Positions 1 to 64,000 of a stretch of 64,000 nucleotides of DNA are shown here, piece after piece. Both the position numbers and the translations under genes were made by a program. The stretch lies in assembly GCF_054482595.1 (NCBI RefSeq), contig NZ_CM137008.1; one strand, given 5' to 3'. Numbering within the stretch: position 1 is the stretch's first letter; each line of letters opens with the position of its first letter. The notes beneath the pieces were generated by a model that ran no database searches, was not told the DNA's origin, and was given only the letters and a program-made list of their open reading frames with translations.

Positions 1-354
1 GTAAGAGATGGTGTTGATTAACCCAAGTGTTGGCATATAAGCAAACGAGTTAATCAATATCACAAGGAACATCGCTTCCGGCGTCGTGACCTGTGCCGCC
101 ATGAACAGCGTGATAGCGCCAATGGTGTGGCAAATGGCATATACCCATTTCGCACTTAACCATTTGTCGGCCACAATCCCCAGCAGCGCAGGCATAAAGA
201 CCGCGGCGATACCCAGTGAACTATAAACTGCGCCAATAGAAGCACCGTCAAACTTCAGGGTAACAAACATATAGGAGCCGAGGGTCGTCAGCCAACTTCC
301 CCACAGACAGAACTGCAGAAAAGAGAGGATTTTCAGCTGCAGCTTAAGATTCAT
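1..354 (-). CDS. nupG: Nucleoside:H+ symporter NupG, N-terminal part (truncated by window start)
   Basis: Reverse strand from the ATG at 354-352 translates MNLKLQLKILSFLQFCLWGSWLTTLGSYMFVTLKFDGASIGAVYSS..., matching NupG; no stop before the window edge; absent from the ORF track because it is incomplete. Confidence 0.85.
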   Translation of the reverse strand, partial: MNLKLQLKILSFLQFCLWGSWLTTLGSYMFVTLKFDGASIGAVYSSLGIAAVFMPALLGIVADKWLSAKWVYAICHTIGAITLFMAAQVTTPEAMFLVILINSFAYMPTLGLINTISY

Positions 355-555
355 GTTAATTTCCTCACATCGTGATGCGGATGAGTGTTTGAAAAAGCAC
401 ATTTGACCGTGCGAGATGATGGGATTCTATCAACTTCGCGGACTGGTTTTTTGTTACCTGTGGCAAATAATTGCAAACATTCCCAATTTGCAAAACGAAA
501 TTGTGATGTGGATAACATTTTTGCCCCTGAGCATCGTCAGGGGCGGTTAATGGAA
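355..555 (-). promoter_or_regulatory. nupG promoter region with CRP-like and CytR-like motifs
   Basis: CRP-like TGTGA-N6-TAACA at 502-517; repeated TTGCAA motifs at about 461-490; nupG is known to be CRP/CytR regulated; exact sites not verified. Confidence 0.4.
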
Positions 556-1662
<1,107 letters not shown>

Positions 1663-1699
1663 TTAAGCAAGCTGCCGGAGGCGTGCTCCGGCACTGTTT

Positions 1700-1978
<279 letters not shown>

Positions 1979-2002
1979 TCATCCTCTTTATCGACTCACG
2001 CG

Positions 2003-3055
2003 CTAAACCGGCGCGCCAGTGCGTAACTGCTGTAACAAACGCTCCACGGGAGCCGCCAGGCCAACTGACGGCGGTTGCGCTAAGTTATACCAGAGCGCAT
2101 TGCCTTCATCCATGCAGCCGGTGAATGACGACACGGGAAGCCACATAGGCACAATATCTAAGTGGAAATGGCTGAAGGTATGCCGAAACGCGGTCAGCTG
2201 CGTCAGGTTATCGGCAGCAATCTGCCGTTGCGCCAGCCACTGCCGCAAACTTTCTTCGTCGGCAAACTGCGGGAAACAGTATAAACCGCCCCACAATCCG
2301 CTCGGCGGACGCTGCGCCAGCAATACTTCATCTTCGTGCTGTAACAGGAGAAAGTAGCCGGTGCGCTCCGGCAGCGTCTGTTTCGGTTTTTTGCCCGGAT
2401 AAAGCGACCAGCTATTGTTGGTGGCGGCAATACATCCGTTTTGTAGCGGACAGAGCGAACATTTCGGCTTCGAACGCGTGCAAATCATCGCGCCCAAATC
2501 CATCATCGCCTGATTAAACCGTTCCACGCCGACCGCGGGCGTCACCTGCTCGCTCAAACTCCATAATTTATTCTCGACCTCTTTTTTCCCAGACCAGCCG
2601 CTTACAGCATAGCAGCGCGCCAGCACCCGTTTGACGTTACCGTCGAGAATCGGAAAGTGCTTACCCAGAGAAAGCGAGAGAATCGCGCCTGCGGTGGAAC
2701 GCCCGACGCCCGGCAGTGCTGCAACTTCCTCAAAGGTTTCCGGGAATTTACCGCCGTGTAAGGTCGCCACTTGTTGTGCCGCTTTATGCAGATTGCGCGC
2801 GCGGGCGTAATAGCCAAGCCCGGTCCACAAGTGGAGAACTTCGTCGAGCGGCGCATTGGCGAGATCGGTCACCGTCGGGAAGCGCGCCATAAAGCGTTCA
2901 AAATAGGGGATAACGGTCGCAACCTGAGTTTGTTGCAACATCACTTCTGAGAGCCATACTTTGTAGGGCGTCTTGTCAATTTGCCAGGGCAGAGTTTTTC
3001 GCCCGTATTTATCGTACCAGTCCAGAACCTGGGCTGAAAATTGCGACGCTTGCAT
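2003..3055 (-). CDS. mutY: Adenine DNA glycosylase MutY
   Basis: ORF 2003..3070; HhH-GPD and 4Fe-4S Cys motifs ([10 protein letters not shown]); start assigned to the internal Met [20 protein letters not shown]. Confidence 0.95.
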
Positions 3056-3215
3056 GGTCACCGAATTCACTGTTGTTGGGGGCCAGATTGCAGCACAGCG
3101 ACGGCAGGGTGTAAACCGGAACTTTCCGCAGCCACGGCCTTATCATGCTTGCATCCGGCAACTAACTTTGGATAATGCCCGTTTTCAGAACACTTTCACA
3201 AGCGACTAAATCTTT

Positions 3216-3935
3216 ATGAAAAACGACGTCATTTCACCGGAATTTGATGAAAACGGCCGCCCACTGCGCCGTATCCGTAGTTTTGTGCGCCGCCAGGGGC
3301 GACTGACCAAAGGCCAGGAACATGCGCTGGAAAACTACTGGCCGGTGATGGGCGTTGAGTTCAGCGAAGATATGCTGGATTTCCCCGCGCTTTTTGGCCG
3401 TGAAGCGCCGGTGACGCTTGAGATTGGTTTTGGCATGGGGGCGTCGCTGGTGGCAATGGCTAAAGATCGCCCCGAGCAGGACTTCCTCGGCATTGAAGTG
3501 CATTCACCGGGCGTTGGTGCGTGCCTGGCTTCTGCGCATGAAGAGGGCTTAAGCAACCTGCGCGTGATGTGTCACGATGCGGTTGAAGTGCTGCATAAAA
3601 TGATTCCTGACAATTCATTGCGCATGGTGCAGCTCTTTTTCCCTGACCCGTGGCACAAAGCGCGCCATAATAAACGCCGTATCGTTCAGGTGCCGTTTGC
3701 CGAACTGGTAAAAAGCAAACTGCAGCTGGGGGGCGTATTCCATATGGCGACCGACTGGGAACCTTATGCGGAACATATGCTTGAAGTGATGTCTTCTATT
3801 GACGGTTATAAAAACCTGTCAGAGAGCAATGATTACGTACCGCGTCCGGCATCACGTCCGGTGACGAAATTTGAACAACGTGGTCATCGTCTTGGTCACG
3901 GAGTATGGGACTTAATGTTCGAGAGGGTGAAATAA
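3216..3935 (+). CDS. trmB: tRNA (guanine46-N7)-methyltransferase
   Basis: 239-aa ORF matching TrmB ([34 protein letters not shown]...). Confidence 0.95.
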
Positions 3936-4261
3936 TGGCAAAGAACCGTAGCCGTCGTCTGCGTAAAAAAATGCACATCGACGAATTCCAGGAATTAGGA
4001 TTTTCGGTGGCATGGCGATTCCCGGAAGGTACATCGGAAGAACAGATTGATAAAACCGTTGATGATTTTATTAACGAGGTTATCGAACCGAACAAACTGG
4101 CCTTTGACGGCAGCGGTTATCTGGCCTGGGAAGGTCTGATCTGCATGCAGGAAATCGGCAAATGCACCGAAGAACATCAGGCGATTGTGCGTAAGTGGCT
4201 GGAAGAGCGCAAACTGGATGAGGTACGCACCAGCGAACTTTTCGACGTTTGGTGGGACTAA
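3935..4261 (+). CDS. yggL: DUF469 protein YggL
   Basis: ORF 3905..4261 with start at the internal ATG ([18 protein letters not shown]...); TAATG overlap with the trmB stop implies translational coupling. Confidence 0.9.
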   Translation: MAKNRSRRLRKKMHIDEFQELGFSVAWRFPEGTSEEQIDKTVDDFINEVIEPNKLAFDGSGYLAWEGLICMQEIGKCTEEHQAIVRKWLEERKLDEVRTSELFDVWWD

Positions 4262-4292
4262 GAAAGCATACGGGCGATGACAAATGCAAAAC

Positions 4293-4375
4293 TGCCTGAT
4301 GCGCTACGCTTATCATGCCTACAAAGATGCACGATCGAGTAGGCGGGATAAGGCGTTTACGCCGCATCCGGCATG
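4293..4375. repeat. REP (repetitive extragenic palindrome) element
   Basis: gcctgatgcgctacgcttatca ... ggataaggcgtttacgccgcatccggca; canonical REP sequence. Confidence 0.8.
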
Positions 4376-4444
4376 GAAAACGCGTACTTTGTTATCAATC
4401 TGGGGCCAGCAAATGCTGGCCTGATTTGTTCTTGAGGGAAGACT

Positions 4445-5164
4445 ATGATGCGCAAAATGCTGCTGGCGGCAGCACTTTCAGTGACGGCAATGACCGCTCA
4501 CGCCGACTACCAGTGCAGCGTCACGCCGCGTGACGATGTGATTGTCAGCCCGCAAACCGTGCAGGTGAAGGGCGAAAACGGCAATCTGGTGATCACGCCA
4601 GACGGCAACGTGATGTATAACGGTAAGCAATATTCCCTGAATGCCGCCCAGCGCGAGCAGGCGAAGGATTATCAGGCTGAACTACGTAGCACGCTGCCGT
4701 GGATTGATGAAGGCGCGAAAAGCCGCGTCGAGAAAGCCCGTATTGCTCTGGATAAAATTATCGTTCAGGAGATGGGCGAAAGCAGCAAAATGCGCAGCCG
4801 TCTGACCAAACTTGATGCGCAGCTGAAAGAGCAGATGAACCGTATTATCGAAACGCGCAGCGATGGCCTGACGTTCCACTATAAAGCCATTGATCAGGTT
4901 CGCGCTGAAGGCCAGCAATTAGTGAATCAGGCAATGGGCGGAATTTTACAGGACAGCATTAATGAAATGGGCGCGAAAGCGGTGCTGAAAAGCGGCGGCA
5001 ACCCATTACAGAATGTGCTGGGAAGTCTGGGCGGTCTGCAATCCTCAATCCAAACCGAGTGGAAAAAGCAGGAAAAAGATTTCCAGCAGTTTGGCAAAGA
5101 TGTTTGTAGCCGCGTTGTGACTCTGGAAGATAGCCGCAAAGCCCTGGTCGGGAATTTAAAATAA
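4445..5164 (+). CDS. yggN: DUF2884 periplasmic protein YggN
   Basis: 239-aa ORF with signal peptide (MMRKMLLAAALSVTAMTAHA) matching YggN. Confidence 0.9.
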   Translation: MMRKMLLAAALSVTAMTAHADYQCSVTPRDDVIVSPQTVQVKGENGNLVITPDGNVMYNGKQYSLNAAQREQAKDYQAELRSTLPWIDEGAKSRVEKARIALDKIIVQEMGESSKMRSRLTKLDAQLKEQMNRIIETRSDGLTFHYKAIDQVRAEGQQLVNQAMGGILQDSINEMGAKAVLKSGGNPLQNVLGSLGGLQSSIQTEWKKQEKDFQQFGKDVCSRVVTLEDSRKALVGNLK

Positions 5165-5254
5165 TCCTCTATTTTAAGACGGTATAATACTTTTTTATGC
5201 CGTTTAATTCTTCGTTTTGTTACCTGCCTCTAACTTTGTAGATCTCCAAAATAT

Positions 5255-5339
5255 ATTCACGTTGTAAATTGTTTAACGTCAAATTTCCCATGCAAAGCTA
5301 AGGGATAATGCGTAGCGTTCACGTAACTGGAGGAATGAA
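5255..5339 (+). promoter_or_regulatory. ansB promoter region (FNR/CRP-dependent)
   Basis: TTGTAAATTGTTTAACGTCAA at about 5262-5282, GATAAT -10-like at about 5301-5306; ansB is known to be co-activated by FNR and CRP; site assignment approximate. Confidence 0.4.
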
Positions 5340-6386
5340 ATGGAGTTTTTCAAAAAGACGGCACTTGCCGCACTGGTTATGGGTTTTAGTGGTGCAGCAT
5401 TGGCATTACCCAATATCACCATTTTAGCAACCGGCGGGACCATTGCCGGTGGTGGTGACTCCGCAACCAAATCTAACTACACAGCGGGTAAAGTTGGCGT
5501 AGAAAATCTGGTTAATGCGGTGCCGCAACTGAAGGACATTGCGAACGTTAAAGGCGAGCAGGTAGTGAATATCGGCTCCCAGGACATGAACGATGATGTC
5601 TGGCTGACACTGGCGAAAAAAATTAACACCGACTGCGATAAAACCGACGGTTTCGTCATTACTCACGGTACCGACACGATGGAAGAAACCGCTTACTTCC
5701 TCGACCTGACGGTGAAATGCGACAAACCGGTGGTGATGGTCGGCGCAATGCGCCCGTCCACGTCCATGAGCGCAGACGGTCCATTCAACCTGTATAACGC
5801 GGTAGTGACTGCAGCTGATAAAGCCTCCGCTAATCGTGGCGTGCTGGTGGTGATGAACGACACCGTACTGGATGGGCGGGATGTCACCAAAACCAACACC
5901 ACCGACGTAGCGACCTTCAAGTCTGTTAACTACGGTCCTCTGGGTTACATTCACAACGGTAAGATTGACTACCAACGTACCCCGGCACGTAAGCACACCA
6001 GCGACACGCCGTTCGATGTCTCTAAGCTGAATGAACTGCCGAAAGTCGGCATTGTTTATAACTACGCTAACGCATCCGATCTTCCGGCTAAAGCACTGGT
6101 AGATGCGGGCTATGATGGCATCGTTAGCGCTGGTGTGGGTAACGGCAACCTGTATAAAACCGTATTTGACACTCTGGCGACCGCCGCGAAAAACGGCACT
6201 GCAGTCGTGCGTTCTTCCCGCGTACCGACGGGCGCTACCACTCAGGATGCCGAAGTGGATGATGCGAAATACGGCTTCGTCGCCTCTGGCACGTTGAACC
6301 CGCAAAAAGCGCGCGTTCTGCTGCAACTGGCTCTGACGCAAACCAAAGATCCGCAGCAGATCCAGCAGATCTTCAATCAGTACTAA
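5340..6386 (+). CDS. ansB: Periplasmic L-asparaginase II
   Basis: 348-aa ORF with signal peptide and asparaginase motifs (ILATGGTIAG, HGTDTMEETA). Confidence 0.97.
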   Translation: MEFFKKTALAALVMGFSGAALALPNITILATGGTIAGGGDSATKSNYTAGKVGVENLVNAVPQLKDIANVKGEQVVNIGSQDMNDDVWLTLAKKINTDCDKTDGFVITHGTDTMEETAYFLDLTVKCDKPVVMVGAMRPSTSMSADGPFNLYNAVVTAADKASANRGVLVVMNDTVLDGRDVTKTNTTDVATFKSVNYGPLGYIHNGKIDYQRTPARKHTSDTPFDVSKLNELPKVGIVYNYANASDLPAKALVDAGYDGIVSAGVGNGNLYKTVFDTLATAAKNGTAVVRSSRVPTGATTQDAEVDDAKYGFVASGTLNPQKARVLLQLALTQTKDPQQIQQIFNQY

Positions 6387-6393
6387 CCACCTC

Positions 6394-6420
6394 GCCCCGG
6401 TATCGTGCCGGGGCTTTTTC
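6394..6420 (+). terminator. Intrinsic terminator after ansB
   Basis: Hairpin gccccgg-tatcgtg-ccggggc followed by TTTTT. Confidence 0.7.
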
Positions 6421-6502
6421 ACTTCAGACTTACGTCCATTGCCAATTTTTATTACCCTGATGATAATCACCGGAATAAATTATTCCGCGCGAGGGTTTTC
6501 GG

Positions 6503-7510
6503 GTGAAAAAGCAATGGATTGTTGGCACGGCGCTGCTTGTGTTGATGACTGGTAATGTCTGGGCAGATGGCGAACCGCCAACTGAAAATATCTTAAAAGC
6601 TCAATTCAAAAAGCAGTATCACGGCATTCTCAAGCTTGATGCCATCACCTTAAAAAATCTTGATGCTAAGGGTAATCAGGCCACCTGGTCAGCGGAAGGC
6701 GATGTCTCTTCCAGTGACGATCTCTATACCTGGGTCGGTCAGTTGGCAGATTACGAACTGCTCGAACAGACCTGGACGAAAGATAAACCGGTAAAATTCT
6801 CGGCGATGTTAACCAGTAAAGGAACGCCCGCGTCTGGCTGGTCGGTGAACTTTTACTCTTTTCAGGCGGCAGCCAGCGATCGTGGGCGGGTGGTCGACGA
6901 TATCAAAACGAATAATAAATATCTGATCGTGAATAGCGAAGATTTCAATTATCGCTTTAGTCAGCTTGAGTCTGCGTTGAATACCCAGAAGAACTCGATT
7001 CCTGCGCTGGAAAAGGAAGTGAAAGCGCTTGATAAGCAAATGGTGGCGGCGCAGAAAGCAGCGGATGCATATTGGGGAAAAGATGCAAACGGTAAGCAAA
7101 TGACCCGCGAAGACGCCTTTAAAAAAATTCACCAACAGCGTGATGAGTTTAATAAACAGAATGATAGCGAGGCGTTCGCGGTTAAATATGACAAAGAGGT
7201 TTATCAACCGGCGATTGCGGCATGTCATAAACAGAGTGAAGAGTGTTATGAAGTGCCGATTCAGCAGAAGCGAGATTTCGATATCAACGAACAACGGCGA
7301 CAGACTTTTCTGCAATCACAAAAACTTAGCCGTAAATTGCAGGATGACTGGATAACGCTCGAAAAAGGGCAATATCCTTTAACGATGAAAGTTTCAGAAA
7401 TAAACAGTAAAAAAGTCGCGATTTTGATGAAAATTGACGATATCAACCAGGCTAATGAACGCTGGAAAAAAGATACCGAACAACTGCGGCGCAATGGGGT
7501 GATTAAGTAA
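6503..7510 (+). CDS. yggM: DUF1202 protein YggM (GTG start)
   Basis: 335-aa ORF with signal peptide matching YggM. Confidence 0.9.
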   Translation: MKKQWIVGTALLVLMTGNVWADGEPPTENILKAQFKKQYHGILKLDAITLKNLDAKGNQATWSAEGDVSSSDDLYTWVGQLADYELLEQTWTKDKPVKFSAMLTSKGTPASGWSVNFYSFQAAASDRGRVVDDIKTNNKYLIVNSEDFNYRFSQLESALNTQKNSIPALEKEVKALDKQMVAAQKAADAYWGKDANGKQMTREDAFKKIHQQRDEFNKQNDSEAFAVKYDKEVYQPAIAACHKQSEECYEVPIQQKRDFDINEQRRQTFLQSQKLSRKLQDDWITLEKGQYPLTMKVSEINSKKVAILMKIDDINQANERWKKDTEQLRRNGVIK

Positions 7511-7533
7511 TTTTTGCGATAACGCATGAGTTG

Positions 7534-7571
7534 TGGCCGGATGCTGCGTACACGCACGCCGCATCCGGCAA
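7534..7571. repeat. REP element
   Basis: gccggatgctgcgtacacgcacgccgcatccggc palindromic REP-like unit. Confidence 0.6.
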
Positions 7572-7578
7572 TACAAAT

Positions 7579-8715
7579 TTACTCCGCCAGAAAAAGCTCC
7601 AGCAGCGAATTTAAAAACAGCTTCCCATGTTCCGTTATTTGCCAGTAATCCGCACATTCTGTGAGATAACCCTGAGCGATAGCCTCTTCTAACTGTGGGC
7701 GAATAACTTCTTCAGAAAGGCCAGTATACTGGCTAAACTCCATGCGCGGCGCGGCCTCCAGCAGACGGAAGCGATTCATAAAGAACTCAAACGGCTTATC
7801 TGCGGCTTCGACATCACGCTGGCTTTCCAGATACCTTCCTTGCATAAAACCACGCGGGTGACGCGTTTTGGTGGTACGCAGAATGCGACCATCCGGGAAG
7901 GTGACTTTGCCGTGCGCGCCGCAGCCAATACCGATGTAGTCACCAAATCGCCAGTAGTTGAGATTGTGCTGGCACTGATAACCGGGTTTGGCGTAAGCGG
8001 AAGTTTCATATTGCTGATAACCCGCTGCGGTTAATAACTGATGCCCCTGTTCGAAAATATCCCACAGCGCGTCATCGTCCGGCAGCACCGGTGGTCGCGA
8101 ACCAAACAGCGTATTGGGTTCGATGGTCAGTTGATACCAGGAAAGATGCGGCGGATTCAGTTCAATGGCCTGGCGTAGATCGCCAAGCGCCTCTTCCAGT
8201 GATTGATCCGGCAGCCCATGCATCAAATCAAGGTTAAAGCTACGCAGCCCCAGCCCGCTCGCCAGCTTTGCCGCTCGATTCGCTTCTTGCGGGCCATGAA
8301 TACGCCCAAGTCGTTTCAGCTTTTCTTCGCTAAAACTCTGCACACCAATAGAGATGCGGTTCACACCAGCACGCTGATAATCGACAAAGCGATCCGCTTC
8401 TACCGTGCCTGGGTTCGCTTCCATAGTAATTTCTGCATCCGCTGCCAGCGGCAAACGCGCACGCACGCCGTCCAGCAGCGTTTGCATCGCCGGGCCGGAA
8501 AGCAGGCTCGGCGTACCACCGCCAATAAAGATTGTCTTTACTTCACGGCCCTGAGCGTAAGCCACATCATTGTCCAGATCGCAAAGCAGATGCTGAACAT
8601 AATCGTCGTGCGGCACTTCTCCTTTCAACGCGTGAGAGTTGAAATCGCAGTACGGGCATTTCTGCACGCACCACGGGATGTGAATGTAGAGACTCAGCGG
8701 CGGTAATTTAACCAT
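7579..8715 (-). CDS. hemW: Radical-SAM heme chaperone HemW (YggW)
   Basis: 378-aa ORF with CxxxCxxC radical-SAM motif ([10 protein letters not shown]). Confidence 0.95.
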
Positions 8716-9301
8716 TACGTAAAGCGTCCAGCAGCAGTTTCAATGCCTGACCACGGTGGGAAATGGCGCTCTTTTCTTCGCGGGTCAGTTCGGCAGCGGT
8801 TTTCCCTTCGGAAGGTACGAAGAAGATTGGATCATAACCAAAGCCGCCAGTACCCGCTGGTTCACGAGTAATCATGCCCGGCCAACTACCGTGGCACACC
8901 AGCGGAGTCGGATCTTCCGCGTGACGCAGATATACCAGCACGCAGTGGAAACGCGCCTGACGTTGGTCGTCCGGTACGTCTTTCAGTGTTTCCAGCAGTT
9001 TTTGCAGATTCTTTTGATCGGTCGCGTCTTCACCGGAATAACGCGCGGAGTAAATCCCCGGCGCACCGCCAAGTACATCTACCGCCAGACCGGAGTCGTC
9101 GGCAATTGCCGGTAAACCGGTCACTTTTGCCGCATGGCGCGCTTTCAGAATCGCGTTTTCGATAAAGGTCAGGCCGGTTTCTTCAGCGGAATCTACGCCG
9201 AGGTCTGTTTGGGCCACGATATCAAGACCGAAGTCGCTAAGCAGCGACGCCAGCTCACGCACTTTACCGGCATTGCCGGTTGCGAGGACAACTTTTTGCA
9301 T
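8708..9301 (-). CDS. rdgB: dITP/XTP pyrophosphatase
   Basis: 197-aa ORF matching RdgB/Ham1 ([21 protein letters not shown]...); 8-bp overlap with hemW. Confidence 0.95.
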
Positions 9302-9308
9302 AGGATAC

Positions 9309-9599
9309 CTAATTAATTAACGCCGCGATTTCTGGCGGGATTTGTTGCGGATTAATGATTTTAATTTGTTTGTGGCGGCCAAGTTCGCCTTTTTCAATCA
9401 CCACCTGGCTTTTGGCAACCCGGAATTGCTTACCGAGGAACTTCACCAGATGGCTGTTGGCCTGACCGTCAACCGGTGGCGCGGTAATGGCGACTTTTAC
9501 CTCGTCGCCATGTAAACCGACAATAGAATCACGGCTGGCTTTCGGCTGAATATAGAGCCGTAAAACCAGACCGTCATCATTAACTGTTACGGCACTCAT
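9309..9599 (-). CDS. yggU: DUF167 protein YggU
   Basis: ORF 9309..9611; probable start at the internal Met ([24 protein letters not shown]...); overlaps the yggT stop. Confidence 0.85.
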
Positions 9600-10162
9600 A
9601 ACGCCATCCACAGCCCCGGCAGCAGCATGTTTCCGGTTGCCTGTAATACTTCTGCGACACCCATATTGATGACATACAGCAGCAGAACGAGGATCATCGG
9701 CGAGAAATCAATCCCACCCATTGCTGGTAGCAGGCGGCGAATCGGGCGCAGCAGCGGATCGGCCAGCTGAATCAGCACGTATTCAATCGGGCTACGACCC
9801 TGGCTTACCCAGCTCATAATCGCCATCACCAGCAGGACCCAGAAAATCAGCAGGCCGATGGTTTTCAGCAGAATCAGTAAACCGGCAATCCAGATGATTG
9901 GCAGGAAGGTCACCACTTTAAACAGCACAATGGCTTTGATAAAACTGAGAATATAGGCAACCAGCAGCGAGGCGCTGTCAATGGGTCCCATTGCCGGAAT
10001 AACGCGGCGCAGTGGCCCGATAATTGGCTGCGTTACCTTCACTACAAACTGTGAGAAGGGGTTGTAAAAATCACAATGAGCCCACTGCATCCAGATGCGT
10101 AATAACAGCACCATGGTATACAGCTCAATGACCGTTGAAAGCAGGAAAGTCAACGTATTCAT
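9596..10162 (-). CDS. yggT: YggT family inner-membrane protein
   Basis: 188-aa hydrophobic ORF matching YggT. Confidence 0.9.
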
Positions 10163-10179
10163 GGCGTTCCTTTAATTCC

Positions 10180-10884
10180 TTATTTTTTAGAGTAATCACG
10201 CGCACCAAAAATTGCAGTGCCGATACGAACCATCGTGCTACCTGCCGCAATGGCGGCTTCCATATCGTCCGACATTCCCAGAGAGAGCGTGTCGATATGC
10301 GGGTAGCGCGTTTTCAGTCCGGCAAATGCTACAGCCATTTGGCGTGCAACTTCAAACTGCCTTACATATTCTGACTCAGGCGCAGGGATTGCCATCAGCC
10401 CGCGCAGACGTAAACGCGGTAGTTCAGCGACCGCAGCTGCCAGCTCGTCCAGTTCTGCCAGTTGAATCCCGGACTTACTGTTTTCATCACTAATATTAAT
10501 TTGAATCAGTACGTTAAGAGGGGGAAGTTCTGCCGGGCGCTGATCGTTGAGGCGGGTAGCAATGCGCAAACGGTCGATGGTATGACACCAGTCGAAATGC
10601 TCTGCCACCAGGCGGCTTTTATTAGACTGCAACGGGCCAATAAAATGCCATTCTAATCCTGTTACGCCCAGTTCCTGAAAGTGGCGAATTTTATCTACCC
10701 CTTCCTGAACGTAGTTTTCACCAAATTGACGCTGCCCGGCATCAATGGCTTCTGCGATGGCGCTCGCAGGTTTTGTTTTACTGACTGCAAGCAGCGTAAT
10801 TTCTTCTGGAGAACGGCCGCAACGCGTTGCAGCCGCTGAGATTTTGTCCCGGACCTGTGCCAGGTTATGCGCAATATCGTTCAT
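10180..10884 (-). CDS. yggS: PLP-homeostasis protein YggS
   Basis: 234-aa ORF matching YggS (MNDIAHNLAQVRDKISAAATRCGRSPEEITLLAVSKTKP...). Confidence 0.95.
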   Translation of the reverse strand: MNDIAHNLAQVRDKISAAATRCGRSPEEITLLAVSKTKPASAIAEAIDAGQRQFGENYVQEGVDKIRHFQELGVTGLEWHFIGPLQSNKSRLVAEHFDWCHTIDRLRIATRLNDQRPAELPPLNVLIQINISDENSKSGIQLAELDELAAAVAELPRLRLRGLMAIPAPESEYVRQFEVARQMAVAFAGLKTRYPHIDTLSLGMSDDMEAAIAAGSTMVRIGTAIFGARDYSKK

Positions 10885-10901
10885 TTTCCGAGGATCTTAG
10901 T

Positions 10902-11882
10902 ATGAATATGGAAGAAATTGTGGCCCTTAGTGTAAAGCATAACGTCTCGGATCTACACCTGTGCAGCGCCTGGCCCGCACGATGGCGCATTCGCGGGCTA
11001 ATGGAAGCTGCGCCGTTTGATGCGCCGGACGTCGAAGAGCTACTGCGGGAGTGGCTGGATGACGATCAGCGGGCAATATTGCTGGAAAATGGTCAGCTGG
11101 ATTTTGCCGTGTCGCTGGCGGAAAACCAGCGATTGCGCGGCAGTGCGTTCGCACAACGGCAAGGTATTTCTCTGGCGTTACGGTTGTTACCTTCGTGCTG
11201 CCCGCAGCTCGAACAGCTTGGCGCACCACCGGTATTGCCGGAATTACTCAAGAGCGAGAATGGCCTGATTCTGGTGACGGGGGCGACGGGGAGTGGTAAA
11301 TCCACCACGCTGGCGGCAATGGTTGGCTATCTCAATCAACATGCCGATGCGCATATTCTGACGCTGGAAGATCCTGTTGAATATCTCTATGCCAGCCAGC
11401 GATGTTTGATCCAGCAGCGGGAAATCGGTTTGAATTGTATGACGTTCGCATCGGGATTGCGGGCCGCATTGCGGGAAGATCCTGATGTGATTTTGCTCGG
11501 AGAGCTGCGTGACAGCGAGACAATCCGTCTGGCGCTGACGGCGGCAGAAACCGGGCATTTGGTGCTGGCAACATTACATACGCGTGGTGCGGCGCAGGCA
11601 GTTGAGCGGCTGGTGGATTCATTTCCGGCGCAGGAAAAAGACCCCGTACGTAATCAACTGGCAGGTAGTTTACGGGCAGTGTTGTCACAAAAGCTGGAAG
11701 TGGATAAACAGGAAGGACGCGTGGCGCTGTTTGAATTGCTGATTAACACACCCGCGGTGGGGAATTTGATTCGCGAAGGGAAAACCCACCAGTTACCGCA
11801 TGTTATTCAAACCGGGCAGCAGGTGGGGATGATAACGTTTCAGCAGAGTTATCAGCAGCGAGTGGGGGAAGGGCGTTTGTGA
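10902..11882 (+). CDS. yggR: PilT-family type IV pilus retraction ATPase homolog
   Basis: ORF 10827..11882; start at the internal ATG (MNMEEIVALSVKHNVSDLHL...); Walker A GATGSGKST. Confidence 0.9.
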   Translation: MNMEEIVALSVKHNVSDLHLCSAWPARWRIRGLMEAAPFDAPDVEELLREWLDDDQRAILLENGQLDFAVSLAENQRLRGSAFAQRQGISLALRLLPSCCPQLEQLGAPPVLPELLKSENGLILVTGATGSGKSTTLAAMVGYLNQHADAHILTLEDPVEYLYASQRCLIQQREIGLNCMTFASGLRAALREDPDVILLGELRDSETIRLALTAAETGHLVLATLHTRGAAQAVERLVDSFPAQEKDPVRNQLAGSLRAVLSQKLEVDKQEGRVALFELLINTPAVGNLIREGKTHQLPHVIQTGQQVGMITFQQSYQQRVGEGRL

Positions 11883-11889
11883 CGTTGCC

Positions 11890-12030
11890 ATGCCCGATGT
11901 GCAAGCTTATCGGGCCTACAAAGGCAATAAACGTCTGATGCGACGCTTGCGCGTCTTATCAGACCTACAACCGCTGCCACATGTAGGCCGGATAAGGCGT
12001 TCACGCCGCATCCGGCAATAAGGCGTAAGG
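11890..12030. repeat. BIME / cluster of REP elements
   Basis: Several REP units (gcccgatgtgcaagcttatcgggcctaca; gtaggccggataaggcgttcacgccgcatccggca). Confidence 0.75.
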
Positions 12031-12072
12031 CGCGATGATATTATTTACACTCCGCCAGGCTTTTAAATCGCC

Positions 12073-12489
12073 TTAATATCCCTGCTCGAAATAGCTTTCG
12101 AGAATAATAACCGCAGAGGCAGAGTCAACTTTGCCTTTGTTGAGCGCCCGATAGCCGCCCTGTTCAAACAGACCGGAACGTGCCTCCACGGTGCTAAGAC
12201 GCTCGTCATGGAGCTTTACTTCAACACCGAAACGACCATGAATACGGTTGGCAAATTTACGCGCTCTGGCAGTCAATGGTTGCTCGGTACCGTCCATATT
12301 CAGCGGCAAACCGACGATGATTTCGTCCGGCTGCCACTCTTTCAGTAAACGCTCGATAATGTTCCAGTCCGGCGTACCGTCCTGTGCTTTAATTGCAGGC
12401 AAAGGGCGAGCGGTGCCGGTAATGCGTTGGCCGACCGCTACGCCAATGCTTTTGGTGCCGAAGTCGAAGGCGAGTAAGGTTCCACTCAT
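12073..12489 (-). CDS. ruvX: Putative pre-16S rRNA nuclease / Holliday junction resolvase-like RuvX (YqgF)
   Basis: ORF 12073..12615; start at the internal Met ([21 protein letters not shown]...) giving 138 aa. Confidence 0.9.
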
Positions 12490-24205: not shown

Positions 24206-24964
24206 TTACTTAATCCCATCCGCGCTCATGCGATCGCGAATATGCTGGGCGCGTTCGGCGGATGCAGGATGGTCGTCAAACATTGAGCTTTGGCGACCTT
24301 CTTCCAGTTTTGCCAGTTTTTCAAAGCTGGTGGCAAGACCTGCCGGGCTGATGCCGCGTTGGCGCAGAAGATCGTAAGAATAATCATCGGCTTCTGCTTC
24401 CTGGCGCTGGGAGAATTGCGAATTAACTAATTTCTCGCCCAGATCACCGAGTTGTGATTGAGATAAACTGCCGACAATCCCGCCCGCAGAGGCCGCAGCT
24501 ACTCGCACGGCATTTGTACCAAGTGCCACCTGCATCCCTTTCTTCACATGGCCTAACGCCACGTGCCCCATTTCGTGACCGATCACCGCTTCGACTTCGT
24601 TATCCGTCATCATATCCATCAGCCCGCTATAGACACGGATACAGCCGTTAGCCATTGCAAAGGCGTTCACATCCTTCGCCATATACACTTTGTAATTTAC
24701 CGGCTGACCGTTGATATTGTTGCCTAGCGCATTGGCAATAGTTGTCAGACGTTTAGCGTATTCGCTATTGGCTGGCGCAATCGTCGCCTTGCTGTCCATC
24801 TCCTGACATGCCTGATCGCTCAGGGTTTTCACCTGCGCATCACTCAAACTGTAAGCCTGAAAAGCTTCCGCTCCTGATGAGAGCAGTCCGTTGGAGTCCA
24901 TATTCTGGCAACCAGTCAGTACCGTTGCCACGCTCATTGCTACCAATAAGGCGCGAATTTTCAT
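24206..24964 (-). CDS. loiP: M48 metalloprotease lipoprotein LoiP (YggG)
   Basis: ORF 24206..25183; start at the internal Met (MKIRALLVAMSVATVLTGCQ...) giving 252 aa; HEMGH zinc motif. Confidence 0.92.
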   Translation of the reverse strand: MKIRALLVAMSVATVLTGCQNMDSNGLLSSGAEAFQAYSLSDAQVKTLSDQACQEMDSKATIAPANSEYAKRLTTIANALGNNINGQPVNYKVYMAKDVNAFAMANGCIRVYSGLMDMMTDNEVEAVIGHEMGHVALGHVKKGMQVALGTNAVRVAAASAGGIVGSLSQSQLGDLGEKLVNSQFSQRQEAEADDYSYDLLRQRGISPAGLATSFEKLAKLEEGRQSSMFDDHPASAERAQHIRDRMSADGIK

Positions 24965-25241
24965 GTTTTTTCTTCCGCACAAGGTCAGGATTATTCTATA
25001 AATGCGCCGTTTGCAGGTGAACCGACGCTCAGTCTCAGTATAAGGAAAAGCGCAGCGGACGGGCGAGTAGATTGCGCAACATGCGAGCATGATCCAGAGA
25101 TTTCTGAAGCGGCAAAAGGATGTTCCATGTACATGACGCGCGGCTTGCGGTAAATTGTTGGCAAATTTTCCGGCGTAGCCCAAAACGCGCTGTCGTCAAG
25201 TCGTTAAGGGCGTGCCCTTCATCATCCGATCTGGAGTCAAA

Positions 25242-27233
25242 ATGTCCTCACGTAAAGAGCTTGCCAATGCTATTCGTGCGCTGAGCATGGACGCAGTACA
25301 GAAAGCCAAATCCGGTCACCCGGGTGCCCCTATGGGTATGGCTGACATTGCCGAAGTCCTGTGGCGTGATTTCCTGAAACACAACCCGCAGAATCCGTCC
25401 TGGGCTGACCGTGACCGCTTCGTGCTGTCCAACGGCCACGGCTCCATGCTGATCTACAGCCTGCTGCACCTCACCGGTTACGATCTGCCGATGGAAGAAC
25501 TGAAAAACTTCCGTCAGCTGCACTCTAAAACTCCGGGCCACCCGGAAGTGGGTTACACCGCTGGTGTGGAAACCACCACCGGTCCGCTGGGGCAGGGTAT
25601 TGCCAACGCAGTAGGTATGGCGATTGCAGAAAAAACGCTGGCGGCGCAGTTTAACCGTCCGGGCCACGACATTGTCGACCACTACACCTACGCCTTCATG
25701 GGCGACGGCTGCATGATGGAAGGCATCTCCCACGAAGTTTGCTCTCTGGCGGGTACGCTGAAGCTGGGTAAACTGATTGCGTTCTACGATGACAACGGTA
25801 TTTCTATCGATGGTCACGTTGAAGGCTGGTTCACCGACGACACCGCAATGCGTTTCGAAGCTTACGGCTGGCACGTTATTCGCGACATCGACGGTCATGA
25901 CGCAGCATCCATCAAACGCGCAGTAGAAGAAGCGCGCGCAGTGACTGACAAACCGTCCCTGCTGATGTGCAAAACCATCATCGGTTTCGGTTCCCCGAAC
26001 AAAGCCGGTACTCACGACTCCCACGGTGCGCCGCTGGGTGATGCAGAAATCGCTCTGACCCGCGAACAGCTGGGCTGGAAATACGCGCCGTTCGAAATCC
26101 CGTCTGAAATCTATGCGCAGTGGGATGCGAAAGAAGCAGGCCAGGCGAAAGAATCTGCATGGAACGAGAAATTCGCTGCTTACGCGAAAGCTTATCCGCA
26201 AGAAGCCGCTGAATTTACCCGCCGTATGAAAGGCGAAATGCCGTCTGACTTCGACGCAAAAGCGAAAGAGTTCATTGCTAAACTGCAGGCTAATCCGGCG
26301 AAAATCGCCAGCCGTAAAGCGTCTCAGAATGCTATTGAAGCGTTCGGCCCGCTGTTGCCGGAATTCCTCGGCGGCTCCGCTGACCTGGCACCGTCTAACC
26401 TGACCCTGTGGTCTGGTTCTAAAGCAATCAACGAAGATGCTGCGGGTAACTACATCCACTACGGTGTTCGCGAGTTCGGTATGACCGCGATTGCTAACGG
26501 TATCTCCCTGCACGGTGGCTTCCTGCCGTACACATCCACCTTCCTGATGTTTGTCGAATACGCACGTAACGCCGTACGTATGGCTGCGCTGATGAAACAG
26601 CGTCAGGTGATGGTTTACACCCACGACTCCATCGGTCTGGGCGAAGACGGCCCGACTCACCAGCCGGTTGAGCAGGTCGCTTCTCTGCGCGTGACCCCGA
26701 ACATGTCTACATGGCGTCCGTGTGACCAGGTTGAATCTGCAGTAGCGTGGAAATACGGCGTTGAGCGTCAGGACGGCCCGACCGCGCTGATCCTCTCCCG
26801 TCAGAACCTGGCGCAGCAGGAACGTACTGAAGAGCAGCTGGCAAACATCGCGCGCGGTGGTTATGTGCTGAAAGACTGTGCCGGCCAGCCGGAACTGATC
26901 TTCATCGCTACTGGTTCTGAAGTTGAACTGGCTGTCGCTGCATACGAAAAACTGACTGCCGAAGGCGTGAAAGCGCGCGTGGTTTCCATGCCGTCTACCG
27001 ACGCATTCGACAAGCAGGACGCGGCTTACCGTGAGTCTGTACTGCCTAAAGCGGTTACTGCACGCGTTGCGGTGGAAGCGGGTATTGCTGACTACTGGTA
27101 CAAGTATGTTGGCCTGAATGGCGCTATCATCGGTATGACCACCTTCGGTGAGTCAGCTCCGGCAGAGTTGCTGTTCGAAGAGTTCGGCTTCACCGTCGAC
27201 AACGTCGTTGCGAAAGCAAAAGAACTGCTGTAA
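25242..27233 (+). CDS. tktA: Transketolase 1
   Basis: ORF 25212..27233; start at [41 protein letters not shown]... giving 663 aa. Confidence 0.97.
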
Positions 27234-27248
27234 TTAGCATTTCGGGTA

Positions 27249-27277
27249 AAAAGGTCGCTTCGGCGACCTTTTTTATT
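27249..27277 (+). terminator. Intrinsic terminator of tktA
   Basis: aaaaggtcgc-ttcg-gcgacctttt followed by a T run. Confidence 0.8.
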
Positions 27278-27546
27278 ACCTTGATATGTCCGTTTGCGGA
27301 CAAGCAATAGATAAAGCGTGTTGTAGATCACAAATATTTATATGCAATAAATATCAATTATGTAATATGCATCACGATATGCGTGTTGACATTTGTTGTT
27401 ATATCTATAACTCAATGTTATATAAGAAATTAATAATTCACTGTTTTCAAAACACCGGTTTCCCTGCTCAATTGCTTTCATTAAACCGCACGAGTATTTT
27501 ATTTTTACCGCCGGACGGTACCCTAAAAATAAAATAAGGATAATTT

Positions 27547-27990
27547 ATGCGGCTTAGTGATTATTTTCCAGAATCATCAATCTCAGTTATACATTCAGCA
27601 AAAGATTGGCAGGAAGCTATCGATTTCTCGATGGTATCATTGTTGGATAAAAACTATATCAGCGAGATTTACATTCAGGCAATTAAAGATTCCACCATTA
27701 ACAATGGCCCTTATTATATTCTCGCACCAGGCGTGGCAATGCCTCATGCGCGACCGGAATGTGGGGCGCTTAAAACCGGGATGTCTTTGACATTACTTGA
27801 ACAAGGTGTTTATTTTCCGGGGAATGACGAACCAATTAAATTACTCATCGGACTCTCTGCTGCCGATGCCGATTCGCACATTGGCGCTATTCAGGCGTTA
27901 AGTGAATTACTGTGCGAAGAAGAAATACTCGAACAACTCTTAACAGCATCATCAGAAAAACAATTAGCGGACATTATCAGCCGCGGATAA
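27547..27990 (+). CDS. cmtB: PTS mannitol-family EIIA component (cryptic)
   Basis: 147-aa ORF matching CmtB; preceded by a 270-bp strongly AT-rich region. Confidence 0.9.
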   Translation: MRLSDYFPESSISVIHSAKDWQEAIDFSMVSLLDKNYISEIYIQAIKDSTINNGPYYILAPGVAMPHARPECGALKTGMSLTLLEQGVYFPGNDEPIKLLIGLSAADADSHIGAIQALSELLCEEEILEQLLTASSEKQLADIISRG

Positions 27991-28017
27991 TTACTCTCTC
28001 CTCTACAGGATAATATT

Positions 28018-29406
28018 ATGGAAAACAAGTCTGCTCGTGCAAAGGTCCAGGCTTTTGGGGGCTTTTTGACTGCAATGGTCATCCCCAATATTGGTGCTTT
28101 TATTGCCTGGGGTTTTATTACTGCGTTATTTATTCCCACCGGTTGGCTGCCTAACGAACATTTCGCCAAAATTGTCGGCCCGATGATTACCTATTTATTG
28201 CCCGTGATGATTGGTTCTACCGGTGGTCATCTGGTCGGCGGTAAACGCGGCGCGGTCATGGGCGGAATAGGTACTATTGGTGTGATCGTCGGCGCAGAGA
28301 TCCCGATGTTCCTTGGCTCAATGATTATGGGGCCGCTCGGTGGTCTGGTCATAAAATATGTTGATAAGGCACTGGAAAAACGCATACCTGCCGGTTTTGA
28401 GATGGTTATCAATAACTTCTCATTAGGTATCGCGGGGATGCTCCTTTGTCTGCTGGGTTTTGAAGTGATCGGCCCGGCGGTGTTAATTGCCAATACTTTC
28501 GTCAAAGAGTGTATCGAGGCGCTGGTACATGCGGGTTATCTGCCTCTGCTGTCAGTCATCAATGAACCGGCGAAAGTGCTTTTCCTTAATAATGCGATCG
28601 ATCAGGGCGTCTATTATCCGCTGGGAATGCAACAGGCTTCGGTTAACGGTAAATCCATCTTCTTTATGGTGGCCTCTAACCCAGGTCCGGGCCTGGGGCT
28701 GCTGCTGGCGTTTACCTTGTTTGGTAAAGGGATGAGTAAACGTTCTGCGCCCGGGGCGATGATTATTCACTTCCTCGGTGGGATCCACGAACTGTATTTC
28801 CCATATGTGCTGATGAAGCCGCTGACTATTATTGCCATGATTGCGGGCGGTATGTCTGGCACCTGGATGTTTAACTTACTGGACGGTGGTCTGGTGGCTG
28901 GCCCAAGTCCGGGGTCTATCTTTGCTTACCTGGCGCTGACGCCGAAAGGTTCGTTCCTGGCGACAATTGCCGGTGTTACGGTAGGTACCCTGGTGTCCTT
29001 TGCTATCACTTCGCTGATACTGAAGATGGAAAAAACGGTGGAAACGGAGAGCGAAGATGAGTTTGCTAAGTCAGCCAATGCGGTTAAGGCGATGAAACAA
29101 GAGGGTGCATTCTCGTTAAGCAGGGTTAAGCGTATCGCCTTTGTTTGCGATGCGGGGATGGGCTCCAGTGCGATGGGCGCGACCACCTTCCGTAAACGCC
29201 TGGAAAAAGCGGGGCTGGCAATTGAAGTAAAACATTACGCCATAGAAAACGTGCCTGCGGATGCGGATATCGTCGTTACTCATGCCAGTCTGGAAGGGCG
29301 CGTGAAACGTGTGACGGATAAACCACTGATATTGATTAATAACTATATTGGCGATCCAAAACTCGACACTTTATTTAATCAATTAACCGCCGAACATAAA
29401 CACTGA
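28018..29406 (+). CDS. cmtA: PTS mannitol-family EIICB component (cryptic)
   Basis: 462-aa ORF: hydrophobic EIIC domain plus C-terminal EIIB (FVCDAGMGSSAMG). Confidence 0.92.
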   Translation: MENKSARAKVQAFGGFLTAMVIPNIGAFIAWGFITALFIPTGWLPNEHFAKIVGPMITYLLPVMIGSTGGHLVGGKRGAVMGGIGTIGVIVGAEIPMFLGSMIMGPLGGLVIKYVDKALEKRIPAGFEMVINNFSLGIAGMLLCLLGFEVIGPAVLIANTFVKECIEALVHAGYLPLLSVINEPAKVLFLNNAIDQGVYYPLGMQQASVNGKSIFFMVASNPGPGLGLLLAFTLFGKGMSKRSAPGAMIIHFLGGIHELYFPYVLMKPLTIIAMIAGGMSGTWMFNLLDGGLVAGPSPGSIFAYLALTPKGSFLATIAGVTVGTLVSFAITSLILKMEKTVETESEDEFAKSANAVKAMKQEGAFSLSRVKRIAFVCDAGMGSSAMGATTFRKRLEKAGLAIEVKHYAIENVPADADIVVTHASLEGRVKRVTDKPLILINNYIGDPKLDTLFNQLTAEHKH

Positions 29407-29420
29407 TTACAGAGATAAAA

Positions 29421-30698
29421 ATGAAAACCAAAGTTGCTGCTATTTATGGCAAGCGGGATGTCCGTCTGCGCGAATTTGAACTGCCAGAAATTACCGATAA
29501 TGAATTACTGGTGAGTGTGATTTCTGACAGCGTCTGTTTATCCACCTGGAAAGCGGCGTTACTCGGTAGTGAACATAAACGCGTACCCGACGATTTAGAA
29601 AATCATCCGGTCATTACCGGGCATGAATGTGCCGGGGTTATTGTCGAAGTGGGTAAAAATCTCACTGGCAAATATAAAAAAGGCCAGCGTTTTGTATTGC
29701 AACCGGCGATGGGGTTACCAAGCGGATATTCAGCGGGCTACAGCTACGAATATTTTGGCGGCAATGCCACTTATATGATTATTCCCGAAATCGCCATTAA
29801 TTTGGGCTGCGTATTACCGTATCACGGCTCTTATTTTGCTGCGGCGTCGCTGGCAGAGCCTATGTGCTGCATTATTGGTGCTTATCATGCCAATTATCAC
29901 ACCACGCAATATGTTTATGAGCATCGCATGGGCGTCAAACCTGGCGGCAATATTGCACTGCTGGCGTGTGCAGGTCCGATGGGCATTGGCGCTATCGATT
30001 ACGCCATTAACGGCGGCATACAACCGTCGCGGGTGGTGGTGGTCGATATCGACGACAAACGTCTGGCGCAGGTACAGAAGCTGCTGCCGGTGGAACTGGC
30101 GGCCAGTAAAGGCATTGAGCTGGTGTATGTGAATACCAAAGGGATGAGCGATCCTGTCCAGATGCTGCGGGCGCTGACAGGAGATGCCGGGTTCGATGAC
30201 ATTTTTGTTTATGCGGCGGTGCCTGCTGTCGTTGAGATGGCTGATGAATTACTGGCGGAAGATGGCTGTCTGAACTTCTTTGCCGGGCCGACGGATAAAA
30301 ACTTCAAAGTGCCGTTTAATTTCTACAACGTTCATTACAACAGCACGCACGTCGTCGGTACATCCGGCGGTTCAACGGACGACATGAAAGAGGCGATTGC
30401 CCTTAGCGCCACTAGGCAGTTACAGCCGTCGTTTATGGTGACCCATATCGGTGGCCTGGATGCGGTGCCAGAAACCGTGCTCAATCTGCCGGATATCCCT
30501 GGCGGTAAAAAACTCATTTATAACGGCGTGACCATGCCGCTCACTGCCATTGCCGATTTTGCCGAAAAAGGCAAAACCGATCCGCTGTTTAAAGAGTTGG
30601 CGCGGCTGGTTGAGGAAACGCACGGCATCTGGAATGAACAGGCCGAGAAATATCTGCTGGCACAATTTGGCGTTGATATCGGGGAGGCCGCGCAATGA
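29421..30698 (+). CDS. yggP: Zinc-type alcohol/polyol dehydrogenase family protein YggP
   Basis: 425-aa ORF of medium-chain dehydrogenase type (GHECAGVIVEVG; GAGPMGIGAIDYA Rossmann motif). Confidence 0.9.
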   Translation: MKTKVAAIYGKRDVRLREFELPEITDNELLVSVISDSVCLSTWKAALLGSEHKRVPDDLENHPVITGHECAGVIVEVGKNLTGKYKKGQRFVLQPAMGLPSGYSAGYSYEYFGGNATYMIIPEIAINLGCVLPYHGSYFAAASLAEPMCCIIGAYHANYHTTQYVYEHRMGVKPGGNIALLACAGPMGIGAIDYAINGGIQPSRVVVVDIDDKRLAQVQKLLPVELAASKGIELVYVNTKGMSDPVQMLRALTGDAGFDDIFVYAAVPAVVEMADELLAEDGCLNFFAGPTDKNFKVPFNFYNVHYNSTHVVGTSGGSTDDMKEAIALSATRQLQPSFMVTHIGGLDAVPETVLNLPDIPGGKKLIYNGVTMPLTAIADFAEKGKTDPLFKELARLVEETHGIWNEQAEKYLLAQFGVDIGEAAQ

Positions 30699-31660
30699 TG
30701 TCCCTGGCGTGGCCATTATTTCGCGTTACGGAACAGGCAGCGTTGGCTGCCTGGCCGCAAACCGGATGTGGCGACAAAAATAAAATTGATGGCCTGGCGG
30801 TCACCGCGATGCGCCAGGCATTAAACGACGTCGCTTTTCGTGGACGAGTGGTTATCGGCGAAGGAGAAATTGACCATGCGCCGATGCTGTGGATTGGCGA
30901 AAAGGTGGGCAAAGGCGATGGGCCAGAAGTCGATATCGCGGTTGACCCGATCGAAGGCACGCGGATGGTAGCGATGGGGCAGAGCAATGCGTTGGCGGTC
31001 ATGGCTTTCGCCCCTCGAGATAGCCTGTTACATGCGCCCGATATGTATATGAAAAAGCTGGTTGTTAATCGACTGGCTGCCGGGGCGATTGATCTGTCTT
31101 TGCCTCTGGCGGACAACTTGCGTAACGTGGCGCGGGCGTTAGGTAAACCGCTGGACAAGCTGCGCATGGTTACGCTGGATAAACCGCGTCTGAGTGCCGC
31201 GATTGAAGAAGCAACACAGCTGGGCGTGAAGGTTTTTGCCCTGCCGGATGGCGATGTTGCCGCCAGCGTGCTGACCTGCTGGCAGGATAATCCTTACGAT
31301 GTGATGTACACCATCGGCGGTGCGCCGGAAGGCGTGATTTCTGCCTGTGCCGTTAAAGCATTAGGCGGGGATATGCAGGCCGAGCTGATTGACTTTTGTC
31401 AGGCTAAAGGGGATTACACGGAAAATCGGCAGATTGCAGAGCAGGAGCGCAAGCGTTGCAAGGCAATGGGCGTTGACGTTAACCGTGTGTACTCGCTCGA
31501 TGAACTGGTGAGGGGGAACGATATCCTCTTTAGCGCTACGGGCGTGACGGGCGGTGAGCTGGTGAACGGTATCCAACAGACGGCGAATGGGGTGCGGACG
31601 CAGACATTACTGATCGGCGGCGCGGACCAAACGTGTAATATAATAGACTCCCTGCATTGA
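30695..31660 (+). CDS. yggF: Class II (GlpX-like) fructose-1,6-bisphosphatase YggF
   Basis: 321-aa ORF matching the GlpX paralog YggF; 4-bp overlap with yggP. Confidence 0.9.
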   Translation: MMSLAWPLFRVTEQAALAAWPQTGCGDKNKIDGLAVTAMRQALNDVAFRGRVVIGEGEIDHAPMLWIGEKVGKGDGPEVDIAVDPIEGTRMVAMGQSNALAVMAFAPRDSLLHAPDMYMKKLVVNRLAAGAIDLSLPLADNLRNVARALGKPLDKLRMVTLDKPRLSAAIEEATQLGVKVFALPDGDVAASVLTCWQDNPYDVMYTIGGAPEGVISACAVKALGGDMQAELIDFCQAKGDYTENRQIAEQERKRCKAMGVDVNRVYSLDELVRGNDILFSATGVTGGELVNGIQQTANGVRTQTLLIGGADQTCNIIDSLH

Positions 31661-31681
31661 TGGTGATCTATCGGAAGACCA

Positions 31682-32191
31682 ATGGCGACGCTGACAGAAG
31701 ATGATGTGCTTGAGCAACTGGATGCACAGGACAATTTATTTTCATTTATGAAAACTGCGCATTCTATTTTGCTCCAGGGGATACGCCAGTTTCTGCCGTC
31801 GCTGTTTGTCGATAACGATGAAGAGATCGTGGAATATGCAGTGAAGCCGTTACTCGCCCAAAGCGGCCCGCTTGACGATATTGATGTTGCGCTGCGTTTG
31901 ATTTATGCGCTGGGGAAAATGGATAAATGGCTGTACGCCGATATCACGCATTTTTCCCAGTTCTGGCATTACCTGAACGAACAGGATGAAGCGCCCGGAT
32001 TTGCCGATGACATGACCTGGGATTTTATCAGCAACGTCAATAGCATAACCCGCAATGCGATGCTCTATGACGCGTTAAAAGCGATGAAGTTCGCTGATTT
32101 CGCCGTCTGGTCAGAGGCGCGTTTTAGCGGGATGGTCAAAACGGCGCTGACGCTGGCAGTAACGACCACCTTAAAGGAATTAACGCCGTGA
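31682..32191 (+). CDS. fumE: MtlR-family protein YggD (annotated as fumarase E in K-12)
   Basis: 169-aa ORF matching YggD (MATLTEDDVLEQLDAQDNLFSFMKTAHSILLQG...). Confidence 0.85.
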   Translation: MATLTEDDVLEQLDAQDNLFSFMKTAHSILLQGIRQFLPSLFVDNDEEIVEYAVKPLLAQSGPLDDIDVALRLIYALGKMDKWLYADITHFSQFWHYLNEQDEAPGFADDMTWDFISNVNSITRNAMLYDALKAMKFADFAVWSEARFSGMVKTALTLAVTTTLKELTP

Positions 32192-32901
32192 AAATTGAAT
32201 TAACGGTGAATGGGCTGAACGTGCAAGCGCAGTACCATGATGAAGAGATAGAACGCGTGCATAAACCGTTGCTGCGTATGCTGGCGGCCTTACAGACGGT
32301 AAATCCGCAGCGCCGAACCGTGGTTTTTCTTTGCGCTCCGCCGGGGACGGGTAAATCTACCCTAACCACCTTCTGGGCATATCTCGCGCAACAAGACCCG
32401 GAGCTGCCCGCTATTCAGACGCTCCCGATGGATGGTTTTCACCATTACAATAGCTGGCTGGATGCGCATCAATTGCGCCCCTTCAAAGGCGCACCAGAGA
32501 CATTTGACGTAGCGAAACTGGCGGAAAATCTGCGCCAGGTCGTGGAAGGGGATTGTACGTGGCCGCAGTATGATCGACAAAAGCATGATCCTGTTGAAGA
32601 TGCGTTGCACGTTACCGCACCACTCGTCATCGTCGAAGGAAACTGGCTATTACTGGATGATGAAAAGTGGCTGGAGTTGGCATCTTTCTGCGATTTTTCT
32701 ATTTTTATTCATGCACCTGCTCAAATTCTGCGGGAGCGCTTGATTAGTCGTAAAATTGCGGGAGGATTATCGCGGCAAGAAGCCGAAGCATTTTATGCCC
32801 GAACCGATGGCCCCAATGTCGAGCGTGTGCTGATGAATAGTCGTCAGGCCAATCTGATAGTAGAGATGACTGAAGAAGGCCGGTATCACTTCACAAGCTG
32901 A
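32188..32901 (+). CDS. yggC: P-loop nucleoside/sugar kinase-like protein YggC (GTG start)
   Basis: 237-aa ORF with Walker A (CAPPGTGKST); 4-bp overlap with the upstream gene. Confidence 0.88.
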   Translation: MKIELTVNGLNVQAQYHDEEIERVHKPLLRMLAALQTVNPQRRTVVFLCAPPGTGKSTLTTFWAYLAQQDPELPAIQTLPMDGFHHYNSWLDAHQLRPFKGAPETFDVAKLAENLRQVVEGDCTWPQYDRQKHDPVEDALHVTAPLVIVEGNWLLLDDEKWLELASFCDFSIFIHAPAQILRERLISRKIAGGLSRQEAEAFYARTDGPNVERVLMNSRQANLIVEMTEEGRYHFTS

Positions 32902-33185
32902 CAATTTATTCCAGTTATTGCAGGGTTATTATTACGCCAGCCTGGAATAAAGCTTCCCACAAAAGGGGATAAAAGTGTGATGTGAGTCAGATAAATGTCT
33001 TCTTTGACTGGACAATCATTCCTTTTATTCCACGTTTCGCTTATCCTAGCTGAAGCGTTTCAGTCGATTAAATGTTCGACAATTAACCAATCAGTCGCAG
33101 TTTGCGACAGGTAAGGTTTCCCCGGACGATTTGCTGGATTACTCTGTCTGGCAAATTTGCTCAGGGAAAACCTTGCAGGAGATCT

Positions 33186-34205
33186 ATGACCGTACGCGTA
33201 GCGATAAATGGCTTCGGTCGCATCGGGCGTAATGTGGTTCGTGCTTTGTATGAATCCGGACGCCGGGCGGAAATTACCGTGGTGGCAATCAACGAACTGG
33301 CGGATGCTGCGGGCATGGCGCATTTGTTGAAATACGACACCAGCCATGGCCGTTTTGCATGGGAAGTACGACAGGAACGCGATCAACTTTTTGTTGGTGA
33401 TGACGCCATCCGCGTATTGCATGAACGTTCACTGCAATCGCTCCCCTGGCGTGAACTTGGCGTTGATGTAGTCCTCGACTGCACCGGCGTATATGGCTCC
33501 CGCGAGCATGGCGAAGCGCACATTGCCGCCGGGGCTAAAAAAGTGCTCTTTTCACATCCTGGCAGTAACGATCTCGACGCGACCGTTGTTTACGGCGTCA
33601 ATCAGGATCAACTTCGTTCGGAACACCGCATCGTTTCTAACGCTTCCTGTACCACGAATTGCATAATTCCCGTCATCAAATTGTTAGATGATGCGTACGG
33701 TATTGAGTCCGGCACTGTGACCACAATTCACTCCGCCATGCACGATCAACAGGTTATTGATGCATACCATCCTGACCTGCGTCGCACCCGGGCAGCCAGC
33801 CAGTCGATCATTCCGGTCGATACTAAACTGGCCGCCGGTATCACACGATTTTTTCCGCAATTTAACGATCGCTTTGAAGCGATTGCGGTACGTGTGCCAA
33901 CCATAAATGTGACGGCAATCGATTTAAGCGTGACGGTGAAGAAACCTGTAAAAGCCAATGAAGTCAACCTGTTGCTGCAAAAAGCAGCACAAGGTGCATT
34001 TCATGGTATAGTTGACTATACGGAATTGCCGTTGGTCTCTGTAGATTTTAACCACGATCCGCACAGTGCCATTGTCGATGGCACCCAAACCCGGGTCAGT
34101 GGCGCACACCTGATCAAAACGTTGGTCTGGTGCGATAACGAATGGGGCTTTGCTAACCGAATGCTCGACACGACGTTAGCTATGGCTACTGTTGCTTTCA
34201 GGTAA
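33186..34205 (+). CDS. epd: D-erythrose-4-phosphate dehydrogenase
   Basis: ORF 33102..34205; start at [27 protein letters not shown]... giving 339 aa, GAPDH family. Confidence 0.95.
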
Positions 34206-34254
34206 GACGCAAGCAGCGTCTGCAAAACTTTTAGAATCAACGAGAGGATTCACC

Positions 34255-35418
34255 ATGTCTGTAATTAAGATGACCGATCTGGATCTTGCTGGGAAACGTG
34301 TATTTATCCGTGCGGATCTGAACGTACCAGTAAAAGACGGGAAAGTAACCAGCGACGCGCGTATCCGTGCTTCTCTGCCGACCATCGAACTGGCCCTGAA
34401 ACAAGGCGCAAAAGTGATGGTAACTTCCCACCTGGGTCGTCCTACCGAAGGCGAGTACAACGAAGAATTCTCTCTTCTGCCGGTTGTTAACTACCTGAAA
34501 GACAAACTGTCTAACCCGGTTCGTCTGGTTAAAGATTACCTCGACGGCGTTGACGTTGCTGAAGGTGAACTGGTTGTTCTGGAAAACGTTCGCTTCAACA
34601 AAGGCGAGAAGAAAGACGACGAAACCCTGTCCAAAAAATACGCTGCACTGTGTGACGTGTTCGTAATGGACGCATTCGGTACTGCTCACCGCGCGCAGGC
34701 TTCTACTCACGGTATCGGTAAATTCGCTGACGTTGCGTGCGCAGGCCCGCTGCTGGCAGCTGAACTGGACGCGCTGGGTAAAGCACTGAAAGAACCTGCT
34801 CGCCCGATGGTGGCTATCGTTGGTGGTTCTAAAGTATCTACCAAACTGACCGTTCTGGACTCCCTGTCTAAAATCGCTGACCAGCTGATTGTTGGTGGTG
34901 GTATCGCTAACACCTTTATCGCGGCACAAGGCCACGATGTGGGTAAATCCCTGTACGAAGCTGACCTGGTTGACGAAGCAAAACGTCTGCTGACCACCTG
35001 CAACATCCCGGTTCCGTCTGATGTTCGCGTAGCAACCGAGTTCTCTGAAACCGCTCCGGCTACCCTGAAATCTGTTAACGACGTGAAAGCTGACGAGCAG
35101 ATCCTGGATATCGGTGATGCTTCCGCTCAGGAACTGGCTGAAATCCTGAAGAATGCGAAAACCATTCTGTGGAACGGTCCGGTTGGCGTGTTCGAATTCC
35201 CGAACTTCCGCAAAGGTACTGAAATCGTGGCTAACGCTATCGCAGACAGCGAAGCGTTCTCCATCGCTGGCGGCGGCGACACTCTGGCAGCAATCGACCT
35301 GTTCGGCATTGCTGACAAAATCTCCTACATCTCCACTGGCGGCGGCGCATTCCTCGAATTCGTGGAAGGTAAAGTACTGCCTGCAGTAGCGATGCTCGAA
35401 GAGCGCGCTAAGAAGTAA
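34255..35418 (+). CDS. pgk: Phosphoglycerate kinase
   Basis: ORF 34192..35418; start at [25 protein letters not shown]... giving 387 aa. Confidence 0.97.
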
Positions 35419-35632
35419 AAAATCACAGGGCAGGGAAACCTGCCCTTGTTTCAGCGCGCTTTTAGAGCACGCATTTTTTCATACTCTAAATAATTCGAGT
35501 TGCAGGAAGGCGACAAGAGAGTGAATCCCCAGGAGCTTACATAAGTAAGTGACTGGGGTGAGCGAACGCAGACGCAGCACATGCAACTTGAAGTATGACG
35601 AGTATAAGGCCCGACGATACAGGACAAGAGAC

Positions 35633-36712
35633 ATGTCTAAGATTTTTGATTTCGTAAAACCTGGCGTAATCACTGGTGATGACGTACAGAAAGTTTTCCA
35701 GGTAGCAAAAGAAAACAACTTCGCACTGCCAGCAGTAAACTGCGTCGGTACTGACTCCATCAACGCCGTACTGGAAACCGCTGCTAAAGTTAAAGCGCCG
35801 GTTATCGTTCAGTTCTCCAACGGTGGTGCTTCCTTTATCGCTGGTAAAGGCGTGAAATCTGACGTTCCGCAGGGTGCTGCTATCCTGGGCGCGATCTCTG
35901 GTGCGCATCACGTTCACCAGATGGCTGAACATTATGGTGTTCCGGTTATCCTGCACACTGACCACTGCGCGAAGAAACTGCTGCCGTGGATCGACGGTCT
36001 GCTGGACGCGGGTGAAAAACACTTCGCTGCTACCGGCAAGCCGCTGTTCTCTTCTCACATGATCGACCTGTCTGAAGAATCTCTGCAAGAGAACATCGAA
36101 ATCTGCTCTAAATACCTGGAGCGCATGTCCAAAATCGGCATGACTCTGGAAATCGAACTGGGTTGCACCGGTGGTGAAGAAGACGGCGTGGACAACAGTC
36201 ACATGGACGCTTCTGCACTGTACACCCAGCCGGAAGACGTTGATTACGCATACACCGAGCTGAGCAAAATCAGCCCGCGTTTCACCATCGCAGCGTCCTT
36301 CGGTAACGTACACGGTGTTTACAAGCCGGGTAACGTAGTTCTGACTCCGACCATCCTGCGTGATTCTCAGGAATATGTTTCTAAGAAACACAACCTGCCG
36401 CACAACAGCCTGAACTTCGTATTCCACGGTGGTTCCGGTTCTACTGCTCAGGAAATCAAAGACTCCGTAAGCTACGGCGTAGTGAAAATGAACATCGATA
36501 CCGATACCCAATGGGCAACCTGGGAAGGCGTTCTGAACTACTACAAAGCGAACGAAGCTTATCTGCAGGGTCAGCTGGGTAACCCGAAAGGCGAAGATCA
36601 GCCGAACAAGAAATACTACGATCCGCGCGTATGGCTGCGTGCCGGTCAGACTTCGATGATCGCTCGTCTGGAAAAAGCATTCCAGGAACTGAACGCGATC
36701 GACGTTCTGTAA
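35633..36712 (+). CDS. fbaA: Class II fructose-bisphosphate aldolase
   Basis: ORF 35549..36712; start at MSKIFDFVKPGVITGDDVQKVFQVAKENNFALPAVNC... giving 359 aa. Confidence 0.97.
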   Translation: MSKIFDFVKPGVITGDDVQKVFQVAKENNFALPAVNCVGTDSINAVLETAAKVKAPVIVQFSNGGASFIAGKGVKSDVPQGAAILGAISGAHHVHQMAEHYGVPVILHTDHCAKKLLPWIDGLLDAGEKHFAATGKPLFSSHMIDLSEESLQENIEICSKYLERMSKIGMTLEIELGCTGGEEDGVDNSHMDASALYTQPEDVDYAYTELSKISPRFTIAASFGNVHGVYKPGNVVLTPTILRDSQEYVSKKHNLPHNSLNFVFHGGSGSTAQEIKDSVSYGVVKMNIDTDTQWATWEGVLNYYKANEAYLQGQLGNPKGEDQPNKKYYDPRVWLRAGQTSMIARLEKAFQELNAIDVL

Positions 36713-36737
36713 GTCATTCCTTTCTGCTTATCTCAAG

Positions 36738-36760
36738 GCCCGCTCTGCGGGTCTTTTTTT
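36738..36760 (+). terminator. Intrinsic terminator of fbaA
   Basis: gcccgc-tct-gcgggt followed by CTTTTTTT. Confidence 0.65.
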
Positions 36761-36774
36761 CGCCAAAAGAAAAA

Positions 36775-36895
36775 TTGCCTGATGCGCTACGCTTATCAGG
36801 CCTACACGTATCCTGCAATATATTGAATTCGCAGGTTTTTGTAGGCCGGATAAGGCGTTCACGCCGCATCCGGCATGACAAAGCGCACATTGATA
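36775..36895. repeat. BIME (two inverted REP units)
   Basis: gcctgatgcgctacgcttatcaggcctac ... gtaggccggataaggcgttcacgccgcatccggca. Confidence 0.8.
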
Positions 36896-36905
36896 TCTGT
36901 CTGAG

Positions 36906-36936
36906 CCCCGCTCTGCGGGGATTTTTTCGCCAAAAG
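36906..36936 (+). terminator. Second copy of the fbaA terminator-like element (direct repeat)
   Basis: ccccgctctgcggggattttttcgccaaaag, near-identical to 36738-36769. Confidence 0.5.
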
Positions 36937-37069
36937 CAAGGTGATACAGATGAGAAATCTGTGATCTATTTGGCAAAATTATGCTTTATTGTTTACCCTT
37001 GTCAGACTGCCCGTCATAAGGCGGCGGAGTGTATTTCTCCATTTTGAGTCAGTTGAAAAGGAATATTGA

Positions 37070-37930
<861 letters not shown>

Positions 37931-37938
37931 TCAACGCT

Positions 37939-37975
37939 GAGGCCAGATAATACTCTCTGGCCTCTCTCTTATTAG
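37939..37975 (+). terminator. Putative terminator after mscS
   Basis: gaggccag-N10-ctggcctc hairpin followed by a T-rich stretch. Confidence 0.4.
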
Positions 37976-38068
37976 TTTTTCTGATTGCCAATTAATATTA
38001 TCAATTTCCGCTAATAACAATCCCGCGATATAGTCTCTGCATCAGATACTTAATTCGGAATACCAAAC

Positions 38069-38704
38069 GTGTTTTCTTATTACTTTCAAGGTCTTGCGCT
38101 TGGCGCAGCTATGATCCTACCGCTCGGTCCACAAAATGCTTTTGTGATGAATCAGGGCATTCGTCGTCAGTACCACATTATGATTGCCTTACTTTGCGCT
38201 ATCAGCGATTTGGTCCTGATTTGCGCCGGGATTTTTGGTGGCAGCGCGTTATTGATGCAGTCGCCGTGGTTGCTGGCGCTGGTCACCTGGGGCGGCGTAG
38301 CCTTCTTGCTCTGGTATGGTTTTGGCGCTTTTAAAACAGCGATGAGCAGTAATATTGAGTTAGCCAGTGCCGAAGTCCTGAAGCAAGGAAGATGGAAAAT
38401 TATCGCCACCATGTTGGCAGTGACCTGGCTGAATCCGCATGTTTACCTGGATACTTTTGTTGTACTGGGCAGCCTTGGCGGTCAGCTTGACGTCGAACCA
38501 AAACGTTGGTTTGCGCTCGGGACAATTAGCGCCTCTTTCCTGTGGTTCTTTGGTCTGGCTATTCTCGCAGCCTGGCTGGCACCGCGCCTGCGCACGGCAA
38601 AATCACAGCGCATTATCAATCTGGTAGTGGGATGTGTCATGTGGTTTATAGCCTTGCAGCTGGCGAGAGACGGTATTGCTCATGCACAAGCCTTGTTCAG
38701 TTAG
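38069..38704 (+). CDS. argO: Arginine exporter ArgO (LysE family, GTG start)
   Basis: 211-aa hydrophobic ORF matching ArgO/YggA. Confidence 0.93.
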
Positions 38705-38796
38705 GCGCTATCTGATGGAAAAATAAAACAGAGGCGCTAAGCTTGCCTCCAGAGGTCCTGAATTTTAGGCAAGTCAAATAACACGGAGAGACTAAC

Positions 38797-39537
38797 GTGA
38801 AGTTCAAAGTTATCGCCCTGGCGGCATTAATGGGTATTAGCGGGATGGCAGCGCAGGCTAACGAATTGCCGGATGGACCGCATATTGTCACCTCCGGTAC
38901 GGCAAGCGTGGATGCGGTGCCAGACATTGCCACTCTTGCGATTGAAGTCAATGTGGCCGCAAAGGATGCCGCTACTGCCAAGAAACAGGCGGATGAGCGC
39001 GTCGCACAATACATTTCCTTCCTTGAACTCAATCAGATCGCGAAAAAAGATATCAGCTCAGCGAACTTACGCACCCAGCCAGATTATGATTATCAGGATG
39101 GTAAAAGTATCCTTAAAGGCTACCGCGCTGTGAGAACGGTGGAAGTCACGCTCCGTCAGTTAGACAAACTGAATTCCTTGCTGGATGGCGCGCTGAAGGC
39201 GGGTCTTAACGAAATTCGTTCTGTGTCGCTGGGCGTGGCGCAGCCGGATGCCTATAAAGACAAAGCACGTAAGGCAGCGATTGATAACGCGATTCATCAG
39301 GCGCAGGAACTGGCGAACGGCTTTCATCGTAAACTGGGGCCGGTATATAGCGTGCGCTACCATGTTTCCAACTATCAGCCCAGCCCAATGGTGCGGATGA
39401 TGAAAGCCGATGCCGCGCCGGTCTCAGCCCAGGAAACTTACGAGCAGGCCGCTATTCAGTTTGATGATCAGGTCGATGTGGTCTTCCAGTTAGAACCTGT
39501 GGATCAACAACCCGCTAAAACACCTGCAGCACAATAA
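38797..39537 (+). CDS. yggE: DUF541/SIMPL periplasmic protein YggE (GTG start)
   Basis: 246-aa ORF with signal peptide matching YggE. Confidence 0.9.
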   Translation: MKFKVIALAALMGISGMAAQANELPDGPHIVTSGTASVDAVPDIATLAIEVNVAAKDAATAKKQADERVAQYISFLELNQIAKKDISSANLRTQPDYDYQDGKSILKGYRAVRTVEVTLRQLDKLNSLLDGALKAGLNEIRSVSLGVAQPDAYKDKARKAAIDNAIHQAQELANGFHRKLGPVYSVRYHVSNYQPSPMVRMMKADAAPVSAQETYEQAAIQFDDQVDVVFQLEPVDQQPAKTPAAQ

Positions 39538-39704
39538 TACTTGTAGCCCGACGTATTCGTCGGGCTAATGCCTTTACCCGATATTGCCTCCTTTTTCTGT
39601 AATTTTCTGTAAAACCATGACGTAATCACCTATCTTTGCTCGCGGTTTCATCAAGGATAGGCTGACTGAAACGGTTAAGCGGACAAGGATGCGGGGGAGG
39701 GGGG

Positions 39705-40601
39705 ATGGACATTTTTATTTCGAAAAAGATGCGCAATTTCATTTTATTAGCGCAAACCAATAATATTGCCCGGGCGGCAGAAAAAATCCATATGACGGCT
39801 TCGCCATTTGGTAAAAGCATTGCCGCGCTGGAAGAACAAATTGGCTATACGCTATTTACCCGCAAAGATAATAATATCAGCCTCAATAAAGCCGGACAGG
39901 AACTGTATCAAAAACTGTTCCCGGTTTATCAACGGCTTTCTGCGATTGATAATGAAATCCATAACTCAGGGCGTCGTTCACGAGAAATTGTGATTGGCAT
40001 AGATAATACTTATCCGACAATTATTTTCGATCAGTTGATTAGTCTCGGAGATAAGTATGAAGGCGTGACCGCCCAGCCAGTTGAGTTCAGCGAAAACGGC
40101 GTTATCGATAATCTTTTTGACCGCCAGTTAGATTTTATTATCTCCCCACAGCATGTATCTGCACGAGTTCAGGAACTGGAAAACCTGACTATCAGTGAAC
40201 TACCACCGCTGCGATTGGGCTTTCTCGTTTCTCGCCGTTATGAAGAGCGTCAAGAGCAAGAGCTGCTTCAGGAGCTGCCCTGGCTACAAATGCGCTTTCA
40301 AAACCGGGCTAACTTCGAAGCAATGATTGATGCTAATATGCGACCTTGTGGGATCAATCCAACCATTATTTATCGTCCCTACAGTTTTATGGCCAAAATC
40401 AGCGCCGTGGAGCGCGGACATTTTCTGACGGTGATCCCGCATTTTGCCTGGCGACTGGTGAATCCGGCAACGCTGAAATATTTTGATGCGCCGCACAGGC
40501 CGATGTATATGCAGGAATATCTTTATTCAATCAGAAATCATCGTTATACCGCCACGATGCTTCAGCATATTGCTGAAGATCGTGACGGGACAAACCATTA
40601 A
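39705..40601 (+). CDS. ygfI: LysR-family transcriptional regulator YgfI
   Basis: 298-aa ORF with N-terminal HTH; position next to scpC. Confidence 0.85.
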   Translation: MDIFISKKMRNFILLAQTNNIARAAEKIHMTASPFGKSIAALEEQIGYTLFTRKDNNISLNKAGQELYQKLFPVYQRLSAIDNEIHNSGRRSREIVIGIDNTYPTIIFDQLISLGDKYEGVTAQPVEFSENGVIDNLFDRQLDFIISPQHVSARVQELENLTISELPPLRLGFLVSRRYEERQEQELLQELPWLQMRFQNRANFEAMIDANMRPCGINPTIIYRPYSFMAKISAVERGHFLTVIPHFAWRLVNPATLKYFDAPHRPMYMQEYLYSIRNHRYTATMLQHIAEDRDGTNH

Positions 40602-42076
40602 CCCAGCATCGAGCCGGTTGCAATTAAATTACGGTGTAAGTCGAAGACGTGGCTAAGATCGTGGTGAATATGTCCGCCAGGCGCATTTTCCAGATAGCGA
40701 TGCAGATAATCCCGATACATAGGATGTGCACAATTATCAATGATCGTGCGGGCGCGTTGAAGCGGGGAAAGACCGCGCAGATCGGCGATCCCTTGTTCGG
40801 TGATGATCACTTTGACGCTGTGTTCGCTGTGATCAACATGGCTGCACATTGGCACGACGGTTGAGATCTTGCCTTCTTTAGCAATCGATGGGGCCATAAA
40901 GATCGACAGATACGCGTTGCGTTCAAAATCACCGCTGCCGCCGATGCCGTTCATCAGATCGACCCCGGCTACGTGCGTTGAGTTGGCATGCCCGTAAATA
41001 TCAAACTCCAGGCCGACGTTCAGAGCGATGACGCCCAGACGACGGATGATTTCCGGGTTATTGGAAATCTCCTGCGGACGCAACACAATGCGGCTGGCAA
41101 AGTAATCCATATTGTCGTAAATCTTGCGCAGGGAATCGGCCGAGATTGTCAGGCTGGAGGCGCTGGCCCCGCTGATTTTGCCGGTTTCCAGTAAATGCAC
41201 CACCGATTCCTGTAGCACTTCCGAATACATCATAAACGGAGGAATTTCCGGGTTTTCCCCCAGACGCGCCATTACCGCATTATTGATATTGCCCACGCCA
41301 CTTTGCAGCGGCAGAAATTCCGGCGGAATACGCCCATGCGCCATTTCCTGCAATAAGAACGTGACCACGTTATCGGCAATCTGCTGGCACATGGGATTTT
41401 GCTTATCCAGCATATTACCGGCGTCGGGCAAGTTGGTTTCCACGACGGCGACAATCTTTTTCGGATCGATTTGCACATAGCGGGTACCGACGCGATCCAT
41501 TGCATGGAAGATCGACACGCTATTACGCCGCGGTGGCGCGCCAGGAATCACAATATCTGCCAGTTCTGCAACGCGCGGATCGTGATAGTGATTAAGTTCA
41601 ATGATCACTTTCTTCGCCCGCAGCAGCCATGTCGGCGCATTACCGATCCCGCTGGTTAACCAGACTCGACCATCCGGTGCCAGTGCCGATGCTTCAATGA
41701 CGGCAACATCAATGTCGCCGAAGAAACCGTAATTGACCATTTGCGCCACTTCGCTCAAATGCAGGTCAACGAAACTCACCGCGCCCTGATTGATCTTTTT
41801 ACGTAAACCGGACGATGTTTGATATGGCGCACGCCAGGAAACAGCATCAGCGTCAGAAAGTACATCGTCAGCGGCGGCGCTGATTGACGCACCCGTCAGC
41901 AGGCGAATTTGATACGGCTTTTTGGCCTCATGCTGTTCGTTAGCTCTGCGGGCAATCGCGGTGGGTAGGGCTTTCGGTGAACCCGCTGGGGTAAAGCCGC
42001 TAAATGCCACCATGTCGTTATGCTGGATAATTTCTGCCGCTTCATCGGCGGTCATCCTTGTCCACTGAGTTTCCAT
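40598..42076 (-). CDS. scpC: Propionyl-CoA:succinate CoA transferase
   Basis: 492-aa ORF matching ScpC/YgfH. Confidence 0.95.
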   Translation of the reverse strand: METQWTRMTADEAAEIIQHNDMVAFSGFTPAGSPKALPTAIARRANEQHEAKKPYQIRLLTGASISAAADDVLSDADAVSWRAPYQTSSGLRKKINQGAVSFVDLHLSEVAQMVNYGFFGDIDVAVIEASALAPDGRVWLTSGIGNAPTWLLRAKKVIIELNHYHDPRVAELADIVIPGAPPRRNSVSIFHAMDRVGTRYVQIDPKKIVAVVETNLPDAGNMLDKQNPMCQQIADNVVTFLLQEMAHGRIPPEFLPLQSGVGNINNAVMARLGENPEIPPFMMYSEVLQESVVHLLETGKISGASASSLTISADSLRKIYDNMDYFASRIVLRPQEISNNPEIIRRLGVIALNVGLEFDIYGHANSTHVAGVDLMNGIGGSGDFERNAYLSIFMAPSIAKEGKISTVVPMCSHVDHSEHSVKVIITEQGIADLRGLSPLQRARTIIDNCAHPMYRDYLHRYLENAPGGHIHHDLSHVFDLHRNLIATGSMLG

Positions 42077-42099
42077 TTTTACTCCTTCGTTCGCAGGGA

Positions 42100-42885
42100 T
42101 TAATGACCAACGAAATTAGGTTTACGTTTTTCGAGGAAAGCGTTCATCCCTTCCTGGTAATCTTCGCTGTCATAAACGGCGCGGCGCATCCCCTGAATAC
42201 GTTCAAATTCATCGGAGTTCATGGTGTGTGCTTCGCCCAGTACACGCAGCTCTTCTTTGATAACGGCAATGGCTAACGGCGCTTTCTCAGAGATGTGGTG
42301 CGCCATTTGTAAGGTGAAATCTTCCAGTTCTTCCACTTCCACAACATGGTTGAGGATGCCGACAGCCAGCGCGCGCTGGGCGGTGATTGGCGAAGCGGTA
42401 AAAATCAGCTCTTTGACAATGTGGAAGCCCGCGTCGCGGGTCAGGTTGTGAATGCCGACCAGGTTATACGGGACGCCGAGGTTTACAGGTGTCATTGAGA
42501 AGGTTGAGGTACTGGCGGCGATGATCAGATCGGAACTCATGATCATTTCAAATGCGCCACCCCAAACACTACCTTCCACCATCGAAATGATCGGTTTCGG
42601 GAATTTTTGGATCATGCGGGTGATTTGACGCAACGGATCATCATAGGAGAGCGGATCGCGACCGCCAGACGGCAGTTCGTGAATATCGTGACCTGCGGAG
42701 AAGACTTTGGATCCACTCGGCGCGCGCAAAATGATACAGCGAATTTCCGGTCGGTTGAGATCGCTTAATGCCTGCATAAGATCATCAATAAAGACTTTAC
42801 TTAAGGCATTAAGTTTGCGGCCATAGTTAAACTCAATGACCGCCACTTTGTTGATAGTGACAACGTTCACATACTGATAAGACAT
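42100..42885 (-). CDS. scpB: Methylmalonyl-CoA decarboxylase (crotonase family)
   Basis: ORF 42100..42927; start at MSYQYVNVVTINKVAVIEFNYGRK... giving 261 aa. Confidence 0.93.
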   Translation of the reverse strand: MSYQYVNVVTINKVAVIEFNYGRKLNALSKVFIDDLMQALSDLNRPEIRCIILRAPSGSKVFSAGHDIHELPSGGRDPLSYDDPLRQITRMIQKFPKPIISMVEGSVWGGAFEMIMSSDLIIAASTSTFSMTPVNLGVPYNLVGIHNLTRDAGFHIVKELIFTASPITAQRALAVGILNHVVEVEELEDFTLQMAHHISEKAPLAIAVIKEELRVLGEAHTMNSDEFERIQGMRRAVYDSEDYQEGMNAFLEKRKPNFVGH

Positions 42886-42895
42886 AAAAATTCCT

Positions 42896-43891
42896 TTAAT
42901 CAAAATATTGCGTCTGGATAAATTCACTGAGCTGCCGCAGGCCGGTGCGCGGTGAGAGCGTATTGTTTTTGACCGCTAAAAGCGTCTGGCGGTAATAGCG
43001 ATCGAAATCTTCATTCGCGAACAGGTGATTCAGTACTTCTTCTTCGGTTTGTTTACGCAGCCATTCCACCGATTGTTGTTGCCGCACTTGCTGTAAACGA
43101 CCACTGGCAGTTAGCGCGGTTTTGAAGTCGATGATGGCGTGCCAGATCTCATCGATTCCACGTTTTTCCAGTGCGCTACAAGTCAGAACCCGTGGCTGCC
43201 ATTCGTCGTATTTACGTCGCAGAATATGCAGGGCACTCTCGTACATATGCCGGGCAATGGCGACATTGGTATGGTTATCGCCATCGTCTTTGTTGATAAC
43301 GATCAGATCAGCCACTTCCATCAGCCCTTTTTTAATGCCCTGCAGATCATCGCCGCCACCGGCAATTTGCAACGAGATAAAACAGTCCACCATGCGGGCG
43401 ACTTCCGTTTCCGACTGCCCGACGCCAACCGTTTCGACAATCACTACGTCATAACCCGCCGCTTCGCATAACAGCATTAATTCCCGCGCTCGCTGACTGG
43501 CACCGCCCAGATGACCGGAGGATGGTACCGGGCGAATAAACGCCGTCTCGGCACGCGCCAGGTCATTCATGCGGGTTTTATCCCCGAGAATGCTACCGCC
43601 AGTGACCGGACTGCTGGGATCGACCGCAATAACCGCAACTTTTAATCCATCACGAATCAACAACATGCCAAAGGCTTCAAGAAAGGTACTTTTCCCCGCG
43701 CCGGGTGTGCCGGTAACGCCCAGTCGCAGGGCGTTACCGCAGTACGGCATAATGGCATCAAGCAGTTGCGTACTTAGCGCCTGATGACGCGGGTGACGGC
43801 TTTCCACCAGCGTCATGGCCTGGGCGAGTGTGGCACGCTCACCCTGACGTAAGCGGCGAATACTTTCTGCCAGCGTGGCTTCATTAATCAT
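42896..43891 (-). CDS. argK: MeaB-like G-protein chaperone of methylmalonyl-CoA mutase
   Basis: 331-aa ORF with P-loop [12 protein letters not shown]. Confidence 0.93.
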
Positions 43892-46028
43892 GATGCTGGC
43901 TTATCAGATTCAGTACGTCGCGCACACTGTCGAGCATAGGTGTACCTGGACCATAAATCGCCGCCACGCCGCGCTCTTGCAGGAAGGCGTAATCCTGCGG
44001 TGGAATGACGCCACCGGCGACTACGCAGATATCTTCGCGTCCCCATTTTTTCAGCGCTTCGACCAGTTCCGGGATCAGCGTTTTATGACCGGCAGCCAGT
44101 GAGGATGCGCCCACTACGTGAACGTCATTTTCTACTGCCAGGCGGGCGATCTCTTCAGGTGTAGAGAACATCGGGCTTAAATCTACGTCGAAACCGAGAT
44201 CGGAATAGGCGCTGGCGATCACTTTCGCGCCGCGATCGTGCCCATCCTGGCCCATTTTGGCGATCAGAATGCGCGGGCGACGACCATTGTCGACAAGGAA
44301 CTGCTCCGTTTGCGCAACAATGGCATCGAACTCGGAGGCCGATTTCTCAGATTGATGATAGCTTTGCGCAATCACGCCGGTAACACACTGGCTTGGCACC
44401 AGATAACGGTCGAAAGCGGCTTCCAGCGCATCGGAAATTTCACCCAGGGTGGCGCGAACGCGAGCGGCATTAACAGCGGCAGCCAGCAGGTTTTCGTTAT
44501 GCTGGGCGGCGTGAGTCAGGGCGTTCAACGCGGCGGTTACGGCGGCATTATCACGGGTGGCGCGAATGCGTTCCAGCGAAGCAATTTGCTCGTTACGCAC
44601 CATCACGTTGTCGATCTCAAGTACATCGGTTTCGTCTTCGTGATCCAGTTTGTACTTGTTGACACCAACGATGACACGTTTGCCCTGGTCGATAAGCGAC
44701 TGTTCGCGCGCTGAGGCCTCTTCGATCATTCGTTTTGGCAGACCTGCTTCGATCGCTTTCGCCATGCCACCGGCTTCGTCGATCTGTTGGATAATAGCTC
44801 TGGCTTGTTTGACGATTTGATCGGTCAGCGACTCAACGTAATAGGATCCGGCCAGCGGATCGACGGTGCGGCAGAGTTCTGATTCTTCCTGGATGATGAT
44901 CTGGGTGTTGCGGGCAATGCGTGCTGAGAAATCGGTAGGCAAACCAAGCGCTTCGTCAAAGGCGTTGGTATGCAGTGACTGAGTACCACCCAGCGTCGCA
45001 GCCAGTGCTTCAATGGTGGTGCGGATAACGTTGTTATACGGATCCTGTTCAGTCAGGCTCCAGCCTGAGGTCTGGCAGTGGGTACGCAGCGCCAGTGATT
45101 TCGGGTCCTGTGCGCCAAATCCACTGACCGCTTCGCTCCATAAATAACGTGCCGCACGCAACATGGCGACGTTCATAAACAGATCCATGCCGATGCCGAA
45201 GAAGAACGACAGGCGAGGAGCGAAGTCATCAATTTTCAGTCCGGCAGAGATTGCTGCTTTGATGTACTCAATCCCATCAGCGAGCGTAAATGCTACCTGC
45301 TGCACGCAGTTGGCACCCGCTTCACCCATGTGGTAACCGCTGATACTGATGGTATTAAATCGCGGCATGTTGCCGGAACACCAGGCGATGATGTCGGCGA
45401 TAATGCGCATTGACGGTTTTGGCGGGTAAATATAGGTGTTGCGGCAGAGGTACTCTTTGAGGATATCGTTCTGAATGGTGCCGGTCAGTTTATCAGGTGT
45501 AACACCTTGCTCTTCCGCGGCGACGATATAAAACGCCAGTACTGGTAGCACTGCGCCATTCATGGTCATCGAAACCGACATTTTATCCAGCGGGATCTGG
45601 TCGAACAGGACTTTCATATCTTCCACGGTGTCGATAGCGACGCCCGCTTTGCCGACGTCGCCCGCCACGCGCGGGTTATCGGAGTCGTAGCCTCGGTGGG
45701 TGGCAAGGTCAAACGCAACGGAAAGACCTTTTTGCCCGGCGGCCAGGTTACGGCGATAAAAAGCGTTGGACTCTTTTGCTGTTGAAAAACCAGCATACTG
45801 ACGGATGGTCCACGGTTGGGCGGTATACATAGTGGCACGCGGGCCACGAACGTAGGGCGGCAAACCAGGAAGGGTACCTGTCACCTCCAGATTATCGAGA
45901 TCGGCTTCGGTATACAGCGGCTTGATGGCGATCTCTTCCGCGGTTTGCTGAACCAGCGAGTCGACAGTTTTCTCCCGACGGCTCAATTCCTTGTTGGCAA
46001 GCTGTTGCCACTCCTGCACGTTAGACAT
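43884..46028 (-). CDS. scpA: Methylmalonyl-CoA mutase (sleeping beauty mutase)
   Basis: ORF 43884..46049; start at [23 protein letters not shown]... giving 714 aa; B12-binding C-terminal domain. Confidence 0.95.
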
Positions 46029-46179
46029 TATTTGCTCCGTAAAACGCAATCAAAATGAGGGTATTTGCGCCTACGGTGAGCTTTTTACGTGGGTTTGTCG
46101 CCAGCAAAAAAAATGCATTCAGACGTCGTTTTTTGCCGCCTGAGATTTGTCTATTTTGTGATGTGATTCAAGGAATACA

Positions 46180-46218
46180 AAAAGAAGTGAGGACAACGCC
46201 TGATATGTGCTATCAGGC
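46180..46218 (-). terminator. Putative argP terminator
   Basis: Palindrome gcctgata-tgtgc-tatcaggc 14 nt past the argP stop, followed on the minus strand by a T-rich stretch. Confidence 0.45.
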
Positions 46219-46231
46219 ATTATTTGATGGA

Positions 46232-47125
46232 TTAATCCTGACGAAGGACTTTGTGACCATAATCGAGTAACGCATCAGTGACTTTACGCATCATGCGGCT
46301 TTCAGGTGCAAAGCGGTGCCAGTAAAGCATTCGGCGTTGAAATAGCCCAGGCGTTAAGTCAATCAGTTCACCGCTGGCCAGCTCTTTCTCGATTTGCAGG
46401 TGCGGGATCATACAGCAGGTGGTGCCCTGGCGAGCAAGTTGTACGAACGCTTCTGAAGAATTAACGATATGGCAGGGCACGCTGCCTGGAGGCAGATCGA
46501 AGTTTTGCTGCAAAAAGGCCTGGTGCATATCGTCAAGATGGTCAAACGCGACCACTGGCGCTTTCAGTAATGCCGAACGCGTTACGCCGTTAGGGAAATA
46601 TTTTTCGGCAAAGGGTTTTGAGCTGACGAACAGATAGTCGAGCGCACCAAGTTTATCGACAAGACAACTCGGCAGCGCCTGATGTTGAATACTCACCGCG
46701 CCGACCACTTCGCCGCGGCGCAGACGTTCCTGAGTGCGGGTTTCATCTTCTACCTGCAAGTTGAGGCGGATAGGCGAATCAGCCAACACAGGAGCCAGTG
46801 CAGGAAGCAACCACGTCGCCAGACTGTCGGCGTTGACCGCCAGTGAAAGCAGCAGCGGAGTCGAACCGGTTTGTTCATCGCCCAGCCACTCTTCTTCCAG
46901 CAACTCCACCTGGCGCAGCAGTGCCAGCAGTTTTTGACCTTGTTCCGTTGGGCGCGGCGGTACGGTACGCACCAACAGCGGCTGCCCGAACATATTTTCC
47001 AGTTGCTTAATGCGCTGTGAGACGGCTGATTGTGTAATGCACAGCTTTTGTGCCGCGCGCTCAAATCCTCGTTCACGTATTACCGCATCCAGTGCCTGTA
47101 ATGTTCTGTAGTCCGGGCGTTTCAT
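46232..47125 (-). CDS. argP: LysR-family regulator ArgP (IciA)
   Basis: ORF 46232..47314; start at the internal Met ([43 protein letters not shown]...) giving 297 aa. Confidence 0.95.
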
Positions 47126-47195
47126 TGCTGTTGTCTGCTCCTGGTAAATGCTTTTTCCTGCACTATGACATAATTTTGCGTTGGGTACAGAGCAT

Positions 47196-48521
47196 TTAAC
47201 GCATACAAAAGCGGTCGTAATGGAAGTTTTGGCTGGCAATCCCATTTTCATATAACCCTTTGCTGAGCGCTTTGGCAAAACTCTGTGGGCCGCAAAACCA
47301 GAAATGGGTGTCACCTTTATTTGCTATTTTATCAGTAAGATAGTGCGACTGTAGGCGCTCACCTTTATGCGCATCAAGCAGATGCAGTGTGACACTGGCC
47401 TGGGCACAAAGTGAGGTAAGTTTATCAACATACCATGCATCCTCGCTTCGGCTGACGCAATACCAGAGATCCACAGGAACACGGGACGCGCCATGCTGGT
47501 TCAGATACTCAAGCTGGGCGATAAAGGGGGTAATGCCGATGCCTCCAGCTATCCATACCTGGCGGGAGCAAGGGAGAGTAAAATCAAACTTTCCCCATGG
47601 CCCTTCAACGAGAGCGGACTGGCCGATTTTTATCGAGGATGCCAGAGTCGAGGTATAATCCCCTAAATTTTTGATGGCAAAGCGCAACGTGTTCTTCTCT
47701 ATTGCATATGAAGCGATAGTAAAAGGGTGAGACTCTTTACTGTGTGCGAACGTTAAGAATGCAAACTGACCCGGAGAATAGTCGATGGCATGTTCCAGCT
47801 CCAGTATGACTTCGGTAATTTGTCCCGGATGGTTAACAATACTTTTAATGGTGGCCTGATGCTTGTTTTTATTACCGTTTAATTTCAGCAGCGAAATGAA
47901 AGCCACAAAGACGCCTGGGATAGTAATTAAAATTAATAAATACGCAGCAGGAGTTTCCCACCAATATGATTTAAACAGTGCAGTAAATACATGAAAAGCA
48001 ATTGCCAGATAAAAAACGGGGAACAAACGGTGAACAAGATGAAATAAATGATAGGGAACTTTTTTGCTTAGAGACACGAAAACCATCGCTATCATAATAA
48101 ACATTGCACATTCACCCGCTAACAATCCCGCATGAAGCCAATTTTCTTGTACTGGCGTCAGGTTAATATCAACGATTTTACCAGGGTGAGTAAGCCAGCC
48201 AAAGGCGACGAATAACTGGGGTAATTTTTCATCCAGCCAGTGGGCGAAAGCAAAAGCGATGGCGCATATTCCTGCCCACTTATGTAATCGCCATGCTTTA
48301 TCCAGACCGCCCAGCATCTTGTTAAGCCATGATGAACGCAACGATAAGCACATCGTCAGCGTCATCAGACACCACGCAAGGGTTCCCGTAAAAAAGAGTG
48401 TGTTTTGTCGAATGAACCATATTAGCGCGATTGGCTTTTCACGAAAAATATCGCCGGATGACAAAAAAATAATACATGCGACAAAGCAAACCAACGTACC
48501 TGTAAGATTAGCTTTTTTCAT
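47196..48521 (-). CDS. NOX/ferric-reductase-like membrane flavocytochrome (six TM helices plus FAD/NAD(P)H-binding domain)
   Basis: N-terminal hydrophobic half with His pairs H-x13-H ([15 protein letters not shown]) and H-x12-H ([14 protein letters not shown]); C-terminal half with HPFT flavin motif, GGIGITPF nucleotide motif and C-terminal CGP; AT-rich codon usage. Confidence 0.8.
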
Positions 48522-48583
48522 TTTTTTATTTCATTTTGGCAGCGGAGCATAGAACAGTTCCATGCTCCCATTAAATAGAGTGA

Positions 48584-48844
48584 TTATTTATAGAAAATCA
48601 CAGTGGCGTGGATATAATTTTTACCGGAGAAAGAACTGATGTAGTAATTGCTGGCTTGTAACTCTTCCGCTTTCTCTTTGATTTGGCTTTCAACGCCCGC
48701 TGGGTTGCTATTGTGTGTAGACATGCTCACTTTTGATAACTGTTCAAGATTATTGTCCGGTTTGTGTATCTCGGTTGCTGCAAATGCATGTCCTGTGAGA
48801 GTGCAAAGAAATAACGCGGTAAATAAATTTTGCTTAATAGACAT
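48584..48844 (-). CDS. Secreted DUF1471 (YhcN/BhsA-like) small protein
   Basis: 86-aa ORF with signal peptide (MSIKQNLFTALFLCTLTGHAFA) and DUF1471-like C-terminus (SFSGKNYIHATVIFYK); AAGGAG SD 7 nt upstream; 16 nt after the upstream stop. Confidence 0.75.
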   Translation of the reverse strand: MSIKQNLFTALFLCTLTGHAFAATEIHKPDNNLEQLSKVSMSTHNSNPAGVESQIKEKAEELQASNYYISSFSGKNYIHATVIFYK

Positions 48845-48860
48845 AATAACTCCTTTTATA

Positions 48861-49490
48861 TTAAACGTAATGATTAAATACTTGTGTAATAAGATCAGGG
48901 ATTTGCGCTAATGCATTTTGCTCGGCGAGTTCGCGTCCCGGTTGGGTTTTGTCGACACCTTCTGCACGTAAAATATGTGTATTGGTAATGCCCATTAATT
49001 TCAGCGTGGCTTGCAGATAACTTTCCTGATGATCCAGCGCCAGATGTGCTTCATCGCAATAGATACCGCCGCGCGTCGAGACAATAAACGTCGGTTTATC
49101 CTTCAGTAACCCAACGGCGCCTGCAGAGCTAAAACGAAACGTTAAACCAGCCTGACACACCTGATCTATCCAGGTTTTGAGGCCAGATGAAACGCTGTGA
49201 TTAATCATCGGCGCGCCAATAATGAGCACATCGCACGATGCCAGTTCATCAATAGCGGCGTGGATATCATTCACCTCCTGCTGAATTTGTGCGTTCTTGC
49301 ACTCTGCTTTATCGCAAAGCGCCAGAAAGGTTTCTTCACGCAAATGGGGCGGCGGCGTCAGGCCAACGTCGCGATGAATAATTGTGGCTTGAGGAAAGTG
49401 TTGGCAAAGCGCTTCTACCAGCGTCTGGCTTAATTTCCGCGAACTTGAATGCTTAAGCATTGGGCTACTGTCGATATGAAGAATTTTCAT
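48861..49490 (-). CDS. AzoR-family FMN-dependent NADH azoreductase / quinone reductase homolog
   Basis: 209-aa ORF (MKILHIDSSPMLKHSSSRKLSQTLVEAL...) with the AzoR/AcpD flavodoxin-like pattern; first gene of a three-gene minus-strand operon. Confidence 0.8.
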   Translation of the reverse strand: MKILHIDSSPMLKHSSSRKLSQTLVEALCQHFPQATIIHRDVGLTPPPHLREETFLALCDKAECKNAQIQQEVNDIHAAIDELASCDVLIIGAPMINHSVSSGLKTWIDQVCQAGLTFRFSSAGAVGLLKDKPTFIVSTRGGIYCDEAHLALDHQESYLQATLKLMGITNTHILRAEGVDKTQPGRELAEQNALAQIPDLITQVFNHYV

Positions 49491-49497
49491 GGGCTTG

Positions 49498-49518
49498 CTC
49501 TCATTTCTGCGATGAGAG
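49498..49518. promoter_or_regulatory. Perfect 7-bp inverted repeat in the divergent LysR/operon intergenic region
   Basis: CTCTCAT-N7-ATGAGAG, 8 nt upstream of the AzoR-like start codon; candidate LTTR operator or RBS-sequestering hairpin. Confidence 0.4.
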
Positions 49519-49590
49519 AAGTTTAACTGTTGTTTATATGGTGATTAAATAGACATAATTGAACTTCATTGTTGTGAAAATAGAACAATC

Positions 49591-50487
49591 ATGATCGACT
49601 GGAATGATTATTACTACTTTGCCCTGATTGCCGATGAAGGCAGCTACAGCCAGGCGGCGCTGCGTGCGGGCGTGTCGAAATCGGTATTAAGCCGACGAAT
49701 GGCTGCACTGGAGGAGCGCCTTGGCGTACGGCTTATTCAGCGAACTACGCGGCGTCTGGCCCTGACGGCGGCAGGCGAACAGTTTGCTGTCGAATGTCGG
49801 GCGCTGATGGCGCAGGAGGAACGGGCTAGAGCGGTGGTGATGGCCGCCCAGGAAAGCCCACAGGGAATGCTGCGCGTCAGCGCGCCGGTATTTATGGCTG
49901 AAACATGGTTTGGTGAGTTTGTCAGTGAGTTTATCGCCCGTTGGCCCCTGGCGAAGGTGCAACTGCTGGCAATTAATCGCCCGGTGGATATGGTCGCTGA
50001 AGGCATTGATATTGCGCTGGTTACGGCTTCCGGCGCGCTTGCTGACTCGACGCTGCATTATAAAAAATTACATACCCAGGCTGATATTTTAGTTGCCAGT
50101 TCTCAGTGGCTGGCCCGCCATCCGCAGGTGAAAGCTATTGAAGATCTTAACCACGTCGACGGGATCCTTCGGCTGGCGAACAATGGCGGGAGCCAGTGGC
50201 AATTAATTAATGGCGAACAGGAGATTACGCTGCAGCCTGAGGCGCGTTTGCAGTCAAATAACCTTCGCGTCATGCTGCAAGCAGTACTTGGTGGGAATGG
50301 CGTGGCGTTATTGCCTCAATTTGCCTGTAAACAGGGGCTTGCGAACGGTGAACTGGTGCGCCTGTTTGCACCGTGGAGCGGCATACCCAGACCGTTGTAT
50401 GCTTTATTTGCGGGGCGAAAGGGGATGCCTGCCATTGCGCGATATTTTATGGATGAGTTAACCACGCGGCTTGCCAACGGGGTCTGA
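49591..50487 (+). CDS. LysR-family transcriptional regulator, divergent from the redox operon
   Basis: 298-aa ORF with N-terminal HTH ([36 protein letters not shown]) and LTTR effector domain. Confidence 0.85.
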
Positions 50488-50542
50488 ATCGCTTTTTTTG
50501 TATATAATGCGTGTGAAATTTCATACCACAGGCGAAACGATC

Positions 50543-51202
50543 ATGACGCAGGATGAATTGAAAAAAGCAGTAGGATGGGCGGCACTTCAGTATGTTCAGC
50601 CCGGCACCATTGTTGGTGTAGGTACAGGTTCCACCGCCGCACACTTTATTGACGCGCTCGGTACAATGAAAGGCCAGATTGAAGGGGCCGTTTCCAGTTC
50701 AGATGCTTCCACTGAAAAACTGAAAAGCCTCGGCATTCACGTTTTTGATCTCAACGAAGTCGACAGCCTTGGCATCTACGTTGATGGCGCAGATGAAATC
50801 AACGGCCACATGCAAATGATCAAAGGCGGCGGCGCGGCGCTGACCCGTGAAAAAATCATTGCTTCGGTTGCAGAAAAATTTATCTGTATTGCAGACGCTT
50901 CCAAGCAGGTTGATATTCTGGGTAAATTCCCGCTGCCAGTAGAAGTTATCCCGATGGCACGTAGTGCAGTGGCGCGCCAGCTGGTGAAACTGGGCGGTCG
51001 TCCGGAATACCGTCAGGGCGTGGTGACCGATAATGGCAACGTGATCCTCGACGTCCACGGCATGGAAATCCTTGACCCGATAGCGATGGAAAACGCCATA
51101 AATGCGATTCCTGGCGTGGTGACTGTTGGCTTGTTTGCTAACCGTGGCGCGGACGTTGCGCTGATTGGCACACCTGACGGTGTCAAAACCATTGTGAAAT
51201 GA
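50543..51202 (+). CDS. rpiA: Ribose-5-phosphate isomerase A
   Basis: ORF 50471..51202; start at [39 protein letters not shown]... giving 219 aa. Confidence 0.97.
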
Positions 51203-51204
51203 TC

Positions 51205-51272
51205 TGACGGGGGAACCTCCCCCGTTAAAAAAATTCTCTTCATTAAATTTGGTGACATGTGTCACGTTTTTA
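51205..51272 (+). terminator. rpiA terminator region (two hairpins)
   Basis: acggggga-acc-tcccccgt, then gtgaca-tg-tgtcac followed by GTTTTT. Confidence 0.45.
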
Positions 51273-51457
51273 TCTGGCTATTGTCGATTGCTCTAAATAA
51301 ATCCTCTAAACCAGCATATTCATCCAAGAATTACCTTTGCGTGATATTTCCTCAACATCGCGACGCAAACGTTCATATTGCCGCAATATTATTTTTTGAT
51401 ATGTTGAAAGGCGGACGCAAATCCGCACACAACATTTCAAAAGACAGGATTGGGTAA

Positions 51458-52690
51458 ATGGCAAAGGTATCGCTGGAGAAAGACAAGATTAAGTTTCTGC
51501 TGGTAGAAGGAGTGCACCAAAAGGCGCTGGAAAGCCTTCGTGCAGCTGGTTACACCAACATCGAATTTCACAAAGGCGCGCTGGATGATGAACAATTAAA
51601 AGAATCCATCCGCGATGCCCACTTCATCGGCCTGCGATCCCGTACCCATCTGACTGAAGACGTGATCAACGCCGCAGAAAAGCTGGTCGCTATTGGCTGT
51701 TTCTGTATAGGAACAAACCAGGTTGATCTGGATGCGGCGGCAAAGCGCGGGATCCCGGTATTTAACGCACCGTTCTCAAATACGCGCTCTGTTGCGGAGC
51801 TGGTGATTGGCGAACTGCTGCTGCTATTGCGCGGCGTGCCGGAAGCCAATGCTAAAGCGCACCGTGGCGTGTGGAACAAACTGGCGGCGGGTTCTTTTGA
51901 AGCGCGCGGCAAAAAGCTGGGTATCATCGGCTACGGTCATATTGGTACGCAATTGGGCATTCTGGCTGAATCGCTGGGAATGTATGTTTACTTTTATGAT
52001 ATTGAAAATAAACTGCCGCTGGGCAACGCCACTCAGGTACAGCATCTTTCTGACCTGCTGAATATGAGCGATGTGGTGAGTCTGCATGTACCAGAGAATC
52101 CGTCCACCAAAAATATGATGGGCGCGAAAGAAATTTCACTAATGAAGCCCGGCTCGCTGCTGATTAATGCTTCGCGCGGTACTGTGGTGGATATTCCGGC
52201 GCTGTGTGATGCGCTGGCGAGCAAACATCTGGCGGGGGCGGCAATCGACGTATTCCCGACGGAACCGGCGACCAATAGCGATCCATTTACCTCTCCGCTG
52301 TGTGAATTCGACAACGTCCTTCTGACGCCACACATTGGCGGTTCGACTCAGGAAGCGCAGGAGAATATTGGCCTGGAAGTTGCGGGTAAATTGATCAAGT
52401 ATTCTGACAATGGCTCAACGCTCTCTGCGGTGAACTTCCCAGAAGTCTCGCTGCCACTGCACGGTGGGCGTCGTCTGATGCACATCCACGAAAACCGTCC
52501 GGGCGTGCTAACTGCGCTGAACAAAATCTTCGCCGAGCAGGGCGTCAACATCGCCGCGCAATATCTACAAACTTCCGCCCAGATGGGTTATGTGGTTATT
52601 GATATTGAAGCCGACGAAGACGTTGCCGAAAAAGCGCTGCAGGCAATGAAAGCTATTCCGGGTACCATTCGCGCCCGTCTGCTGTACTAA
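51458..52690 (+). CDS. serA: D-3-phosphoglycerate dehydrogenase
   Basis: 410-aa ORF matching SerA. Confidence 0.97.
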   Translation: MAKVSLEKDKIKFLLVEGVHQKALESLRAAGYTNIEFHKGALDDEQLKESIRDAHFIGLRSRTHLTEDVINAAEKLVAIGCFCIGTNQVDLDAAAKRGIPVFNAPFSNTRSVAELVIGELLLLLRGVPEANAKAHRGVWNKLAAGSFEARGKKLGIIGYGHIGTQLGILAESLGMYVYFYDIENKLPLGNATQVQHLSDLLNMSDVVSLHVPENPSTKNMMGAKEISLMKPGSLLINASRGTVVDIPALCDALASKHLAGAAIDVFPTEPATNSDPFTSPLCEFDNVLLTPHIGGSTQEAQENIGLEVAGKLIKYSDNGSTLSAVNFPEVSLPLHGGRRLMHIHENRPGVLTALNKIFAEQGVNIAAQYLQTSAQMGYVVIDIEADEDVAEKALQAMKAIPGTIRARLLY

Positions 52691-52711
52691 TTCCCCTTCT
52701 CTGACAATCAA

Positions 52712-52741
52712 CGGGCAGGTCACTGACTTGCCCGTTTTTTT
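52712..52741 (+). terminator. Intrinsic terminator of serA
   Basis: cgggcaggt-cactg-acttgcccg followed by TTTTTTT. Confidence 0.8.
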
Positions 52742-52879
52742 ATCCCTTCTCCACACCGTTGCCGCGTTGCGCATTCTACTTTGCGAGTCTGCTCCAGAAA
52801 ATAAATCAAAGTCAGATCAATGCGTTGTGTTTATTTAATGGGGATTTACGATGGCGGGACAGCACAGGGCTGTAACGGT

Positions 52880-53018
52880 AAAGCCCTCACCGAAGCGAGG
52901 GCTTGAAGGAGAAGGGTTATGATGCGACTTGTCATCATACTGATTGTACTGTTACTCATAAGTTTCCCAGCTTATTAACAGTCAGTCTCAGGGGAGGAGT
53001 AATCCTCCCTTACCCTTA
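52880..53018 (-). ncRNA. Sib-type antisense sRNA (antitoxin), copy 1; boundaries approximate
   Basis: Minus-strand -35 TTGACA (53053-53048), 17-bp spacer, -10 TAATTT (53030-53025); transcript would run antisense across the ibs ORF; 3' end estimated from the usual Sib length. Confidence 0.45.
52919..52978 (+). CDS. Ibs-family type I toxin, 19 aa (variant copy, Pro17)
   Basis: Read by hand: ATGATGCGACTTGTCATCATACTGATTGTACTGTTACTCATAAGTTTCCCAGCTTATTAA = MMRLVIILIVLLLISFPAY*; SD GAAGGAG upstream; below the ORF-track size cutoff. Confidence 0.75.
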   Translation: MMRLVIILIVLLLISFPAY

Positions 53019-53271
53019 CTCACTAAATTAGGTTAAAGAATCAACGATGTCAATCAGGGCGATGCGGGATGTATCGCCCTGAACCGATCATTTGATAGAC
53101 ACTTCATCGCCCACGTTTACTGCCGTAATTAATCCCTTATCCCTGCAATGTGTGTCTGTCTTACATGACGTTTTACGAGTGCGCTCGAAGAAAAAATTTA
53201 AAGGTAGATCAATGCGTTGTGCTTATTTAAAGAGAGTTTACGATGGCAGGGCAGCATGGGGCTGTAACGGT

Positions 53272-53410
53272 AAAGCCCTCACCGAAGCGAGGGCTTGAAG
53301 GAGAAGGGTTATGATGCGACTTGTCATCATACTGATTGTACTGTTACTCATAAGTTTCAGCGCTTATTAACAGTCAGTCACAGGGGAGGAGCAATCCTCC
53401 CTTACCCTTA
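53272..53410 (-). ncRNA. sibC: SibC-type antisense sRNA (antitoxin), copy 2; boundaries approximate
   Basis: Same promoter-like elements as copy 1, shifted by 392 bp (-35 at 53445-53440, -10 at 53422-53417); serA-ygfA intergenic position corresponds to K-12 sibC/rygC. Confidence 0.45.
53311..53370 (+). CDS. ibsC: Ibs-family type I toxin, 19 aa (IbsC-like, Ser17)
   Basis: Read by hand: MMRLVIILIVLLLISFSAY*; same SD and context as copy 1; matches my recollection of K-12 IbsC. Confidence 0.75.
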   Translation: MMRLVIILIVLLLISFSAY

Positions 53411-53470
53411 CTCACTAAATTAGGTTAAAGAATCAACGATGTCAATCAGGGCGATGCAGGTGTGTCGCCC

Positions 53471-54019
53471 TCACCACTCCCAGACTTTCGACGGTGTAAC
53501 CACCGCAGGAAGAGGGATATCCCACTCTTCAACGGGGAGTTTTTCCACCAACTGACAATCATGCGCATAACCCACCGGTTGCATTTTATAGTGCTGCCAG
53601 TTTTGTAAGGTCCGATCGTAAAAACCTCCGCCCATTCCCAGGCGCTGACCGTACTCATCAAAGGCGACCAGCGGTGTGATCAACACGTCTAATCGGGAAA
53701 GGGGTAGCACGTCACGCACATCCAGTTTTGGCTCATGGATCTTCAACCTGTTCATCACCAGTTCACTTTGCGGATGGTAATTCAGGAACAGCAAATTACC
53801 GGCACTAAAGGGATGCAAAACTGGAAGATATACGCGCTTACCGGCGCGCCAGAGTTGTTCTATAAGCGGCTGGGTGTCGAGTTCTCCATCAAAAGAGAGG
53901 AATACAGCGACCGTATGTGCCATCACCACCGGGGGATAAGTCATCATCCGGGTAGCGGCTTGTTGACCCATTTCCTGCTGTTGTTCCGGCGTTAACGTAC
54001 GACGACGTTGCCGAATCAT
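53471..54019 (-). CDS. ygfA: 5-formyltetrahydrofolate cyclo-ligase family protein
   Basis: ORF 53471..54217; start assumed at the internal Met (MIRQRRRTLTPEQQQEMGQQAATRMM...) giving 182 aa; an alternative in-frame ATG at 54073 gives 200 aa; the ORF N-terminal extension overlaps ssrS. Confidence 0.85.
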   Translation of the reverse strand: MIRQRRRTLTPEQQQEMGQQAATRMMTYPPVVMAHTVAVFLSFDGELDTQPLIEQLWRAGKRVYLPVLHPFSAGNLLFLNYHPQSELVMNRLKIHEPKLDVRDVLPLSRLDVLITPLVAFDEYGQRLGMGGGFYDRTLQNWQHYKMQPVGYAHDCQLVEKLPVEEWDIPLPAVVTPSKVWEW

Positions 54020-54082
54020 TTTGCGGATTTCTTGTCGGGATAATGTCAGTGGGAGTTCTGGTAGTTGCGTCATGGCTGGTGC

Positions 54083-54266
54083 CAGATAAGAAGGGAATCT
54101 CCGAGATGCCGCCGCAGGCTGTAACCCTTGAACCCTTGGTTCAAGGTGAATGTGTCGTCGCAGTTTTAAGGCTTCTCGGACGGACCGAGCATGCTCACCA
54201 ACCGCGGAGCGCCACATTCTTGTGGTATGAAATATCGGCTCAGGGGACTGGCCCGCTTGCGAACAT
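54083..54266 (-). ncRNA. ssrS: 6S RNA
   Basis: Minus strand reads AUUUCUCUGAGAUGUUCGCAAGCGGGCCAGUCCCCUGAGCCGAUAUUUCAUACCACAAGAAUGUGGCGCUCCGCGGUUGGUGAGCAUGCUCGGUCCGUCCGAGAAGCC...GGCAUCUCGGAGAUUCCCU, matching E. coli 6S RNA; lies between zapA and ygfA. Confidence 0.92.
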
Positions 54267-54318
54267 CTCAGAGAAATTTTGTCTTCACGGTTACTCTACC
54301 ACAGTAAACCGAAAAGTG

Positions 54319-54714
<396 letters not shown>

Positions 54715-54815
54715 CTATAGCTACCCTGATGAGAAGAGACAAGCCCTTTTCTGGTCCACCAGGGCCCAAAGTGGTAGCATATCATGAATATTCCTCCCTT
54801 TGACGACGAATGCTT

Positions 54816-55394
54816 ATGTCTATACAGAACGAAATGCCTGGTTACAACGAAATGAACCAGTATCTGAACCAACAAGGGACGGGTCTGACCCCTGCTGAGA
54901 TGCATGGTTTAATCAGTGGGATGATATGTGGCGGTAACGATGACAGCTCATGGCTGCCGCTACTTCACGACCTGACGAACGAAGGCATGGCTTTCGGTCA
55001 TGAGCTGGCACAGGCACTGCGTAAAATGCACTCTGCCACCAGCGATGCCCTGCAGGATGACGGCTTCCTTTTTCAGCTTTATCTGCCTGATGGCGATGAT
55101 GTCAGCGTTTTCGATCGGGCTGATGCACTGGCAGGTTGGGTCAATCACTTCCTGCTTGGTCTTGGCGTTACGCAACCGAAGCTGGACAAAGTGACCGGCG
55201 AAACCGGTGAAGCCATCGACGATCTGCGTAACATCGCGCAGTTGGGCTACGACGAAGACGAAGATCAGGAAGAGCTTGAAATGTCGCTTGAAGAGATCAT
55301 CGAGTACGTCCGTGTTGCCGCGCTGTTATGCCACGACACCTTTACTCATCCGCAACCGACCGCGCCAGAAGTACAAAAACCGACTCTACACTAA
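54816..55394 (+). CDS. ygfB: UPF0149 protein YgfB
   Basis: ORF 54810..55394; start at [24 protein letters not shown]... giving 192 aa. Confidence 0.9.
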
Positions 55395-55419
55395 AAACAA
55401 AAAACGTAAGGAGAGTGTT

Positions 55420-56745
55420 ATGAGTGAGATATCCCGGCAAGAGTTTCAGCGTCGCCGTCAGGCCCTGGTGGAGCAAATGCAACCCGGCAGCGCCGCGCTG
55501 ATTTTTGCTGCACCAGAAGTAACACGTAGCGCCGACAGCGAATACCCCTATCGTCAGAACAGTGACTTCTGGTACTTCACCGGCTTTAACGAACCGGAAG
55601 CGGTGCTGGTGCTGATTAAAAGCGATGACACTCATAACCACAGCGTTCTGTTTAACCGCGTTCGCGACCTGACGGCGGAGATCTGGTTTGGCCGTCGTTT
55701 AGGTCAGGATGCCGCGCCAGAGAAACTGGGCGTTGACCGCGCACTGGCATTCAGCGAAATTAATCAGCAACTTTATCAACTACTTAATGGTCTGGATGTG
55801 GTTTACCACGCCCAGGGCGAATATGCATATGCTGATGAAATCGTGAACAGCGCGCTTGAGAAACTGCGTAAAGGTTCGCGGCAAAATCTCACCGCGCCGG
55901 CAACGATGATCGACTGGCGTCCCATTGTTCATGAAATGCGCCTGTTCAAATCGCCGGAAGAGATTGCCGTACTTCGCCGCGCGGGTGAAATCACCGCCCT
56001 GGCGCATACCCGGGCGATGGAAAAATGCCGTCCGGGAATGTTCGAGTACCACCTGGAAGGCGAAATTCACCACGAATTTAACCGCCACGGCGCGCGCTAT
56101 CCTTCCTATAACACCATTGTCGGCAGCGGTGAAAACGGCTGCATTCTGCATTACACCGAAAACGAGTGTGAACTGCACGACGGCGATCTGGTGTTGATTG
56201 ACGCGGGTTGCGAATACAAAGGTTACGCTGGCGATATTACCCGCACCTTCCCGGTCAACGGCAAATTCACCCAGGCTCAGCGTGAAATCTACGACATTGT
56301 GCTTGAGTCTCTCGAAACCAGCCTGCGCCTGTATCGTCCGGGAACTTCCATTCAGGAAGTCACCGGTGAAGTGGTGCGCATCATGGTTAGCGGCCTGGTA
56401 AAACTCGGCATCCTGAAAGGTGATGTTGATGAACTGATCGCTCAGAACGCCCATCGTCCTTTCTTTATGCATGGCCTTAGCCACTGGTTAGGACTGGATG
56501 TCCATGACGTTGGCGTTTATGGCCAGGATCGCTCGCGCATTCTGGAACCGGGCATGGTACTGACCGTAGAGCCAGGGCTGTATATTGCGCCGGATGCAGA
56601 AGTGCCAGAACAATATCGCGGTATCGGCATTCGTATTGAAGACGACATTGTGATTACCGAAACCGGTAACGAAAACCTCACCGCCAGCGTGGTGAAAAAG
56701 CCGGAAGAAATCGAAGCGTTGATGGCAGCTGCGAGAAAGCAATGA
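55420..56745 (+). CDS. pepP: Xaa-Pro aminopeptidase (aminopeptidase P)
   Basis: ORF 55207..56745; start at the internal Met (MSEISRQEFQRRRQALVEQM...) with GGAGAG SD, giving 441 aa. Confidence 0.95.
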   Translation: MSEISRQEFQRRRQALVEQMQPGSAALIFAAPEVTRSADSEYPYRQNSDFWYFTGFNEPEAVLVLIKSDDTHNHSVLFNRVRDLTAEIWFGRRLGQDAAPEKLGVDRALAFSEINQQLYQLLNGLDVVYHAQGEYAYADEIVNSALEKLRKGSRQNLTAPATMIDWRPIVHEMRLFKSPEEIAVLRRAGEITALAHTRAMEKCRPGMFEYHLEGEIHHEFNRHGARYPSYNTIVGSGENGCILHYTENECELHDGDLVLIDAGCEYKGYAGDITRTFPVNGKFTQAQREIYDIVLESLETSLRLYRPGTSIQEVTGEVVRIMVSGLVKLGILKGDVDELIAQNAHRPFFMHGLSHWLGLDVHDVGVYGQDRSRILEPGMVLTVEPGLYIAPDAEVPEQYRGIGIRIEDDIVITETGNENLTASVVKKPEEIEALMAAARKQ

Positions 56746-57920
56746 GCGTAATCATCGTCGGTGGCGGCATGGCGGGCGCGACGCTGGCGCTGGCTATTTC
56801 CCGGTTAAGTCACGGGGCGCTGCCGGTACATTTGATTGAAGCGACCGCGCCAGAGTCACATGCTCATCCGGGCTTTGATGGGCGAGCGATTGCGCTGGCG
56901 GCGGGTACCTGTCAGCAACTGGCGCGCATTGGCGTCTGGCAATCTCTGGCGGATTGCGCAACCGCCATCACTACCGTGCATGTCAGCGATCGTGGTCATG
57001 CCGGATTCGTCACCCTCGCCGCAGAAGATTACCAACTGGCGGCGCTGGGGCAGGTTGTCGAATTGCACAATGTCGGGCAACGGCTGTTTGCATTGCTGCG
57101 CAAAGCACCTGGCGTAACGCTGCATTGCCCGGATCGCGTGGCTAACGTTGCCCGTACTCAGAGTCATGTTGAAGTGACGCTGGAGTGTGGCGAGACGCTG
57201 ACGGGCCGCGTGCTGGTAGCCGCTGATGGCACCCATTCAGCGTTAGCCACTGTGTGCGGCGTTGACTGGCAGCAGGAGCCTTACGAACAACTGGCTGTGA
57301 TTGCCAACGTTGCGACTTCCGTTGCGCATGAAGGGCGCGCTTTTGAACGCTTTACGCAACATGGCCCGCTGGCGATGTTGCCGATGTCTGACGGACGCTG
57401 TTCGCTGGTCTGGTGTCATCCACTGGAACGGCGCGAAGAGGTGCTGTCGTGGAGCGACGAGAAGTTTTGCCGTGAACTCCAGTCGGCCTTTGGCTGGCGA
57501 CTTGGGAAAATTACCCACGCTGGTAAACGCAGTGCTTATCCGCTGGCGTTAACCCACGCCGCCAGATCTATTACCCATCGTACCGTGCTGGTGGGCAATG
57601 CGGCGCAAACCCTGCACCCGATTGCCGGGCAAGGGTTCAACCTCGGTATGCGAGATGTCATGAGTCTTGCGGAAACCCTGACTCAGGCGCAGGAGCGCCG
57701 AGAAGACATGGGTGATTACGGCGTCTTGTGCCGTTATCAGCAGCGTCGACAGAGCGATCGCGAAGCAACCATTGGCGTCACGGACAGCCTTGTACATCTT
57801 TTTGCCAACCGTTGGACGCCGCTGGTTGTCGGGCGCAACATCGGGCTGATGACGATGGAATTATTCACCCCGGCACGCGATGTGCTGGCGCAGCGCACCC
57901 TCGGTTGGGTGGCGCGTTGA
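56742..57920 (+). CDS. ubiH: 2-octaprenyl-6-methoxyphenol hydroxylase
   Basis: 392-aa ORF with FAD motif (VIIVGGGMAGATLA); 4-bp overlap with pepP. Confidence 0.95.
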   Translation: MSVIIVGGGMAGATLALAISRLSHGALPVHLIEATAPESHAHPGFDGRAIALAAGTCQQLARIGVWQSLADCATAITTVHVSDRGHAGFVTLAAEDYQLAALGQVVELHNVGQRLFALLRKAPGVTLHCPDRVANVARTQSHVEVTLECGETLTGRVLVAADGTHSALATVCGVDWQQEPYEQLAVIANVATSVAHEGRAFERFTQHGPLAMLPMSDGRCSLVWCHPLERREEVLSWSDEKFCRELQSAFGWRLGKITHAGKRSAYPLALTHAARSITHRTVLVGNAAQTLHPIAGQGFNLGMRDVMSLAETLTQAQERREDMGDYGVLCRYQQRRQSDREATIGVTDSLVHLFANRWTPLVVGRNIGLMTMELFTPARDVLAQRTLGWVAR

Positions 57921-57942
57921 AGGCGGTTTTAAGGAATAAACA

Positions 57943-59145
57943 ATGCAAAGTGTTGATGTAGCCATTGTTGGCGGCGGCATGGTGGGGCTGGCGGTTGCCT
58001 GCGGCTTACAGGGTAGCGGCTTACGCGTTGCCGTACTGGAGCAGCGCGTACCGGAACCTCTGGCGGCGGATGCTCCACCACAACTGCGCGTTTCGGCTAT
58101 CAATGCCGCCAGCGAAAAATTACTCACCCGTCTTGGTGTCTGGCAGGACATTATCTCCCGTAGAGCCAGTTGCTATCACGGTATGGAAGTGTGGGACAAA
58201 GACAGTTTTGGTCACATTTCGTTTGACGATCAAAGCATGGGCTATAGCCATCTTGGGCATATCGTTGAAAACTCAGTGATTCACTACGCGCTGTGGAACA
58301 AAGCGCATCAGTCGTCAGATATCACTCTGTTGGCCCCCGCAGAATTACAGCAGGTCGCCTGGGGAGAAAACGAAACCTTCCTGACGCTGAAAGATGGCAG
58401 TATGTTAACGGCGCGTCTGGTGATTGGCGCGGACGGCGCTAATTCCTGGTTGCGCAACAAAGCCGATATTCCGCTGACTTTCTGGGATTATCAGCATCAC
58501 GCGCTGGTAGCGACCATACGCACGGAAGAACCGCATGAAGCTGTGGCGCGGCAGGTTTTCCACGGCGAAGGCATTCTGGCCTTTTTGCCGCTTAGCGATC
58601 CGCATCTTTGCTCGATTGTCTGGTCCCTATCGCCAGAGGAAGCGCAGCGGATGCAGCAGGCAGGGGAAGACGAATTTAATCGCGCGTTAAATATCGCTTT
58701 TGATAATCGCCTTGGCTTATGCAAGGTTGAGAGCGAGCGTCAGGTGTTCCCGCTGACGGGGCGTTATGCGCGCCAGTTTGCCGCACACCGTCTGGCGCTG
58801 GTGGGCGACGCCGCGCATACCATTCACCCGCTGGCGGGGCAGGGCGTTAATCTCGGCTTTATGGACGCCGCAGAGCTGATTGCTGAACTGAAACGGTTGC
58901 ATCGTCAGGGTAAAGACATCGGGCAGTACATTTACCTGCGCCGCTATGAACGTAGCCGCAAGCACAGCGCGGCGCTGATGCTGGCTGGTATGCAGGGATT
59001 CCGCGATCTGTTTTCCGGTACCAATCCGGCGAAAAAACTGCTGCGTGATATTGGTTTGAAACTGGCCGACACGCTTCCTGGCGTTAAGCCACAACTTATC
59101 CGTCAGGCAATGGGATTAAACGATTTGCCTGAATGGCTGCGTTAA
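57943..59145 (+). CDS. ubiI: 2-octaprenylphenol hydroxylase UbiI (VisC)
   Basis: 400-aa ORF with FAD motif (VAIVGGGMVGLAVA). Confidence 0.95.
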   Translation: MQSVDVAIVGGGMVGLAVACGLQGSGLRVAVLEQRVPEPLAADAPPQLRVSAINAASEKLLTRLGVWQDIISRRASCYHGMEVWDKDSFGHISFDDQSMGYSHLGHIVENSVIHYALWNKAHQSSDITLLAPAELQQVAWGENETFLTLKDGSMLTARLVIGADGANSWLRNKADIPLTFWDYQHHALVATIRTEEPHEAVARQVFHGEGILAFLPLSDPHLCSIVWSLSPEEAQRMQQAGEDEFNRALNIAFDNRLGLCKVESERQVFPLTGRYARQFAAHRLALVGDAAHTIHPLAGQGVNLGFMDAAELIAELKRLHRQGKDIGQYIYLRRYERSRKHSAALMLAGMQGFRDLFSGTNPAKKLLRDIGLKLADTLPGVKPQLIRQAMGLNDLPEWLR

Positions 59146-59187
59146 AAATTTCTCTTCTGCTGTTTATTTGATACGCATCACACTTTC

Positions 59188-59216
59188 ATCTCCCGGTTTT
59201 TTCGCCGGGAGATTTT
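59188..59216 (+). terminator. Putative terminator after ubiI
   Basis: atctcccgg-N8-ccgggagat followed by TTT. Confidence 0.45.
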
Positions 59217-59229
59217 CCTCATTTGAAAT

Positions 59230-59592
59230 AAACTAATTTCACCTCCGTTTTCGCATTATATTTTCTAATGCCATGATTTTTTGATTTAGTGTTTTTTGAC
59301 ATTTTTTTAGCTCTTAATATTGTCTTATTCAAATTGACTTTCTCATCACATCATCTTTGTATAGAAACTGGTGTGTTTTTTGGTTTTTTATTCTGTCGCG
59401 ATTTTTGCATTTTTTAACCATAAGCTAATGTGATGATCAATTTTACCTTATGGTTAACAGTCTGTTTCGGTGGTAAGTTCAGGCAAAAGAGAACGATTGC
59501 GTTGGGGACCGGGAGTGGCTCCGATGCTGGGTTTTGTGGTGATAATTTCACCATGAAAAAGTTGTCAGCCCCGCTTATTCAATGAGGACAAG
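59230..59592 (+). promoter_or_regulatory. gcvTHP promoter / upstream regulatory region
   Basis: About 360-bp AT-rich region with long T tracts upstream of gcvT; known target region for GcvA, Lrp, CRP and PurR; individual sites not resolved. Confidence 0.5.
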
Positions 59593-60687
59593 ATGGCACA
59601 ACAGACTCCTTTGTACGAACAACACACGCTTTGCGGCGCTCGCATGGTGGATTTCCACGGCTGGATGATGCCGCTGCATTACGGTTCGCAAATCGACGAA
59701 CATCATGCGGTACGTACCGATGCCGGAATGTTTGATGTGTCGCATATGACCATCGTCGATCTCCGCGGCAGCCGCACCCGGGAGTTTCTGCGTTATCTGC
59801 TGGCGAACGATGTGGCGAAGCTCACCAAAAGCGGCAAAGCCCTTTACTCGGGGATGTTGAATGCCTCTGGCGGTGTGATAGATGACCTCATCGTCTACTA
59901 CTTTACTGAAGATTTCTTCCGCCTCGTTGTTAACTCCGCCACCCGCGAAAAAGACCTCTCCTGGATTACCCAACACGCTGAACCTTTCGGCATCGAAATT
60001 ACCGTTCGTGATGACCTTTCCATGATCGCCGTACAAGGGCCGAATGCGCAGGCTAAAGCTGCCACACTGTTTAATGACGCCCAGCGTCAGGCGGTGGAAG
60101 GGATGAAACCGTTCTTTGGCGTGCAGGCGGGCGATCTGTTTATTGCCACCACTGGTTATACCGGTGAAGCGGGCTACGAAATTGCGCTGCCCAATGAAAA
60201 AGCGGCGGATTTCTGGCGCGCGCTGGTGGAAGCGGGCGTTAAGCCATGCGGCCTGGGCGCGCGTGACACGCTGCGTCTGGAAGCGGGTATGAATCTTTAT
60301 AGTCAGGAGATGGACGAAACCATCTCTCCTTTAGCCGCCAATATGGGCTGGACTATCGCCTGGGAACCGGCAGATCGTGACTTCATCGGTCGTGAAGCCC
60401 TGGAAGTGCAGCGTGAGCATGGTACAGAAAAACTGGTTGGTCTGGTGATGACCGAAAAAGGCGTGCTGCGTAATGAACTGCCGGTACGTTTTACCGATGC
60501 GCAGGGCAACCAGCATGAAGGCATTATCACCAGCGGGACTTTCTCCCCGACGCTGGGTTACAGCATTGCGCTGGCGCGCGTGCCGGAAGGTATTGGTGAA
60601 ACAGCGATTGTGCAAATTCGCAACCGTGAAATGCCGGTTAAAGTGACGAAACCTGTTTTTGTGCGTAACGGCAAAGCCGTCGCGTGA
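59593..60687 (+). CDS. gcvT: Glycine cleavage system T protein (aminomethyltransferase)
   Basis: 364-aa ORF matching GcvT. Confidence 0.97.
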
Positions 60688-60710
60688 TTTACTTTTTTGG
60701 AGATTGATTG

Positions 60711-61100
60711 ATGAGCAACGTACCAGCAGAACTGAAATACAGCAAAGAACACGAATGGCTGCGTAAAGAAGCCGACGGCACTTACACCGTTGGCATCACT
60801 GAACACGCTCAGGAGCTGTTAGGCGATATGGTGTTTGTTGACCTGCCGGAAGTGGGCGCGACGGTTAGCGCGGGCGATGACTGCGCGGTTGCCGAATCGG
60901 TAAAAGCGGCGTCAGACATTTATGCGCCAGTAAGCGGTGAAATCGTGGCGGTAAACGACGTACTGAGCGATTCCCCGGAACTGGTGAACAGCGAACCGTA
61001 TGCAGGCGGCTGGATTTTCAAAATCAAAGCCAGCGATGAAAGCGAACTGGAATCACTGCTGGATGCGACCGCATACGAAGCATTGTTAGAAGACGAGTAA
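60711..61100 (+). CDS. gcvH: Glycine cleavage system H protein
   Basis: ORF 60708..61100; start at ATG 60711 ([23 protein letters not shown]...); lipoyl-lysine motif ESVKAAS. Confidence 0.97.
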
Positions 61101-61217
61101 CGGCTTTATTCCTCTTCTGCGGGAGAGGATCAGGGTGAGGAAATTTACGCCTCACCCTCACTCTCTTCGTAAGGAGAGAGGTTCACAATTCACTGCACGT
61201 TTCAGGAACCATCGCTC

Positions 61218-64000
61218 ATGACACAGACGTTAAGCCAGCTTGAAAATAGCGGCGCTTTTATTGAACGCCATATCGGACCGGACGCCGCGCAACAGCAAGA
61301 AATGCTGAATGCCGTTGGCGCACAATCGTTAAACGCGCTGACCGGCCAGATTGTACCGAAAGATATTCAGCTTGCGACCCCGCCGCAGGTTGGCGCACCG
61401 GCGACCGAATACGCCGCGCTGGCGGAACTCAAGGCTATTGCCAGTCGCAATAAACGCTTCACGTCTTACATCGGCATGGGTTACACCGCCGTGCAGTTAC
61501 CGCCGGTTATCCTGCGTAACATGCTGGAAAATCCGGGCTGGTATACCGCGTATACTCCGTATCAACCTGAAGTCTCGCAGGGCCGCCTTGAGGCACTGCT
61601 CAATTTCCAGCAGGTAACGCTGGATTTAACCGGGCTGGATATGGCCTCTGCTTCTCTTCTTGACGAAGCCACCGCTGCCGCCGAAGCAATGGCGATGGCG
61701 AAACGCGTCAGCAAACTGAAAAATGCCAACCGCTTCTTCGTGGCTTCCGATGTGCATCCGCAAACGCTGGATGTGGTCCGTACTCGTGCCGAAACCTTTG
61801 GTTTTGAAGTGATTGTCGATGATGCGCAAAAAGTGCTCGACCATCAGGACGTCTTCGGCGTGCTGTTACAGCAGGTTGGCACTACCGGTGAAATTCACGA
61901 CTACACTGCGCTTATCAGCGAACTGAAATCACGCAAAATTGTGGTCAGCGTTGCCGCTGATATTATGGCGCTGGTGCTGTTAACTGCGCCGGGTAAACAG
62001 GGCGCGGATATTGTTTTTGGTTCGGCGCAACGCTTTGGCGTACCGATGGGTTACGGTGGCCCACACGCGGCATTCTTTGCGGCGAAAGACGAATACAAAC
62101 GCTCAATGCCAGGCCGTATTATCGGTGTATCGAAAGATGCAGCTGGCAATACCGCGCTGCGCATGGCGATGCAGACTCGCGAGCAACATATTCGTCGTGA
62201 GAAAGCGAACTCCAACATTTGTACTTCCCAGGTGCTGCTGGCAAACATCGCCAGCCTGTATGCCGTTTATCACGGCCCGATTGGCCTGAAACGTATCGCT
62301 AACCGCATTCACCGTCTGACCGATATCCTGGCGGCAGGCCTGCAACAAAAAGGTCTGAAGCTGCGCCATGCGCACTATTTCGACACTCTGTGTGTGGAAG
62401 TGGCCGACAAGGCGGGCGTACTGGCGCGTGCCGAAGCGGCTGAAATCAACCTGCGTAGCGATATCCTGAACGCGGTGGGGATCACCCTTGATGAAACCAC
62501 CACGCGCGAAAACGTGATGCAGCTTTTCAGCGTACTATTGGGGGATAATCACGGGCTGGACATCGACACGCTGGACAAAGACGTGGCTCACGACAGCCGC
62601 TCTATCCAGCCTGCGATGCTGCGCGACGACGAAATCCTCACCCATCCGGTGTTTAATCGCTACCACAGCGAAACCGAAATGATGCGCTATATGCACTCGC
62701 TGGAGCGTAAAGATCTGGCGCTGAATCAGGCGATGATCCCGCTGGGTTCCTGCACCATGAAACTGAACGCCGCCGCCGAGATGATCCCAATCACCTGGCC
62801 GGAATTTGCCGAACTGCATCCGTTCTGCCCGCCGGAGCAGGCCGAAGGTTATCAGCAGATGATTGCGCAGCTGGCTGACTGGCTGGTGAAACTGACCGGT
62901 TACGACGCCGTTTGTATGCAGCCGAACTCTGGCGCACAGGGCGAATACGCGGGCCTGTTGGCGATTCGTCATTATCATGAAAGCCGCAACGAAGGGCATC
63001 GCGATATCTGCCTGATCCCGGCTTCTGCGCACGGCACTAACCCTGCTTCTGCACATATGGCAGGAATGCAGGTGGTGGTTGTGGCATGTGATAAAAACGG
63101 CAACATCGATCTGGCTGATCTGCGCGCGAAAGCGGAACAGGCGGGCGATAACCTCTCCTGTATCATGGTGACCTATCCTTCCACCCACGGCGTGTATGAA
63201 GAAACGATCCGTGAAGTGTGTGAAGTCGTGCATCAGTTCGGCGGTCAGGTTTACCTTGATGGCGCGAACATGAACGCCCAGGTTGGCATCACCTCGCCGG
63301 GCTTTATTGGCGCAGACGTTTCACACCTTAACCTGCATAAAACTTTCTGCATTCCGCACGGCGGTGGTGGTCCGGGTATGGGACCGATCGGCGTGAAAGC
63401 GCATCTGGCTCCGTTTGTACCGGGTCATAGCGTGGTGCAAATCGAAGGCATGTTAACCCGTCAGGGCGCGGTTTCTGCGGCACCGTTCGGTAGCGCCTCT
63501 ATCCTGCCAATCAGCTGGATGTACATCCGCATGATGGGCGCAGAAGGGCTGAAAAAAGCAAGCCAGGTGGCAATCCTCAACGCCAACTATATTGCCAGCC
63601 GCCTGCAGGATGCCTTCCCAGTGCTGTATACCGGTCGCGACGGTCGCGTGGCGCACGAATGTATTCTCGATATTCGCCCGCTGAAAGAAGAAACCGGCAT
63701 CAGCGAGCTGGATATTGCCAAGCGCCTGATCGACTACGGTTTCCACGCGCCGACGATGTCGTTCCCGGTGGCGGGTACGCTGATGGTTGAACCGACTGAA
63801 TCTGAAAGCAAAGTGGAACTGGATCGCTTTATCGACGCGATGCTGGCTATCCGCGCAGAAATTGACCAGGTGAAAGCCGGTGTCTGGCCGCTGGAAGATA
63901 ACCCGCTGGTGAACGCGCCGCACATTCAGAGCGAACTGGTCGCCGAGTGGGCGCATCCGTACAGCCGTGAAGTTGCGGTATTCCCGGCAGGCGTGGCAGA
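61218..64000 (+). CDS. gcvP: Glycine dehydrogenase (decarboxylating) P protein, truncated by window end
   Basis: Open frame from ATG 61218 ([34 protein letters not shown]...) to the window edge; absent from the ORF track because there is no stop in the window. Confidence 0.95.

Follow-up and report, generated by a model that had tools for sequence, protein, structure and literature searches.

The junction between the divergent genes yggS and yggR is probably a conserved interleaved regulatory module in which each gene has its promoter within the first codons of its neighbor, a reading to which we assign a probability of about 60%. In the window, by which we mean the whole 64-kb stretch of DNA that was analyzed, yggS occupies positions 10180–10884 on the minus strand and encodes a PLP homeostasis protein of 234 aa, while yggR occupies positions 10902–11882 on the plus strand and encodes a type IVa pilus ATPase of the PilT/PilU family with 326 aa. 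The start codon of yggS, read as CAT on the plus strand, is located at 10882–10884 and the ATG of yggR at 10902–10904, so that the two are separated by a spacer of only 17 bp (TTTCCGAGGATCTTAGT, 10885–10901). The initial annotation had pointed to this distance, and it is borne out by the open reading frames, the RefSeq annotation, the orthologues, the family profiles and the PilT alignment. The RefSeq starts and the 17-bp gap agree in NZ_CP019359, an identical E. coli genome, and in K-12 MG1655.

Both proteins match their families over the full length from these starts. YggS aligned to TIGR00044 with 347.5 bits (residues 1–229 on profile positions 1–229), and YggR aligned to TIGR01420 with 465.2 bits (cutoff 319.1; residues 2–325). 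Residue 1 of YggR aligns to residue 1 of P. aeruginosa PilT (PDB 3JVU), and the canonical PilT motifs, namely Walker A, the Walker B/Asp box, the His box and an AIRNLIRE-type motif, are present as GATGSGKST, DPDVILLGELRD, TGHLVLATLHT and AVGNLIRE, the last replacing AIRNLIRE. By its sequence, yggR is thus a putative pilus-retraction motor gene of the PilT/PilU family. The first ATG of yggR is kept in 30 of 30 related loci, and a start further downstream, as the initial annotation had allowed for, is contradicted by this conservation and by the PilT alignment. The ATG at codon 3 (10908) is missing in loci L026, L027, L035 and L036. A start at this codon and an in-frame TTG extension from 10827 were both rejected on the basis of conservation, Shine-Dalgarno spacing and the PilT alignment.

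The Shine-Dalgarno sequence of yggR, GAGGA on the plus strand (10890–10894), lies 7 nt 5' of the ATG, and a purine-rich equivalent is found in all loci with a compact gap. Within the spacer, positions 10885–10895 are nearly invariant and positions 10896–10901 differ among genera; the spacer carries essentially only the ribosome-binding information of yggR. To place the gap length in context, we sampled 28 divergent gene pairs from the 64-kb window and 150 kb of K-12, in which the gaps ranged from 17 to 523 bp. That of yggS–yggR is the smallest, followed by gaps of 55 and 86 bp, in agreement with the earlier remark that the start codons are unusually close. More distant yggS/pilT loci were gathered by a representative search and contig look-ups. 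The gap is 17 bp in Escherichia, Citrobacter, Salmonella diarizonae, Leclercia and Enterobacter and 14–16 bp in a Klebsiella MAG, Cedecea and two more distant metagenomic relatives. Its length therefore stays at 14–17 bp among genera that have reached saturation at synonymous sites (dS 1.5–2.3).

The promoter of the yggS operon is located inside yggR. yggS is the first gene of the yggS-yggT-yggU-rdgB-hemW operon, for which SMRT-Cappable-seq in K-12 reported a transcription start site at position 3095060 on the forward strand, with 242 reads assigned to operon b2951–b2955, in both M9 and rich medium (PMC6131387, Supplementary Data 1/2). Positions 10700–10996 of the window are identical to K-12, and the start corresponds to base 10922 on the minus strand, 21 nt inside the yggR coding sequence in codon 7. 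A position-weight scan independently picked the same base from the configuration TGTAGA-17-TACACT: the –10 hexamer TACACT (10929–10934, minus strand) corresponds to yggR codons 10–11 (AGT GTA, Ser-Val) and lies at the correct distance of 7 nt from the start, and the –35 hexamer TGTAGA (10952–10957, minus strand) follows after a 17-bp spacer in codons 17–19. The –10 hexamer is unchanged in 23 distinct sequences and is also kept in L035 and L036. The –35 hexamer is nearly invariant, while the third positions 10943 and 10946 within the promoter spacer vary. AGT GTA is kept in all compact-gap loci, whereas L037, with a gap of 168 bp, has TCA GTT. A simple consensus promoter scan of 10300–11500 gave no match on either strand and missed this real promoter too.

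Because the operon starts in yggR codon 7, its transcript carries a 38-nt leader (10885–10922, minus strand) that is antisense to the ribosome-binding site and the first seven codons of yggR. The RNA structure of this leader together with the first 47 yggS codons was not significantly stable (z = –1.63), and Rfam gave no match in the junction region. We also noted a 9-bp inverted repeat (10798–10806 and 10911–10919), which is marginal by chance, with about 0.08 expected according to a rough estimate. A second, internal start for yggT-yggU-rdgB-hemW was mapped by SMRT-Cappable-seq in yggS codon 189 (K-12 3095662; 10320, minus strand). In the surrounding codons 171–190 the pairwise synonymous divergence falls to 0.09–0.22, and the presence/absence test on third positions was not significant (18 of 19 versus 180 of 202, p = 0.70). 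A shared bidirectional promoter with overlapping –10 elements was considered and rejected, as this would put the partner start at about 10941, already beyond the yggR ATG, where a plus-strand –10 element is absent.

Around the two starts, the DNA is conserved at the nucleotide level in a block of about 220 bp (10745–10965) that comprises yggS codons 1–47, the spacer and yggR codons 1–21. The synonymous sites of this block are nearly frozen across the Enterobacteriaceae. With Met and Trp columns left out, third positions varied in 9 of the 19 degenerate codons in yggR codons 1–21, compared with 270 of 274 elsewhere in the gene (p = 7e-11), and in 24 of 43 in yggS codons 1–47, compared with 174 of 178 elsewhere (p = 3e-12). 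Likewise, the block is at least 99% identical in 5425–5426 of the 5426 matching complete E. coli records, a level that equal-length mid-gene controls reached in 41 (mid-yggR) and 2864 records. Part of the synonymous conservation in yggS codons 1–16 could serve translation initiation of yggS itself and not yggR.

We asked whether the block might instead encode a feature of the plus strand, either a 51-codon open reading frame (10745–10900) translationally coupled to yggR, which ends 2 nt before its ATG, or an intrinsic terminator insulating yggR from antisense transcription. The latter was suggested by a terminator scan, which found a hairpin with a G+C-rich stem (10751–10770, –8.9 kcal/mol) followed by a T-run on the plus strand. 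However, several genera have ATC in place of the ATG of the reading frame, and Citrobacter lacks its stop codon. Its third positions moreover coincide with those of yggS, so coding on two strands cannot explain why they are frozen. The stem of the hairpin is broken by a G-to-T change in most Citrobacter and the T-run by an ACA-to-ACC change, and the Term-seq data list no 3' end at K-12 30952xx. Given these losses and the lack of an Rfam match, both forms of this explanation were rejected, and we regard it as extremely improbable.

The yggS side of the interleaved module thus has a mapped start, and the initial annotation, which had placed each promoter inside the opposite gene, was correct for this operon, its start lying within yggR and not in the 17-bp gap. 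For yggR, the same location is suggested by geometry and conservation. Its promoter would lie within the first ~50 codons of yggS, and a start at the edge of the spacer, driven from a –10 element in the first yggS codons, may also be envisaged. The position-weight scan yielded two hypothetical candidates on the plus strand. One is a sigma-70-like configuration TTGTTT-18 nt-TAATTT (10773–10802) with a predicted start at ~10809, which is weak although its score of 4.65 is the best on the plus strand and belongs to the top 0.2% of window configurations. The other, TTGTCC-16 nt-TATGCG (10844–10871) with a predicted start at ~10878, has invariant hexamers, a variable spacer at 10854–10855 and a –10 element without the final T.

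Expression data for yggR (b2950) are consistent with very low activity. The SMRT-Cappable-seq tables contain no transcription start site, operon or transcriptional context for this gene, while both neighboring genes are present there. This absence is soft evidence, since the library was size-selected for more than 1 kb and the yggR mRNA would be ~1.0–1.2 kb. Searches by gene, b-number and coordinate found no entry for a yggR start site in the supplements of Kim 2012 and Cho 2014, and our literature search found nothing on yggR together with yggS or on the regulation of yggR. The gene does appear among the changed genes in microarray studies. In a table of Rho-dependent termination, K-12 3094341 (+) is labeled "antisense yggR" (PMC7815308, Supplementary file 2); converted through collinearity with K-12, this corresponds to 11641 on the minus strand, in the 3' part of yggR. 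The table names no source for this transcription, which is most simply explained by read-through from ruvX.

If both promoters are arranged as proposed, the two transcription units would face each other and overlap by at least ~30–40 bp, and PyggS, which is active in M9 and in rich medium, would dampen a weak yggR promoter. Dampening could occur by RNA polymerase occupying the yggR start region, as the –55 to +20 region of PyggS covers approximately 10902–10977, by collision of polymerases, or by antisense pairing, and it would contribute to the very low expression of yggR in laboratory cultures. As no yggR start site was found, we infer the transcript overlap and the interference rather than observe them. 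The suggestion in the initial annotation that the compact arrangement may keep yggR silent is plausible and consistent with its absence from the SMRT-Cappable-seq tables. A permanently silent gene, however, is incompatible with the strong purifying selection on yggR (dN/dS 0.05–0.13), and the gene would still be expressed under some condition, being maintained by selection. Transcriptional interference between face-to-face promoters is reportedly a general mechanism, reviewed by Shearwin, Callen and Egan; the likeness would lie in PyggS, active in both media, facing a weak yggR promoter at short distance, with the initiation region of yggR under the polymerase footprint of PyggS.

Compactness could also be without regulatory consequence. 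The promoters would then have come to lie in opposite coding DNA after loss of an ancestral spacer, the yggR promoter would be weak or in need of an activator, and conservation would reflect no more than the preservation of two promoters and two reading frames. In 35% of divergent E. coli operons, the 5' ends overlap with no function demonstrated for this (PMC4161252). Relatives exist with a 168-bp gap (L037–L039) or with pilT away from yggS (L040 and L041), which shows that PilT does not depend on being tightly linked to yggS. In cells lacking Sxy, other type IV pilus genes of E. coli that have ample intergenic space are just as silent (PMC1635313), among them ppdD, whose intergenic region of 202 bp is of ordinary size, and compactness is therefore not needed to explain the silence of yggR. 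On the other hand, a polymerase at PyggS would cover the yggR start, and this geometry suggests that interference would be hard to avoid if both promoters fire. Moreover, the gap is held at 14–17 bp despite saturated synonymous sites. We therefore consider an absence of regulatory consequence unlikely and favor the interleaved module.

Two Citrobacter genomes (L021 and L025) show what happens when the genes are parted. In both, an AT-rich foreign insert, which had no match among E. coli genomes, separates yggS from yggR and is flanked by a duplication of 293 bp that corresponds to positions 10736–11028 of the window and contains the whole block. The intact yggS retains a 5' fragment of yggR and the intact yggR retains a 5' fragment of yggS, so that each gene keeps its own copy of the block. 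Most simply, the duplication is a single event in two related genomes, for which we assume a common origin. That the split arrangement is viable also fits a compactness of no consequence.

The block contains a perfect palindrome, TGCGA-N6-TCGCA, in yggS codons 39–44 (10753–10768) that corresponds to the core of a CRP-S site and is a candidate regulatory site. Centered 141 bp 5' of the yggR start codon, it also makes up the stem of the hairpin found by the terminator scan. No other perfect match occurs in the 64-kb window, where 0.18 are expected, or in 214 kb of E. coli DNA. The palindrome is perfect in Escherichia, S. diarizonae, Leclercia, Enterobacter kpr-6 and three Citrobacter, carries one mismatch in most Citrobacter, the Klebsiella MAG, Cedecea and L035, and is absent in L036. 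The joint probability of its codon choices CCT, GCG, AGC, ATC and GCA is about 0.2% under what we take to be the codon usage of E. coli, and four of the five palindrome codons are invariant across genera. On sequence grounds, we regard the palindrome as a speculative lead to the regulation of yggR.

According to this lead, yggR would be an unrecognized member of the Sxy/CRP-S regulon alongside ppdD and hofMNOPQ, with CRP and Sxy acting at the palindrome to activate an otherwise inactive promoter embedded in yggS. Besides the uniqueness of the site and its improbable codons, the distance of 141 bp to yggR resembles the 136 bp for the site in the published ppdD band-shift fragment (PMC1635313), and the Citrobacter variant TTCTTCGA... 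agrees with the ppdD and ppdA sites in their left half. The candidate sites of hofM inside the divergent mrcA coding sequence provide a precedent, and the Citrobacter duplication just takes in the palindrome. Furthermore, Cameron and Redfield surveyed only orthologues of H. influenzae CRP-S genes, with no pilT among them (PMC1635313). Several observations argue against this membership. The Sxy papers that we examined do not mention yggR or pilT, and V. cholerae pilT is constitutive and under neither TfoX nor CytR (PMC4581735). The flanks of the palindrome (TTC.../...GGT) are not A/T-rich, and no good –10 element is found at class I distances (–62, –73, –93 to –100). The more distant compact-gap locus L036 lacks the site altogether, L035, Cedecea and most Citrobacter deviate from it at one position, and conservation covers the whole 220-bp block and not the palindrome in particular. 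We therefore consider a place for yggR in this regulon distinctly unlikely. It appears very unlikely that the block is a bifunctional switch, in which the palindrome would put yggR in the Sxy/CRP regulon and yggR, once induced, would be transcribed head-on through the promoter of the yggS operon, thereby reciprocally coupling pilus retraction and the PLP-homeostasis/housekeeping operon.

The arrangement itself belongs to a known class. Overlapping divergent 5' ends are common in E. coli, where Conway et al. (2014) counted 136 such cases among 388 divergent operons, the overlaps averaging 168 nt, and cited ilvY-ilvC and argECBH as classic cases (PMC4161252). As in these excludon-type operons, one transcript at yggS–yggR begins with a stretch complementary to the start of the opposite gene, the transcription start site of one gene lies within the other, and the locus is highly conserved in E. 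coli. In contrast to them, the start codons are 17 bp apart, the promoters lie in coding sequence and not in a shared intergenic region, and the transcript observed is that of the yggS operon alone. The divergent pairing of yggS and pilT is likewise already in the literature, being known in Proteobacteria such as Acidovorax citrulli and other plant pathogens (PMC8787154; reviewed in PMC9605639). Genes and orientation are the same, and in L037–L039 yggS-proC and pilT flank the spacer; however, at 168 bp this spacer leaves room for ordinary promoters, whereas in the Enterobacteriaceae the spacer has shrunk to 14–17 bp and promoter elements became codons. The E. coli CRP-S promoters of ppdD and hofM (yrfD) share with yggR a TGCGA-type palindrome that precedes a type IV pilus gene by ~140 bp (PMC1635313). 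For hofM the candidate sites lie inside the divergent neighbor mrcA, as the yggR palindrome lies inside yggS, and the targets are silent in ordinary cultures. In contrast to these promoters, the yggR palindrome is known as a sequence match, and V. cholerae pilT is not regulated by TfoX (PMC4581735). Taken together, yggS–yggR is a new, conserved example of overlapping divergent transcription units, an ordinary bacterial arrangement.

For annotation, our results imply that both starts are right and that yggR over its first ~20 codons and yggS over its first ~50 consist of dual-use DNA. Codon optimization, "clean" deletions such as Keio-type yggR or yggS knockouts, and insertions at the junction are expected to disturb the neighboring gene. 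In particular, a deletion of the yggR 5' end would remove the mapped yggS-yggT-yggU-rdgB-hemW promoter and could confound yggR/pilT phenotypes. Should the CRP-S lead prove true, the E. coli competence regulon would gain its missing retraction motor; if not, the finding is an ordinary one. The locus cleanly illustrates how promoter hexamers have become fixed as codons in nature, with Ser-Val AGT GTA reading as TACACT on the opposite strand, and the Citrobacter split with its duplicated module is a natural experiment.

The initial annotation had described the start codons of the divergent genes yggS and yggR as only 17 bp apart. Open reading frames and RefSeq annotation place yggS at 10180-10884 (- strand) and yggR at 10902-11882 (+ strand), leaving a 17-bp spacer (10885-10901), and the RefSeq starts in NZ_CP019359 and K-12 (yggR 3094100-3095080, -; yggS 3095098-3095802, +) are exactly those in the window, which confirms this distance. 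No base differs between the window and K-12 MG1655 over 10700-10996, and the 1-kb segment 10400-11400 is 100% identical in several complete E. coli genomes. The gene starts were compared across 30 loci from Escherichia, Citrobacter, Salmonella diarizonae, Leclercia, Enterobacter, one Klebsiella MAG and Cedecea. The start of yggR does not lie further downstream, as the first ATG is kept in 30/30 loci, whereas the ATG at codon 3 is missing from L026 and L027 and from the more distant metagenomic relatives L035 and L036. GAGGA or an equivalent purine-rich motif lies ~7 nt 5' of the first ATG in every locus, residue 1 of P. aeruginosa PilT (PDB 3JVU) pairs with residue 1 of YggR in the alignment, YggR matches the TIGR01420 profile with 465 bits, and the alignment of YggS to the TIGR00044 profile begins at position 1. 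Judged from these comparisons, the annotated starts of both genes are correct. Most genera have a spacer of 17 bp; it is 14-16 bp long in the Klebsiella MAG, Cedecea, L035 and L036.

Spacer lengths were compared for 28 divergent pairs, 7 of them from the window and 21 from K-12, where three samples of 50 kb each were taken. At 17 bp the yggS-yggR spacer is the smallest; the next two measure 55 and 86 bp, and the largest is 523 bp. The arrangement is therefore unusually compact, as had been claimed, in its start-codon distance, but not in its overlapping 5' ends, which are common in E. coli and occur in 136 of 388 divergent operons (Conway et al., PMC4161252). The divergent pairing of yggS with pilT has been noted previously (PMC8787154, PMC9605639).

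The promoter of the yggS operon (PyggS) lies inside yggR. SMRT-Cappable-seq mapped a forward transcription start site (TSS) with 242 reads at K-12 3095060, from which transcripts spanning b2951-b2955 were seen in M9 and rich medium (PMC6131387, Supplementary Data 1/2). This site converts to 10922 (- strand), in yggR codon 7 and 38 nt 5' of the yggS ATG. A position-weight scan independently gives the same base as TSS, with a -35 element TGTAGA (10957-10952, -) and a -10 element TACACT (10934-10929, -) separated by 17 nt, a configuration in the top 0.12% of all those in the window. Codons 1-19 of yggR, as well as its ribosome-binding site, overlap with PyggS and the 38-nt leader. The -10 element, which corresponds to the yggR Ser10-Val11 codons AGT GTA, is unchanged in 23 distinct sequences and retained in L035 and L036; in L037, a relative with a 168-bp spacer, the Ser-Val residues use TCA GTT instead. 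Third codon positions 10943 and 10946, between the two elements, are variable, which is the footprint expected for a promoter.

Synonymous differences are almost absent at both 5' ends across genera in which synonymous sites elsewhere are saturated (dS 1.5-2.3 for yggR). In yggR codons 1-20/21 the synonymous-difference fraction is 0.07-0.13, compared with mostly 0.35-0.60 in the rest of the gene, and 9/19 third positions are variable inside this segment versus 270/274 outside (Fisher p=7e-11). The corresponding fractions for yggS are 0.07-0.23 in codons 1-50/47 and 0.32-0.52 in the rest, excepting a dip at codons 171-190, with variable third positions at 24/43 inside and 174/178 outside (Fisher p=3e-12). 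The conserved stretch spans ~10745-10965. Binning E. coli records by their identity to three 221-bp queries indicates that the same pattern holds within the species: the junction block (10745-10965) is at least 99% identical in all 5426 records and no record falls in another band, mid-yggS (10400-10620) reaches at least 99% in 2864 records and 95-99% in 2561, and mid-yggR (11300-11520) reaches at least 99% in 41, 95-99% in 4353 and 90-95% in 1033. The yggR body (10997-11882) is unusually diverse within E. coli, and the allele of the window is a minority one, since its mid-yggR segment is at least 99% identical in only those 41 records. Its YggR differs from that of K-12 at 7 residues, the first nucleotide difference lying at about 10998, ~30 bp past the conserved block.

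A promoter for yggT-yggU-rdgB-hemW also lies within yggS at ~10320 (- strand), as a published internal yggT TSS at K-12 3095662 converts to window 10320 (SMRT-Cappable-seq, PMC6131387). In the adjoining yggS codons 171-190 pairwise synonymous divergence drops to 0.09-0.22; the third-position test for these codons is not significant (p=0.70), and the match between this dip and the internal TSS is suggestive. A perfect 9-bp inverted repeat, AATTTCTTC at 10798-10806 (yggS codons 27-29) and GAAGAAATT at 10911-10919 (yggR codons 4-6), would allow the yggS leader, when folded as predicted, to pair with the yggS coding sequence; the repeat is marginal by chance and the fold overall is not significant (z = -1.63). 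A 51-codon + strand ORF antisense to yggS (10745-10900), ending 2 nt before the yggR ATG, is probably spurious, since several genera have ATC in place of its start codon and Citrobacter lacks the stop.

In C. youngae CCUG 30791 (L021, 1580-3127) and C. portucalensis A60 (L025, 1385-3127), the junction is split by a ~1 kb AT-rich insert (27-40% GC) that is missing from the close relatives L023, L024 and L029 and has no match among E. coli genomes. It codes for a DUF3828 protein with an N-terminus that is hydrophobic and, by eye, resembles a signal peptide; upstream of this gene it holds a short ORF containing a 'GYCARAV' motif. On both sides of the insert lies a copy of the whole junction block, within a 293-bp direct duplication whose copies are 98-99% identical. 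Each copy runs from yggS codon 50 through the 17-bp spacer to yggR codon 42 (window equivalent 10736-11028). Next to the intact yggS, a yggR 5' fragment with the promoter of yggS is thus retained, and next to the intact yggR a yggS 5' fragment, an arrangement that would be expected if each gene requires the other's 5' coding DNA. Insert and duplication are most simply explained as a single event.

Partial copies of yggR, ~110 in all, are additionally present among E. coli genomes. On plasmid NZ_CP194962.1 (147078-147584), a truncated 5' part of yggR (window equivalent 10887-10965) begins inside the 17-bp spacer and is flanked by an IS200/IS605 transposase gene and a blaCMY-2/ISEcp1-like (IS1380 family) unit. 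ISEcp1-blaCMY-2 mobilisation has reportedly been described, and this fragment may relate to it. Elsewhere in the window, an Rfam scan gave matches at gathering score at 36798-36840, 52903-53445 and 54094-54277: the sRNA ES036 (CssrF), two SIB antitoxin RNAs adjoining ibsC toxin genes, and 6S RNA. Each of these RNAs is expected in this part of the E. coli genome.

The proposal that each promoter lies inside the other gene is borne out for yggS by the mapped TSS; for yggR, geometry dictates that the promoter overlaps yggS. No yggR TSS was found in the published start-site tables searched. While b2949 and b2951 are present, b2950 (yggR) is missing from every SMRT-Cappable-seq table, an absence that is only suggestive because the library was size-selected above 1 kb. 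The best + strand candidates in the position-weight scan are weak (TTGTTT-18-TAATTT, predicted start ~10809; TTGTCC-16-TATGCG, ~10878). The gene is intact and under purifying selection (dN/dS 0.05-0.13) and so must be expressed in some condition. Frameshifted copies occur in Leclercia adecarboxylata NCTC13032 (L028, 3001-3974; stop after 104 codons) and C. amalonaticus AUH_CA_2023_1 (L031, 3001-3981; stop after 44 codons). In both, a different frame carries the remainder of the protein, and either pseudogenes or errors of long-read assembly could explain the finding.

A perfect TGCGA-N6-TCGCA palindrome at 10753-10768, the sole one in the window (0.18 expected) and in 214 kb of E. coli DNA, lies in yggS codons 39-44, and 141 bp separate its centre from the yggR ATG downstream. 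It could be a CRP-S site through which yggR is regulated from within yggS, a speculative reading that we consider unlikely. In its favour, the ppdD site contained in a published band-shift fragment is 136 bp upstream of that gene, two candidate sites for hofM fall within the divergent mrcA, and Cameron and Redfield did not examine pilT, since H. influenzae is without it (PMC1635313). However, yggR is unmentioned in the accessible Sxy literature, V. cholerae pilT is TfoX-independent (PMC4581735), the scan gives no -10 element at class I distances, and the palindrome is degenerate or missing in more distant compact-gap loci. Because the hofM-mrcA spacer is 119 bp, the CRP-S-like sites in the hofM (yrfD) band-shift fragment (L046, K-12 3522752-3523010), at distances of 176 and 257 bp upstream of the gene, are inside mrcA.

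If yggR transcription begins within yggS or at the spacer edge, the yggS and yggR units would face each other. RNA polymerase on PyggS (~-55 to +20, roughly 10977-10902) would occupy the yggR initiation region, and collisions and antisense pairing would reduce yggR output. A Rho termination region antisense to yggR (K-12 3094341, +; window ~11641, - strand; PMC7815308) falls in the 3' third of the gene, indicating that antisense transcription also enters from the far end, ~240 nt in, probably by read-through from the convergent ruvX/yqgF operon. The compact arrangement had been suggested to keep yggR silent; interference from PyggS is a proposed link, but silence does not need it: ppdD and hofM have normal spacers and are silent all the same when Sxy is lacking.

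Taken together, the short start-codon distance is confirmed and the interpretation first attached to it is supported in part. The locus adds a new, well conserved case to an established class, that of divergent transcription units that overlap and have their promoters within coding sequence. In practice, this matters to anyone deleting or recoding the 5' end of yggS or yggR.

Follow-up and report, generated by a model that had tools for sequence, protein, structure and literature searches.

The mannitol system of E. coli is encoded by the canonical mtlA, mtlD and mtlR genes. MtlR regulates this system by contact with HPr, and cmt came to be called cryptic because mtlA mutants of E. coli are mannitol-negative. 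The cmt products are currently annotated as 'mannitol-specific PTS enzyme IICB/IIA'. The cluster cmtB-cmtA-yggP-yggF-fumE(yggD)-yggC belongs to the standard annotation of K-12 and is not a new observation: RefSeq gives the same six genes for K-12 and for the strain identical to the window (the whole stretch of 64,000 nucleotides analysed here, which is E. coli DNA and a 100% match to strain XH990), and of 5426 complete E. coli genomes, 5387 contain the block with at least 80% query coverage, so that it was already known. A preliminary description held that the substrate is still not established, and the searchable literature indeed names none for the cassette; a SEED-based paper goes no further than a predicted 'sugar/polyol kinase, in progress' for yggC. 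Here, we argue that the six genes probably constitute a single PTS-linked catabolic module.

Organization of the locus

All six genes, together with the upstream tktA (ending at 27233), are called as open reading frames on the + strand. They are cmtB (27547-27990), encoding a PTS enzyme IIA of 147 aa; cmtA (28018-29406), a mannitol-type PTS enzyme IICB of 462 aa; yggP (29421-30698), a Zn-dependent MDR dehydrogenase of 425 aa; yggF (30695-31660), a class II (GlpX-type) fructose-1,6-bisphosphatase of 321 aa; yggD or fumE (31682-32191), an MtlR-family protein of 169 aa; and yggC (32188-32901), a P-loop kinase of 237 aa with a GTG start. From cmtB to yggC, the successive spacers measure 27, 14, -4 (ATGA), 21 and -4 (GTGA) nt, and this junction arithmetic bears out the six co-directional genes and two 4-bp overlaps that had been read from the sequence at the outset.

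Upstream, the leader is bounded by the intrinsic terminator of tktA (27248-27279, + strand), in which perfect 11-nt arms (27248-27258 and 27263-27273) form an 11-bp stem around a TTCG loop, followed by a T-run. The RNA fold has an energy of -19.4 kcal/mol (z = -4.65), and most Enterobacteriaceae leaders carry a GC hairpin and T-run at this position. The preliminary description placed the start of the unit at 27277, which is the end of this terminator. Within the region, five terminator-like matches were found against 6.9 expected by chance. The downstream boundary is the 284-nt yggC-epd spacer (32902-33185, + strand), which contains the epd promoter region and in which neither a terminator scan nor an inverted-repeat search revealed a canonical terminator; this is where B2 E. 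coli and other genera carry an inserted ABC/ECF transporter cluster.

Protein components

CmtB matches EIIA_2 (PF00359) and the NF007358 equivalog (322.8 bits, cutoff 192), and shares 28% identity with the IIA domain of MtlA, the phospho-His position being aligned. CmtA combines EIIC and IIB domains (PF02378 and PF02302), scores 480 bits against the mtlA-subfamily model TIGR00851 (cutoff 468) and shares 53% identity with residues 6-471 of MtlA, including the conserved phospho-Cys motif CDAGMGSSAMG. To judge by their sequences, CmtB (IIA) and CmtA (IICB) make up a mannitol-type PTS permease with its phosphorylation motifs intact.

YggP carries ADH_N and ADH_zinc_N domains (PF08240 and PF00107), and is 46% identical over 417 aa to the L-sorbose-1-phosphate reductase SorE from a canonical sor operon of K. 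pneumoniae. The family alignment shows no variation at C39, H68, E69, E146 and D209; the conserved positions comprise the Zn ligands and the Asp with which strand 2 of the dinucleotide fold ends. YggP is a Zn-dependent dehydrogenase of the SorE lineage (ketose-1-phosphate/polyol-phosphate oxidoreductase), forming a sister clade of SorE. YggF scores 587 bits against the GlpX equivalog TIGR00330 (cutoff 259) and is 59% identical to E. coli GlpX; FBPase activity of YggF is credited to Brown et al. 2009, and its PDB relatives include dual FBP/sedoheptulose-1,7-bisphosphatases.

YggD belongs to the MtlR family (PF05068), with 36% identity to MtlR over 105 aa, and crystal structure 3c8g is that of a near-identical Shigella protein. 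It produced no peaks, and so no DNA binding, in ChIP-exo; its present name is fumarase E, and in vitro fumarase activity is reported for it. YggC falls in the PRK09270 nucleoside/nucleotide-kinase family, with a PRK/uridine-kinase/PanK-like fold, scores 507 bits against NF006742 (cutoff 402) and has a Walker A motif, APPGTGKST, at residues 50-58 of the translation. Its nearest solved structure is 3c8u, a 'fructokinase' of the FrcK type (E = 1e-21); experimentally, FrcK is not the S. meliloti fructokinase, and S. meliloti FrcK mutants show altered regulation of mannitol transport and halved fructose uptake. The gene identities first assigned are correct, with domains and RefSeq/K-12 annotation in accord, and profile matches agree with the domain content given (PTS IIA/IICB, Zn dehydrogenase, GlpX-like, MtlR-like and P-loop kinase).

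Leader and expression

The cmtB leader (27278-27546, + strand) is a 269-nt regulatory region of 31.6% G+C, compared with a window mean of 51.5% (s.d. 5.2%); only 0.44% of 269-nt windows are equally AT-rich, and these are confined to three places in the 64 kb. No Rfam family matches the leader. In B2-phylogroup E. coli, the proximal approximately 80 nt are near-identical, while the distal two-thirds cannot be aligned. A CRP ChIP-seq site, CGTGTTGTAGATCACA (27317-27332, + strand), occurs once in the window and is the exact reverse complement of the cmtB site of ETEC H10407; its ATCACAAAT half is kept in about 20 Enterobacterales species. A candidate second CRP-like site, TGTAATATGCATCACG (27361-27376, + strand), lies 44 bp downstream of the first, and has two mismatches to TGTGA-N6-TCACA; matches of this quality are not significant alone (24 found versus 25 expected), but the position is conserved and the Limnobaculum version is a perfect TGTGA-N6-TCACA. 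A candidate sigma-70 promoter (27472-27500, + strand; TTGCTT, 17 nt, TATTTT), read from the sequence and not called by the consensus scan, falls within the most conserved part of the leader; TTG(A/C)TTTCA and GTATTTTATTTTTA are the blocks best conserved across genera. A perfect 13-nt inverted repeat, TATTTTATTTTTA / TAAAAATAAAATA (27495-27536, + strand), surrounds a small GC hairpin and ends at the cmtB Shine-Dalgarno sequence. It is conserved in Escherichia, Citrobacter and Salmonella and degenerate elsewhere, gave no consensus RNA structure, and is a candidate operator or promoter element.

Published reporter assays have shown that the cmt promoter is activated by CRP and induced approximately sixfold by uridine, which was singled out as a strong inducer when a cmtA-gfp fusion was screened against 198 carbon sources, mannitol included. 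Deletion of cmtA raises the tobramycin MIC, and deletion of yggF slows fermentative growth on glycerol. CRP binding and activation, uridine induction and these deletion phenotypes together indicate that the genes are expressed at a functional level. Thus, of the earlier suggestion of an AT-rich leader typical of a silenced promoter, the AT-richness stands and the silencing is not supported, the promoter being CRP-activated and uridine-inducible; no H-NS evidence was found for this leader. Gene decay is ruled out by dN/dS values of 0.02-0.16 for all six genes, similar to those of tktA and epd.

We infer that all six E. coli genes are co-transcribed as a single unit. Databases list a separate yggDC transcription unit, and CRP SELEX gives yggF as a separate target. 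The intragenic sigma-54 binding site IS35, CTGGCGGCAATATTGCA (29941-29957, + strand), reported in a sigma-54 ChIP study and matched exactly in the window, lies within yggP and precedes yggF by 738 nt.

The cassette across genomes

The six genes occur in identical order in 20 Enterobacterales species. In Escherichia, Citrobacter, Enterobacter, Superficieibacter and Buttiauxella, the cassette is flanked by tktA and epd; Hafnia (where a menF-like and a menD-like gene flank it), Serratia, Providencia and Limnobaculum carry it in other, unrelated surroundings, and several Vibrionaceae carry it next to tal-tkt. Rahnella carries it beside a canonical mtlA-mtlD-mtlR operon, and E. coli likewise has both systems. 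The cassette is conserved, is maintained by selection and has moved between genomes. Conserved order in different contexts, tight spacers and terminator matches at or below chance uphold the original proposal of one PTS-linked pathway module; the observation behind that proposal is confirmed, and its interpretation is partly supported.

YggP and its partner genes were surveyed at 79 species loci. YggC accompanies YggP at 55 of these, and the 55 YggP proteins form one clade; in the sister clade, YggC is replaced by a 1-phosphofructokinase, a PfkB kinase that passes the equivalog cutoff for this enzyme (319 bits versus 292). Among the 58 operon runs combining a mtl-type IICB with a YggP-family gene, 56 have exactly one kinase, of YggC or PfkB type, and never both. 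FruK-like and YggP-like genes of some Clostridia follow mtlA-mtlR-mtlF, in the usual mtlD slot. YggP proteins of the two clades are only approximately 55% identical, so the clades could act on different substrates; some YggP-like genes have no PTS beside them and instead neighbour a 2-oxoacid dehydrogenase complex, and the wider family is therefore not restricted to PTS pathways. No operon run has two of GlpX (present at 20 loci), a YcdX-like PHP phosphoesterase (13 loci, in Vibrionaceae) and a PPi-dependent phosphofructokinase. The phosphatase step is dispensable, because the Rahnella and Budvicia cassettes have none; most Firmicute cassettes also lack one. In Anaerostipes, a class II FBP aldolase follows yggC-yggP; this aldolase and the mutual exclusion of the three enzymes favour a bisphosphate as the output of the pathway. 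yggD and yggC are always adjacent in Proteobacteria, while in Firmicutes YggC lies between IIA and IICB, with no MtlR-like partner. Regulators of the MtlR-like, PRD and DeoR types are mutually exclusive across cassettes, which fits a regulatory role for YggD.

Proposed pathway and alternatives

As a whole, these results are best explained, on balance, by one sugar-alcohol catabolic cassette whose steps can be proposed from comparative genomics. Its specific route, through ketose-1-phosphate and a 1,6-bisphosphate, is put forward more tentatively. The CmtBA permease would deliver polyol-1-phosphate, and YggP would oxidize the carbon adjoining the phosphate (the SorE reaction reversed) to give a ketose-1-phosphate, possibly fructose-1-phosphate. 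YggC, as a non-homologous analogue of 1-phosphofructokinase, would then make the ketose-1,6-bisphosphate, which could enter glycolysis through class II aldolase. YggF may channel some of this bisphosphate towards biosynthesis as fructose-6-phosphate; without such a split in flux, the pairing of kinase and bisphosphatase within an operon could amount to a futile cycle. YggD would regulate by protein contacts with the PTS and not via a DNA operator of its own, a role that leaves its in vitro fumarase activity unexplained. As for the sugar alcohol transported, a hexitol distinct from mannitol, the usual substrate, is most likely.

It is unlikely that the genes instead perform a 'phosphate-walk' from a pentitol or heptitol into the pentose-phosphate pathway, whereby YggP would convert polyol-1-phosphate to ketose-1-phosphate, YggC would form a 1,5- or 1,7-bisphosphate, and YggF would remove the 1-phosphate to leave xylulose-5-phosphate, ribulose-5-phosphate or sedoheptulose-7-phosphate for transketolase/transaldolase. 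Such a route needs exactly a kinase and a 1-phosphatase and removes the futile-cycle problem; it also accords with the proximity of tktA (Enterobacteriaceae) or tal-tkt (several Vibrionaceae) and with the dual-specificity PDB relatives of YggF, and sedoheptulose phosphates are further substrates of some PPi-phosphofructokinases. However, it makes essential the phosphatase that is missing from Rahnella, Budvicia and most Firmicute cassettes, proximity to tkt may reflect nothing beyond inherited synteny, and the 1-phosphofructokinase-model kinase and Anaerostipes aldolase both point to hexose chemistry; the FBPase activity credited to YggF also counts against it. Quite unlikely, too, is a second mannitol system, redundant and poorly expressed, with CmtBA yielding mannitol-1-phosphate, YggP serving as MtlD to give fructose-6-phosphate, and YggF, YggD and YggC accessory or unrelated. 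The likeness of CmtA to MtlA, above the mtlA-subfamily cutoffs, the MtlR-like YggD and the clostridial YggP-like gene in the mtlD position all favour it, yet YggP is unrelated to MtlD and its SorE lineage acts next to the phosphate, the near-obligate kinase is needless on a direct route to fructose-6-phosphate, canonical mtlADR is kept as well in Rahnella and E. coli, and the inducer screen singled out uridine with mannitol among its sources.

The 4-bp overlap and constant proteobacterial adjacency of yggD and yggC, the FrcK results and the lack of ChIP-exo binding by YggD would suit a regulatory YggC that, with YggD, senses or modifies a PTS component or sugar-phosphate signal, metabolism being left to the PTS and YggP; since Firmicute YggC has no MtlR-like partner, and never occurs alongside the metabolic 1-phosphofructokinase, an exclusion unexpected of a pure regulator, we regard this as very unlikely. 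Least probable is that E. coli has no functional unit here, merely neighbours with separate jobs and promoters: a vestigial permease (CmtBA), a spare gluconeogenic FBPase (YggF), a minor fumarase (YggD) and an unrelated nucleotide-type kinase (YggC). The separate yggDC unit, the yggF SELEX target, the sigma-54 site upstream of yggF, the YggD fumarase activity and a yggF phenotype on glycerol, in which no polyol is involved, are consistent with such independence. Against it, and in favour of a single catabolic cassette, gene order is kept at unrelated genomic sites, the strict linkage of YggP with YggC extends from Proteobacteria to Firmicutes, the two overlaps are translationally coupled, and non-orthologous genes replace components within the same cassette frame.

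Organization and conservation of the module

The region 27200–33000 is 100% identical to strain XH990, which identifies the window as Escherichia coli. RefSeq labels six genes between tktA and epd: cmtB, cmtA, yggP, a glpX-like gene (yggF), fumE (yggD) and yggC, in an order identical to that of K-12 MG1655. By ORF calling and junction arithmetic, all six lie on the + strand. cmtB (27547–27990) is followed after 27 nt by cmtA (28018–29406) and, after a further 14 nt, by yggP (29421–30698), which overlaps yggF (30695–31660) by 4 nt (ATGA); beyond a 21 nt gap, yggD (31682–32191) overlaps yggC (32188–32901, GTG start) by another 4 nt (GTGA), and 284 nt separate yggC from epd. These coordinates and junctions agree in every detail with the preliminary description of six co-directional genes with two 4-bp overlaps, and its reading of the six as one module is upheld. 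A search for terminators inside the module returned 5 matches in total, fewer than the 6.9 expected by chance; two terminator-like matches within cmtA were rejected for having no T-rich tail.

Of 5426 complete E. coli genomes, 5425 match this region, and in 5387 the match extends over at least 80% of it. The dN/dS ratios of all six genes, estimated against E. albertii, Citrobacter, Salmonella arizonae, Superficieibacter and Buttiauxella, are 0.02–0.16 and fall within the range of the flanking tktA and epd; the six genes are maintained by selection. Found in about 99% of complete genomes and under purifying selection, the module counts among the 'y-gene' blocks of the E. coli core genome that are still only partly characterised. 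Literature searches named no substrate, as the preliminary description had anticipated in leaving it open. Gene content, gene order, the label 'cryptic mannitol' and the missing substrate all belong to textbook K-12 annotation and are hence already known; new here are a specific pathway hypothesis that can be tested and a candidate function for the YggC/FrcK family of kinases.

Proteins encoded by the module

CmtA is a mannitol-type IIC–IIB protein (PF02378 and PF02302) that scores above the cutoffs of two mtlA-subfamily models (TIGR00851, 480 bits against 468.4; NF011663, 592.7 against 589). It is 53% identical to MtlA and retains an intact phospho-Cys motif (CDAGMGSSAMG), with CmtA VCDAGMGSSAMG opposite MtlA ACDAGMGSSAMG. 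CmtB is an EIIA_2 protein with 28% identity to the IIA domain of MtlA, and the phospho-His position is aligned (VAMPHARPE in CmtB, IAVPHGTVE in MtlA). The pair belongs to the mannitol-type enzymes II both by domains and cutoffs and by its phosphorylatable Cys and His residues; no transport data for CmtBA were found in the literature. The module resembles the E. coli mtlA–mtlD–mtlR operon in its IIC–IIB permease, EIIA_2-type IIA, MtlR-fold protein and CRP control. Unlike that operon, it encodes its IIA as a separate and divergent protein, for which an ascorbate-type IIA model scores above the MtlA IIA domain, and in place of MtlD it has a SorE-type Zn dehydrogenase, a P-loop kinase and a fructose-bisphosphatase (FBPase). 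E. coli carries both.

YggP is a Zn-dependent medium-chain dehydrogenase (PF08240 and PF00107) that lacks an equivalog model and a close relative among solved structures. Its Zn ligands C39, H68, E69 and E146 do not vary among 10 diverse homologues, and SorE has the same residues, along with a basic H-K-R/K motif that YggP carries at residues 52–54. A protein search returned sorE-annotated genes on plasmid records at 45–46% identity over 98% of YggP; the Klebsiella match sits in a canonical sorC-sorD-sorFBAM-sorE operon. In pairwise comparison, YggP and Klebsiella SorE are 46% identical (E = 8e-133). YggP is a full-length SorE homologue with the architecture of the SorE subfamily (ADH_N and ADH_zinc_N with the Zn ligands). 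Plain orthology with sorE was rejected: at only 46% identity, SorE lies outside the YggP clade and the two related clades described below, and the context of YggP is a mtl-type PTS with YggC, not sorFBAM with sorD. SorE is paired with a mannose-family PTS and an SDR glucitol-6-phosphate dehydrogenase and has no kinase partner, unlike the YggP clade.

SorE reduces the keto group beside the 1-phosphate of L-sorbose-1-phosphate, giving glucitol-6-phosphate. YggP, by the same logic, would be expected to convert a ketose-1-phosphate into a polyol phosphate or the reverse. Asp209, which is invariant and lies where the second strand of the dinucleotide fold ends, hints at NAD+ and at oxidation; the presumed direction is oxidative, in contrast to the reductive SorE. 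The literature searched contained no assay of YggP. A second DNA match to yggP occurs in more than half of E. coli genomes, XH990 included, and is presumably the sorE of the sor operon. In strain EC2001 (H26 among the E. coli genome matches), PGAP names a 141-nt yggP remnant 'L-sorbose 1-phosphate reductase', so annotation pipelines already conflate yggP and sorE; YggP orthologues carry the same label in several sources.

YggF is a GlpX equivalog (TIGR00330, 587.3 bits against 259.3), 59% identical to E. coli GlpX and matched by GlpX structures in the PDB at E = 4e-112; its PDB relatives include dual FBP/SBPases. Later papers credit the FBPase activity and kinetics of YggF to Brown et al. 2009, and deletion of yggF slows fermentative growth on glycerol. 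Like GlpX of the glpFKX operon, YggF is a class II fructose-1,6-bisphosphatase; unlike GlpX, it is encoded in a PTS cassette, not with glycerol genes, and its place can be taken in other species by a PHP phosphoesterase or a PPi-dependent phosphofructokinase (PPi-PFK), or be empty.

YggD has the MtlR fold over its full length (PF05068, 180.5 bits, residues 5–167). A near-identical Shigella protein has been solved (PDB 3c8g), and YggD is 36% identical to E. coli MtlR over 105 aa. Published ChIP-exo gave zero peaks and no DNA binding, and the present name of the protein is fumarase E.

YggC is a P-loop kinase of the PRK/uridine-kinase/PanK type. It matches the PRK09270 model (NF006742, 507 bits against 402) and has a Walker A motif, APPGTGKST, at residues 50–58 of the translation. 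Among solved structures it is closest to the FrcK-type 'fructokinase' 3c8u (E = 1e-21), with PanK at E = 1e-10. It has zero PfkB matches and falls outside the 1-phosphofructokinase fold and TIGR03828. Genetic work has excluded FrcK as the S. meliloti fructokinase, and in a comparative-genomics paper yggC appears only as a predicted 'sugar/polyol kinase, in progress'. FrcK, encoded in the Sinorhizobium meliloti frcBCAK operon, shares with YggC its kinase family and its place in a sugar or polyol transport operon; unlike YggC, it is tied to a fructose ABC transporter rather than a PTS and has no YggP-type dehydrogenase partner.

Variants of the cassette across genera

YggP is highly conserved, with homologues about 65% identical in both Vibrio and Lachnospiraceae. 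Scanning a single genome per species gave 80 loci, which were mapped by tblastn and ORF clustering. Enterobacterales carry all six genes (variant A), mostly between tktA and epd; the order is identical in Hafnia and Serratia, in unrelated genomic contexts. Rahnella and Budvicia lack yggF (variant B). Vibrionaceae have a five-gene version, cmtB-cmtA-yggP-yggD-yggC, with a YcdX-like PHP-domain phosphoesterase (variant C). In Firmicutes, a PRD regulator accompanies IIA, yggC, IICB and yggP, sometimes with a PPi-PFK (variant D); the Lacrimispora locus, for example, reads IIA-yggC-IICB-yggP, with a PRD regulator and a phosphofructokinase. Anaerostipes has a DeoR regulator and yggC-yggP followed by a class II FBP aldolase (variant E). 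Certain Clostridia encode a mtlA-type IICB, an MtlR-type PRD regulator, IIA, a 1-phosphofructokinase and a YggP-like protein, without yggC (variant F), and in other Clostridia and a Lentisphaeria MAG a YggP-like gene lies beside a 2-oxoacid dehydrogenase complex, without a PTS (variant G). Family models confirmed the 1-phosphofructokinase that displaces YggC (TIGR03828, 319 bits against 292), the class II aldolase (374 against 343) and the PPi-PFK.

YggC was found at 55 of 79 loci, and the 55 YggP proteins encoded there make up a single clade. The FruK-linked and the dehydrogenase-complex-linked YggP-like proteins form sister clades at about 55% identity. Among 58 operon runs with a mtl-type IICB and a YggP-family gene, 56 contain exactly one kinase, either YggC or FruK-like, and never both. 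The kinase swap is, however, seen between sister clades and not inside one clade, which limits the argument. No two of GlpX, PHP and PPi-PFK occur together in any operon run. MtlR-like, PRD and DeoR regulators never co-occur across the cassettes, an exclusivity that supports a regulatory role for YggD only indirectly.

Several Vibrionaceae cassettes (loci L001, L002, L035, L047, L052 and L057) adjoin tal-tkt or tkt; the adjacency to tkt in Vibrionaceae and Enterobacteriaceae may have been inherited as synteny or may reflect a functional tie with the pentose-phosphate pathway. At the variant G loci L068, L070, L076, L079, L081, L083 and L087, the YggP-like proteins are 55–58% identical and the complex is a fused-E1/E2/E3 2-oxoacid (acetoin-type) dehydrogenase with a sorbitol-6-phosphate-dehydrogenase-like SDR alongside; some of these loci also encode a 430-aa PHP-like protein. 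This is apparently a different pathway context. The neighbours of the Anaerostipes yggC-yggP-aldolase operon (gene clusters c37–c45) appeared by eye to be unrelated housekeeping genes.

A proposed pathway and its alternatives

The permease motifs, the enzyme families, the FBPase activity of YggF and control by CRP can be taken as established. In the pathway that we propose, CmtBA would deliver a polyol-1-phosphate, which YggP would oxidise at C2 to a ketose-1-phosphate. YggC, as a non-homologous stand-in for 1-phosphofructokinase, would convert the ketose-1-phosphate to a 1,6-bisphosphate, to be cleaved by class II aldolase. YggF, or elsewhere the PHP protein or PPi-PFK, would supply fructose-6-phosphate for biosynthesis when carbon enters below that node, although some cassettes have no phosphatase at all, which limits the model. 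MtlR makes protein contact with HPr, and YggD would similarly modulate expression through protein contacts. The rarer hexitols are obvious candidates for the substrate.

The route resembles that of fruBKA, in which fructose-1-phosphate is converted by 1-phosphofructokinase to FBP: a PTS-derived 1-phosphate becomes a 1,6-bisphosphate, and a true 1-phosphofructokinase holds the kinase slot in the sister-clade cassettes. In contrast to FruK, YggC lacks the PfkB/ribokinase fold, and fructose-1-phosphate is a putative substrate; YggC may work like a 1-phosphofructokinase though it is outside that family. We tentatively suggest that YggC could be the founding characterised member of a group of P-loop ketose-1-phosphate kinases that replace the PfkB enzyme FruK, giving a functional assignment to the widespread FrcK/YggC kinases. 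Together with YggP, it might then define an undescribed PTS route from hexitol through hexitol-1-phosphate and ketose-1-phosphate to ketose-1,6-bisphosphate, serving a dietary or algal sugar alcohol missed by standard carbon-source panels. The strict pairing of YggP with YggC, the replacement of YggC by 1-phosphofructokinase in a sister clade and the three interchangeable enzymes leading from fructose-bisphosphate to fructose-6-phosphate form a comparative pattern that makes an open question addressable by a few cheap experiments. If correct, the proposal would provide a function for the FrcK/YggC kinase family and a new entry of sugar alcohols into glycolysis; the kinase hypothesis would count as a good result in enzymology without amounting to a new type of system or genetic element.

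Other readings were weighed against this pathway. The likeness of CmtBA to MtlA raises the thought of a redundant mannitol system, which is improbable: in Rahnella (loci L031 and L032, 8129–17783), the five-gene cassette without yggF lies directly upstream of a canonical mtlA-mtlD-mtlR operon whose proteins are 77–83% identical to those of E. coli, so the cassette is no substitute for the mannitol system. A pentitol or heptitol could instead undergo a 'phosphate walk' into the pentose-phosphate pathway, in keeping with the adjacency of cassettes to tkt and tal and with the dual FBP/SBPase relatives of YggF; this too is unlikely, the same adjacency being open to explanation as inherited synteny. 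A regulatory function for YggC, in place of the kinase step proposed here, is regarded as very unlikely; its slot is held elsewhere by a true 1-phosphofructokinase, and the two never occur together. Least probable is that the module has no functional unity at all; the same six genes recur in order in Hafnia and Serratia.

The leader and transcriptional control

The leader between the tktA terminator and cmtB (27278–27546) has 31.6% G+C against a window mean of 51.5%, within the lowest 0.44% of windows of the same size. The preliminary description of an AT-rich leader is borne out, with a length of 269 nt and a start that coincides with the end of the tktA terminator hairpin. The leader has the AT-rich upstream region of the H-NS-silenced class. 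Its interpretation as a silenced promoter is nonetheless incorrect or, at the least, unproven: the published record of measurable CRP-dependent activity and of deletion phenotypes speaks against full silencing. CRP ChIP-seq in ETEC assigned the site TGTGATCTACAACACG to cmtB, activation by CRP was reported from genomic SELEX and lacZ fusions, and a 2025 study placed a cmtA-gfp fusion under CRP control. In that study, a screen of 198 carbon sources, mannitol among them, identified uridine as a strong inducer of the cmtA promoter (about 6-fold), and common polyols were not prominent as inducers. It also found that deletion of cmtA raises the tobramycin MIC; recent work ties cmtA to aminoglycoside uptake. 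Literature searches found no H-NS binding at the cmtB leader; the sole H-NS flag met, in one table, concerns the yggC–epd spacer, elsewhere than the leader.

Comparison of the leaders of about 20 Enterobacterales species by footprinting revealed several conserved blocks. The first (27317–27332) is the reverse complement of TGTGATCTACAACACG, which occurs once in the window. A second, CRP-like block (27361–27376) has a perfect consensus in Limnobaculum. CRP consensus matches in the window are not enriched (24 against 25 expected), so the motif alone proves nothing: the first site is accepted because it coincides with the published ChIP-seq site, and the second is a candidate only. A TTGAC block (27386–27391) follows. 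The most conserved stretch (27472–27507) comprises TTG(A/C)TTTCA and GTATTTTATTTTTA with a 17 nt spacing, which could be a −35/−10 pair; a sigma-70 consensus scan returned zero sites in the leader (7 overall against 9.4 in shuffles), and the promoter candidates in the leader are based on cross-species conservation only. A further block, GTACCCTAAAAATAAAATA, lies directly before the Shine–Dalgarno sequence.

In E. coli, the most conserved stretch and the block before the Shine–Dalgarno sequence together form a perfect 13-nt inverted repeat that folds with z = −2.1. The idea of a conserved 5′-UTR hairpin was dropped, as RNAalifold on 12 genera gave zero consensus pairs for the leader; the conservation of the repeat is one of sequence, and it more probably serves as a promoter or operator than as an RNA element. 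An Rfam search of 27000–33400 at permissive E-values detected no riboswitch, RAT or leader RNA family, and only two sub-threshold matches, both on the tktA terminator. An 83-aa ATG ORF on the + strand (27286–27537) fills the leader; it matches no Pfam family, lies within the stretch that is unalignable in B2 strains and is most likely a chance ORF, treated as spurious. In the B2 phylogroup, the leader shares only the proximal ~80 nt and short islands (a CRP half-site and the TTGAC block).

The leaders of Hafnia, Serratia and Vibrio are long and AT-rich, with CRP-like sites and TGACAT-type motifs; no common operator could be established across the three. By eye, three tandem copies of a ATGACATAAAT(G)-type motif were seen in the Hafnia alvei leader (locus L004, 6940–6995), one ATGACATTAAT in that of Serratia and GTTGACATTTG at 27385–27395 in E. 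coli, which may represent a shared operator motif.

Besides the leader, only two stretches of the window are equally AT-rich: ~17647–18076, with a perfect CRP consensus TGTGAAGCAAATCACA at 17769–17784, and ~59090–59526, with a one-mismatch CRP site at 59167–59182. The yggC–epd spacer contains a one-mismatch CRP-like site, TGTGATGTGAGTCAGA (32976–32991), which is probably part of epd-pgk-fbaA regulation. A published intragenic sigma-54 binding site, CTGGCGGCAATATTGCA, lies on the sense strand inside yggP (29941–29957), 738 nt upstream of yggF.

Variation within E. coli

Two haplotypes of the module's surroundings were observed. In the K-12/XH990 type, 313 nt separate tktA from cmtB and 284 nt separate yggC from epd (window 27234–27470 and 32832–33185). 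In the B2 type, exemplified by JJ1887 (locus L008, 906–1282 and 6609–7768) and Nissle (L009), a prohibitin-family gene lies between tktA and cmtB, the distal leader is unalignable, and convergent ABC/ECF-transporter genes overlap the 3′ end of yggC. That transporter cluster also sits between yggC and epd in Citrobacter, E. albertii and Superficieibacter, so the K-12 haplotype looks like a deletion.

Within E. coli, the end genes diverge most: CmtB and YggC show 89% and 92% amino acid identity against 99% for the middle genes (in comparison with loci L012 and L013). Values of dS against E. albertii are likewise uneven, at 0.05 for yggD, 0.34 for yggP and yggF, 0.53 for cmtA and 0.78 for yggC, and this pattern suggests a recombination mosaic. 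Individual strains carry lesions: in Nissle 1917 (L009, 4427–4742) an internal deletion has left yggF a pseudogene, and, among the E. coli genome matches H3 and H12, an IS30-family element interrupts the module region in strain ET490 and an IS1-associated deletion has removed most of the module in strain PSS-10.

Follow-up and report, generated by a model that had tools for sequence, protein, structure and literature searches.

A BIME-1 element bracketed by copies of the fbaA terminator in Escherichia, and a proposed role of terminator hairpins in BIME-1 integration

In the 64,000-nt stretch of DNA analyzed here (contig NZ_CM137008.1 of assembly GCF_054482595.1, hereafter the window), two similar hairpins with T-runs stand in series between the fbaA and mscS genes and bracket a pair of inverted REP units, and the question is how such an arrangement could have arisen. 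A sequence-only reading of the window described it as a direct repeat of about 30 bp (36738-36769 and 36906-36936) and took it for the footprint either of a REP/BIME insertion with target duplication or of a local duplication. From the comparisons described below, we consider it highly probable that a BIME-1 element integrated at the fbaA terminator in an Escherichia ancestor and that the target was duplicated, giving the order terminator, BIME-1, terminator, and we propose that the integration was directed by the terminator hairpin. The features of the region are collected in Table 1.

Table 1. Features of the fbaA-mscS region, with positions in the window
Feature	Position	Strand	Remark
fbaA CDS, class II fructose-bisphosphate aldolase	35633..36712	+	RefSeq annotation of a 100%-identical match; ORF end 36712
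Copy 1 of the direct repeat, fbaA intrinsic terminator and tail CGCCAAAAG(A/C)AA	36736..36772	+	Hairpin 36735-36755, T-run 36754-36760
BIME-1 (RIP/RIB-type) element	36773..36903	+	Between both repeat copies
Y-type REP, inverted orientation, ends CTAC	36777-36805		Part of BIME-1
L linker with the 17-mer CTGCAATATATTGAATT and an IHF-type site (putative)	36806-36840		Part of BIME-1
Z1 REP, starts GTAG	36841-36875		Part of BIME-1; palindrome 36845-36874
Right outer motif, 28 nt	36876-36903		Part of BIME-1
Copy 2 of the direct repeat, predicted terminator and tail CGCCAAAAGCAA	36904..36939	+	Hairpin 36906-36920, T-run 36922-36927; runs on into native mscS upstream sequence
mscS upstream block (TGTGATC..TTGGCAAA..TTGTTTACCCTT), presumed promoter and 5' UTR	36960..37069	+	Conserved across genera, about 50 outgroup spacers
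mscS CDS, small-conductance mechanosensitive channel	37070..37930	+	ORF; RefSeq annotation

The direct repeat noticed earlier is real, and its true ends lie 2-3 nt further out on each side (copy 1, AGGCCCGCTCTGCGGGTCTTTTTTTCGCCAAAAGAAA; copy 2, AGCCCCGCTCTGCGGGGATTTTTTCGCCAAAAGCAA). The fbaA gene, 1080 bp long in K-12, has its stop codon at 36710-36712, which is followed by 23 nt up to copy 1, and 130 nt separate copy 2 from the mscS start at 37070. Global alignment of the copies yields 32 identical positions out of 37, four substitutions, and a gap of 1 nt within the T-run; the repeat finder reports them in two halves, with a spacing of 167/168 nt. The ungapped part of the alignment scores 16.5, compared to a mean of 9.3 (sd 1.0, maximum 13) for 200 dinucleotide-preserving shuffles of the segment 36500-37200. 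The shared loop (TCT) and the shared 15-nt tail TTTTTTCGCCAAAAG exclude the convergence of two unrelated terminators.

In the terminator scan and in folding, the hairpin of copy 1 has nine pairs and a free energy of -14.1 kcal/mol, and that of copy 2 has six GC pairs and -11.6 kcal/mol, each followed by a T-run. The scan of the region found four terminator sites against 0.9 expected, both copies being among them. That two terminators stand in series ahead of mscS, as stated earlier, is a structural prediction. Two changes in copy 2, G38 to C and T52 to G, turn a G.U pair into a C-G pair, and a third one, C53 to A, breaks the neighbouring pair. The hairpin and T-run of copy 1 are identical to the lone terminator of the short allele described below, and the tail differs solely at position 36770, which is A in the window and C in the short allele and in K-12, so that the K-12 copies differ by one substitution less. 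Moreover, alignment of the spacers identifies copy 1 as the ortholog of the lone terminator of the outgroup species.

The sequence between the copies conforms to the definition of BIME-1, namely a Y-REP, an L linker with an IHF site, and a Z1-REP (PMC3333891). The Y and Z1 palindromic units are in opposite orientation and carry the CTAC ... GTAG tags, and inverted arms at 36792-36806 and 36840-36854 bear out the pair of inverted REP units that the first reading had placed here. The 17-mer CTGCAATATATTGAATT of the linker (36813-36829) is common to 61 other instances, with which the element aligns over its full length, and a putative IHF-type site, recognized by its similarity to the consensus, is found on the minus strand (AATTCAAtataTTG versus WATCAANNNNTTR, one mismatch). 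The element is extragenic and dispersed in many copies, with at least 40 matching pieces and a single unit per locus here; all 5,425 matching E. coli genomes have a match to 80% or more of the 133-nt element query, including the genomes without the element at fbaA-mscS. The Rfam 'sRNA' family ES036/CssrF matches 36798-36840 on the minus strand with 42.5 bits, above the gathering score, and our reading is that this family was built on the BIME-1 linker repeat. Another Rfam match in the window, to the Vibrio antisense RNA AS5 (35479-35598, plus strand), is below threshold (38.9 bits, gathering 96) and lies upstream of or overlaps the fbaA start.

The aligned instances show that the element extends beyond the REP pair, to approximately 150-170 nt, and that its outer motifs are inverted copies of each other (left GAGACTGATGACAAACGCAA..., right ...TTTGTCAACAATCTGAG); these are presumably the published A/B motifs of BIME-1. 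The inserted unit at fbaA-mscS is the entire 131-nt BIME-1 including the right outer motif, and so comprises more than two REPs. Elsewhere in the window, a second BIME-1-like element is found at 4290-4402, with a Y-REP, a short linker of 17 nt, a Z1-REP, and both outer motifs partly present; the hairpin GGGGCCAGCAAATGCTGGCC (4404-4421, -16.4 kcal/mol) follows it directly, with no matching hairpin on its left.

Is the element polymorphic, and which state of the locus is ancestral? Of 5,425 complete E. coli genomes, 3,725 proved to have the long allele in a search with a 601-nt query across the spacer, and the remaining genomes (about 1,700, or 31%) gave a two-piece match spanning 434 bp, exactly 167 bp shorter. 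The same span of 434 bp was obtained for all 12 short alleles in an evenly spaced sample. Two short alleles were followed through their sequence: a single terminator, the same as copy 1 through the T-run, is joined straight to ...CGCCAAAAGCAAGGTGAT, with no REP, and the flanking repeat is thus present once at the unoccupied site. A query built on the short-allele junction gave 4,130 matches and was non-discriminating, since the long allele matches over 80% of the query as well.

The outgroups were scanned with the MscS protein in one genome per species, which yielded 80 loci (E. albertii, E. fergusonii, and Salmonella are not among them). In about 50 non-Escherichia species of Enterobacteriaceae with fbaA upstream, belonging to Citrobacter, Klebsiella, Kluyvera, Raoultella, Enterobacter, Kosakonia, Leclercia, Phytobacter, and other genera, the spacer is 174-194 bp long, compared to 357 bp for the long allele of E. 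coli, and the alignment shows one orthologous GC hairpin with a T-run at the same place in each. Therefore the state with one terminator is ancestral, and the order terminator, BIME-1, terminator is derived. Alleles with one terminator and no BIME, which the sequence-only reading had proposed to look for among E. coli strains, thus exist both in E. coli and in these outgroup species; of the two origins it had allowed, insertion agrees with the empty alleles, 167 bp shorter and devoid of REP, and plain local duplication does not.

Within the genus, two divergent lineages labelled E. coli (L005 and L006, with mscS 95% and 89% identical to that of the window) have the short allele. E. whittamii has the insertion with identical junctions, its second hairpin being decayed to GGCCGCCAGGATAGAGGGG and the T-run and tail retained. 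In Escherichia sp. E1V33 the terminator is present three times and BIME-1 twice, and Tandem Repeats Finder reports a 169-bp period in 2.2 copies with 96% identity; the repeats thus recombine unequally. The same junctions in E. coli, E. whittamii, and E1V33 point to a single origin. Thus, judging from these alignments, the insertion appears to be old and to have arisen once, and the repeats now seem to constitute a small unstable tandem locus. In L006 ('E. coli' strain E69, CP089930.1), fbaA is 99.3% identical to that of the window and the adjacent mscS just 88.9%, which suggests a recombination boundary in or beside the spacer.

These data bear on the status of the short alleles within E. coli. 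It is quite possible, if somewhat short of probable, that the long allele is ancestral in this species and that the approximately 1,700 short alleles arose from it by secondary, precise deletion between the 36-nt repeats, through recombination or slippage; such deletions would be compatible with the proposed origin of the element. Since the long allele occurs in E. whittamii and E1V33 as well, it seems to predate E. coli; the number of copies does change at this locus, as in E1V33; and the divergence of the copies at about 11-14% of aligned positions suggests an old duplication. In addition, the two short alleles carry GTCATTCC just after the fbaA stop, as does the long allele of the window, and K-12 and three other Escherichia lineages carry GATATTCC; however, inter-lineage recombination could equally account for this haplotype pattern. 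Two further observations speak against the deletions: the divergent lineages L005 and L006 are short, and the lone copy is similar to copy 1 at every diagnostic position, so that each crossover would have been confined to the last 18 nt or so.

The order of events could also be reversed, with a local tandem duplication of the terminator first and BIME-1 landing between the copies later. This would formally yield an identical final structure, and hairpins are the targets of BIME-1 at other sites. At that, two events are postulated where one suffices, and similar flanking duplications with boundaries exactly at the element ends occur at five other loci. Moreover, none of the 12 sampled short alleles has two terminators without a BIME, an arrangement expected to span 470 bp and named in the first reading as a sign of a functional tandem terminator rather than of an insertion. 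We therefore give the reversed order hardly any credence, and retain insertion with duplication of the target.

Taken alone, fbaA-mscS is an ordinary case of BIME-1 presence/absence polymorphism, and the mechanism has to be sought at other sites. An exact-match search of metagenome contigs with the linker 17-mer retrieved 61 near-full BIME-1 instances from 19 distinct sites, a sample rather than a full genome census. Just beyond the outer motifs, many of these sites have a site-specific hairpin on both sides (for example, GGGTGGTAACACCACCC ... GGGTGGCAACGCCACCC), and the loop sequences demonstrate that its orientation is direct, not inverted. The similarity of the left and right flanks scores 15-16.5 at four of the 19 sites and 10.5 at two more, compared to a mean of 6.7, a 99th percentile of 10, and a maximum of 11 in 342 mismatched site pairs. 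Overall, the host's own hairpin stands on both sides of the element at 6-7 of the 19 independent sites, and on a single side or on neither at about half of them. At seven sites both ends of the element adjoin a strong hairpin, with a free energy of -9 kcal/mol or lower, and at about 15 of 18 sites this holds for one end or both. The spacing is constant across sites, with 22-26 nt between the end of the left copy and the Y-REP and 28-30 nt between the Z1-REP and the start of the right copy.

Comparison of filled and empty alleles at individual sites gives the same pattern. At metE-ysgA, the empty site of E. coli contains one hairpin CCGGGTGGTAATACCACCCGG followed by a T-run, and in a contig of a related Escherichia the order is hairpin, BIME-1, hairpin, T-run. 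The rsmS-mscK site is empty in O157 strains and filled in 3,880 genomes, with the hairpin on both sides; mog-satP is empty in K-12-type strains and filled in 467 genomes with both hairpin copies; and at yhaC-rnpB the hairpin is likewise duplicated, its left copy being partly decayed. At all four sites the flanking repeat is single in the empty allele, and what has been duplicated is the stem-loop, a segment of about 19-28 nt with its limits at the stem feet. The T-run is easiest to recognize at metE-ysgA, and there it stands behind the right copy alone, so that the element becomes part of the 3' untranslated region. The exception is nagD-asnB, where the nagD hairpin remains single: BIME-1 begins at its 3' foot, and 12 nt of the T-run have been replaced; hence duplication is not obligatory. 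This case fits a variable resolution of the integration event, and is also compatible with a process associated with the replication fork. With fbaA-mscS included, five of the six clean filled/empty pairs thus show a second copy of the terminator hairpin.

Several other candidate pairs were dropped. The short allele of katE-chbG carries a different hairpin; polymorphism in this spacer is complex, with the hairpin TAAGGTCAC...GTGACCTTA in the short allele (strain PEC301) and, in the long one, an additional REP together with a BIME-1 that lies between GGCGGCG...CGCCGC hairpins. Neither allele of fruA-psuK is empty: in K-12, two copies of the fruA hairpin (GGGCAGAAATTTCCTGTCC and GGGCAGATTATTTTCTGCCC) surround a sequence of about 125 nt that resembles a heavily decayed BIME-1 (TTTGATGAGCGCAAAG..., ...AATGTAATTTTATGAATTT...), and an intact BIME-1 occupies this place in 1,194 other genomes. 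At yjgR-lptG and rnr-rlmB the short alleles are not empty, as a portion of the element or one REP remains in them. In two E. coli alleles examined at yjgR-lptG the Z1 REP is missing and the linker and outer motifs are retained, and rnr-rlmB has a single REP in some alleles and a full BIME-1 in others; these variants are internal rearrangements of BIME-1, not gain or loss of the whole element.

The inverted outer motifs, together with flanking direct repeats that are absent from the empty sites, recall a classical cut-and-paste miniature transposon that makes a fixed staggered cut and leaves ordinary target-site duplications. We find this very unlikely for BIME-1. The duplications have no constant length (about 19, 20, 20, 28, and 36 nt, and none at nagD-asnB), and are longer than the target-site duplications of a few bp familiar from bacterial insertion sequences and miniature transposons. 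The duplicated segment always coincides with the stem-loop, whatever its length, and a length that tracks the stem-loop does not fit a fixed staggered cut. Rather, it suggests structure-directed breakage or joining at both feet of the palindrome, followed by fill-in.

The junctions at fbaA-mscS have to be reconciled with this geometry. The right one is typical, copy 2 starting 28 nt after the Z1-REP. The left one is atypical: the left outer motif GAGACTGATGACAAACGCAA is missing, and the 21 nt due in its place are the terminator's own TCTTTTTTTCGCCAAAAG(C/A)AA. Because the left outer motif is replaced by terminator sequence, the repeat is 36 nt long, compared to about 19-28 nt at the other sites, and copy 1 stays a complete terminator. 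The junction itself is shifted 17 nt further downstream than typical, to GCCAAAAGCAA. This host tail matches the left end of the element, GACAAACGCAA, at nine of 11 positions, and the two lie at an equal distance from the hairpin. The possibility that the Escherichia tail CGCCAAAAGCAA is a remnant of the left motif of BIME-1 was rejected, since it is collinear, with no change of length, with TTGCCATTTCAA of Citrobacter and relatives, and the tail is therefore ancestral. At 36761-36772 of the window, Escherichia has CGCCAAAAGCAA versus (T)TGCC(A/T)TTTCAA in most other genera, and this cluster of adjacent changes makes the tail resemble GACAAACGCAA; the repeated terminators near rnpB are likewise preceded by the 10-mer CCAAAAGCAA. 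The left join may have used the resemblance between GCCAAAAGCAA and GACAAACGCAA, or the left outer motif may have been overwritten afterwards, in a short gene conversion with copy 2 as donor. In either case the 36-nt repeat and the missing left motif need an extra step, which counts against the proposed account. Microhomology at the right junction (ATCT / AATC) was considered as evidence of template switching, and was discarded as too weak and inconsistent.

We propose the following course of events. The ancestral fbaA-mscS spacer, about 190 bp long, contained one intrinsic terminator, and the short allele has the structure of this unoccupied site. Integration of BIME-1 at the terminator in an Escherichia ancestor would have been directed by the extruded hairpin, with breakage or joining at its 3' foot on one strand and at its 5' foot on the other, and repair synthesis would then have copied the whole stem-loop, and thereby the target. 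The 36-nt repeats may now drive unequal exchange, one, two, or three copies of the terminator being observed. A candidate enzyme is the REP-associated Y1 transposase TnpA-REP, which cleaves single strands 5' or 3' of hairpins, and whose covalent complex can be resolved by a free 3'-OH (PMC3333891, PMC8266576). On the other hand, Y1 transposition of the IS200/IS605 type, the model for REP mobility, produces no target duplication (PMC2817692), which counts against the proposed course of events. As a generalization, the feet of extruded intrinsic-terminator hairpins may be the specific integration sites of BIME-1, the whole stem-loop (about 19-36 nt) usually being duplicated; we put this forward tentatively, as a proposal that falls just short of probable.

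What could the insertion mean for the two genes? In the predicted structure, fbaA transcripts should still end before the BIME, because copy 1 keeps its T-run, unlike the hairpins upstream of the element at typical sites, and copy 2 would intercept any read-through before the mscS promoter region, which the insertion left untouched. With both features in place, the insertion would be nearly neutral, and its effect on the expression of fbaA or mscS is probably small. The conserved block ahead of mscS begins beyond copy 2 and so was not disturbed by the insertion; its promoter function is presumed from conservation. The mscS-like genes without fbaA upstream in Trabulsiella, Citrobacter, Pseudocitrobacter, and Buttiauxella keep this block (..TGGCATATTC..TTTTTGTTTACCTTTAA..), which is probably a conserved promoter or leader of the mscS-like channel family. 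A promoter-like site on the minus strand (37005-36978; CTGACA, 16 nt, CATAAT; 10/12) is located inside the block and faces copy 2 and the BIME; with one such site found versus 0.7 expected, it may be due to chance. A search for published data on the fbaA 3' end or the mscS promoter gave nothing usable in the searchable literature.

The pair of terminators with the BIME could also be a selected regulatory device, that is, a tandem terminator or an attenuator of mscS. Both copies score as terminators, the double change of G.U to C-G preserves pairing in copy 2, and Naville and Gautheret list BIME-plus-terminator elements upstream of mscS as candidate attenuators (PMC2965389). However, the arrangement is missing in 31% of the E. 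coli genomes and in all outgroup genera, in E. whittamii the second hairpin is destroyed and the rest retained, the conserved mscS block starts downstream of copy 2 and leaves the latter outside any leader, and the same architecture is found behind unrelated genes. We regard such a device as unlikely. The second hairpin is dispensable, as its absence from almost a third of E. coli and its decay in E. whittamii demonstrate, and, together with the position of the conserved block, the same facts argue that any regulatory role is dispensable.

The structure of BIME-1, its binding of IHF, and its location at the 3' ends of operons are known, and polymorphism of its presence among isolates has already been reported (PMC3333891, PMC1187871). 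The mechanism of REP/BIME dissemination continues to be called unresolved (PMC3116915, PMC8266576), including in reviews up to 2021-2024. In the literature searched, we found no description of terminator hairpins duplicated around BIME-1; the primary papers of 1991 and 1997, which were outside that scope, may have noted flanking repeats. We know of no in vivo REP/BIME insertion that has been characterized. If the generalization proposed above is true, it provides the first consistent insertion signature of the E. coli REP/BIME elements, defines their target and joining geometry, and accounts for the location of BIMEs at the 3' ends of transcription units. The recurrent duplication of hairpins bears on the mechanism of REP/BIME spread and is the part worth following up. 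The reproducible footprint, with defined inverted ends, hairpin feet, and the hairpin on both sides, is a concrete target for transposition traps and for in vitro assays of TnpA-REP, and gives a simple rule to call filled and empty sites across pan-genomes. It also indicates how insertions can stay nearly neutral, since a working terminator is predicted to be rebuilt distally, and the resulting repeats create small, unstable copy-number loci.

Finally, the fbaA-mscS element can be compared with several known systems. It is similar to the BIME-1 (RIP/RIB) elements of E. coli in its REP types, CTAC/GTAG tags, and L linker, and in being a single extragenic unit at the 3' end of a transcription unit. 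Unlike the usual BIME-1, it has its left outer motif replaced by the terminator T-run and tail, it is bracketed by a 36-nt direct repeat with a complete terminator on each side, and it was amplified in tandem in one species. The REPIN / RAYT model, with TnpA-REP as a Y1 HUH transposase, likewise assumes a mobile REP doublet and an enzyme that recognizes single-strand hairpins and cuts beside them; in contrast, transposition of the IS200/IS605 type involves no target duplication and a short target sequence, whereas here the target is a host terminator hairpin that is usually duplicated whole.

Target duplications of miniature inverted-repeat elements of the Correia/ERIC type are typically short and fixed, unlike the duplication of 19-36 nt observed here, which is equal to the stem-loop. 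The Correia elements of Neisseria and ERIC otherwise share with BIME-1 their short non-coding intergenic sequence, inverted ends, flanking direct repeats, and an internal IHF site, and the target duplication of IMU is 5 bp (PMC3184786). The arrangement behind fbaA further resembles rrnB T1-T2, the tandem intrinsic terminators, in that two signals consisting of a hairpin and a U-tract follow a highly expressed gene in series. Unlike at rrnB, the second copy at fbaA-mscS appears to be a by-product of insertion: it is located 168 nt away, absent in a third of strains, and decayed in the sister species.

Follow-up and report, generated by a model that had tools for sequence, protein, structure and literature searches.

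A stem-loop within the last srsR codons as a probable 3′-end signal of the convergent sbm operon in Escherichia coli

When two convergent genes have the letters of their stop codons in common, it is not obvious where the mRNA of either should end. This is the situation of srsR (ygfI) and scpC (ygfH) in the window considered here, that is, the whole stretch of 64,000 nucleotides that was analysed. There are two parts to the question: (i) whether the four-gene operon that ends with scpC has a 3′-end signal of its own; and (ii) whether such a signal would serve one strand or both.

The locus is the standard compact E. coli succinate-to-propionate (‘sleeping beauty mutase’) operon, scpA-meaB-scpB-scpC (Table 1). 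Gene names were cross-checked against the RefSeq record of E. coli XH990, which is 100% identical to the window, and all five genes lie above curated NCBIfam equivalog/subfamily cut-offs. Each of srsR, scpC, scpB, meaB and scpA has an ATG start, a TAA stop and no internal stop codon; the operon genes show full-length profile coverage and carry no pseudogene flags in the identical RefSeq record. The description of scpA, meaB (argK), scpB and scpC as intact, given in a first-pass annotation of this DNA, is therefore upheld by ORFs that lack internal stops and by family scores that all exceed their cut-offs. For scpB the start is the annotated ATG, the NF008506 profile beginning at residue 15 of a longer GTG ORF. 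The product of srsR contains the Pfam domains HTH_1 (PF00126) and LysR_substrate (PF03466). The same annotation spoke of overlapping junctions throughout the operon, which holds for scpA/meaB, where the meaB start and the scpA stop overlap by 8 bp (ATGATTAA, 43884-43891), but not for meaB/scpB and scpB/scpC, which are separated by gaps of 10 bp and 23 bp, respectively; Shine-Dalgarno-like sequences are found in both gaps. From the tight spacing and the literature on the operon (PMC3850637, PMC5512728), we infer that the four genes are co-transcribed as one unit that converts succinate to propionate.

Table 1. Genes and other features of the srsR/scpC locus, in window coordinates.
Feature	Position	Strand	Remarks
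scpA (sbm)	43884..46028	-	adenosylcobalamin-dependent methylmalonyl-CoA mutase, 714 aa; NF006944, 1251 bits (cut-off 876)
meaB (argK/ygfD)	42896..43891	-	mutase-associated GTPase (MeaB-type), 331 aa; NF006958, 495 bits (cut-off 329)
scpB (ygfG)	42100..42885	-	methylmalonyl-CoA decarboxylase, 261 aa; NF008506, 487 bits (cut-off 257)
scpC (ygfH)	40598..42076	-	propionyl-CoA:succinate CoA transferase, 492 aa; TIGR03458, 754 bits (cut-off 659)
srsR (ygfI)	39705..40601	+	LysR-type transcription factor, 298 aa, convergent to scpC; NF047842, 635 bits (cut-off 425)
TTAA common to both stop codons	40598..40601		srsR TAA, 40599-40601; scpC TAA, reverse complement of 40598-40600
Stem-loop in scpC-sense RNA, just past scpC stop	40540..40598	-	within srsR codons ~279-297
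U-rich stretch beyond extended stem	40528..40539	-	GAUUUCUGAUUG in E. coli; UGAUUUUUCAGC in most other genera
argP-scpA intergenic region	46029..46231	-	argP 3′ hairpin (~46198-46218) and putative scpA promoter

The overlap of the srsR and scpC stop codons on opposite strands had also been pointed out earlier, and it agrees with both the gene coordinates and the annotation of MG1655, where the entire layout (b2917-b2921) is annotated identically with the 4-bp overlap at 3066277-3066280. The layout, overlap included, is already known, and the earlier finding as stated adds nothing to the E. coli reference annotation. It has a simple consequence: because the two ORFs have 4 bp in common, complete srsR and scpC mRNAs must overlap. 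The recurrence of the overlap in MG1655, in nearly all E. coli and in 36 of 42 other Enterobacterales genomes argues that it is not a matter of chance.

Within E. coli, 5422 of 5426 complete genomes contain the scpC/srsR junction with an identity of at least 95%. At least 80% of the segment 39500-46300 is held by 4274 of the 5426, and about a fifth have a scpA′-′scpC deletion; an intact operon is the majority state in the species, not a universal one. A survey of other Enterobacterales was queried with SrsR, so that co-occurrence was counted from the srsR side. It recovered 42 species-level genomes, which range from Escherichia to Yersinia, and in every one of them srsR is followed by a convergent scpC-scpB-meaB-scpA. 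The overlap takes the form YTAR in 36 of these (TTAA in 21, CTAA in 6, TTAG in 3 and CTAG in 6). The module occupies at least three different chromosomal contexts, with upstream flanks that differ in Yersinia and Kosakonia. This distribution shows that the five-gene arrangement is ancestral and that the stop overlap has usually been kept.

The first-pass annotation further stated that no terminator lies between the two genes. This is trivially right, there being zero intergenic DNA, but it is misleading, as a strong stem-loop is located in the last srsR codons. In the scpC sense the structure begins 2-12 nt downstream of the scpC stop, and it is an imperfect hairpin of about 25 bp, with a long stem that contains a bulge and internal loops and with a core in which 40549-40567 pairs with 40571-40588 around a loop at 40568-40570. 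Its folding energy is -30.5 kcal/mol (z -6.8; none of 200 shuffles was as stable), and the same palindrome folds at -25 kcal/mol in the srsR sense. When z-scores were scanned over 10 kb (38000-48000), the strongest outliers were the hairpins after the yggE, argP and scpC stops, with no others as structured.

The operon thus has the stable stem-loop shortly past the last gene’s stop that an intrinsic terminator calls for. The extended stem ends 0-3 nt before the U-rich stretch, which reads UGAUUUUUC in most genera; U content after the extended stem is 5/10 in E. coli and 6/10 in most other genera, compared with the U-tract of ~7-8 nt of an intrinsic terminator. By canonical standards the U-tract is weak, and the site was passed over by a consensus terminator scan. 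A bidirectional terminator would lie in the 3′ UTRs of both genes; the hairpin consists of srsR coding sequence and precedes the srsR stop. A search of 39000-47500 against Rfam gave zero family matches, even at E = 1.

For srsR, no terminator was detected within scpC: the plus strand at 40599-40700 has a z-score of +0.1, and no z-score outlier follows downstream. C-rich, G-poor, rut-like stretches were also sought, and the C/G ratio downstream of both stops (~0.64-1.24) is not distinctive. Two other ideas about this region were discarded. A weak terminator-like site at 40402-40417, flagged on both strands by the consensus scan, folds like its shuffles (z -0.8). That the srsR ORF was extended late, across what had been an intergenic terminator, is not supported: the LysR_substrate profile would extend approximately to the present C-terminus, and the 298-aa length and the overlap are both ancestral.

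Comparison among genomes indicates that the stem-loop is conserved in part of the family. In the hairpin alignment 83.3% of cells are paired, versus 29-52% in slid controls, and 11 of 20 pairs have changed on both sides, a count reached by 1 of 500 shuffles; the covariation score was reached by none of the 500. We consider the covariation evidence moderate, because the +3 slid control is also rich in double changes (8 pairs) and because the structure was defined on the E. coli sequence. The 33 hairpin-bearing sequences contain 67 G.U cells (36 without one fixed pair) versus only 10 C.A cells. The G.U cells are compatible only with scpC-sense RNA, and the sequence evidence favours function on that strand alone. 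In an ESNIH1-like lineage the hairpin is marginal (z -2.3), and it falls short of significance in Yersinia (z -0.9), Kosakonia pseudosacchari (z -0.5) and one genome with a 128-bp spacer (z -0.2); we therefore reject the idea that it is universal at this position. It follows from the same genomes that the stop overlap persists without the hairpin.

These exceptions bear on the possibility that the palindrome has no function as nucleic acid and arose as a by-product of shared ancestry and of the conservation of a peptide at the SrsR C-terminus, and that termination by Rho within srsR is diffuse. Hairpin and encoded peptide (HRYTATMLQHIAEDRDG) are kept by the same clade, and protein constraint accordingly explains part of the hairpin’s conservation. 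Moreover, Yersinia and two Kosakonia genomes still have the overlap but lack the hairpin or have one that does not reach significance, RNAalifold applied to all 43 sequences did not return it as a consensus, and other parts of the operon have raw folding energies that are about as low. Against this, the synonymous sites of the hairpin codons are among the most constrained in srsR: synonymous diversity in codons 279-295 is 0.25, compared with a gene mean of 0.42 (rank 2 of 282 windows, permutation p = 0.0003), whereas the last 17 codons of scpC are synonymously unconstrained (0.53, rank 454 of 476). A by-product would also leave unexplained the compensatory double changes, such as a Gln-to-Arg replacement in Salmonella SrsR that is offset by a synonymous Ala change with pairing preserved, and a composition-corrected z-score that is equalled only by the 3′ hairpins of two neighbouring genes. 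On balance we regard this explanation as rather improbable, though it is one to be taken seriously. In another scenario the junction works as an interference switch or as a bidirectional terminator of the collision type, at which the hairpin pauses RNA polymerase in both directions and srsR and the operon limit each other. The palindrome is stable on both strands, it lies at the boundary of a convergent pair, like the elements of Ju et al. 2019 and Wang et al., the tail-to-tail layout is invariant among the 42 genomes, and srsR mRNA is ~25-fold higher in stationary phase (PMC9181523). However, the hairpin on the srsR strand comes before the stop; transcripts terminated at that point would lack a stop codon, and the hairpin should be melted by ribosomes as they translate. 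The asymmetry between G.U and C.A, too, supports one strand only. Both units are weakly expressed, Rho termination regions are found upstream in the operon, at the starts of scpA and scpB, in exponential LB cultures (Adams 2021), and gene pairs with low expression are those in which collision terminates transcription least efficiently (bioRxiv 10.1101/2022.10.23.513370). We think a switch of this kind quite unlikely. The Term-seq supplements of Adams 2021 list zero 3′ ends for scpC or ygfI, and the SMRT-Cappable-seq supplements have zero entries for either gene. Transcriptional interference between srsR and scpC, as suggested in the first-pass annotation, is possible given the arrangement of the genes.

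It would be more surprising still if the inverted repeat acted as DNA instead of RNA, as a cruciform or as a protein-binding site, for example the operator of a dimeric regulator such as SrsR, and we give this very little credence. It is true that a near-perfect inverted repeat of 14-18 bp adjoins a transcription-factor gene, but the repeat is unlike the footprinted SrsR box, TCAGATTTTGC; matches to that box in the window are no more frequent than expected by chance, and neither the scpA promoter region nor the hairpin contains one. The sbm operon is absent from the published SrsR targets, gSELEX and ChIP-exo having reported no binding at the locus. In addition, pair-preserving double changes and single changes of the G.U type are expected of RNA pairing and not of a sequence-specific operator. 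LysR-type regulators usually control adjacent genes. One could suppose that srsR and the operon form a conserved module, in which the terminator resides in the last codons of the regulator, convergent transcription couples the expression of the two units by polymerase collision or through their complementary 3′ ends, and the pathway finds in SrsR the dedicated regulator or sensor that had long been missing. The linkage holds in 42 of 42 genomes, yet the genes are convergent and not divergent, and the neighbourhood of the scpA promoter lacks an SrsR box; we find the proposal doubtful as a whole. Such strict co-occurrence across Enterobacterales suggests a functional tie that published studies of the SrsR regulon have not seen.

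The explanation that we favour, and consider reasonably probable, is that this is a standard sbm operon lying tail to tail with srsR, with its 3′-end signal inside the srsR coding sequence and without a comparable signal for srsR. The operon’s signal would then not be missing, but written into the opposing gene. The stem-loop is probably either the operon’s 3′-end terminator or a protective hairpin; most plausibly it would be a weak intrinsic terminator, a 3′ stem-loop that shields Rho-terminated transcripts from exonucleases, or both at once. A defined operon 3′ end is probably located inside srsR because a stem-loop is combined there with a U-rich stretch and is an outlier like the yggE and argP hairpins; operon mRNAs would be predicted to end ~60-75 nt inside srsR. 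Transcripts of srsR, for their part, would have to run antisense into scpC until they are halted by Rho or by an opposing polymerase, and ribosomes on the srsR tail would keep the palindrome from acting on that strand. The two mRNAs would thus have complementary 3′ ends, and effects of collision or of double-stranded RNA are conceivable, though probably small given the poor expression of both units in laboratory conditions. An implication of the favoured explanation is that the locus may offer a clean example of a 3′-end RNA signal that constrains the synonymous sites of an opposing gene. The probable end of the sbm operon mRNA is also relevant to engineering of the operon for production of propionate, 1-propanol and PHBV.

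Finally, the locus may be compared with known systems. It matches E. coli K-12 b2917-b2921 in genes, order, strands, lengths and junctions (including the 8-bp scpA/argK and 4-bp scpC/srsR overlaps), and MG1655 b2916-b2922 in synteny, with argP upstream of the operon and srsR and yggE downstream. It differs from K-12 in strain-level substitutions (~98.9% DNA identity), in the SrsR tail, which is TNH here and TSH in K-12, and in the flank beyond argP. In E. coli the steady-state 3′ ends of Rho-dependent mRNAs are marked by stable stem-loops without U-tracts (Dar & Sorek 2018, PMC6061677). The structure described here resembles these protective stem-loops in being stable, just past a stop and followed by a poor U-tract, as do the yggE and argP hairpins; unlike them, this candidate element is positioned inside the coding sequence of a convergent gene rather than in an intergenic region. 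With canonical intrinsic terminators it shares a hairpin 10-12 nt past the stop and an extended stem that closes 0-3 nt before a U-rich stretch, but the stem is long and is interrupted by a bulge and by internal loops, the tail in E. coli amounts to no more than GAUUUCUGAUUG, and the consensus scan does not call it. Bidirectional terminators have reportedly been described between convergent gene pairs by Ju and colleagues. Hairpin elements in such positions work as pause/collision terminators (Wang et al., bioRxiv 10.1101/2022.10.23.513370). Like the bidirectional elements (Ju et al. 2019; Wang et al.), the srsR/scpC hairpin lies where two units meet, can fold on either strand and differs from a classical terminator; in contrast to them, it is upstream of the srsR stop and would not make a productive srsR terminator, and the evidence favours its action on one strand, that of the operon.

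The segment 39500-46300 of this Escherichia coli window matches strain XH990 at 100% identity and K-12 derivatives at about 98.9%. The six genes listed below each have an ATG start, a TAA stop and no internal stop codons, and the curated NCBIfam cut-offs for methylmalonyl-CoA mutase, MeaB GTPase, methylmalonyl-CoA decarboxylase, succinate CoA transferase and SrsR are all passed, which bears out the first-pass annotation of the four operon genes as intact. The frame check also agrees with its claim that the srsR stop codon (TAA, 40599-40601) and the scpC stop codon (complement of 40598-40600) share TTAA at 40598-40601. The operon's own junctions, described there as overlapping, are so only at scpA/meaB, where 8 bp are shared (ATGATTAA); meaB/scpB and scpB/scpC are separated by gaps of 10 and 23 bp, each with a Shine-Dalgarno-like sequence. 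The meaB coding sequence also contains a perfect 11-bp inverted repeat (CGGTAACGCCC ... GGGCGTTACCG), whose folding z is -3.8 for the + and -2.3 for the - strand. Beyond argP, 47196-49500 (-) encodes a ferric-reductase-like membrane protein, a DUF1471 protein and an FMN-dependent NADH-azoreductase; in K-12 this position is occupied by the yqfE pseudogene and rpiA.

Features of the srsR-sbm region in window coordinates; for genes, the ORF listing, the RefSeq annotation of the identical record and the frame check are concordant
Feature	Position	Strand	Remark
srsR (ygfI)	39705-40601	+	gene
scpC	40598-42076	-	gene
scpB	42100-42885	-	gene
meaB (argK)	42896-43891	-	gene
scpA (sbm)	43884-46028	-	gene
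argP	46232-47125	-	gene
Hairpin after yggE stop	39544-39567	+	strong z-score outlier, poor U-tract
Hairpin after argP stop	46198-46218	-	strong z-score outlier, poor U-tract
Hairpin after scpC stop, extended stem	40540-40598	-	strong z-score outlier, poor U-tract
Inverted repeat in meaB	43711-43721/43729-43739
Rho termination region in scpA	about 45981		MG1655 3060897
Rho termination region in scpB	about 42846		MG1655 3064032

Because MG1655 is annotated with an identical arrangement, 4-bp overlap included (3066277-3066280), and 5422 of 5426 complete E. coli genomes carry a single copy of the 101-nt junction at no less than 95% identity, this description is right but already known: it is an accurate account of a well-known, fully annotated locus, with nothing new as stated. 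The intact operon is the majority state (4274/5426). In 1152 complete genomes (~21%), including ST131 EC958, a deletion corresponding to window positions of about 40751-45100 has joined part of scpA to the final 153 nt of scpC, leaving the TTAA junction and the hairpin in place (for example at 4099-5154 of L003, a locus from another strain). Strain 98194 has an internal stop in srsR in addition to this deletion, and a 187-kb plasmid from a pig isolate (match H20, NZ_CP137739.1, 80377-81013) carries a yggE copy and the 5′ part of srsR at 99.4% identity.

Two small additions, both of a known kind, are the embedded 3′ hairpin and a conserved five-gene module. Searching one genome per species with SrsR recovered 42 loci, from Escherichia, Citrobacter, Salmonella arizonae and diarizonae, the Klebsiella oxytoca group, Kosakonia, Yersinia, Yokenella, Superficieibacter and Pluralibacter, and from two records titled Aeromonas sp. 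RU39B and Martelella alba. All 42 have convergent scpC-scpB-meaB-scpA after srsR, also where yggE is not the upstream neighbour: kduI and hxpB precede the module in Yersinia frederiksenii (L037, 1-4000), and bamA-like and hns-like genes in Kosakonia sacchari (L034, 1-4000). These differing chromosomal contexts suggest that the module moves or is retained as a whole. Stop codons overlap by 4 bp in 36 loci (TTAA 21, CTAA 6, TTAG 3, CTAG 6); the exceptions are overlaps of 15 bp (two, Salmonella) and 30 bp (two, Kosakonia), one case of abutting stops and one 128-bp spacer. The tail-to-tail overlap is therefore an old and stable feature of the module.

The first-pass annotation saw no terminator between the convergent genes. 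There is indeed no intergenic DNA at the junction, but in scpC-sense RNA a long stem-loop directly follows the scpC stop, within srsR codons about 279-297. Its core pairs 40549-40567 with 40571-40588 (dG -30.5 kcal/mol, z -6.8; equalled by 0 of 200 dinucleotide shuffles), and in a composition-corrected scan of both strands of 38000-48000 the strongest outliers are the hairpins just after the yggE, argP and scpC stops. The minimum-energy fold closes the extended stem 0-3 nt ahead of a U-rich stretch that reads GAUUUCUGAUUG in E. coli and UGAUUUUUCAGC in most other genera. The site was not called by a consensus terminator scan and matches no Rfam family, and no transcript 3′ end was found for it in the published Term-seq and SMRT-Cappable-seq tables consulted.

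Several observations point to selection on this hairpin as scpC-strand RNA. Across a 43-sequence alignment, 83.3% of hairpin cells are paired, compared with 29-52% in slid controls. Changes on both sides affect 11 of 20 pairs, a count reached by 1 of 500 shuffles (covariation score, 0 of 500), for a structure defined on the E. coli sequence and with one slid control likewise rich in double changes. In one such case, E. coli CUUCAGCA/UGCUGAAG corresponds to CUUCGGC/GCCGGAG in Salmonella, which in SrsR amounts to a Gln-to-Arg replacement paired with a synonymous Ala change. The 33 hairpin-bearing sequences contain 67 G.U cells (36 when one fixed pair is left out) versus only 10 C.A cells, which favours scpC-sense RNA because G.U is compatible with that strand alone; folding energies are also consistently lower there. 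Synonymous diversity in srsR codons 279-295 is 0.25, compared with 0.42 on average across the gene (rank 2 of 282 windows, permutation p = 0.0003), and it is high (0.53, rank 454/476) in the last 17 scpC codons across the TTAA, an internal control. The hairpin does not reach significance in three cases, namely Yersinia (z -0.9), Kosakonia pseudosacchari (z -0.5) and the 128-bp-spacer genome (z -0.2); it is marginal in an ESNIH1-like lineage (z -2.3) and is not returned by RNAalifold over all alignment sequences. The clade that retains it is also the clade that retains the encoded SrsR peptide.

This hairpin probably sets the 3′ end of the sbm operon mRNA, 60-75 nt inside srsR, either directly or after trimming. 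One route would be weak intrinsic termination; another would resemble what is described for E. coli mRNAs that depend on Rho, which at steady state end shortly after stable stem-loops lacking a U-tract (PMC6061677). For cells growing exponentially in LB, two Rho termination regions are reported, one 47 nt into scpA (Rho score 11) and one 39 nt into scpB (4.9; Adams 2021, supplementary file 2). Little transcription may reach the junction under these conditions. The two regions may help to keep the operon 'sleeping'; both were measured with 800-nt windows, so the one in scpA may instead mirror argP read-through.

On the opposite strand, no unusual RNA structure lies downstream of the srsR stop (z +0.1; no outlier in the 38000-48000 scan) and no terminator of its own is detectable for srsR, whose transcripts, up about 25-fold in stationary phase (PMC9181523), presumably read antisense into scpC. 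With 4 bp common to both ORFs, complete srsR and scpC mRNAs must overlap, so the separate, non-overlapping 3′ ends named in the first-pass annotation are not to be expected; what matters is how far the mRNAs overlap and with what effect. Transcriptional interference, raised in the first-pass annotation, is possible but unsupported. SrsR may or may not regulate the adjacent operon: the strict linkage (42/42) suggests a functional tie, but the operon is absent from the published gSELEX (yfdO/P, fucA/P, dinJ, bluR, paaZ/A, cdgI) and ChIP-exo (dhaKLM) targets, and no footprinted SrsR box was found near the scpA promoter.

Finally, the arrangement differs from the bidirectional terminators of convergent gene pairs. 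Here the palindrome ends 6 nt before the srsR stop codon, so on that strand translating ribosomes should melt it, and termination there would yield a non-stop mRNA; for these reasons it would not be productive for srsR.

Follow-up and report, generated by a model that had tools for sequence, protein, structure and literature searches.

The argP-rpiA gap of E. coli O157:H16 Santai holds four intact genes (positions 47196-50487 of the window, i.e. the complete 64,000-nt stretch of DNA that was analysed), arranged as a LysR-type regulator gene on the plus strand that is divergent from a three-gene operon on the minus strand (Table 1). The ORFs proposed in the first-pass annotation were reproduced at their exact positions and agree with the RefSeq annotation of the identical record NZ_CP007592; all four genes are already included in the RefSeq annotation and each protein belongs to a known family. 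The neighbours within the window are scpA, argP, rpiA and serA, in line with the earlier observation that mobility genes do not flank the module. The strong Shine-Dalgarno sequence that had been noticed in the short spacer between the first two operon genes was recovered as well, 7 nt ahead of the ATG. The AT-richness that had been ascribed to the four genes together applies to the three operon genes (G+C 0.39-0.47) but not to the LysR gene (0.557; whole window 0.515). A role in anti-phage defence was considered and dropped, as PADLOC gave zero matches for the four proteins. A literature search on the operon, on yqfE and on the DHC/DUF1924 context described below recovered nothing specific.

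Table 1. Features of the argP-rpiA module (positions refer to the window)
Feature	Position	Strand	Size or remark
NOX-type flavocytochrome b, FRD-FNR fusion	47196-48521	-	441 aa
RNA hairpin, DUF1471-flavocytochrome spacer	48544-48568	-	11-bp stem, without U tract
Small secreted DUF1471 (YdgH/BhsA/McbA-like) protein	48584-48844	-	86 aa
Spacer with Shine-Dalgarno AAGGAG	48845-48860	-	16 nt; sequence reading
AzoR-family FMN-dependent NAD(P)H azo/quinone reductase paralogue, operon gene 1	48861-49490	-	209 aa
Divergent control region with two dyads	49491-49590	.	100 nt; dyad search
LysR-type transcriptional regulator	49591-50487	+	298 aa

The flavocytochrome was recovered with the Pfam domains Ferric_reduct (E 2.5e-14), FAD_binding_8 (9e-8) and NAD_binding_1 (3e-7). 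Of the domains named in advance for the operon, Ferric_reduct, FAD_binding_8, Flavodoxin_2 and DUF1471 were found, while NAD_binding_6 was not (E 1.1), NAD_binding_1 scoring in its place. Following Hajjar et al. 2017 (PMC5676040), we filtered for NOX-like proteins by motif: i) an FAD motif H[PSA]F[TS][LIMV]; ii) two H-x12-14-H haem-ligand pairs, each in its own TM helix and with 20 residues or more between them; and iii) three or more TM helices (six as a rule) ahead of a C-terminal dehydrogenase domain, in a NOX fold. The flavocytochrome passes every one of these motif filters. It carries the FAD motif HPFTI at residue 265 (H265 and P266 invariant among 11 homologues), the NAD(P)H motif GIGITP at residue 327 (G326-F333 nearly all invariant in the same 11), a CGP motif at 410-412 that is likewise invariant, and two bis-His haem sites, H80-x13-H94 and H164-x12-H177, whose four histidines are invariant in the 11 homologues. 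In the AF2 model (pLDDT 81) six long N-terminal helices precede a beta-barrel and a Rossmann-like domain, and the haem-ligand pairs fall within the modelled helices 73-106 and 157-184.

The closest sequence match in the PDB was SpNOX, the NADPH oxidase of Streptococcus pneumoniae (8qq7, E 6e-26), and the top fold matches of the model were SpNOX again (8qt6/8qta, TM 0.72-0.80), followed by NOX5, DUOX1 and NOX2. The description of the protein as a NOX-like membrane flavocytochrome is therefore backed by motifs, sequence match and fold alike, and it is well supported that the protein is of the NOX catalytic-core type, with six predicted TM helices and a cytoplasmic FAD/NAD(P)H domain. SpNOX resembles it in having six TM helices with bis-His haem b sites in TM3 and TM5, in the motifs HPFT (FAD) and GIGITP (NAD(P)H), and in the absence of regulatory domains; the identity over the fold alignment is, however, only ~21%, and unlike SpNOX the flavocytochrome occurs in a Gram-negative host, in an operon with an AzoR paralogue and a DUF1471 gene and with a divergent LysR gene. 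Among the proteins that Hajjar et al. 2017 assigned to the bacterial NOX-like family is an E. coli 'EcNOX' (UniProt L2VL28, strain KTE10); its haem signal was weaker than those of SpNOX and PaNOX, and it was dropped from further study (PMC5676040). E. coli also has a second paralogue, 38-39% identical to the flavocytochrome and plasmid- or IS66-borne, and EcNOX may be either the argP-rpiA gene or this 38%-identical paralogue; the supplements of Hajjar et al. give EcNOX by accession only, and L2VL28 was absent from the cluster look-ups.

The product of the first operon gene matched Flavodoxin_2 (PF02525, 5e-41) over residues 1-192, and its best PDB matches were AzoR proteins: P. putida AzoR (4c0w, 5e-30), P. 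aeruginosa AzoR1 (2v9c, 6.5e-24) and E. coli AzoR (1v4b, 9e-21). It stays under the NCBIfam AzoR cut-offs (71.7 bits vs 188 for NF010075 and 52.5 vs 143 for NF002370) which marks it as a diverged paralogue and not as the housekeeping AzoR. The DUF1471 protein matched PF07338 (YdgH_BhsA-like, 2.5e-9) over residues 34-86, behind a predicted signal peptide, MSIKQNLFTALFLCTLTGHAFA/A, with cleavage at …GHAFA/ATE… (read off the sequence). It scored under the NCBIfam cut-offs of BhsA (52.3 vs 90) and RclB (27.5 vs 100), and also under those of YhcN, YbiJ and McbA, and by these models it would not be equivalent to any of them. DUF1471 proteins are not known to carry a cofactor and the mature protein has zero cysteine residues, which leaves a role as redox partner unsupported.

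The LysR protein has the LTTR make-up of an N-terminal HTH and a LysR substrate-binding domain and gave full-length alignments with NCBIfam LTTR models, the best being PRK14997 (171 bits, under its cut-off); the LysR proteins of all versions of the module share the same closest NCBIfam model, and for the Salmonella orthologues PF00126 and PF03466 are on record. The best PDB match was V. cholerae AphB (3szp, 5e-36, residues 5-288). A redox-sensing cysteine in common with AphB was rejected, as Cys244 of the LysR protein pairs with a non-cysteine AphB residue. The two dyads of the control region are CTCTCAT-N7-ATGAGAG (49498-49518) and ATTGTT-N10-AACAAT (49568-49589); the latter, together with an adjoining block, is conserved in a Salmonella module that is 51% identical, whereas the former is not. 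Neither dyad qualifies as a canonical symmetric T-N11-A LTTR box, and promoter and terminator consensus scans yielded nothing beyond what shuffled sequences gave. A Fur box in the control region was likewise discarded: the best match was 12/19 and 34% of the shuffles reached at least 12.

The hairpin that had been noticed in the 62-nt second spacer proved stable (dG -16.8 kcal/mol, z -4.0; 0/200 shuffles as stable). It lacks a U tract and thus is not a canonical terminator. Other E. coli alleles retain it, as does the Salmonella copy at the rpiA locus. In the 51%-identical Salmonella copy the corresponding position is again occupied by a hairpin (dG -21, z -3.7), with an unrelated sequence; the position of the hairpin is conserved even across unrelated sequences.

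The whole module was present in 232/5426 complete E. coli genomes. At this site K-12 has only a 231-bp ORF for a LysR C-terminus (yqfE), in agreement with the first-pass annotation: the final 64 LysR codons survive as yqfE, and positions 50295-50589 of the window are 100% identical to K-12. In K-12 and nearly all other E. coli the relics consist of this LysR 3' end and a ~60-nt piece of the reductase gene. The first-pass annotation had considered deletion in K-12 and insertion in the present strain equally likely, but the K-12-type sites still show remnants of two of the module genes, correctly ordered, which favours deletion and marks these sites as deletion derivatives. The comparison of genomes indicates that about 95% of E. 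coli, K-12 included, lost the module through an old deletion. A 65-nt filler inside the K-12 relic matches no intact allele and no Salmonella copy. The K-12 gene yqfE finds its explanation as a relic of an old two-part deletion.

In Salmonella two copies were found, both with the gene order of the E. coli module (a LysR gene divergent from those for Flavodoxin_2, DUF1471 and FRD): one at the rpiA-argP site, with 89% identity and far less diverged than its flanks, and one in a tRNA-Phe island, 51% identical. The low divergence of the former relative to its flanks points to inter-genus transfer, and E. coli and Salmonella thus appear to have exchanged the module at a homologous chromosomal site. 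Judged by its distribution and gene order, the module is laterally mobile among enterobacteria and its four genes are one conserved unit. The dN/dS values of 0.04-0.24 for all four genes (from alleles with dS 0.13-0.17) indicate that each of them is under purifying selection. In a spread sample of carriers the flavocytochrome gene was nevertheless disrupted (IS1, frameshift, truncation) in ~27%; the loss in ~95% of E. coli and this frequent breakage imply that the module is dispensable in most niches.

Further away, two metagenomic relatives (42-44% identity to the window flavocytochrome, 74% to each other) have a LysR gene divergent from genes for Flavodoxin_2 and FRD proteins, with an RND efflux pump coming next, and a reductase adjoining an efflux pump would fit a xenobiotic response. 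Among 80 more distant loci a dihaem cytochrome c gene (PF09626) was found directly upstream on the same strand in 38, and a DUF1924 gene was additionally present in 25. AzoR and DUF1471 neighbours are missing from most of the wider FRD-FNR family, so the pairing seen here is clade-specific. Electron export to periplasmic partners would fit what is found across this wider family.

Several known systems resemble parts of the module. The clusters of beta- and gamma-proteobacteria that combine DHC/DUF1924 cytochrome c and FRD-FNR genes (flavocytochrome 35-39% identical) share the small secreted-protein gene directly upstream of the flavocytochrome on the same strand; they differ in that their secreted proteins are c-type cytochromes with obvious redox cofactors, in having an OmpR-type response regulator, and in lacking AzoR and DUF1471. 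The rclR-rclABC system for reactive-chlorine resistance in E. coli matches the argP-rpiA module in layout: next to a divergent regulator it encodes a flavoenzyme of the cytoplasm, the periplasmic DUF1471 protein RclB and a protein of the inner membrane; here, however, the regulator is an LTTR and not AraC-type, the flavoenzyme is AzoR-type and not a disulfide-reductase homologue, and the membrane protein is NOX-type. In the MsrQ (YedZ)/Fre/MsrP system a haem b membrane protein with a ferric-reductase domain also passes electrons to the periplasm, with the cytoplasmic flavin reductase Fre as separate partner (PMC5676040, PMC11564096). Unlike MsrQ, the flavocytochrome has its dehydrogenase domain fused, and the separate reductase of the operon is AzoR-type, not Fre-type; a gene for an MsrP-like molybdoenzyme was found neither in nor beside the module in E. 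coli or Salmonella. The YhaJ regulon of E. coli K-12, finally, also links an LTTR and quinone-like aromatics (hydroquinone and DNT metabolites) to a DUF1471 gene, ybiJ, and to redox genes (PMC5031710), but its targets are scattered and do not include a NOX-type protein, and the LysR family match of the module is PRK14997/YafC-like.

From domain content and conserved gene order we infer LysR-controlled transmembrane electron transfer. We regard it as evenly balanced between right and wrong that the module is an accessory, laterally mobile redox-stress operon for LysR-induced defence against electrophiles or oxidants, through quinone reduction and periplasmic electron export. The LysR protein would activate the divergent operon on sensing a small oxidant or electrophile, with a quinone-like aromatic as the most plausible candidate; the induction of ybiJ (DUF1471) by the LTTR YhaJ upon hydroquinone offers a precedent (PMC5031710). 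In the cytoplasm the AzoR paralogue would reduce soluble quinones or azo compounds by two electrons. The flavocytochrome would take hydride from NAD(P)H to FAD and then conduct electrons, one at a time, through both b haems and across the inner membrane to an acceptor in the periplasm, for which a quinone, a metal, O2 or a protein are candidates. In the periplasm the DUF1471 protein would serve either as a stress protein or as a partner for the flavocytochrome, and the conserved hairpin probably lowers the expression of the flavocytochrome with respect to the two upstream genes. The identities given for inducer and acceptor are guesses.

Two other readings compete with the proposed defence operon. 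SpNOX, the best-studied relative, accepts O2 in vitro (PMC5676040, PMC11564096), and the complete NOX catalytic-core motifs and fold would suit a dedicated superoxide-generating NAD(P)H oxidase, i.e. a genuine bacterial NOX whose superoxide, formed in the periplasm or outside the cell, would serve signalling or competition. However, SpNOX reduces cytochrome c directly and faster than O2, and its authors suggest a possible protein acceptor and state that O2 is possibly not the physiological acceptor of SpNOX homologs (PMC11564096), so superoxide generation should not be assumed. With distant homologues co-operonic with periplasmic c-type cytochromes, and with co-expressed partners (a quinone reductase that detoxifies and a DUF1471 protein of the stress type) that suit defence better than deliberate ROS production, we consider such an oxidase unlikely. 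The same doubt attaches to a metal reductase that would act on ferric or cupric ions, in the acquisition of iron or in copper homeostasis. The Ferric_reduct domain, the label iron reductase that several sources give to the Salmonella orthologues, and the NCBIfam naming of the DUF1471 relative BhsA as a copper/multiple-stress protein all point that way, but SpNOX has very little ferric reductase activity, which was considered to be probably without physiological relevance (PMC11564096), genes for iron or copper transport are absent next to the module, the regulator belongs to the LTTRs and is neither Fur nor CueR, and the Fur-box match is no better than in shuffles.

The ancient deletion in most E. 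coli and the broken flavocytochrome gene in about 27% of the sampled carriers could also mean that the module is a decaying remnant, functionless in the Santai strain, with four ORFs that merely have not been hit so far; given the low dN/dS across the four genes, the fully intact catalytic motifs, and the fact that the unit moved whole and was retained in Salmonella, we hold this to be very improbable. A further proposal is that the DUF1471 protein is the physiological periplasmic partner (acceptor, adaptor or gate) of the flavocytochrome. Its gene fills the operon slot that is held by dihaem cytochromes c in the beta-proteobacterial homologues; we nevertheless think this proposal quite doubtful.

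More functional assays were called for in the structural paper on SpNOX (PMC11564096), and the operon offers an experimental entry, in E. coli and Salmonella, to the physiological role and the acceptor of bacterial NOX homologues, with inducer screens on the LysR protein, co-purification of the DUF1471 protein and add-back of the module into K-12, a natural null, as handles. Should the DUF1471 protein indeed be the partner of the flavocytochrome, a bacterial NOX homologue would for the first time have a physiological acceptor pathway, and the DUF1471 family of stress proteins a first molecular function, in genetically tractable E. coli and Salmonella.

The first-pass annotation had proposed four intact ORFs between argP and rpiA, and these were found at exactly the positions it assigned (see the table), in a window that matches strain Santai of E. 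coli O157:H16 (NZ_CP007592) with 100% identity. The divergent start codons of the module are 100 nt apart. The tight packing described for the minus-strand operon was recovered too: the first spacer measures 16 nt and includes a strong SD (AAGGAG), and the second, of 62 nt, contains the anticipated hairpin. The supposed AT-richness holds for the three operon genes (G+C 0.39-0.47, window 0.515) and not for the LysR gene (0.557). From the stop codon of the flavocytochrome gene to the start codon of argP there are only 70 nt (47126-47195), in which no terminator-like site is present. Beyond about -56 from the ATG, the sequence 5' of argP differs between module-bearing and K-12-type strains, and argP promoter context or read-through may vary between them. 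Downstream of serA, a tandem pair of ibsC-type type I toxin genes is also annotated in RefSeq.

Features of the module locus in window numbering, with the remnants kept in K-12 (L002, the K-12 relic locus)
Feature	Position	Strand	Description
argP	46232-47125	minus	one flank of module
Flavocytochrome gene	47196-48521	minus	441 aa; RefSeq: ferredoxin reductase family protein
DUF1471 gene	48584-48844	minus	86 aa; RefSeq: DUF1471 protein
AzoR paralogue gene	48861-49490	minus	209 aa; RefSeq: FMN-dependent NADH-azoreductase
LysR gene	49591-50487	plus	298 aa; RefSeq: LysR regulator
rpiA	50543-51202	plus	other flank of module
Spacer hairpin	48544-48568		11-bp stem, dG -16.8, z -4.0
First dyad	49568-49589		ATTGTT-N10-AACAAT
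Second dyad	49498-49518
ibsC-type genes	52919-52978; 53311-53370
K-12 remnant 1	up to about 47181		argP-proximal sequence
K-12 remnant 2	L002 2580-2644		65-nt filler between window 47181 and 48891
K-12 remnant 3	48887/48891-48948		roughly 60 nt of AzoR-like gene 3' end, 90-91% identical
K-12 remnant 4	50295 onward		LysR 3' end, annotated yqfE, 100% identical

The flavocytochrome contains Ferric_reduct, FAD_binding_8 and NAD_binding_1 domains; the latter is present instead of the proposed NAD_binding_6, for which the match was not significant. It passed all motif filters by which Hajjar et al. 2017 (PMC5676040) defined bacterial NOX (HPFTI, GIGITP, H80-x13-H94 and H164-x12-H177), and every homologue in an alignment reaching down to 35% identity keeps the four haem histidines and both cofactor motifs unchanged. 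Streptococcus pneumoniae NOX (SpNOX, 8qq7) is the closest solved relative by sequence (E 6e-26), and its full-length structure is also the top fold match (TM 0.72-0.80), followed by NOX5, DUOX1 and NOX2, of an AF2 model (pLDDT 81) with six TM helices and a dehydrogenase domain. The label 'NOX-like' is thus upheld, and the protein belongs to the bacterial NOX-like family of Hajjar et al., who cloned an E. coli representative, 'EcNOX', whose haem signal was weaker than that of SpNOX and PaNOX and which they took no further (PMC5676040).

The 209-aa protein is a Flavodoxin_2 family enzyme (5e-41), homologous to the solved AzoR enzymes of P. putida (5e-30) and E. coli (9e-21); it scores under the NCBIfam AzoR cut-offs and is therefore a diverged AzoR paralogue. 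The 86-aa protein combines a signal peptide with a PF07338/DUF1471 domain, and by NCBIfam models is equivalent to none of BhsA, YhcN, YbiJ, RclB or McbA. The regulator is a full-length LTTR; the NCBIfam models PRK14997 and YafC match it best, as does V. cholerae AphB among proteins of known structure.

At least 80% of the module region is held by 232 of the 5426 complete E. coli genomes. In K-12, only yqfE, as had been claimed, and a short AzoR-like piece remain of the genes. Deletion had been deemed as likely as insertion, a balance that no longer stands: the K-12 remnants keep the correct order and therefore K-12-type genomes descend from a module-bearing ancestor. The AzoR relic is retained in about 3660 genomes, and O157:H7 and a urinary isolate have the same two deletion junctions, with further small deletions. 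The filler, which matched no intact allele or Salmonella copy, is common to K-12, O157:H7 and strain E09 and therefore dates from the original event; the K-12-type state arose through a single old deletion in two parts, with erosion afterwards. The E09 relic (L092, about 605-723) has an insertion of roughly 120 nt between the LysR relic and rpiA, which is evidently an ERIC/IRU repeat (exact ERIC2 primer sequence, near match to ERIC1R).

Decay is still under way among carriers: IS1 insertions, split ORFs or truncations of the flavocytochrome occurred in about 16 of 60 genomes, sampled evenly from 247 with any flavocytochrome sequence. The gene is split by IS1 in many human isolates (e.g. strain MS6198, NZ_CP015834), and further copies are frameshifted or truncated at nt 703. 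E. coli alleles differ from each other with a dS of 0.13-0.17 for the module and a similar value (0.12-0.14) for argP, and dN/dS is 0.04-0.24 over all four genes; intact copies are under purifying selection.

The four-gene module also occupies the rpiA-argP site in Salmonella enterica subsp. enterica (L005 4048-7338). Records of the exact proteins exist for Westminster, Abony and other serovars. Nucleotide identity between Santai and this copy is about 90-97% within the module, against about 76-88% in the sequence around it, with dS of 0.21-0.46 for module genes versus 1.2-1.5 for argP and rpiA; the module is far less diverged than its flanks and was therefore exchanged between E. coli and Salmonella after the genera had separated, recombination at the homologous site being the apparent route; no mobility genes are visible there. 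A second Salmonella module (L003 3271-7320, L004 141-4003), with a 51% identical flavocytochrome and unchanged gene order and orientation, adjoins tRNA-Phe and an integrase fragment and looks like a tRNA-associated island. PLSDB contained no close plasmid copy, only a 35-40% paralogue. A stand-alone paralogue of the fused ferric-reductase and dehydrogenase domains (FRD-FNR; 38-39% identical) occurs in E. coli and Salmonella, plasmid-borne or IS66-flanked (L006 5001-6308), without AzoR, DUF1471 or LysR neighbours.

The diverged Salmonella module keeps the first dyad with its adjoining block and not the second. The spacer hairpin, which lacks a U tract, is found in all E. coli alleles; at its position the diverged module has unrelated sequence that likewise forms a stable fold (dG -21, z -3.7), which argues for a conserved RNA-level role.

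In 80 loci of GTDB species representatives (35-43% identity to the flavocytochrome), AzoR or DUF1471 neighbours were absent throughout. In 38, the gene directly upstream on the same strand codes for a dihaem cytochrome c (PF09626), and 25 have a DUF1924 gene as well, frequently accompanied by a divergent OmpR-type regulator; our literature search found no paper on this cluster. These clusters (L015 3814-6317 and 37 others among L009-L088) come from beta- and gamma-proteobacteria and often include PepSY-like ORFs. In closer relatives (42-44%), LysR is divergent either from FRD alone or from a Flavodoxin_2 and FRD pair with an RND efflux pump after it. In two metagenomic relatives (L008 3174-11332, L094 2206-9353) the tripartite pump lies 3' of the LysR/AzoR-like/flavocytochrome core on the same strand. 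From these neighbour patterns the LysR-flavocytochrome pair is the oldest linkage; the AzoR paralogue came in within this clade, and DUF1471 was added in enterobacteria. A recurring theme of the family is a small secreted protein whose gene lies just 5' of that for the flavocytochrome.

What the four parts are, that they are conserved as a unit and that K-12 is a deletion derivative are established. As a mechanism, we propose that the LTTR would respond to a quinone-like electrophile or oxidant, the AzoR paralogue would detoxify in the cytoplasm, the flavocytochrome would pass electrons from NAD(P)H by way of FAD and its two haems onto an acceptor in the periplasm, and the DUF1471 protein would act in the periplasm too. 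Support comes from the efflux-pump neighbours in relatives, the cytochrome c genes beside distant homologues, the precedent set by YhaJ and ybiJ for hydroquinone (PMC5031710), and the direct cytochrome c reduction by SpNOX, whose authors doubted O2 as physiological acceptor (PMC11564096). A role in metal acquisition is disfavoured by a Fur-box match not above chance and the absence of transport genes near the module, and the low dN/dS and wholly intact catalytic motifs speak against a dead remnant.

The module genes are already annotated generically in RefSeq, and our literature search found no paper describing the four-gene operon. Its layout echoes the MsrQ/Fre idea and resembles that of rclR-rclABC; no component of the module tested as a member of the latter system. 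The evolutionary history of the module is well resolved and the proposed role plausible. The module offers tractable ground for asking what bacterial NOX homologues do.

Follow-up and report, generated by a model that had tools for sequence, protein, structure and literature searches.

Gene content and regulatory features of the locus

The window (the whole stretch of DNA that was analyzed, 64,000 nucleotides of contig NZ_CM137008.1 from RefSeq assembly GCF_054482595.1) contains an ATG-initiated open reading frame for a NOX-like protein of 441 residues, the longest frame possible at its position (Table 1). RefSeq calls the identical coding sequence (WP_021557189.1) and names the product "ferredoxin reductase family protein." Two plus-strand ORFs at 47389-47658 and 48259-48552 were taken as by-products of the long minus-strand frame; nothing supports them.

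The NOX-like gene is the last in a four-gene module, which runs from a divergent LysR-family regulator through an AzoR-like FMN reductase and a secreted DUF1471 protein to the NOX-like protein. Both the strand of the gene (minus) and this module were absent from the original prediction. The gaps between the three co-oriented genes are 16 and 62 bp, and the genes would form a single operon. The Salmonella counterpart of the AzoR-like reductase has PF02525, and the DUF1471 protein begins with what reads as a Sec-type signal peptide (...GHAFA/ATE).

Within the divergent intergenic region, the dyad ATTGTT-N10-AACAAT (positions 49568-49589), which is kept in Salmonella, is a candidate LysR operator. 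An operon placed under a divergent LysR regulator in this manner would constitute an inducible redox module. No Shine-Dalgarno sequence is recognizable before the ATG of the NOX-like gene, and a hairpin with a 7-bp stem lies between it and the DUF1471 gene; thus, the NOX-like protein may be expressed at a low level or under attenuation. Matches resembling promoters or terminators were not above shuffled controls here and do not define the transcription unit. Iron regulation of the operon was rejected because the best Fur-box match in the operon regulatory regions (12/19) is at background level, with 54 matches of at least 12/19 on one strand of the window alone.

Table 1. Features of the NOX-like gene and its module (positions are those of the window)
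Feature	Position	Strand	Remarks
NOX-like flavocytochrome b CDS	47196..48521	minus	441 aa plus stop; ORF list, RefSeq, Pfam, PDB, fold
FNR-like dehydrogenase domain, C-terminal, residues 216-441	47199..47876	minus	Pfam; SpNOX DH-domain crystal structures
F438, C-terminal aromatic, fourth residue from end	47208..47210	minus	Invariant
CGP motif, residues 410-412	47286..47294	minus	Invariant
NAD(P)H motif GGIGITPF, residues 326-333	47523..47546	minus	G326, G327, I328, G329, P332, and F333 invariant
FAD motif HPFTI, residues 265-269	47715..47729	minus	H265 and P266 invariant
Ferric-reductase-type TM domain, N-terminal, residues 1-215	47877..48521	minus	PF01794, AF2, hydropathy, positive-inside count
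H177 codon, TM5	47991..47993	minus	Proposed outer (periplasmic-side) heme ligand; equivalent of SpNOX H142
H164 codon, TM5	48030..48032	minus	Proposed inner (cytoplasmic-side) heme ligand; equivalent of SpNOX H129
H94 codon, TM3	48240..48242	minus	Proposed outer (periplasmic-side) heme ligand; equivalent of SpNOX H83
H80 codon, TM3	48282..48284	minus	Proposed inner (cytoplasmic-side) heme ligand; equivalent of SpNOX H69
DUF1471 (YdgH/BhsA/YhcN/RclB-like) protein gene, 86 aa	48584..48844	minus	Upstream of NOX-like gene, co-oriented
Flavodoxin_2/AzoR-like FMN-dependent NADH azo/quinone reductase gene, 209 aa	48861..49490	minus	First operon gene
Divergent intergenic region, 100 bp, 33% GC	49491..49590		Candidate LysR operator
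Divergent LysR-family regulator gene, 298 aa	49591..50487	plus	3' end survives in K-12 as yqfE pseudogene

Domain architecture and conserved residues

The protein consists of a ferric-reductase-type membrane domain and an FNR-like dehydrogenase domain, which together account for all 441 residues, with no further Pfam domain. The Pfam Ferric_reduct match (PF01794; E = 2.5e-14) covers residues 45-174. In the AF2 model (pLDDT, 87.6; pTM, 0.79), a six-helix bundle precedes the FNR-like domain, and its secondary structure places the helices at residues 2-21, 33-60, 73-106, 123-151, 157-184, and 191-212. The model thereby gives the approximately six N-terminal transmembrane (TM) helices that had been predicted from sequence. 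Hydropathy in a 19-residue window recovers five of the six (at least 1.6), the histidine-rich TM3 reaching only 0.93. Lysine and arginine residues number 13 on predicted cytoplasmic segments versus 4 on periplasmic loops, a distribution that fits an N-in topology with the dehydrogenase domain in the cytoplasm.

The dehydrogenase domain is made up of an FAD-binding beta-barrel and an NAD(P)H-binding Rossmann-like lobe, as judged by Pfam matches to FAD_binding_8 (9e-8), FAD_binding_6, and NAD_binding_1 (3e-7), and the FAD/NAD(P)H and CGP motifs ascribed earlier to an FNR-like C-terminal half are present and conserved. Foldseek aligns this domain with SpNOX DH-domain crystal structures at TM scores of 0.84 to 0.86 and rmsd values of 2.2 to 2.7.

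Two histidine pairs with H-x13-H and H-x12-H spacings had been proposed to occupy separate helices. Indeed, H80-x13-H94 lies inside predicted helix 73-106 (TM3) and H164-x12-H177 inside predicted helix 157-184 (TM5). The H-x12-H spacing alone is weak evidence for heme ligation, since the soluble half contains it three more times (at 231, 380, and 393). The two pairs are nevertheless meaningful because they lie inside predicted helices, are invariant among 32 homologs (34 to 89% identity), and align with the SpNOX ligands H69, H83, H129, and H142. The catalytic residues of the HPFTI, GGIGITPF, and CGP motifs and F438 are likewise invariant in these homologs, and all 42 of the 42 invariant residues in the alignment are kept in the NOX-like protein. 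In alignments, F438 matches the C-terminal Phe that stacks on the flavin in E. coli Hmp (F390) and in NqrF, and it is presumed to be the counterpart of SpNOX F397. The latter residue gates hydride transfer (PMC11564096).

Database names imply a rather different protein, namely, a soluble ferredoxin reductase or oxygenase electron-transfer component. Besides the RefSeq name, the label "putative dioxygenase beta subunit" in GenBank points this way, as do an NCBIfam best match to BenC (7e-26) and further matches to Hmp, AntC, and MmoC. However, no NCBIfam model exceeds its cutoff, and the matches are partial, falling in the dehydrogenase domain. The BenC match scores 91 bits against a cutoff of 430 and is confined to residues 217-439 (profile positions 101-331), skipping the 2Fe-2S ferredoxin domain. 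The N-terminal 215 residues form the predicted six-helix heme-binding membrane domain, and no oxygenase genes adjoin the NOX-like gene. The domain architecture rules out a soluble BenC/AntC-type ferredoxin reductase, and we regard a role of the kind that these names imply as practically out of the question. The RefSeq name under-describes a predicted six-TM di-heme flavocytochrome.

Relation to SpNOX and the bacterial NOX family

Among PDB sequences, full-length SpNOX of Streptococcus pneumoniae scores best (phmmer, 6e-26). SpNOX is also the top Foldseek match of the AF2 model (8qt6; E = 1.6e-25; TMq/TMt, 0.73/0.80), and NOX5, DUOX1, and NOX2 rank next. These matches and those to Pfam are far above chance, and identity to SpNOX is only 22%. 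Sequence and predicted fold therefore agree in placing the protein where the original prediction had put it, as a full-length NOX homolog. We assign the gene, with a probability of roughly 85%, to the SpNOX-type members of the bacterial NOX/ferric-reductase-domain family, its product being a single-polypeptide inner-membrane flavocytochrome b.

Like SpNOX (8QT6, 8QQ7), the protein combines in one polypeptide a six-TM domain, H-x13-H in TM3, H-x12-H in TM5, a fused FNR-like FAD/NAD(P)H domain, and an aromatic residue fourth from the C terminus, and both proteins are devoid of regulatory domains. In SpNOX, the H69A-H129A and H83A-H142A variants bring activity down to background (PMC5676040). The E. 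coli protein differs in being about 40 residues longer, chiefly in the periplasmic TM3-TM4 loop (approximately residues 107-122) and the N-terminal region. It also differs in its Gram-negative host, where the outer heme would lie towards the periplasm, and in its operon context.

Hajjar et al. defined the bacterial NOX family in 2017 by motif and topology filters, namely, H[PSA]F[TS][LIMV], an NAD(P)H motif, two bis-His motifs at least 20 residues apart in TM3 and TM5, and three to seven TM helices with a C-terminal DH domain (PMC5676040). All four features are found in the NOX-like protein, as HPFTI (residues 265-269), GIGITP (residues 327-332), the TM3 and TM5 pairs described above, and six helices (the expected number) followed by the DH domain in one polypeptide. 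The Results of that study write the histidine spacing as His-x12/14-His; x13 was counted as inside this range, SpNOX itself having H69-x13-H83.

A further criterion for the family is biochemical, namely, a spectrum of the cytochrome b558 type and an NAD(P)H- and heme-dependent transfer of electrons to O2 or cytochrome c. The motif filters also picked out "EcNOX" (UniProt L2VL28; E. coli KTE10), which Hajjar et al. cloned and expressed to examine it as a possible family member; its heme difference spectrum was weaker than those of SpNOX and PaNOX, and it was dropped from further study (PMC5676040). EcNOX is very probably the same gene as that described here, because the argP-linked type occurs in 247 complete genomes, whereas the one other type present in E. 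coli (435 aa) occurs in three copies, all on plasmids; this identification comes from the frequency of types. An exact-sequence cluster look-up gave A0A135PT36_ECOLX as the UniRef representative of the common E. coli allele, and a full-text literature search for EcNOX or L2VL28 returned nothing beyond PMC5676040 and its supplements. This kind of protein is therefore already published, and the novelty that the original prediction implied was overstated.

Eukaryotic NOX and DUOX enzymes and cyanobacterial csNOX5 have the same catalytic core and motif set (Foldseek, 1e-16 to 1e-19). Unlike them, the present protein has no EF-hand, peroxidase domain, p22phox-type partner, or long extracellular loops, and identity is 15 to 20%. 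The eukaryotic regulatory modules (EF-hands and peroxidase domain) are also missing from its Pfam matches.

Distribution, loss, and selection

The gene had been called unusual in E. coli, which its distribution bears out: it was found in 247 of 5,426 complete genomes, with at least 80% of the gene covered in 228 of the 247. Strains Santai and FDAARGOS_1290 are two of the carriers. The operon would have sat at the argP-rpiA locus in an E. coli ancestor. The module is deleted from approximately 95% of strains, including K-12, where the yqfE pseudogene is its deletion scar. In several carrier strains the NOX-like gene is truncated or interrupted by IS1 or IS5; together with loss from most E. coli, these lesions mark the gene as dispensable.

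Such losses would also be expected of a decaying remnant with no present function in the strain, as would the weak-looking translation signals of the gene and a dN/dS of 0.19 between the window allele and the common E. coli allele, which exceeds that of the flanking core genes (0 to 0.04). We consider decay very improbable, however. A dN/dS of 0.19 itself indicates purifying selection on the NOX-like gene, and none of the 23 residue differences between the two alleles falls on an invariant column. The full-length reading frame is intact in 228 genomes, every invariant residue of the family is retained, and the four-gene module is intact in Salmonella, too.

In Salmonella the module occupies another chromosomal site, with protein identities to E. 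coli of 71% (LysR), 71% (Flavodoxin_2), 38% (DUF1471), and 51% (NOX-like). Three further loci combine LysR, Flavodoxin_2, and NOX-like genes (42 to 52% identity). All three are without DUF1471, which was thus rejected as an obligatory partner. An RND efflux pump gene comes next on the same strand in two of the loci of the nearest relatives. The AzoR-like and DUF1471 partners were absent from 80 more distant relatives (species-representative genomes), so the module is clade specific rather than a family-wide rule. About 27 of these 80 carry genes for periplasmic c-type cytochromes (DUF1924 and DHC) upstream of, and on the same strand as, the NOX-like gene; Rhodocyclales and Stutzerimonas provide examples. 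A search of the available literature collection for yqfE, or for DUF1471, DUF1924, or DHC linked to NOX-like proteins, found nothing relevant.

More interesting than the kind of protein are the conservation and regulation of its operon and the fact that most E. coli have lost that operon by deletion, which explains the yqfE pseudogene of K-12 as a module scar.

Proposed mechanism and physiological role

By homology, NAD(P)H would bind the cytoplasmic FNR-like domain and pass a hydride to FAD, for which F438 would have to swing off the flavin. Single electrons would then cross the membrane from the inner heme b (H80 and H164) to the outer heme b (H94 and H177), which would reduce a periplasmic acceptor; O2, yielding superoxide, is a possible terminal acceptor. 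As there is no regulatory domain, the enzyme, like SpNOX, is probably competent at all times and controlled through transcription of its gene. The function and natural acceptor of SpNOX are stated to be unknown in the papers describing its structure (PMC11564096; PMC11031084).

The name NOX denotes an architecture and not a proven function. A true NADPH oxidase would deliver superoxide to the periplasm for signaling, competition, or priming of stress responses. The architecture common to SpNOX and the eukaryotic NOX enzymes is in keeping with this role, and in Saezia two tandem paralogs lie beside an Fe-SOD gene. The O2-reduction center of the eukaryotic-type enzymes (NOX1-5, DUOX, and csNOX5), which comprises a heme propionate, an Arg in TM2, and a His at position +4 relative to the outer-heme ligand of TM3, is apparently not conserved. 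Judged by sequence register only against NOX2 and csNOX5, position +4 relative to H94 is E98, and most of the 32 homologs have Glu there, a single one having His; R38, with which TM2 begins on the periplasmic side, varies among the homologs. SpNOX is also without the eukaryotic-type site. It consumes NADPH in vitro with O2 as acceptor (PMC5676040; PMC11564096), but its authors note that the acceptor in vivo may be something other than O2 and that older SOD-inhibition assays may be artifactual (PMC11564096). Finally, the operon partners are a reductase and stress proteins, not proteins that handle reactive oxygen species. We therefore think a dedicated oxidase possible but unlikely. Assimilatory ferric (or cupric) reduction for metal uptake, as in the yeast FRE proteins, we judge improbable. 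The Ferric_reduct domain is present, Salmonella and other homologs are named "iron reductase," and a Saezia paralog adjoins a VIT1 iron transporter gene. As for the domains of fungal FRE proteins, FAD_binding_8 is found as well, while the match to NAD_binding_6 is no better than E = 1.1, poorer than that to NAD_binding_1. Yet the module has no iron or copper transport gene, its regulator is of the LysR type rather than an iron- or copper-sensing type, and Fur-box matches stay at background. SpNOX has weak ferric reductase activity, which was judged physiologically irrelevant (kcat, 0.05 per s) (PMC11564096).

The role that we take most seriously, at somewhat less than even odds, is that of a transmembrane reductase whose acceptor in the periplasm is not O2 but, for example, redox-cycling quinones, dyes, other electrophiles, or a periplasmic protein. 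The NOX-like protein would serve the periplasmic side and the AzoR-like reductase the cytoplasm within one LysR-induced detoxification or repair module. Conservation of the divergent LysR, Flavodoxin_2, and NOX-like genes in the nearest relatives argues for this role, as do the adjoining RND pump genes, which are typical of xenobiotic-response operons, and the relationship of the DUF1471 neighbor to the stress proteins BhsA, YhcN, and RclB. The DUF1924/DHC cytochromes encoded upstream in distant relatives make protein acceptors plausible for the family. Cytochrome c is reduced by SpNOX without an intermediary, and the outer heme of SpNOX is solvent exposed, like that of MsrQ (PMC11564096). Conversely, the argument is one of gene context, no cofactor is known for the DUF1471 protein, three related modules do without that protein, and the 80 distant relatives lack both partners.

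A wider proposal is that the NOX-like protein is a membrane electron conduit and not an oxidase in vivo, that it belongs to an undescribed LysR-controlled, periplasm-directed redox-defense module (AzoR-like reductase, DUF1471 protein, NOX-like protein, and sometimes an RND pump), and that bacterial NOX proteins are generally wired to periplasmic partners encoded upstream. We offer this proposal tentatively and hold it to be more doubtful than probable. In about one-third of the proteobacterial relatives sampled, the DUF1924/DHC c-type cytochromes may be such partners. If the proposal is true, the E. coli and Salmonella strains that carry the module naturally would offer the first genetically tractable system in which to find what a bacterial NOX reduces in vivo. 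The operon, compact and regulated, is conserved in both E. coli and Salmonella but missing from K-12, so that gain of function can be tested cleanly in K-12 and loss of function in carriers.

Comparison with MsrQ and RclABC

The original prediction contrasted the protein with E. coli MsrQ as lacking a fused dehydrogenase domain, which agrees with the literature: MsrQ (YedZ) is a ferric-reductase domain alone that receives electrons from a separate Fre, forming a two-component NOX-like system that feeds MsrP (PMC11031084). As in MsrQ plus Fre, a membrane heme protein would here convey cytoplasmic reducing power to a periplasmic acceptor, MsrQ likewise having an exposed outer heme. In contrast to MsrQ, whose gene has msrP adjacent and which may also take electrons from quinol, the FNR-like domain is fused here, there is no molybdoenzyme gene close by, and no msrP-like gene lies within 6 kb of the NOX-like gene.

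At the module level, there is also a resemblance to RclABC, the reactive-chlorine resistance system of E. coli, in which a dedicated regulator likewise accompanies a flavin oxidoreductase of the cytoplasm, a DUF1471 protein that is secreted, and an integral membrane protein. The proteins themselves differ from RclA, RclC, and RclR. We take RclA to be a pyridine-nucleotide disulfide-family flavoprotein, RclC not to be a ferric-reductase-domain protein, and RclR to be of the AraC type. The resemblance, confined to the module level, may serve as a lead. The DUF1471 protein of the module matches the RclB model at 2.7e-6.

Architecture and fold of the NOX-like protein

The minus-strand NOX-like gene is a single unbroken open reading frame with an ATG start, the longest frame possible, and translation of the plus strand over the same interval gives many stops. 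Its sequence is 100% identical to that of E. coli O157:H16 strain Santai, in which RefSeq annotates the same CDS (WP_021557189.1) as a "ferredoxin reductase family protein." Pfam assigned, in N- to C-terminal order, Ferric_reduct (2.5e-14), FAD_binding_8, and NAD_binding_1. No NCBIfam model specific to the protein was found; matches to the BenC/Hmp/AntC models covered residues 217-439 only, with scores far under the cutoffs, and were rejected. Thus, the RefSeq name describes the C-terminal module only.

From the sequence, the original prediction read this gene as encoding a NOX-type protein and proposed comparing a predicted structure with known NOX-family structures. In that comparison, the best match was SpNOX, the Streptococcus pneumoniae NADPH oxidase. 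A PDB sequence search retrieved full-length SpNOX at the top (8QQ7, 8QT6, and 8QTA; 6e-26), with FNR-superfamily reductases and human NOX5 ranking next, and Foldseek with the predicted structure (AF2 pLDDT 87.6, pTM 0.79) likewise placed full-length SpNOX first (E value 1.6e-25, TMq/TMt 0.73/0.80), ahead of NOX5, DUOX1, and NOX2. The dehydrogenase half superposed on SpNOX dehydrogenase crystal structures at 2.2-2.7 A. The observation is confirmed and its interpretation supported, and every motif named at the outset was recovered (see table).

The H-x12-H spacing is nondiagnostic alone, occurring three further times in the soluble half. The named pairs are set apart from these occurrences because both lie inside predicted helices of a six-helix bundle (TM3, 73-106; TM5, 157-184), all four His residues are invariant among 32 homologues of 34-89% identity, and H80, H94, H164, and H177 align residue by residue with SpNOX H69, H83, H129, and H142. 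Pairwise replacement of these SpNOX residues reduces activity to background (PMC5676040). Counts of Lys plus Arg (13 in the N terminus, loops B and D, and the post-TM6 linker versus 4 in loops A, C, and E) predict an N-in topology that places the dehydrogenase domain in the cytoplasm, from which we propose H80/H164 as ligands of the inner haem and H94/H177 as ligands of the outer haem. Also invariant among the 32 homologues are H265-P266, G326-G327-I328-G329, P332-F333, C410-G411-P412, F438, and the terminal R441, and a signature in cytoplasmic loop B (GGLDK-x4-HKW) is conserved. F438, the fourth residue from the C terminus, aligns with the C-terminal Phe that stacks on the flavin in NqrF and in E. 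coli Hmp and is likely the counterpart of SpNOX F397, which has to shift away before hydride transfer (PMC11564096).

Features of the NOX-like gene, its neighborhood, and compared loci (window nucleotides unless residues or a locus are given)
Feature	Location	Strand	Detail
NOX-like CDS	47196-48521	minus	441 aa
Haem His pair 1	H80-x13-H94	minus	motif scan
Haem His pair 2	H164-x12-H177	minus	motif scan
HPFTI	residues 265-269	minus	motif scan
GGIGITPF	residues 326-333	minus	motif scan
CGP	residues 410-412	minus	motif scan
DUF1471 protein with signal peptide	48584-48844	minus	86 aa; directly upstream of NOX-like gene
AzoR-like Flavodoxin_2 FMN reductase	48861-49490	minus	209 aa; directly upstream of DUF1471 gene
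LysR-family regulator	49591-50487	divergent to operon	100-bp AT-rich spacer between
Candidate LysR operator	49568-49589		ATTGTT-N10-AACAAT
Spacer hairpin	48544-48568	minus	GGAGCAT-N11-ATGCTCC
Second NOX-like type	L005 6001-7308; NZ_CP148350.1, NZ_CP047380.1, NZ_CP148340.1		plasmid-borne
RND efflux pump	L007 6474-11332; L094 5482-9353	same as unit	MFP, ACR_tran, OEP
DUF1924-DHC-NOX-like order	L023 3405-3896; L092 3595-4032; L068 3348-3767		examples
Tandem NOX-like paralogues	L008 2410-7243		Saezia sanguinis
ibsC genes	L001 11724-11783 and 12116-12175		window about 52919-53370

Proposed electron transfer and acceptor

By analogy with NOX enzymes, NAD(P)H would reduce FAD in the cytoplasmic domain, and electrons would then pass one at a time from FAD to the inner haem b, the outer haem b, and an acceptor on the periplasmic side; we infer every step by homology. 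Pfam detected no regulatory domain in the protein, and control is presumably transcriptional. In NOX2 and csNOX5, we take the O2-site His to be that located four residues after the outer haem ligand. The equivalent position from H94 is E98, and His almost never occurs there among the 32 homologues. SpNOX is alike in having no eukaryotic-type O2 site; it reduces cytochrome c directly, and its outer haem is exposed, like that of MsrQ (PMC11564096; PMC11031084). Its authors suggested that the physiological acceptor may be other than O2 (PMC11564096).

Relationship to EcNOX

Hajjar et al. (2017) used motif and topology filters to delimit a large family of bacterial NOX proteins and cloned AmNOX, EcNOX, PaNOX, and SpNOX. 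Their Table S3 lists the E. coli protein under UniProt L2VL28 (strain KTE10); the haem spectra of EcNOX were weaker than those of SpNOX and PaNOX, and it was dropped (PMC5676040). The window protein carries every motif and TM-helix feature used in those filters. E. coli also has a second, unrelated NOX-like type (435 aa, 38% identity to the window protein), which adjoins IS66 and is confined to plasmids; it was present in 3 of 5,426 complete genomes versus 247 for the argP-linked type. Because of this difference in frequency, EcNOX is very likely the same gene as ours. Earlier publications thus already cover the architecture, the family, and the occurrence of a member in E. coli. The gene is known in kind, and its value lies in offering a tractable entry to the in vivo role of bacterial NOX proteins.

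The predicted operon and its divergent LysR gene

The AzoR-like, DUF1471, and NOX-like genes form a predicted operon with internal gaps of 16 and 62 bp, which together with the divergent LysR gene we term the module. GC content is 47%, 39%, and 44%, respectively, across the operon (47196-49490) versus 56% in the LysR gene and 52-55% in flanking core genes. A perfect dyad, a candidate LysR operator, abuts the LysR start codon and is also present in the Salmonella intergenic region. Between the DUF1471 and NOX-like genes, the spacer (48522-48583) contains a hairpin lacking a T-run, a mini-ORF of three codons (ATG AAA TAA) just 5' of the NOX-like ATG, and no clear Shine-Dalgarno sequence before that ATG; together, these features may reflect attenuation or weak translation.

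Distribution, loss, and selection in E. coli

The 247 copies were always chromosomal, with at least 80% of the gene retained in 228; 232 genomes had 80% or more of the entire module at the argP-rpiA locus. Nearly all genomes (5,425/5,426) matched the module, with those below 80% keeping much less (3-11% in every one sampled). In K-12, homology to the window breaks off on the argP side 18 bp past the stop codon of the NOX-like gene and restarts on the rpiA side within the LysR gene; between these points lies a 62-bp remnant of the 3' end of the AzoR-like gene (90% identity; window 48887-48948). The K-12 pseudogene yqfE consists of this remnant and the terminal ~190 bp of the LysR gene (window 47179-50294 versus K-12 locus L002 3575-3700) and is a deletion scar of the module. 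Thus, an ancestor carried the module at the argP-rpiA locus, and deletion removed it. Decay is ongoing in some carriers: IS1 or IS5 (ISKpn26) insertions, or truncations, affect the NOX-like gene or module in NZ_AP024687.1, NZ_CP114227.1, NZ_CP098910.1, NZ_OZ546911.1, and NZ_LR890334.1.

The window allele differs from the common allele (WP_001305829.1) by 60 nucleotides and 23 residues (dN/dS 0.19), with none of the 23 substitutions at invariant residues; dN/dS was 0.06-0.12 for the other three module genes. Synonymous divergence was about twofold higher in the module (dS 0.08-0.17) than in flanking genes (0.06-0.07).

The 90%-identity cluster of the NOX-like protein (P0001, P0002, and P0135) also contains ArgP regulators from many Enterobacterales. 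Because argP adjoins the NOX-like gene, this is probably a clustering artefact, with P0002 (371 aa) serving as a chimeric or read-through representative.

Module context in other bacteria

These four genes also occur, in unchanged order, in Salmonella enterica at a chromosomal site unrelated to that in E. coli, with protein identities of 71% (LysR), 71% (AzoR-like), 51% (NOX-like), and 38% (DUF1471). The LysR intergenic region is also similar, its DNA likeness appearing far above that expected from 51% NOX-like protein identity. Three other relatives (42-52% identity) have the LysR, Flavodoxin_2, and NOX-like genes without DUF1471, and two more keep the LysR gene only. In two of the three DUF1471-less relatives (42-44% identity), an RND efflux pump follows 3' of the unit, which hints at a xenobiotic-response role.

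The AzoR-like and DUF1471 partners were absent from 80 distant relatives (33-43% identity; species-representative genomes). About 27 of these 80 loci instead encode, co-oriented, a DUF1924 monohaem cytochrome c, a DHC dihaem cytochrome c, and then the NOX-like protein; upstream lie a divergently oriented PepSY gene and a gene for an OmpR-type response regulator. This order spans Rhodocyclales, Burkholderiales, Stutzerimonas, and others. Saezia sanguinis has two NOX-like paralogues in tandem, flanked by genes for an Fe-superoxide dismutase and a VIT1 iron transporter. The genomic context circumstantially favours a regulated redox module sending electrons to periplasmic targets. A literature search found nothing on the conserved module, the K-12 scar, or the cytochrome c operons of distant relatives.

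Elsewhere in the window, the RefSeq annotation of this strain (L001) places two genes for the ibsC type I toxin downstream of serA; the K-12 counterpart of this interval holds one ibsC/sibC pair.
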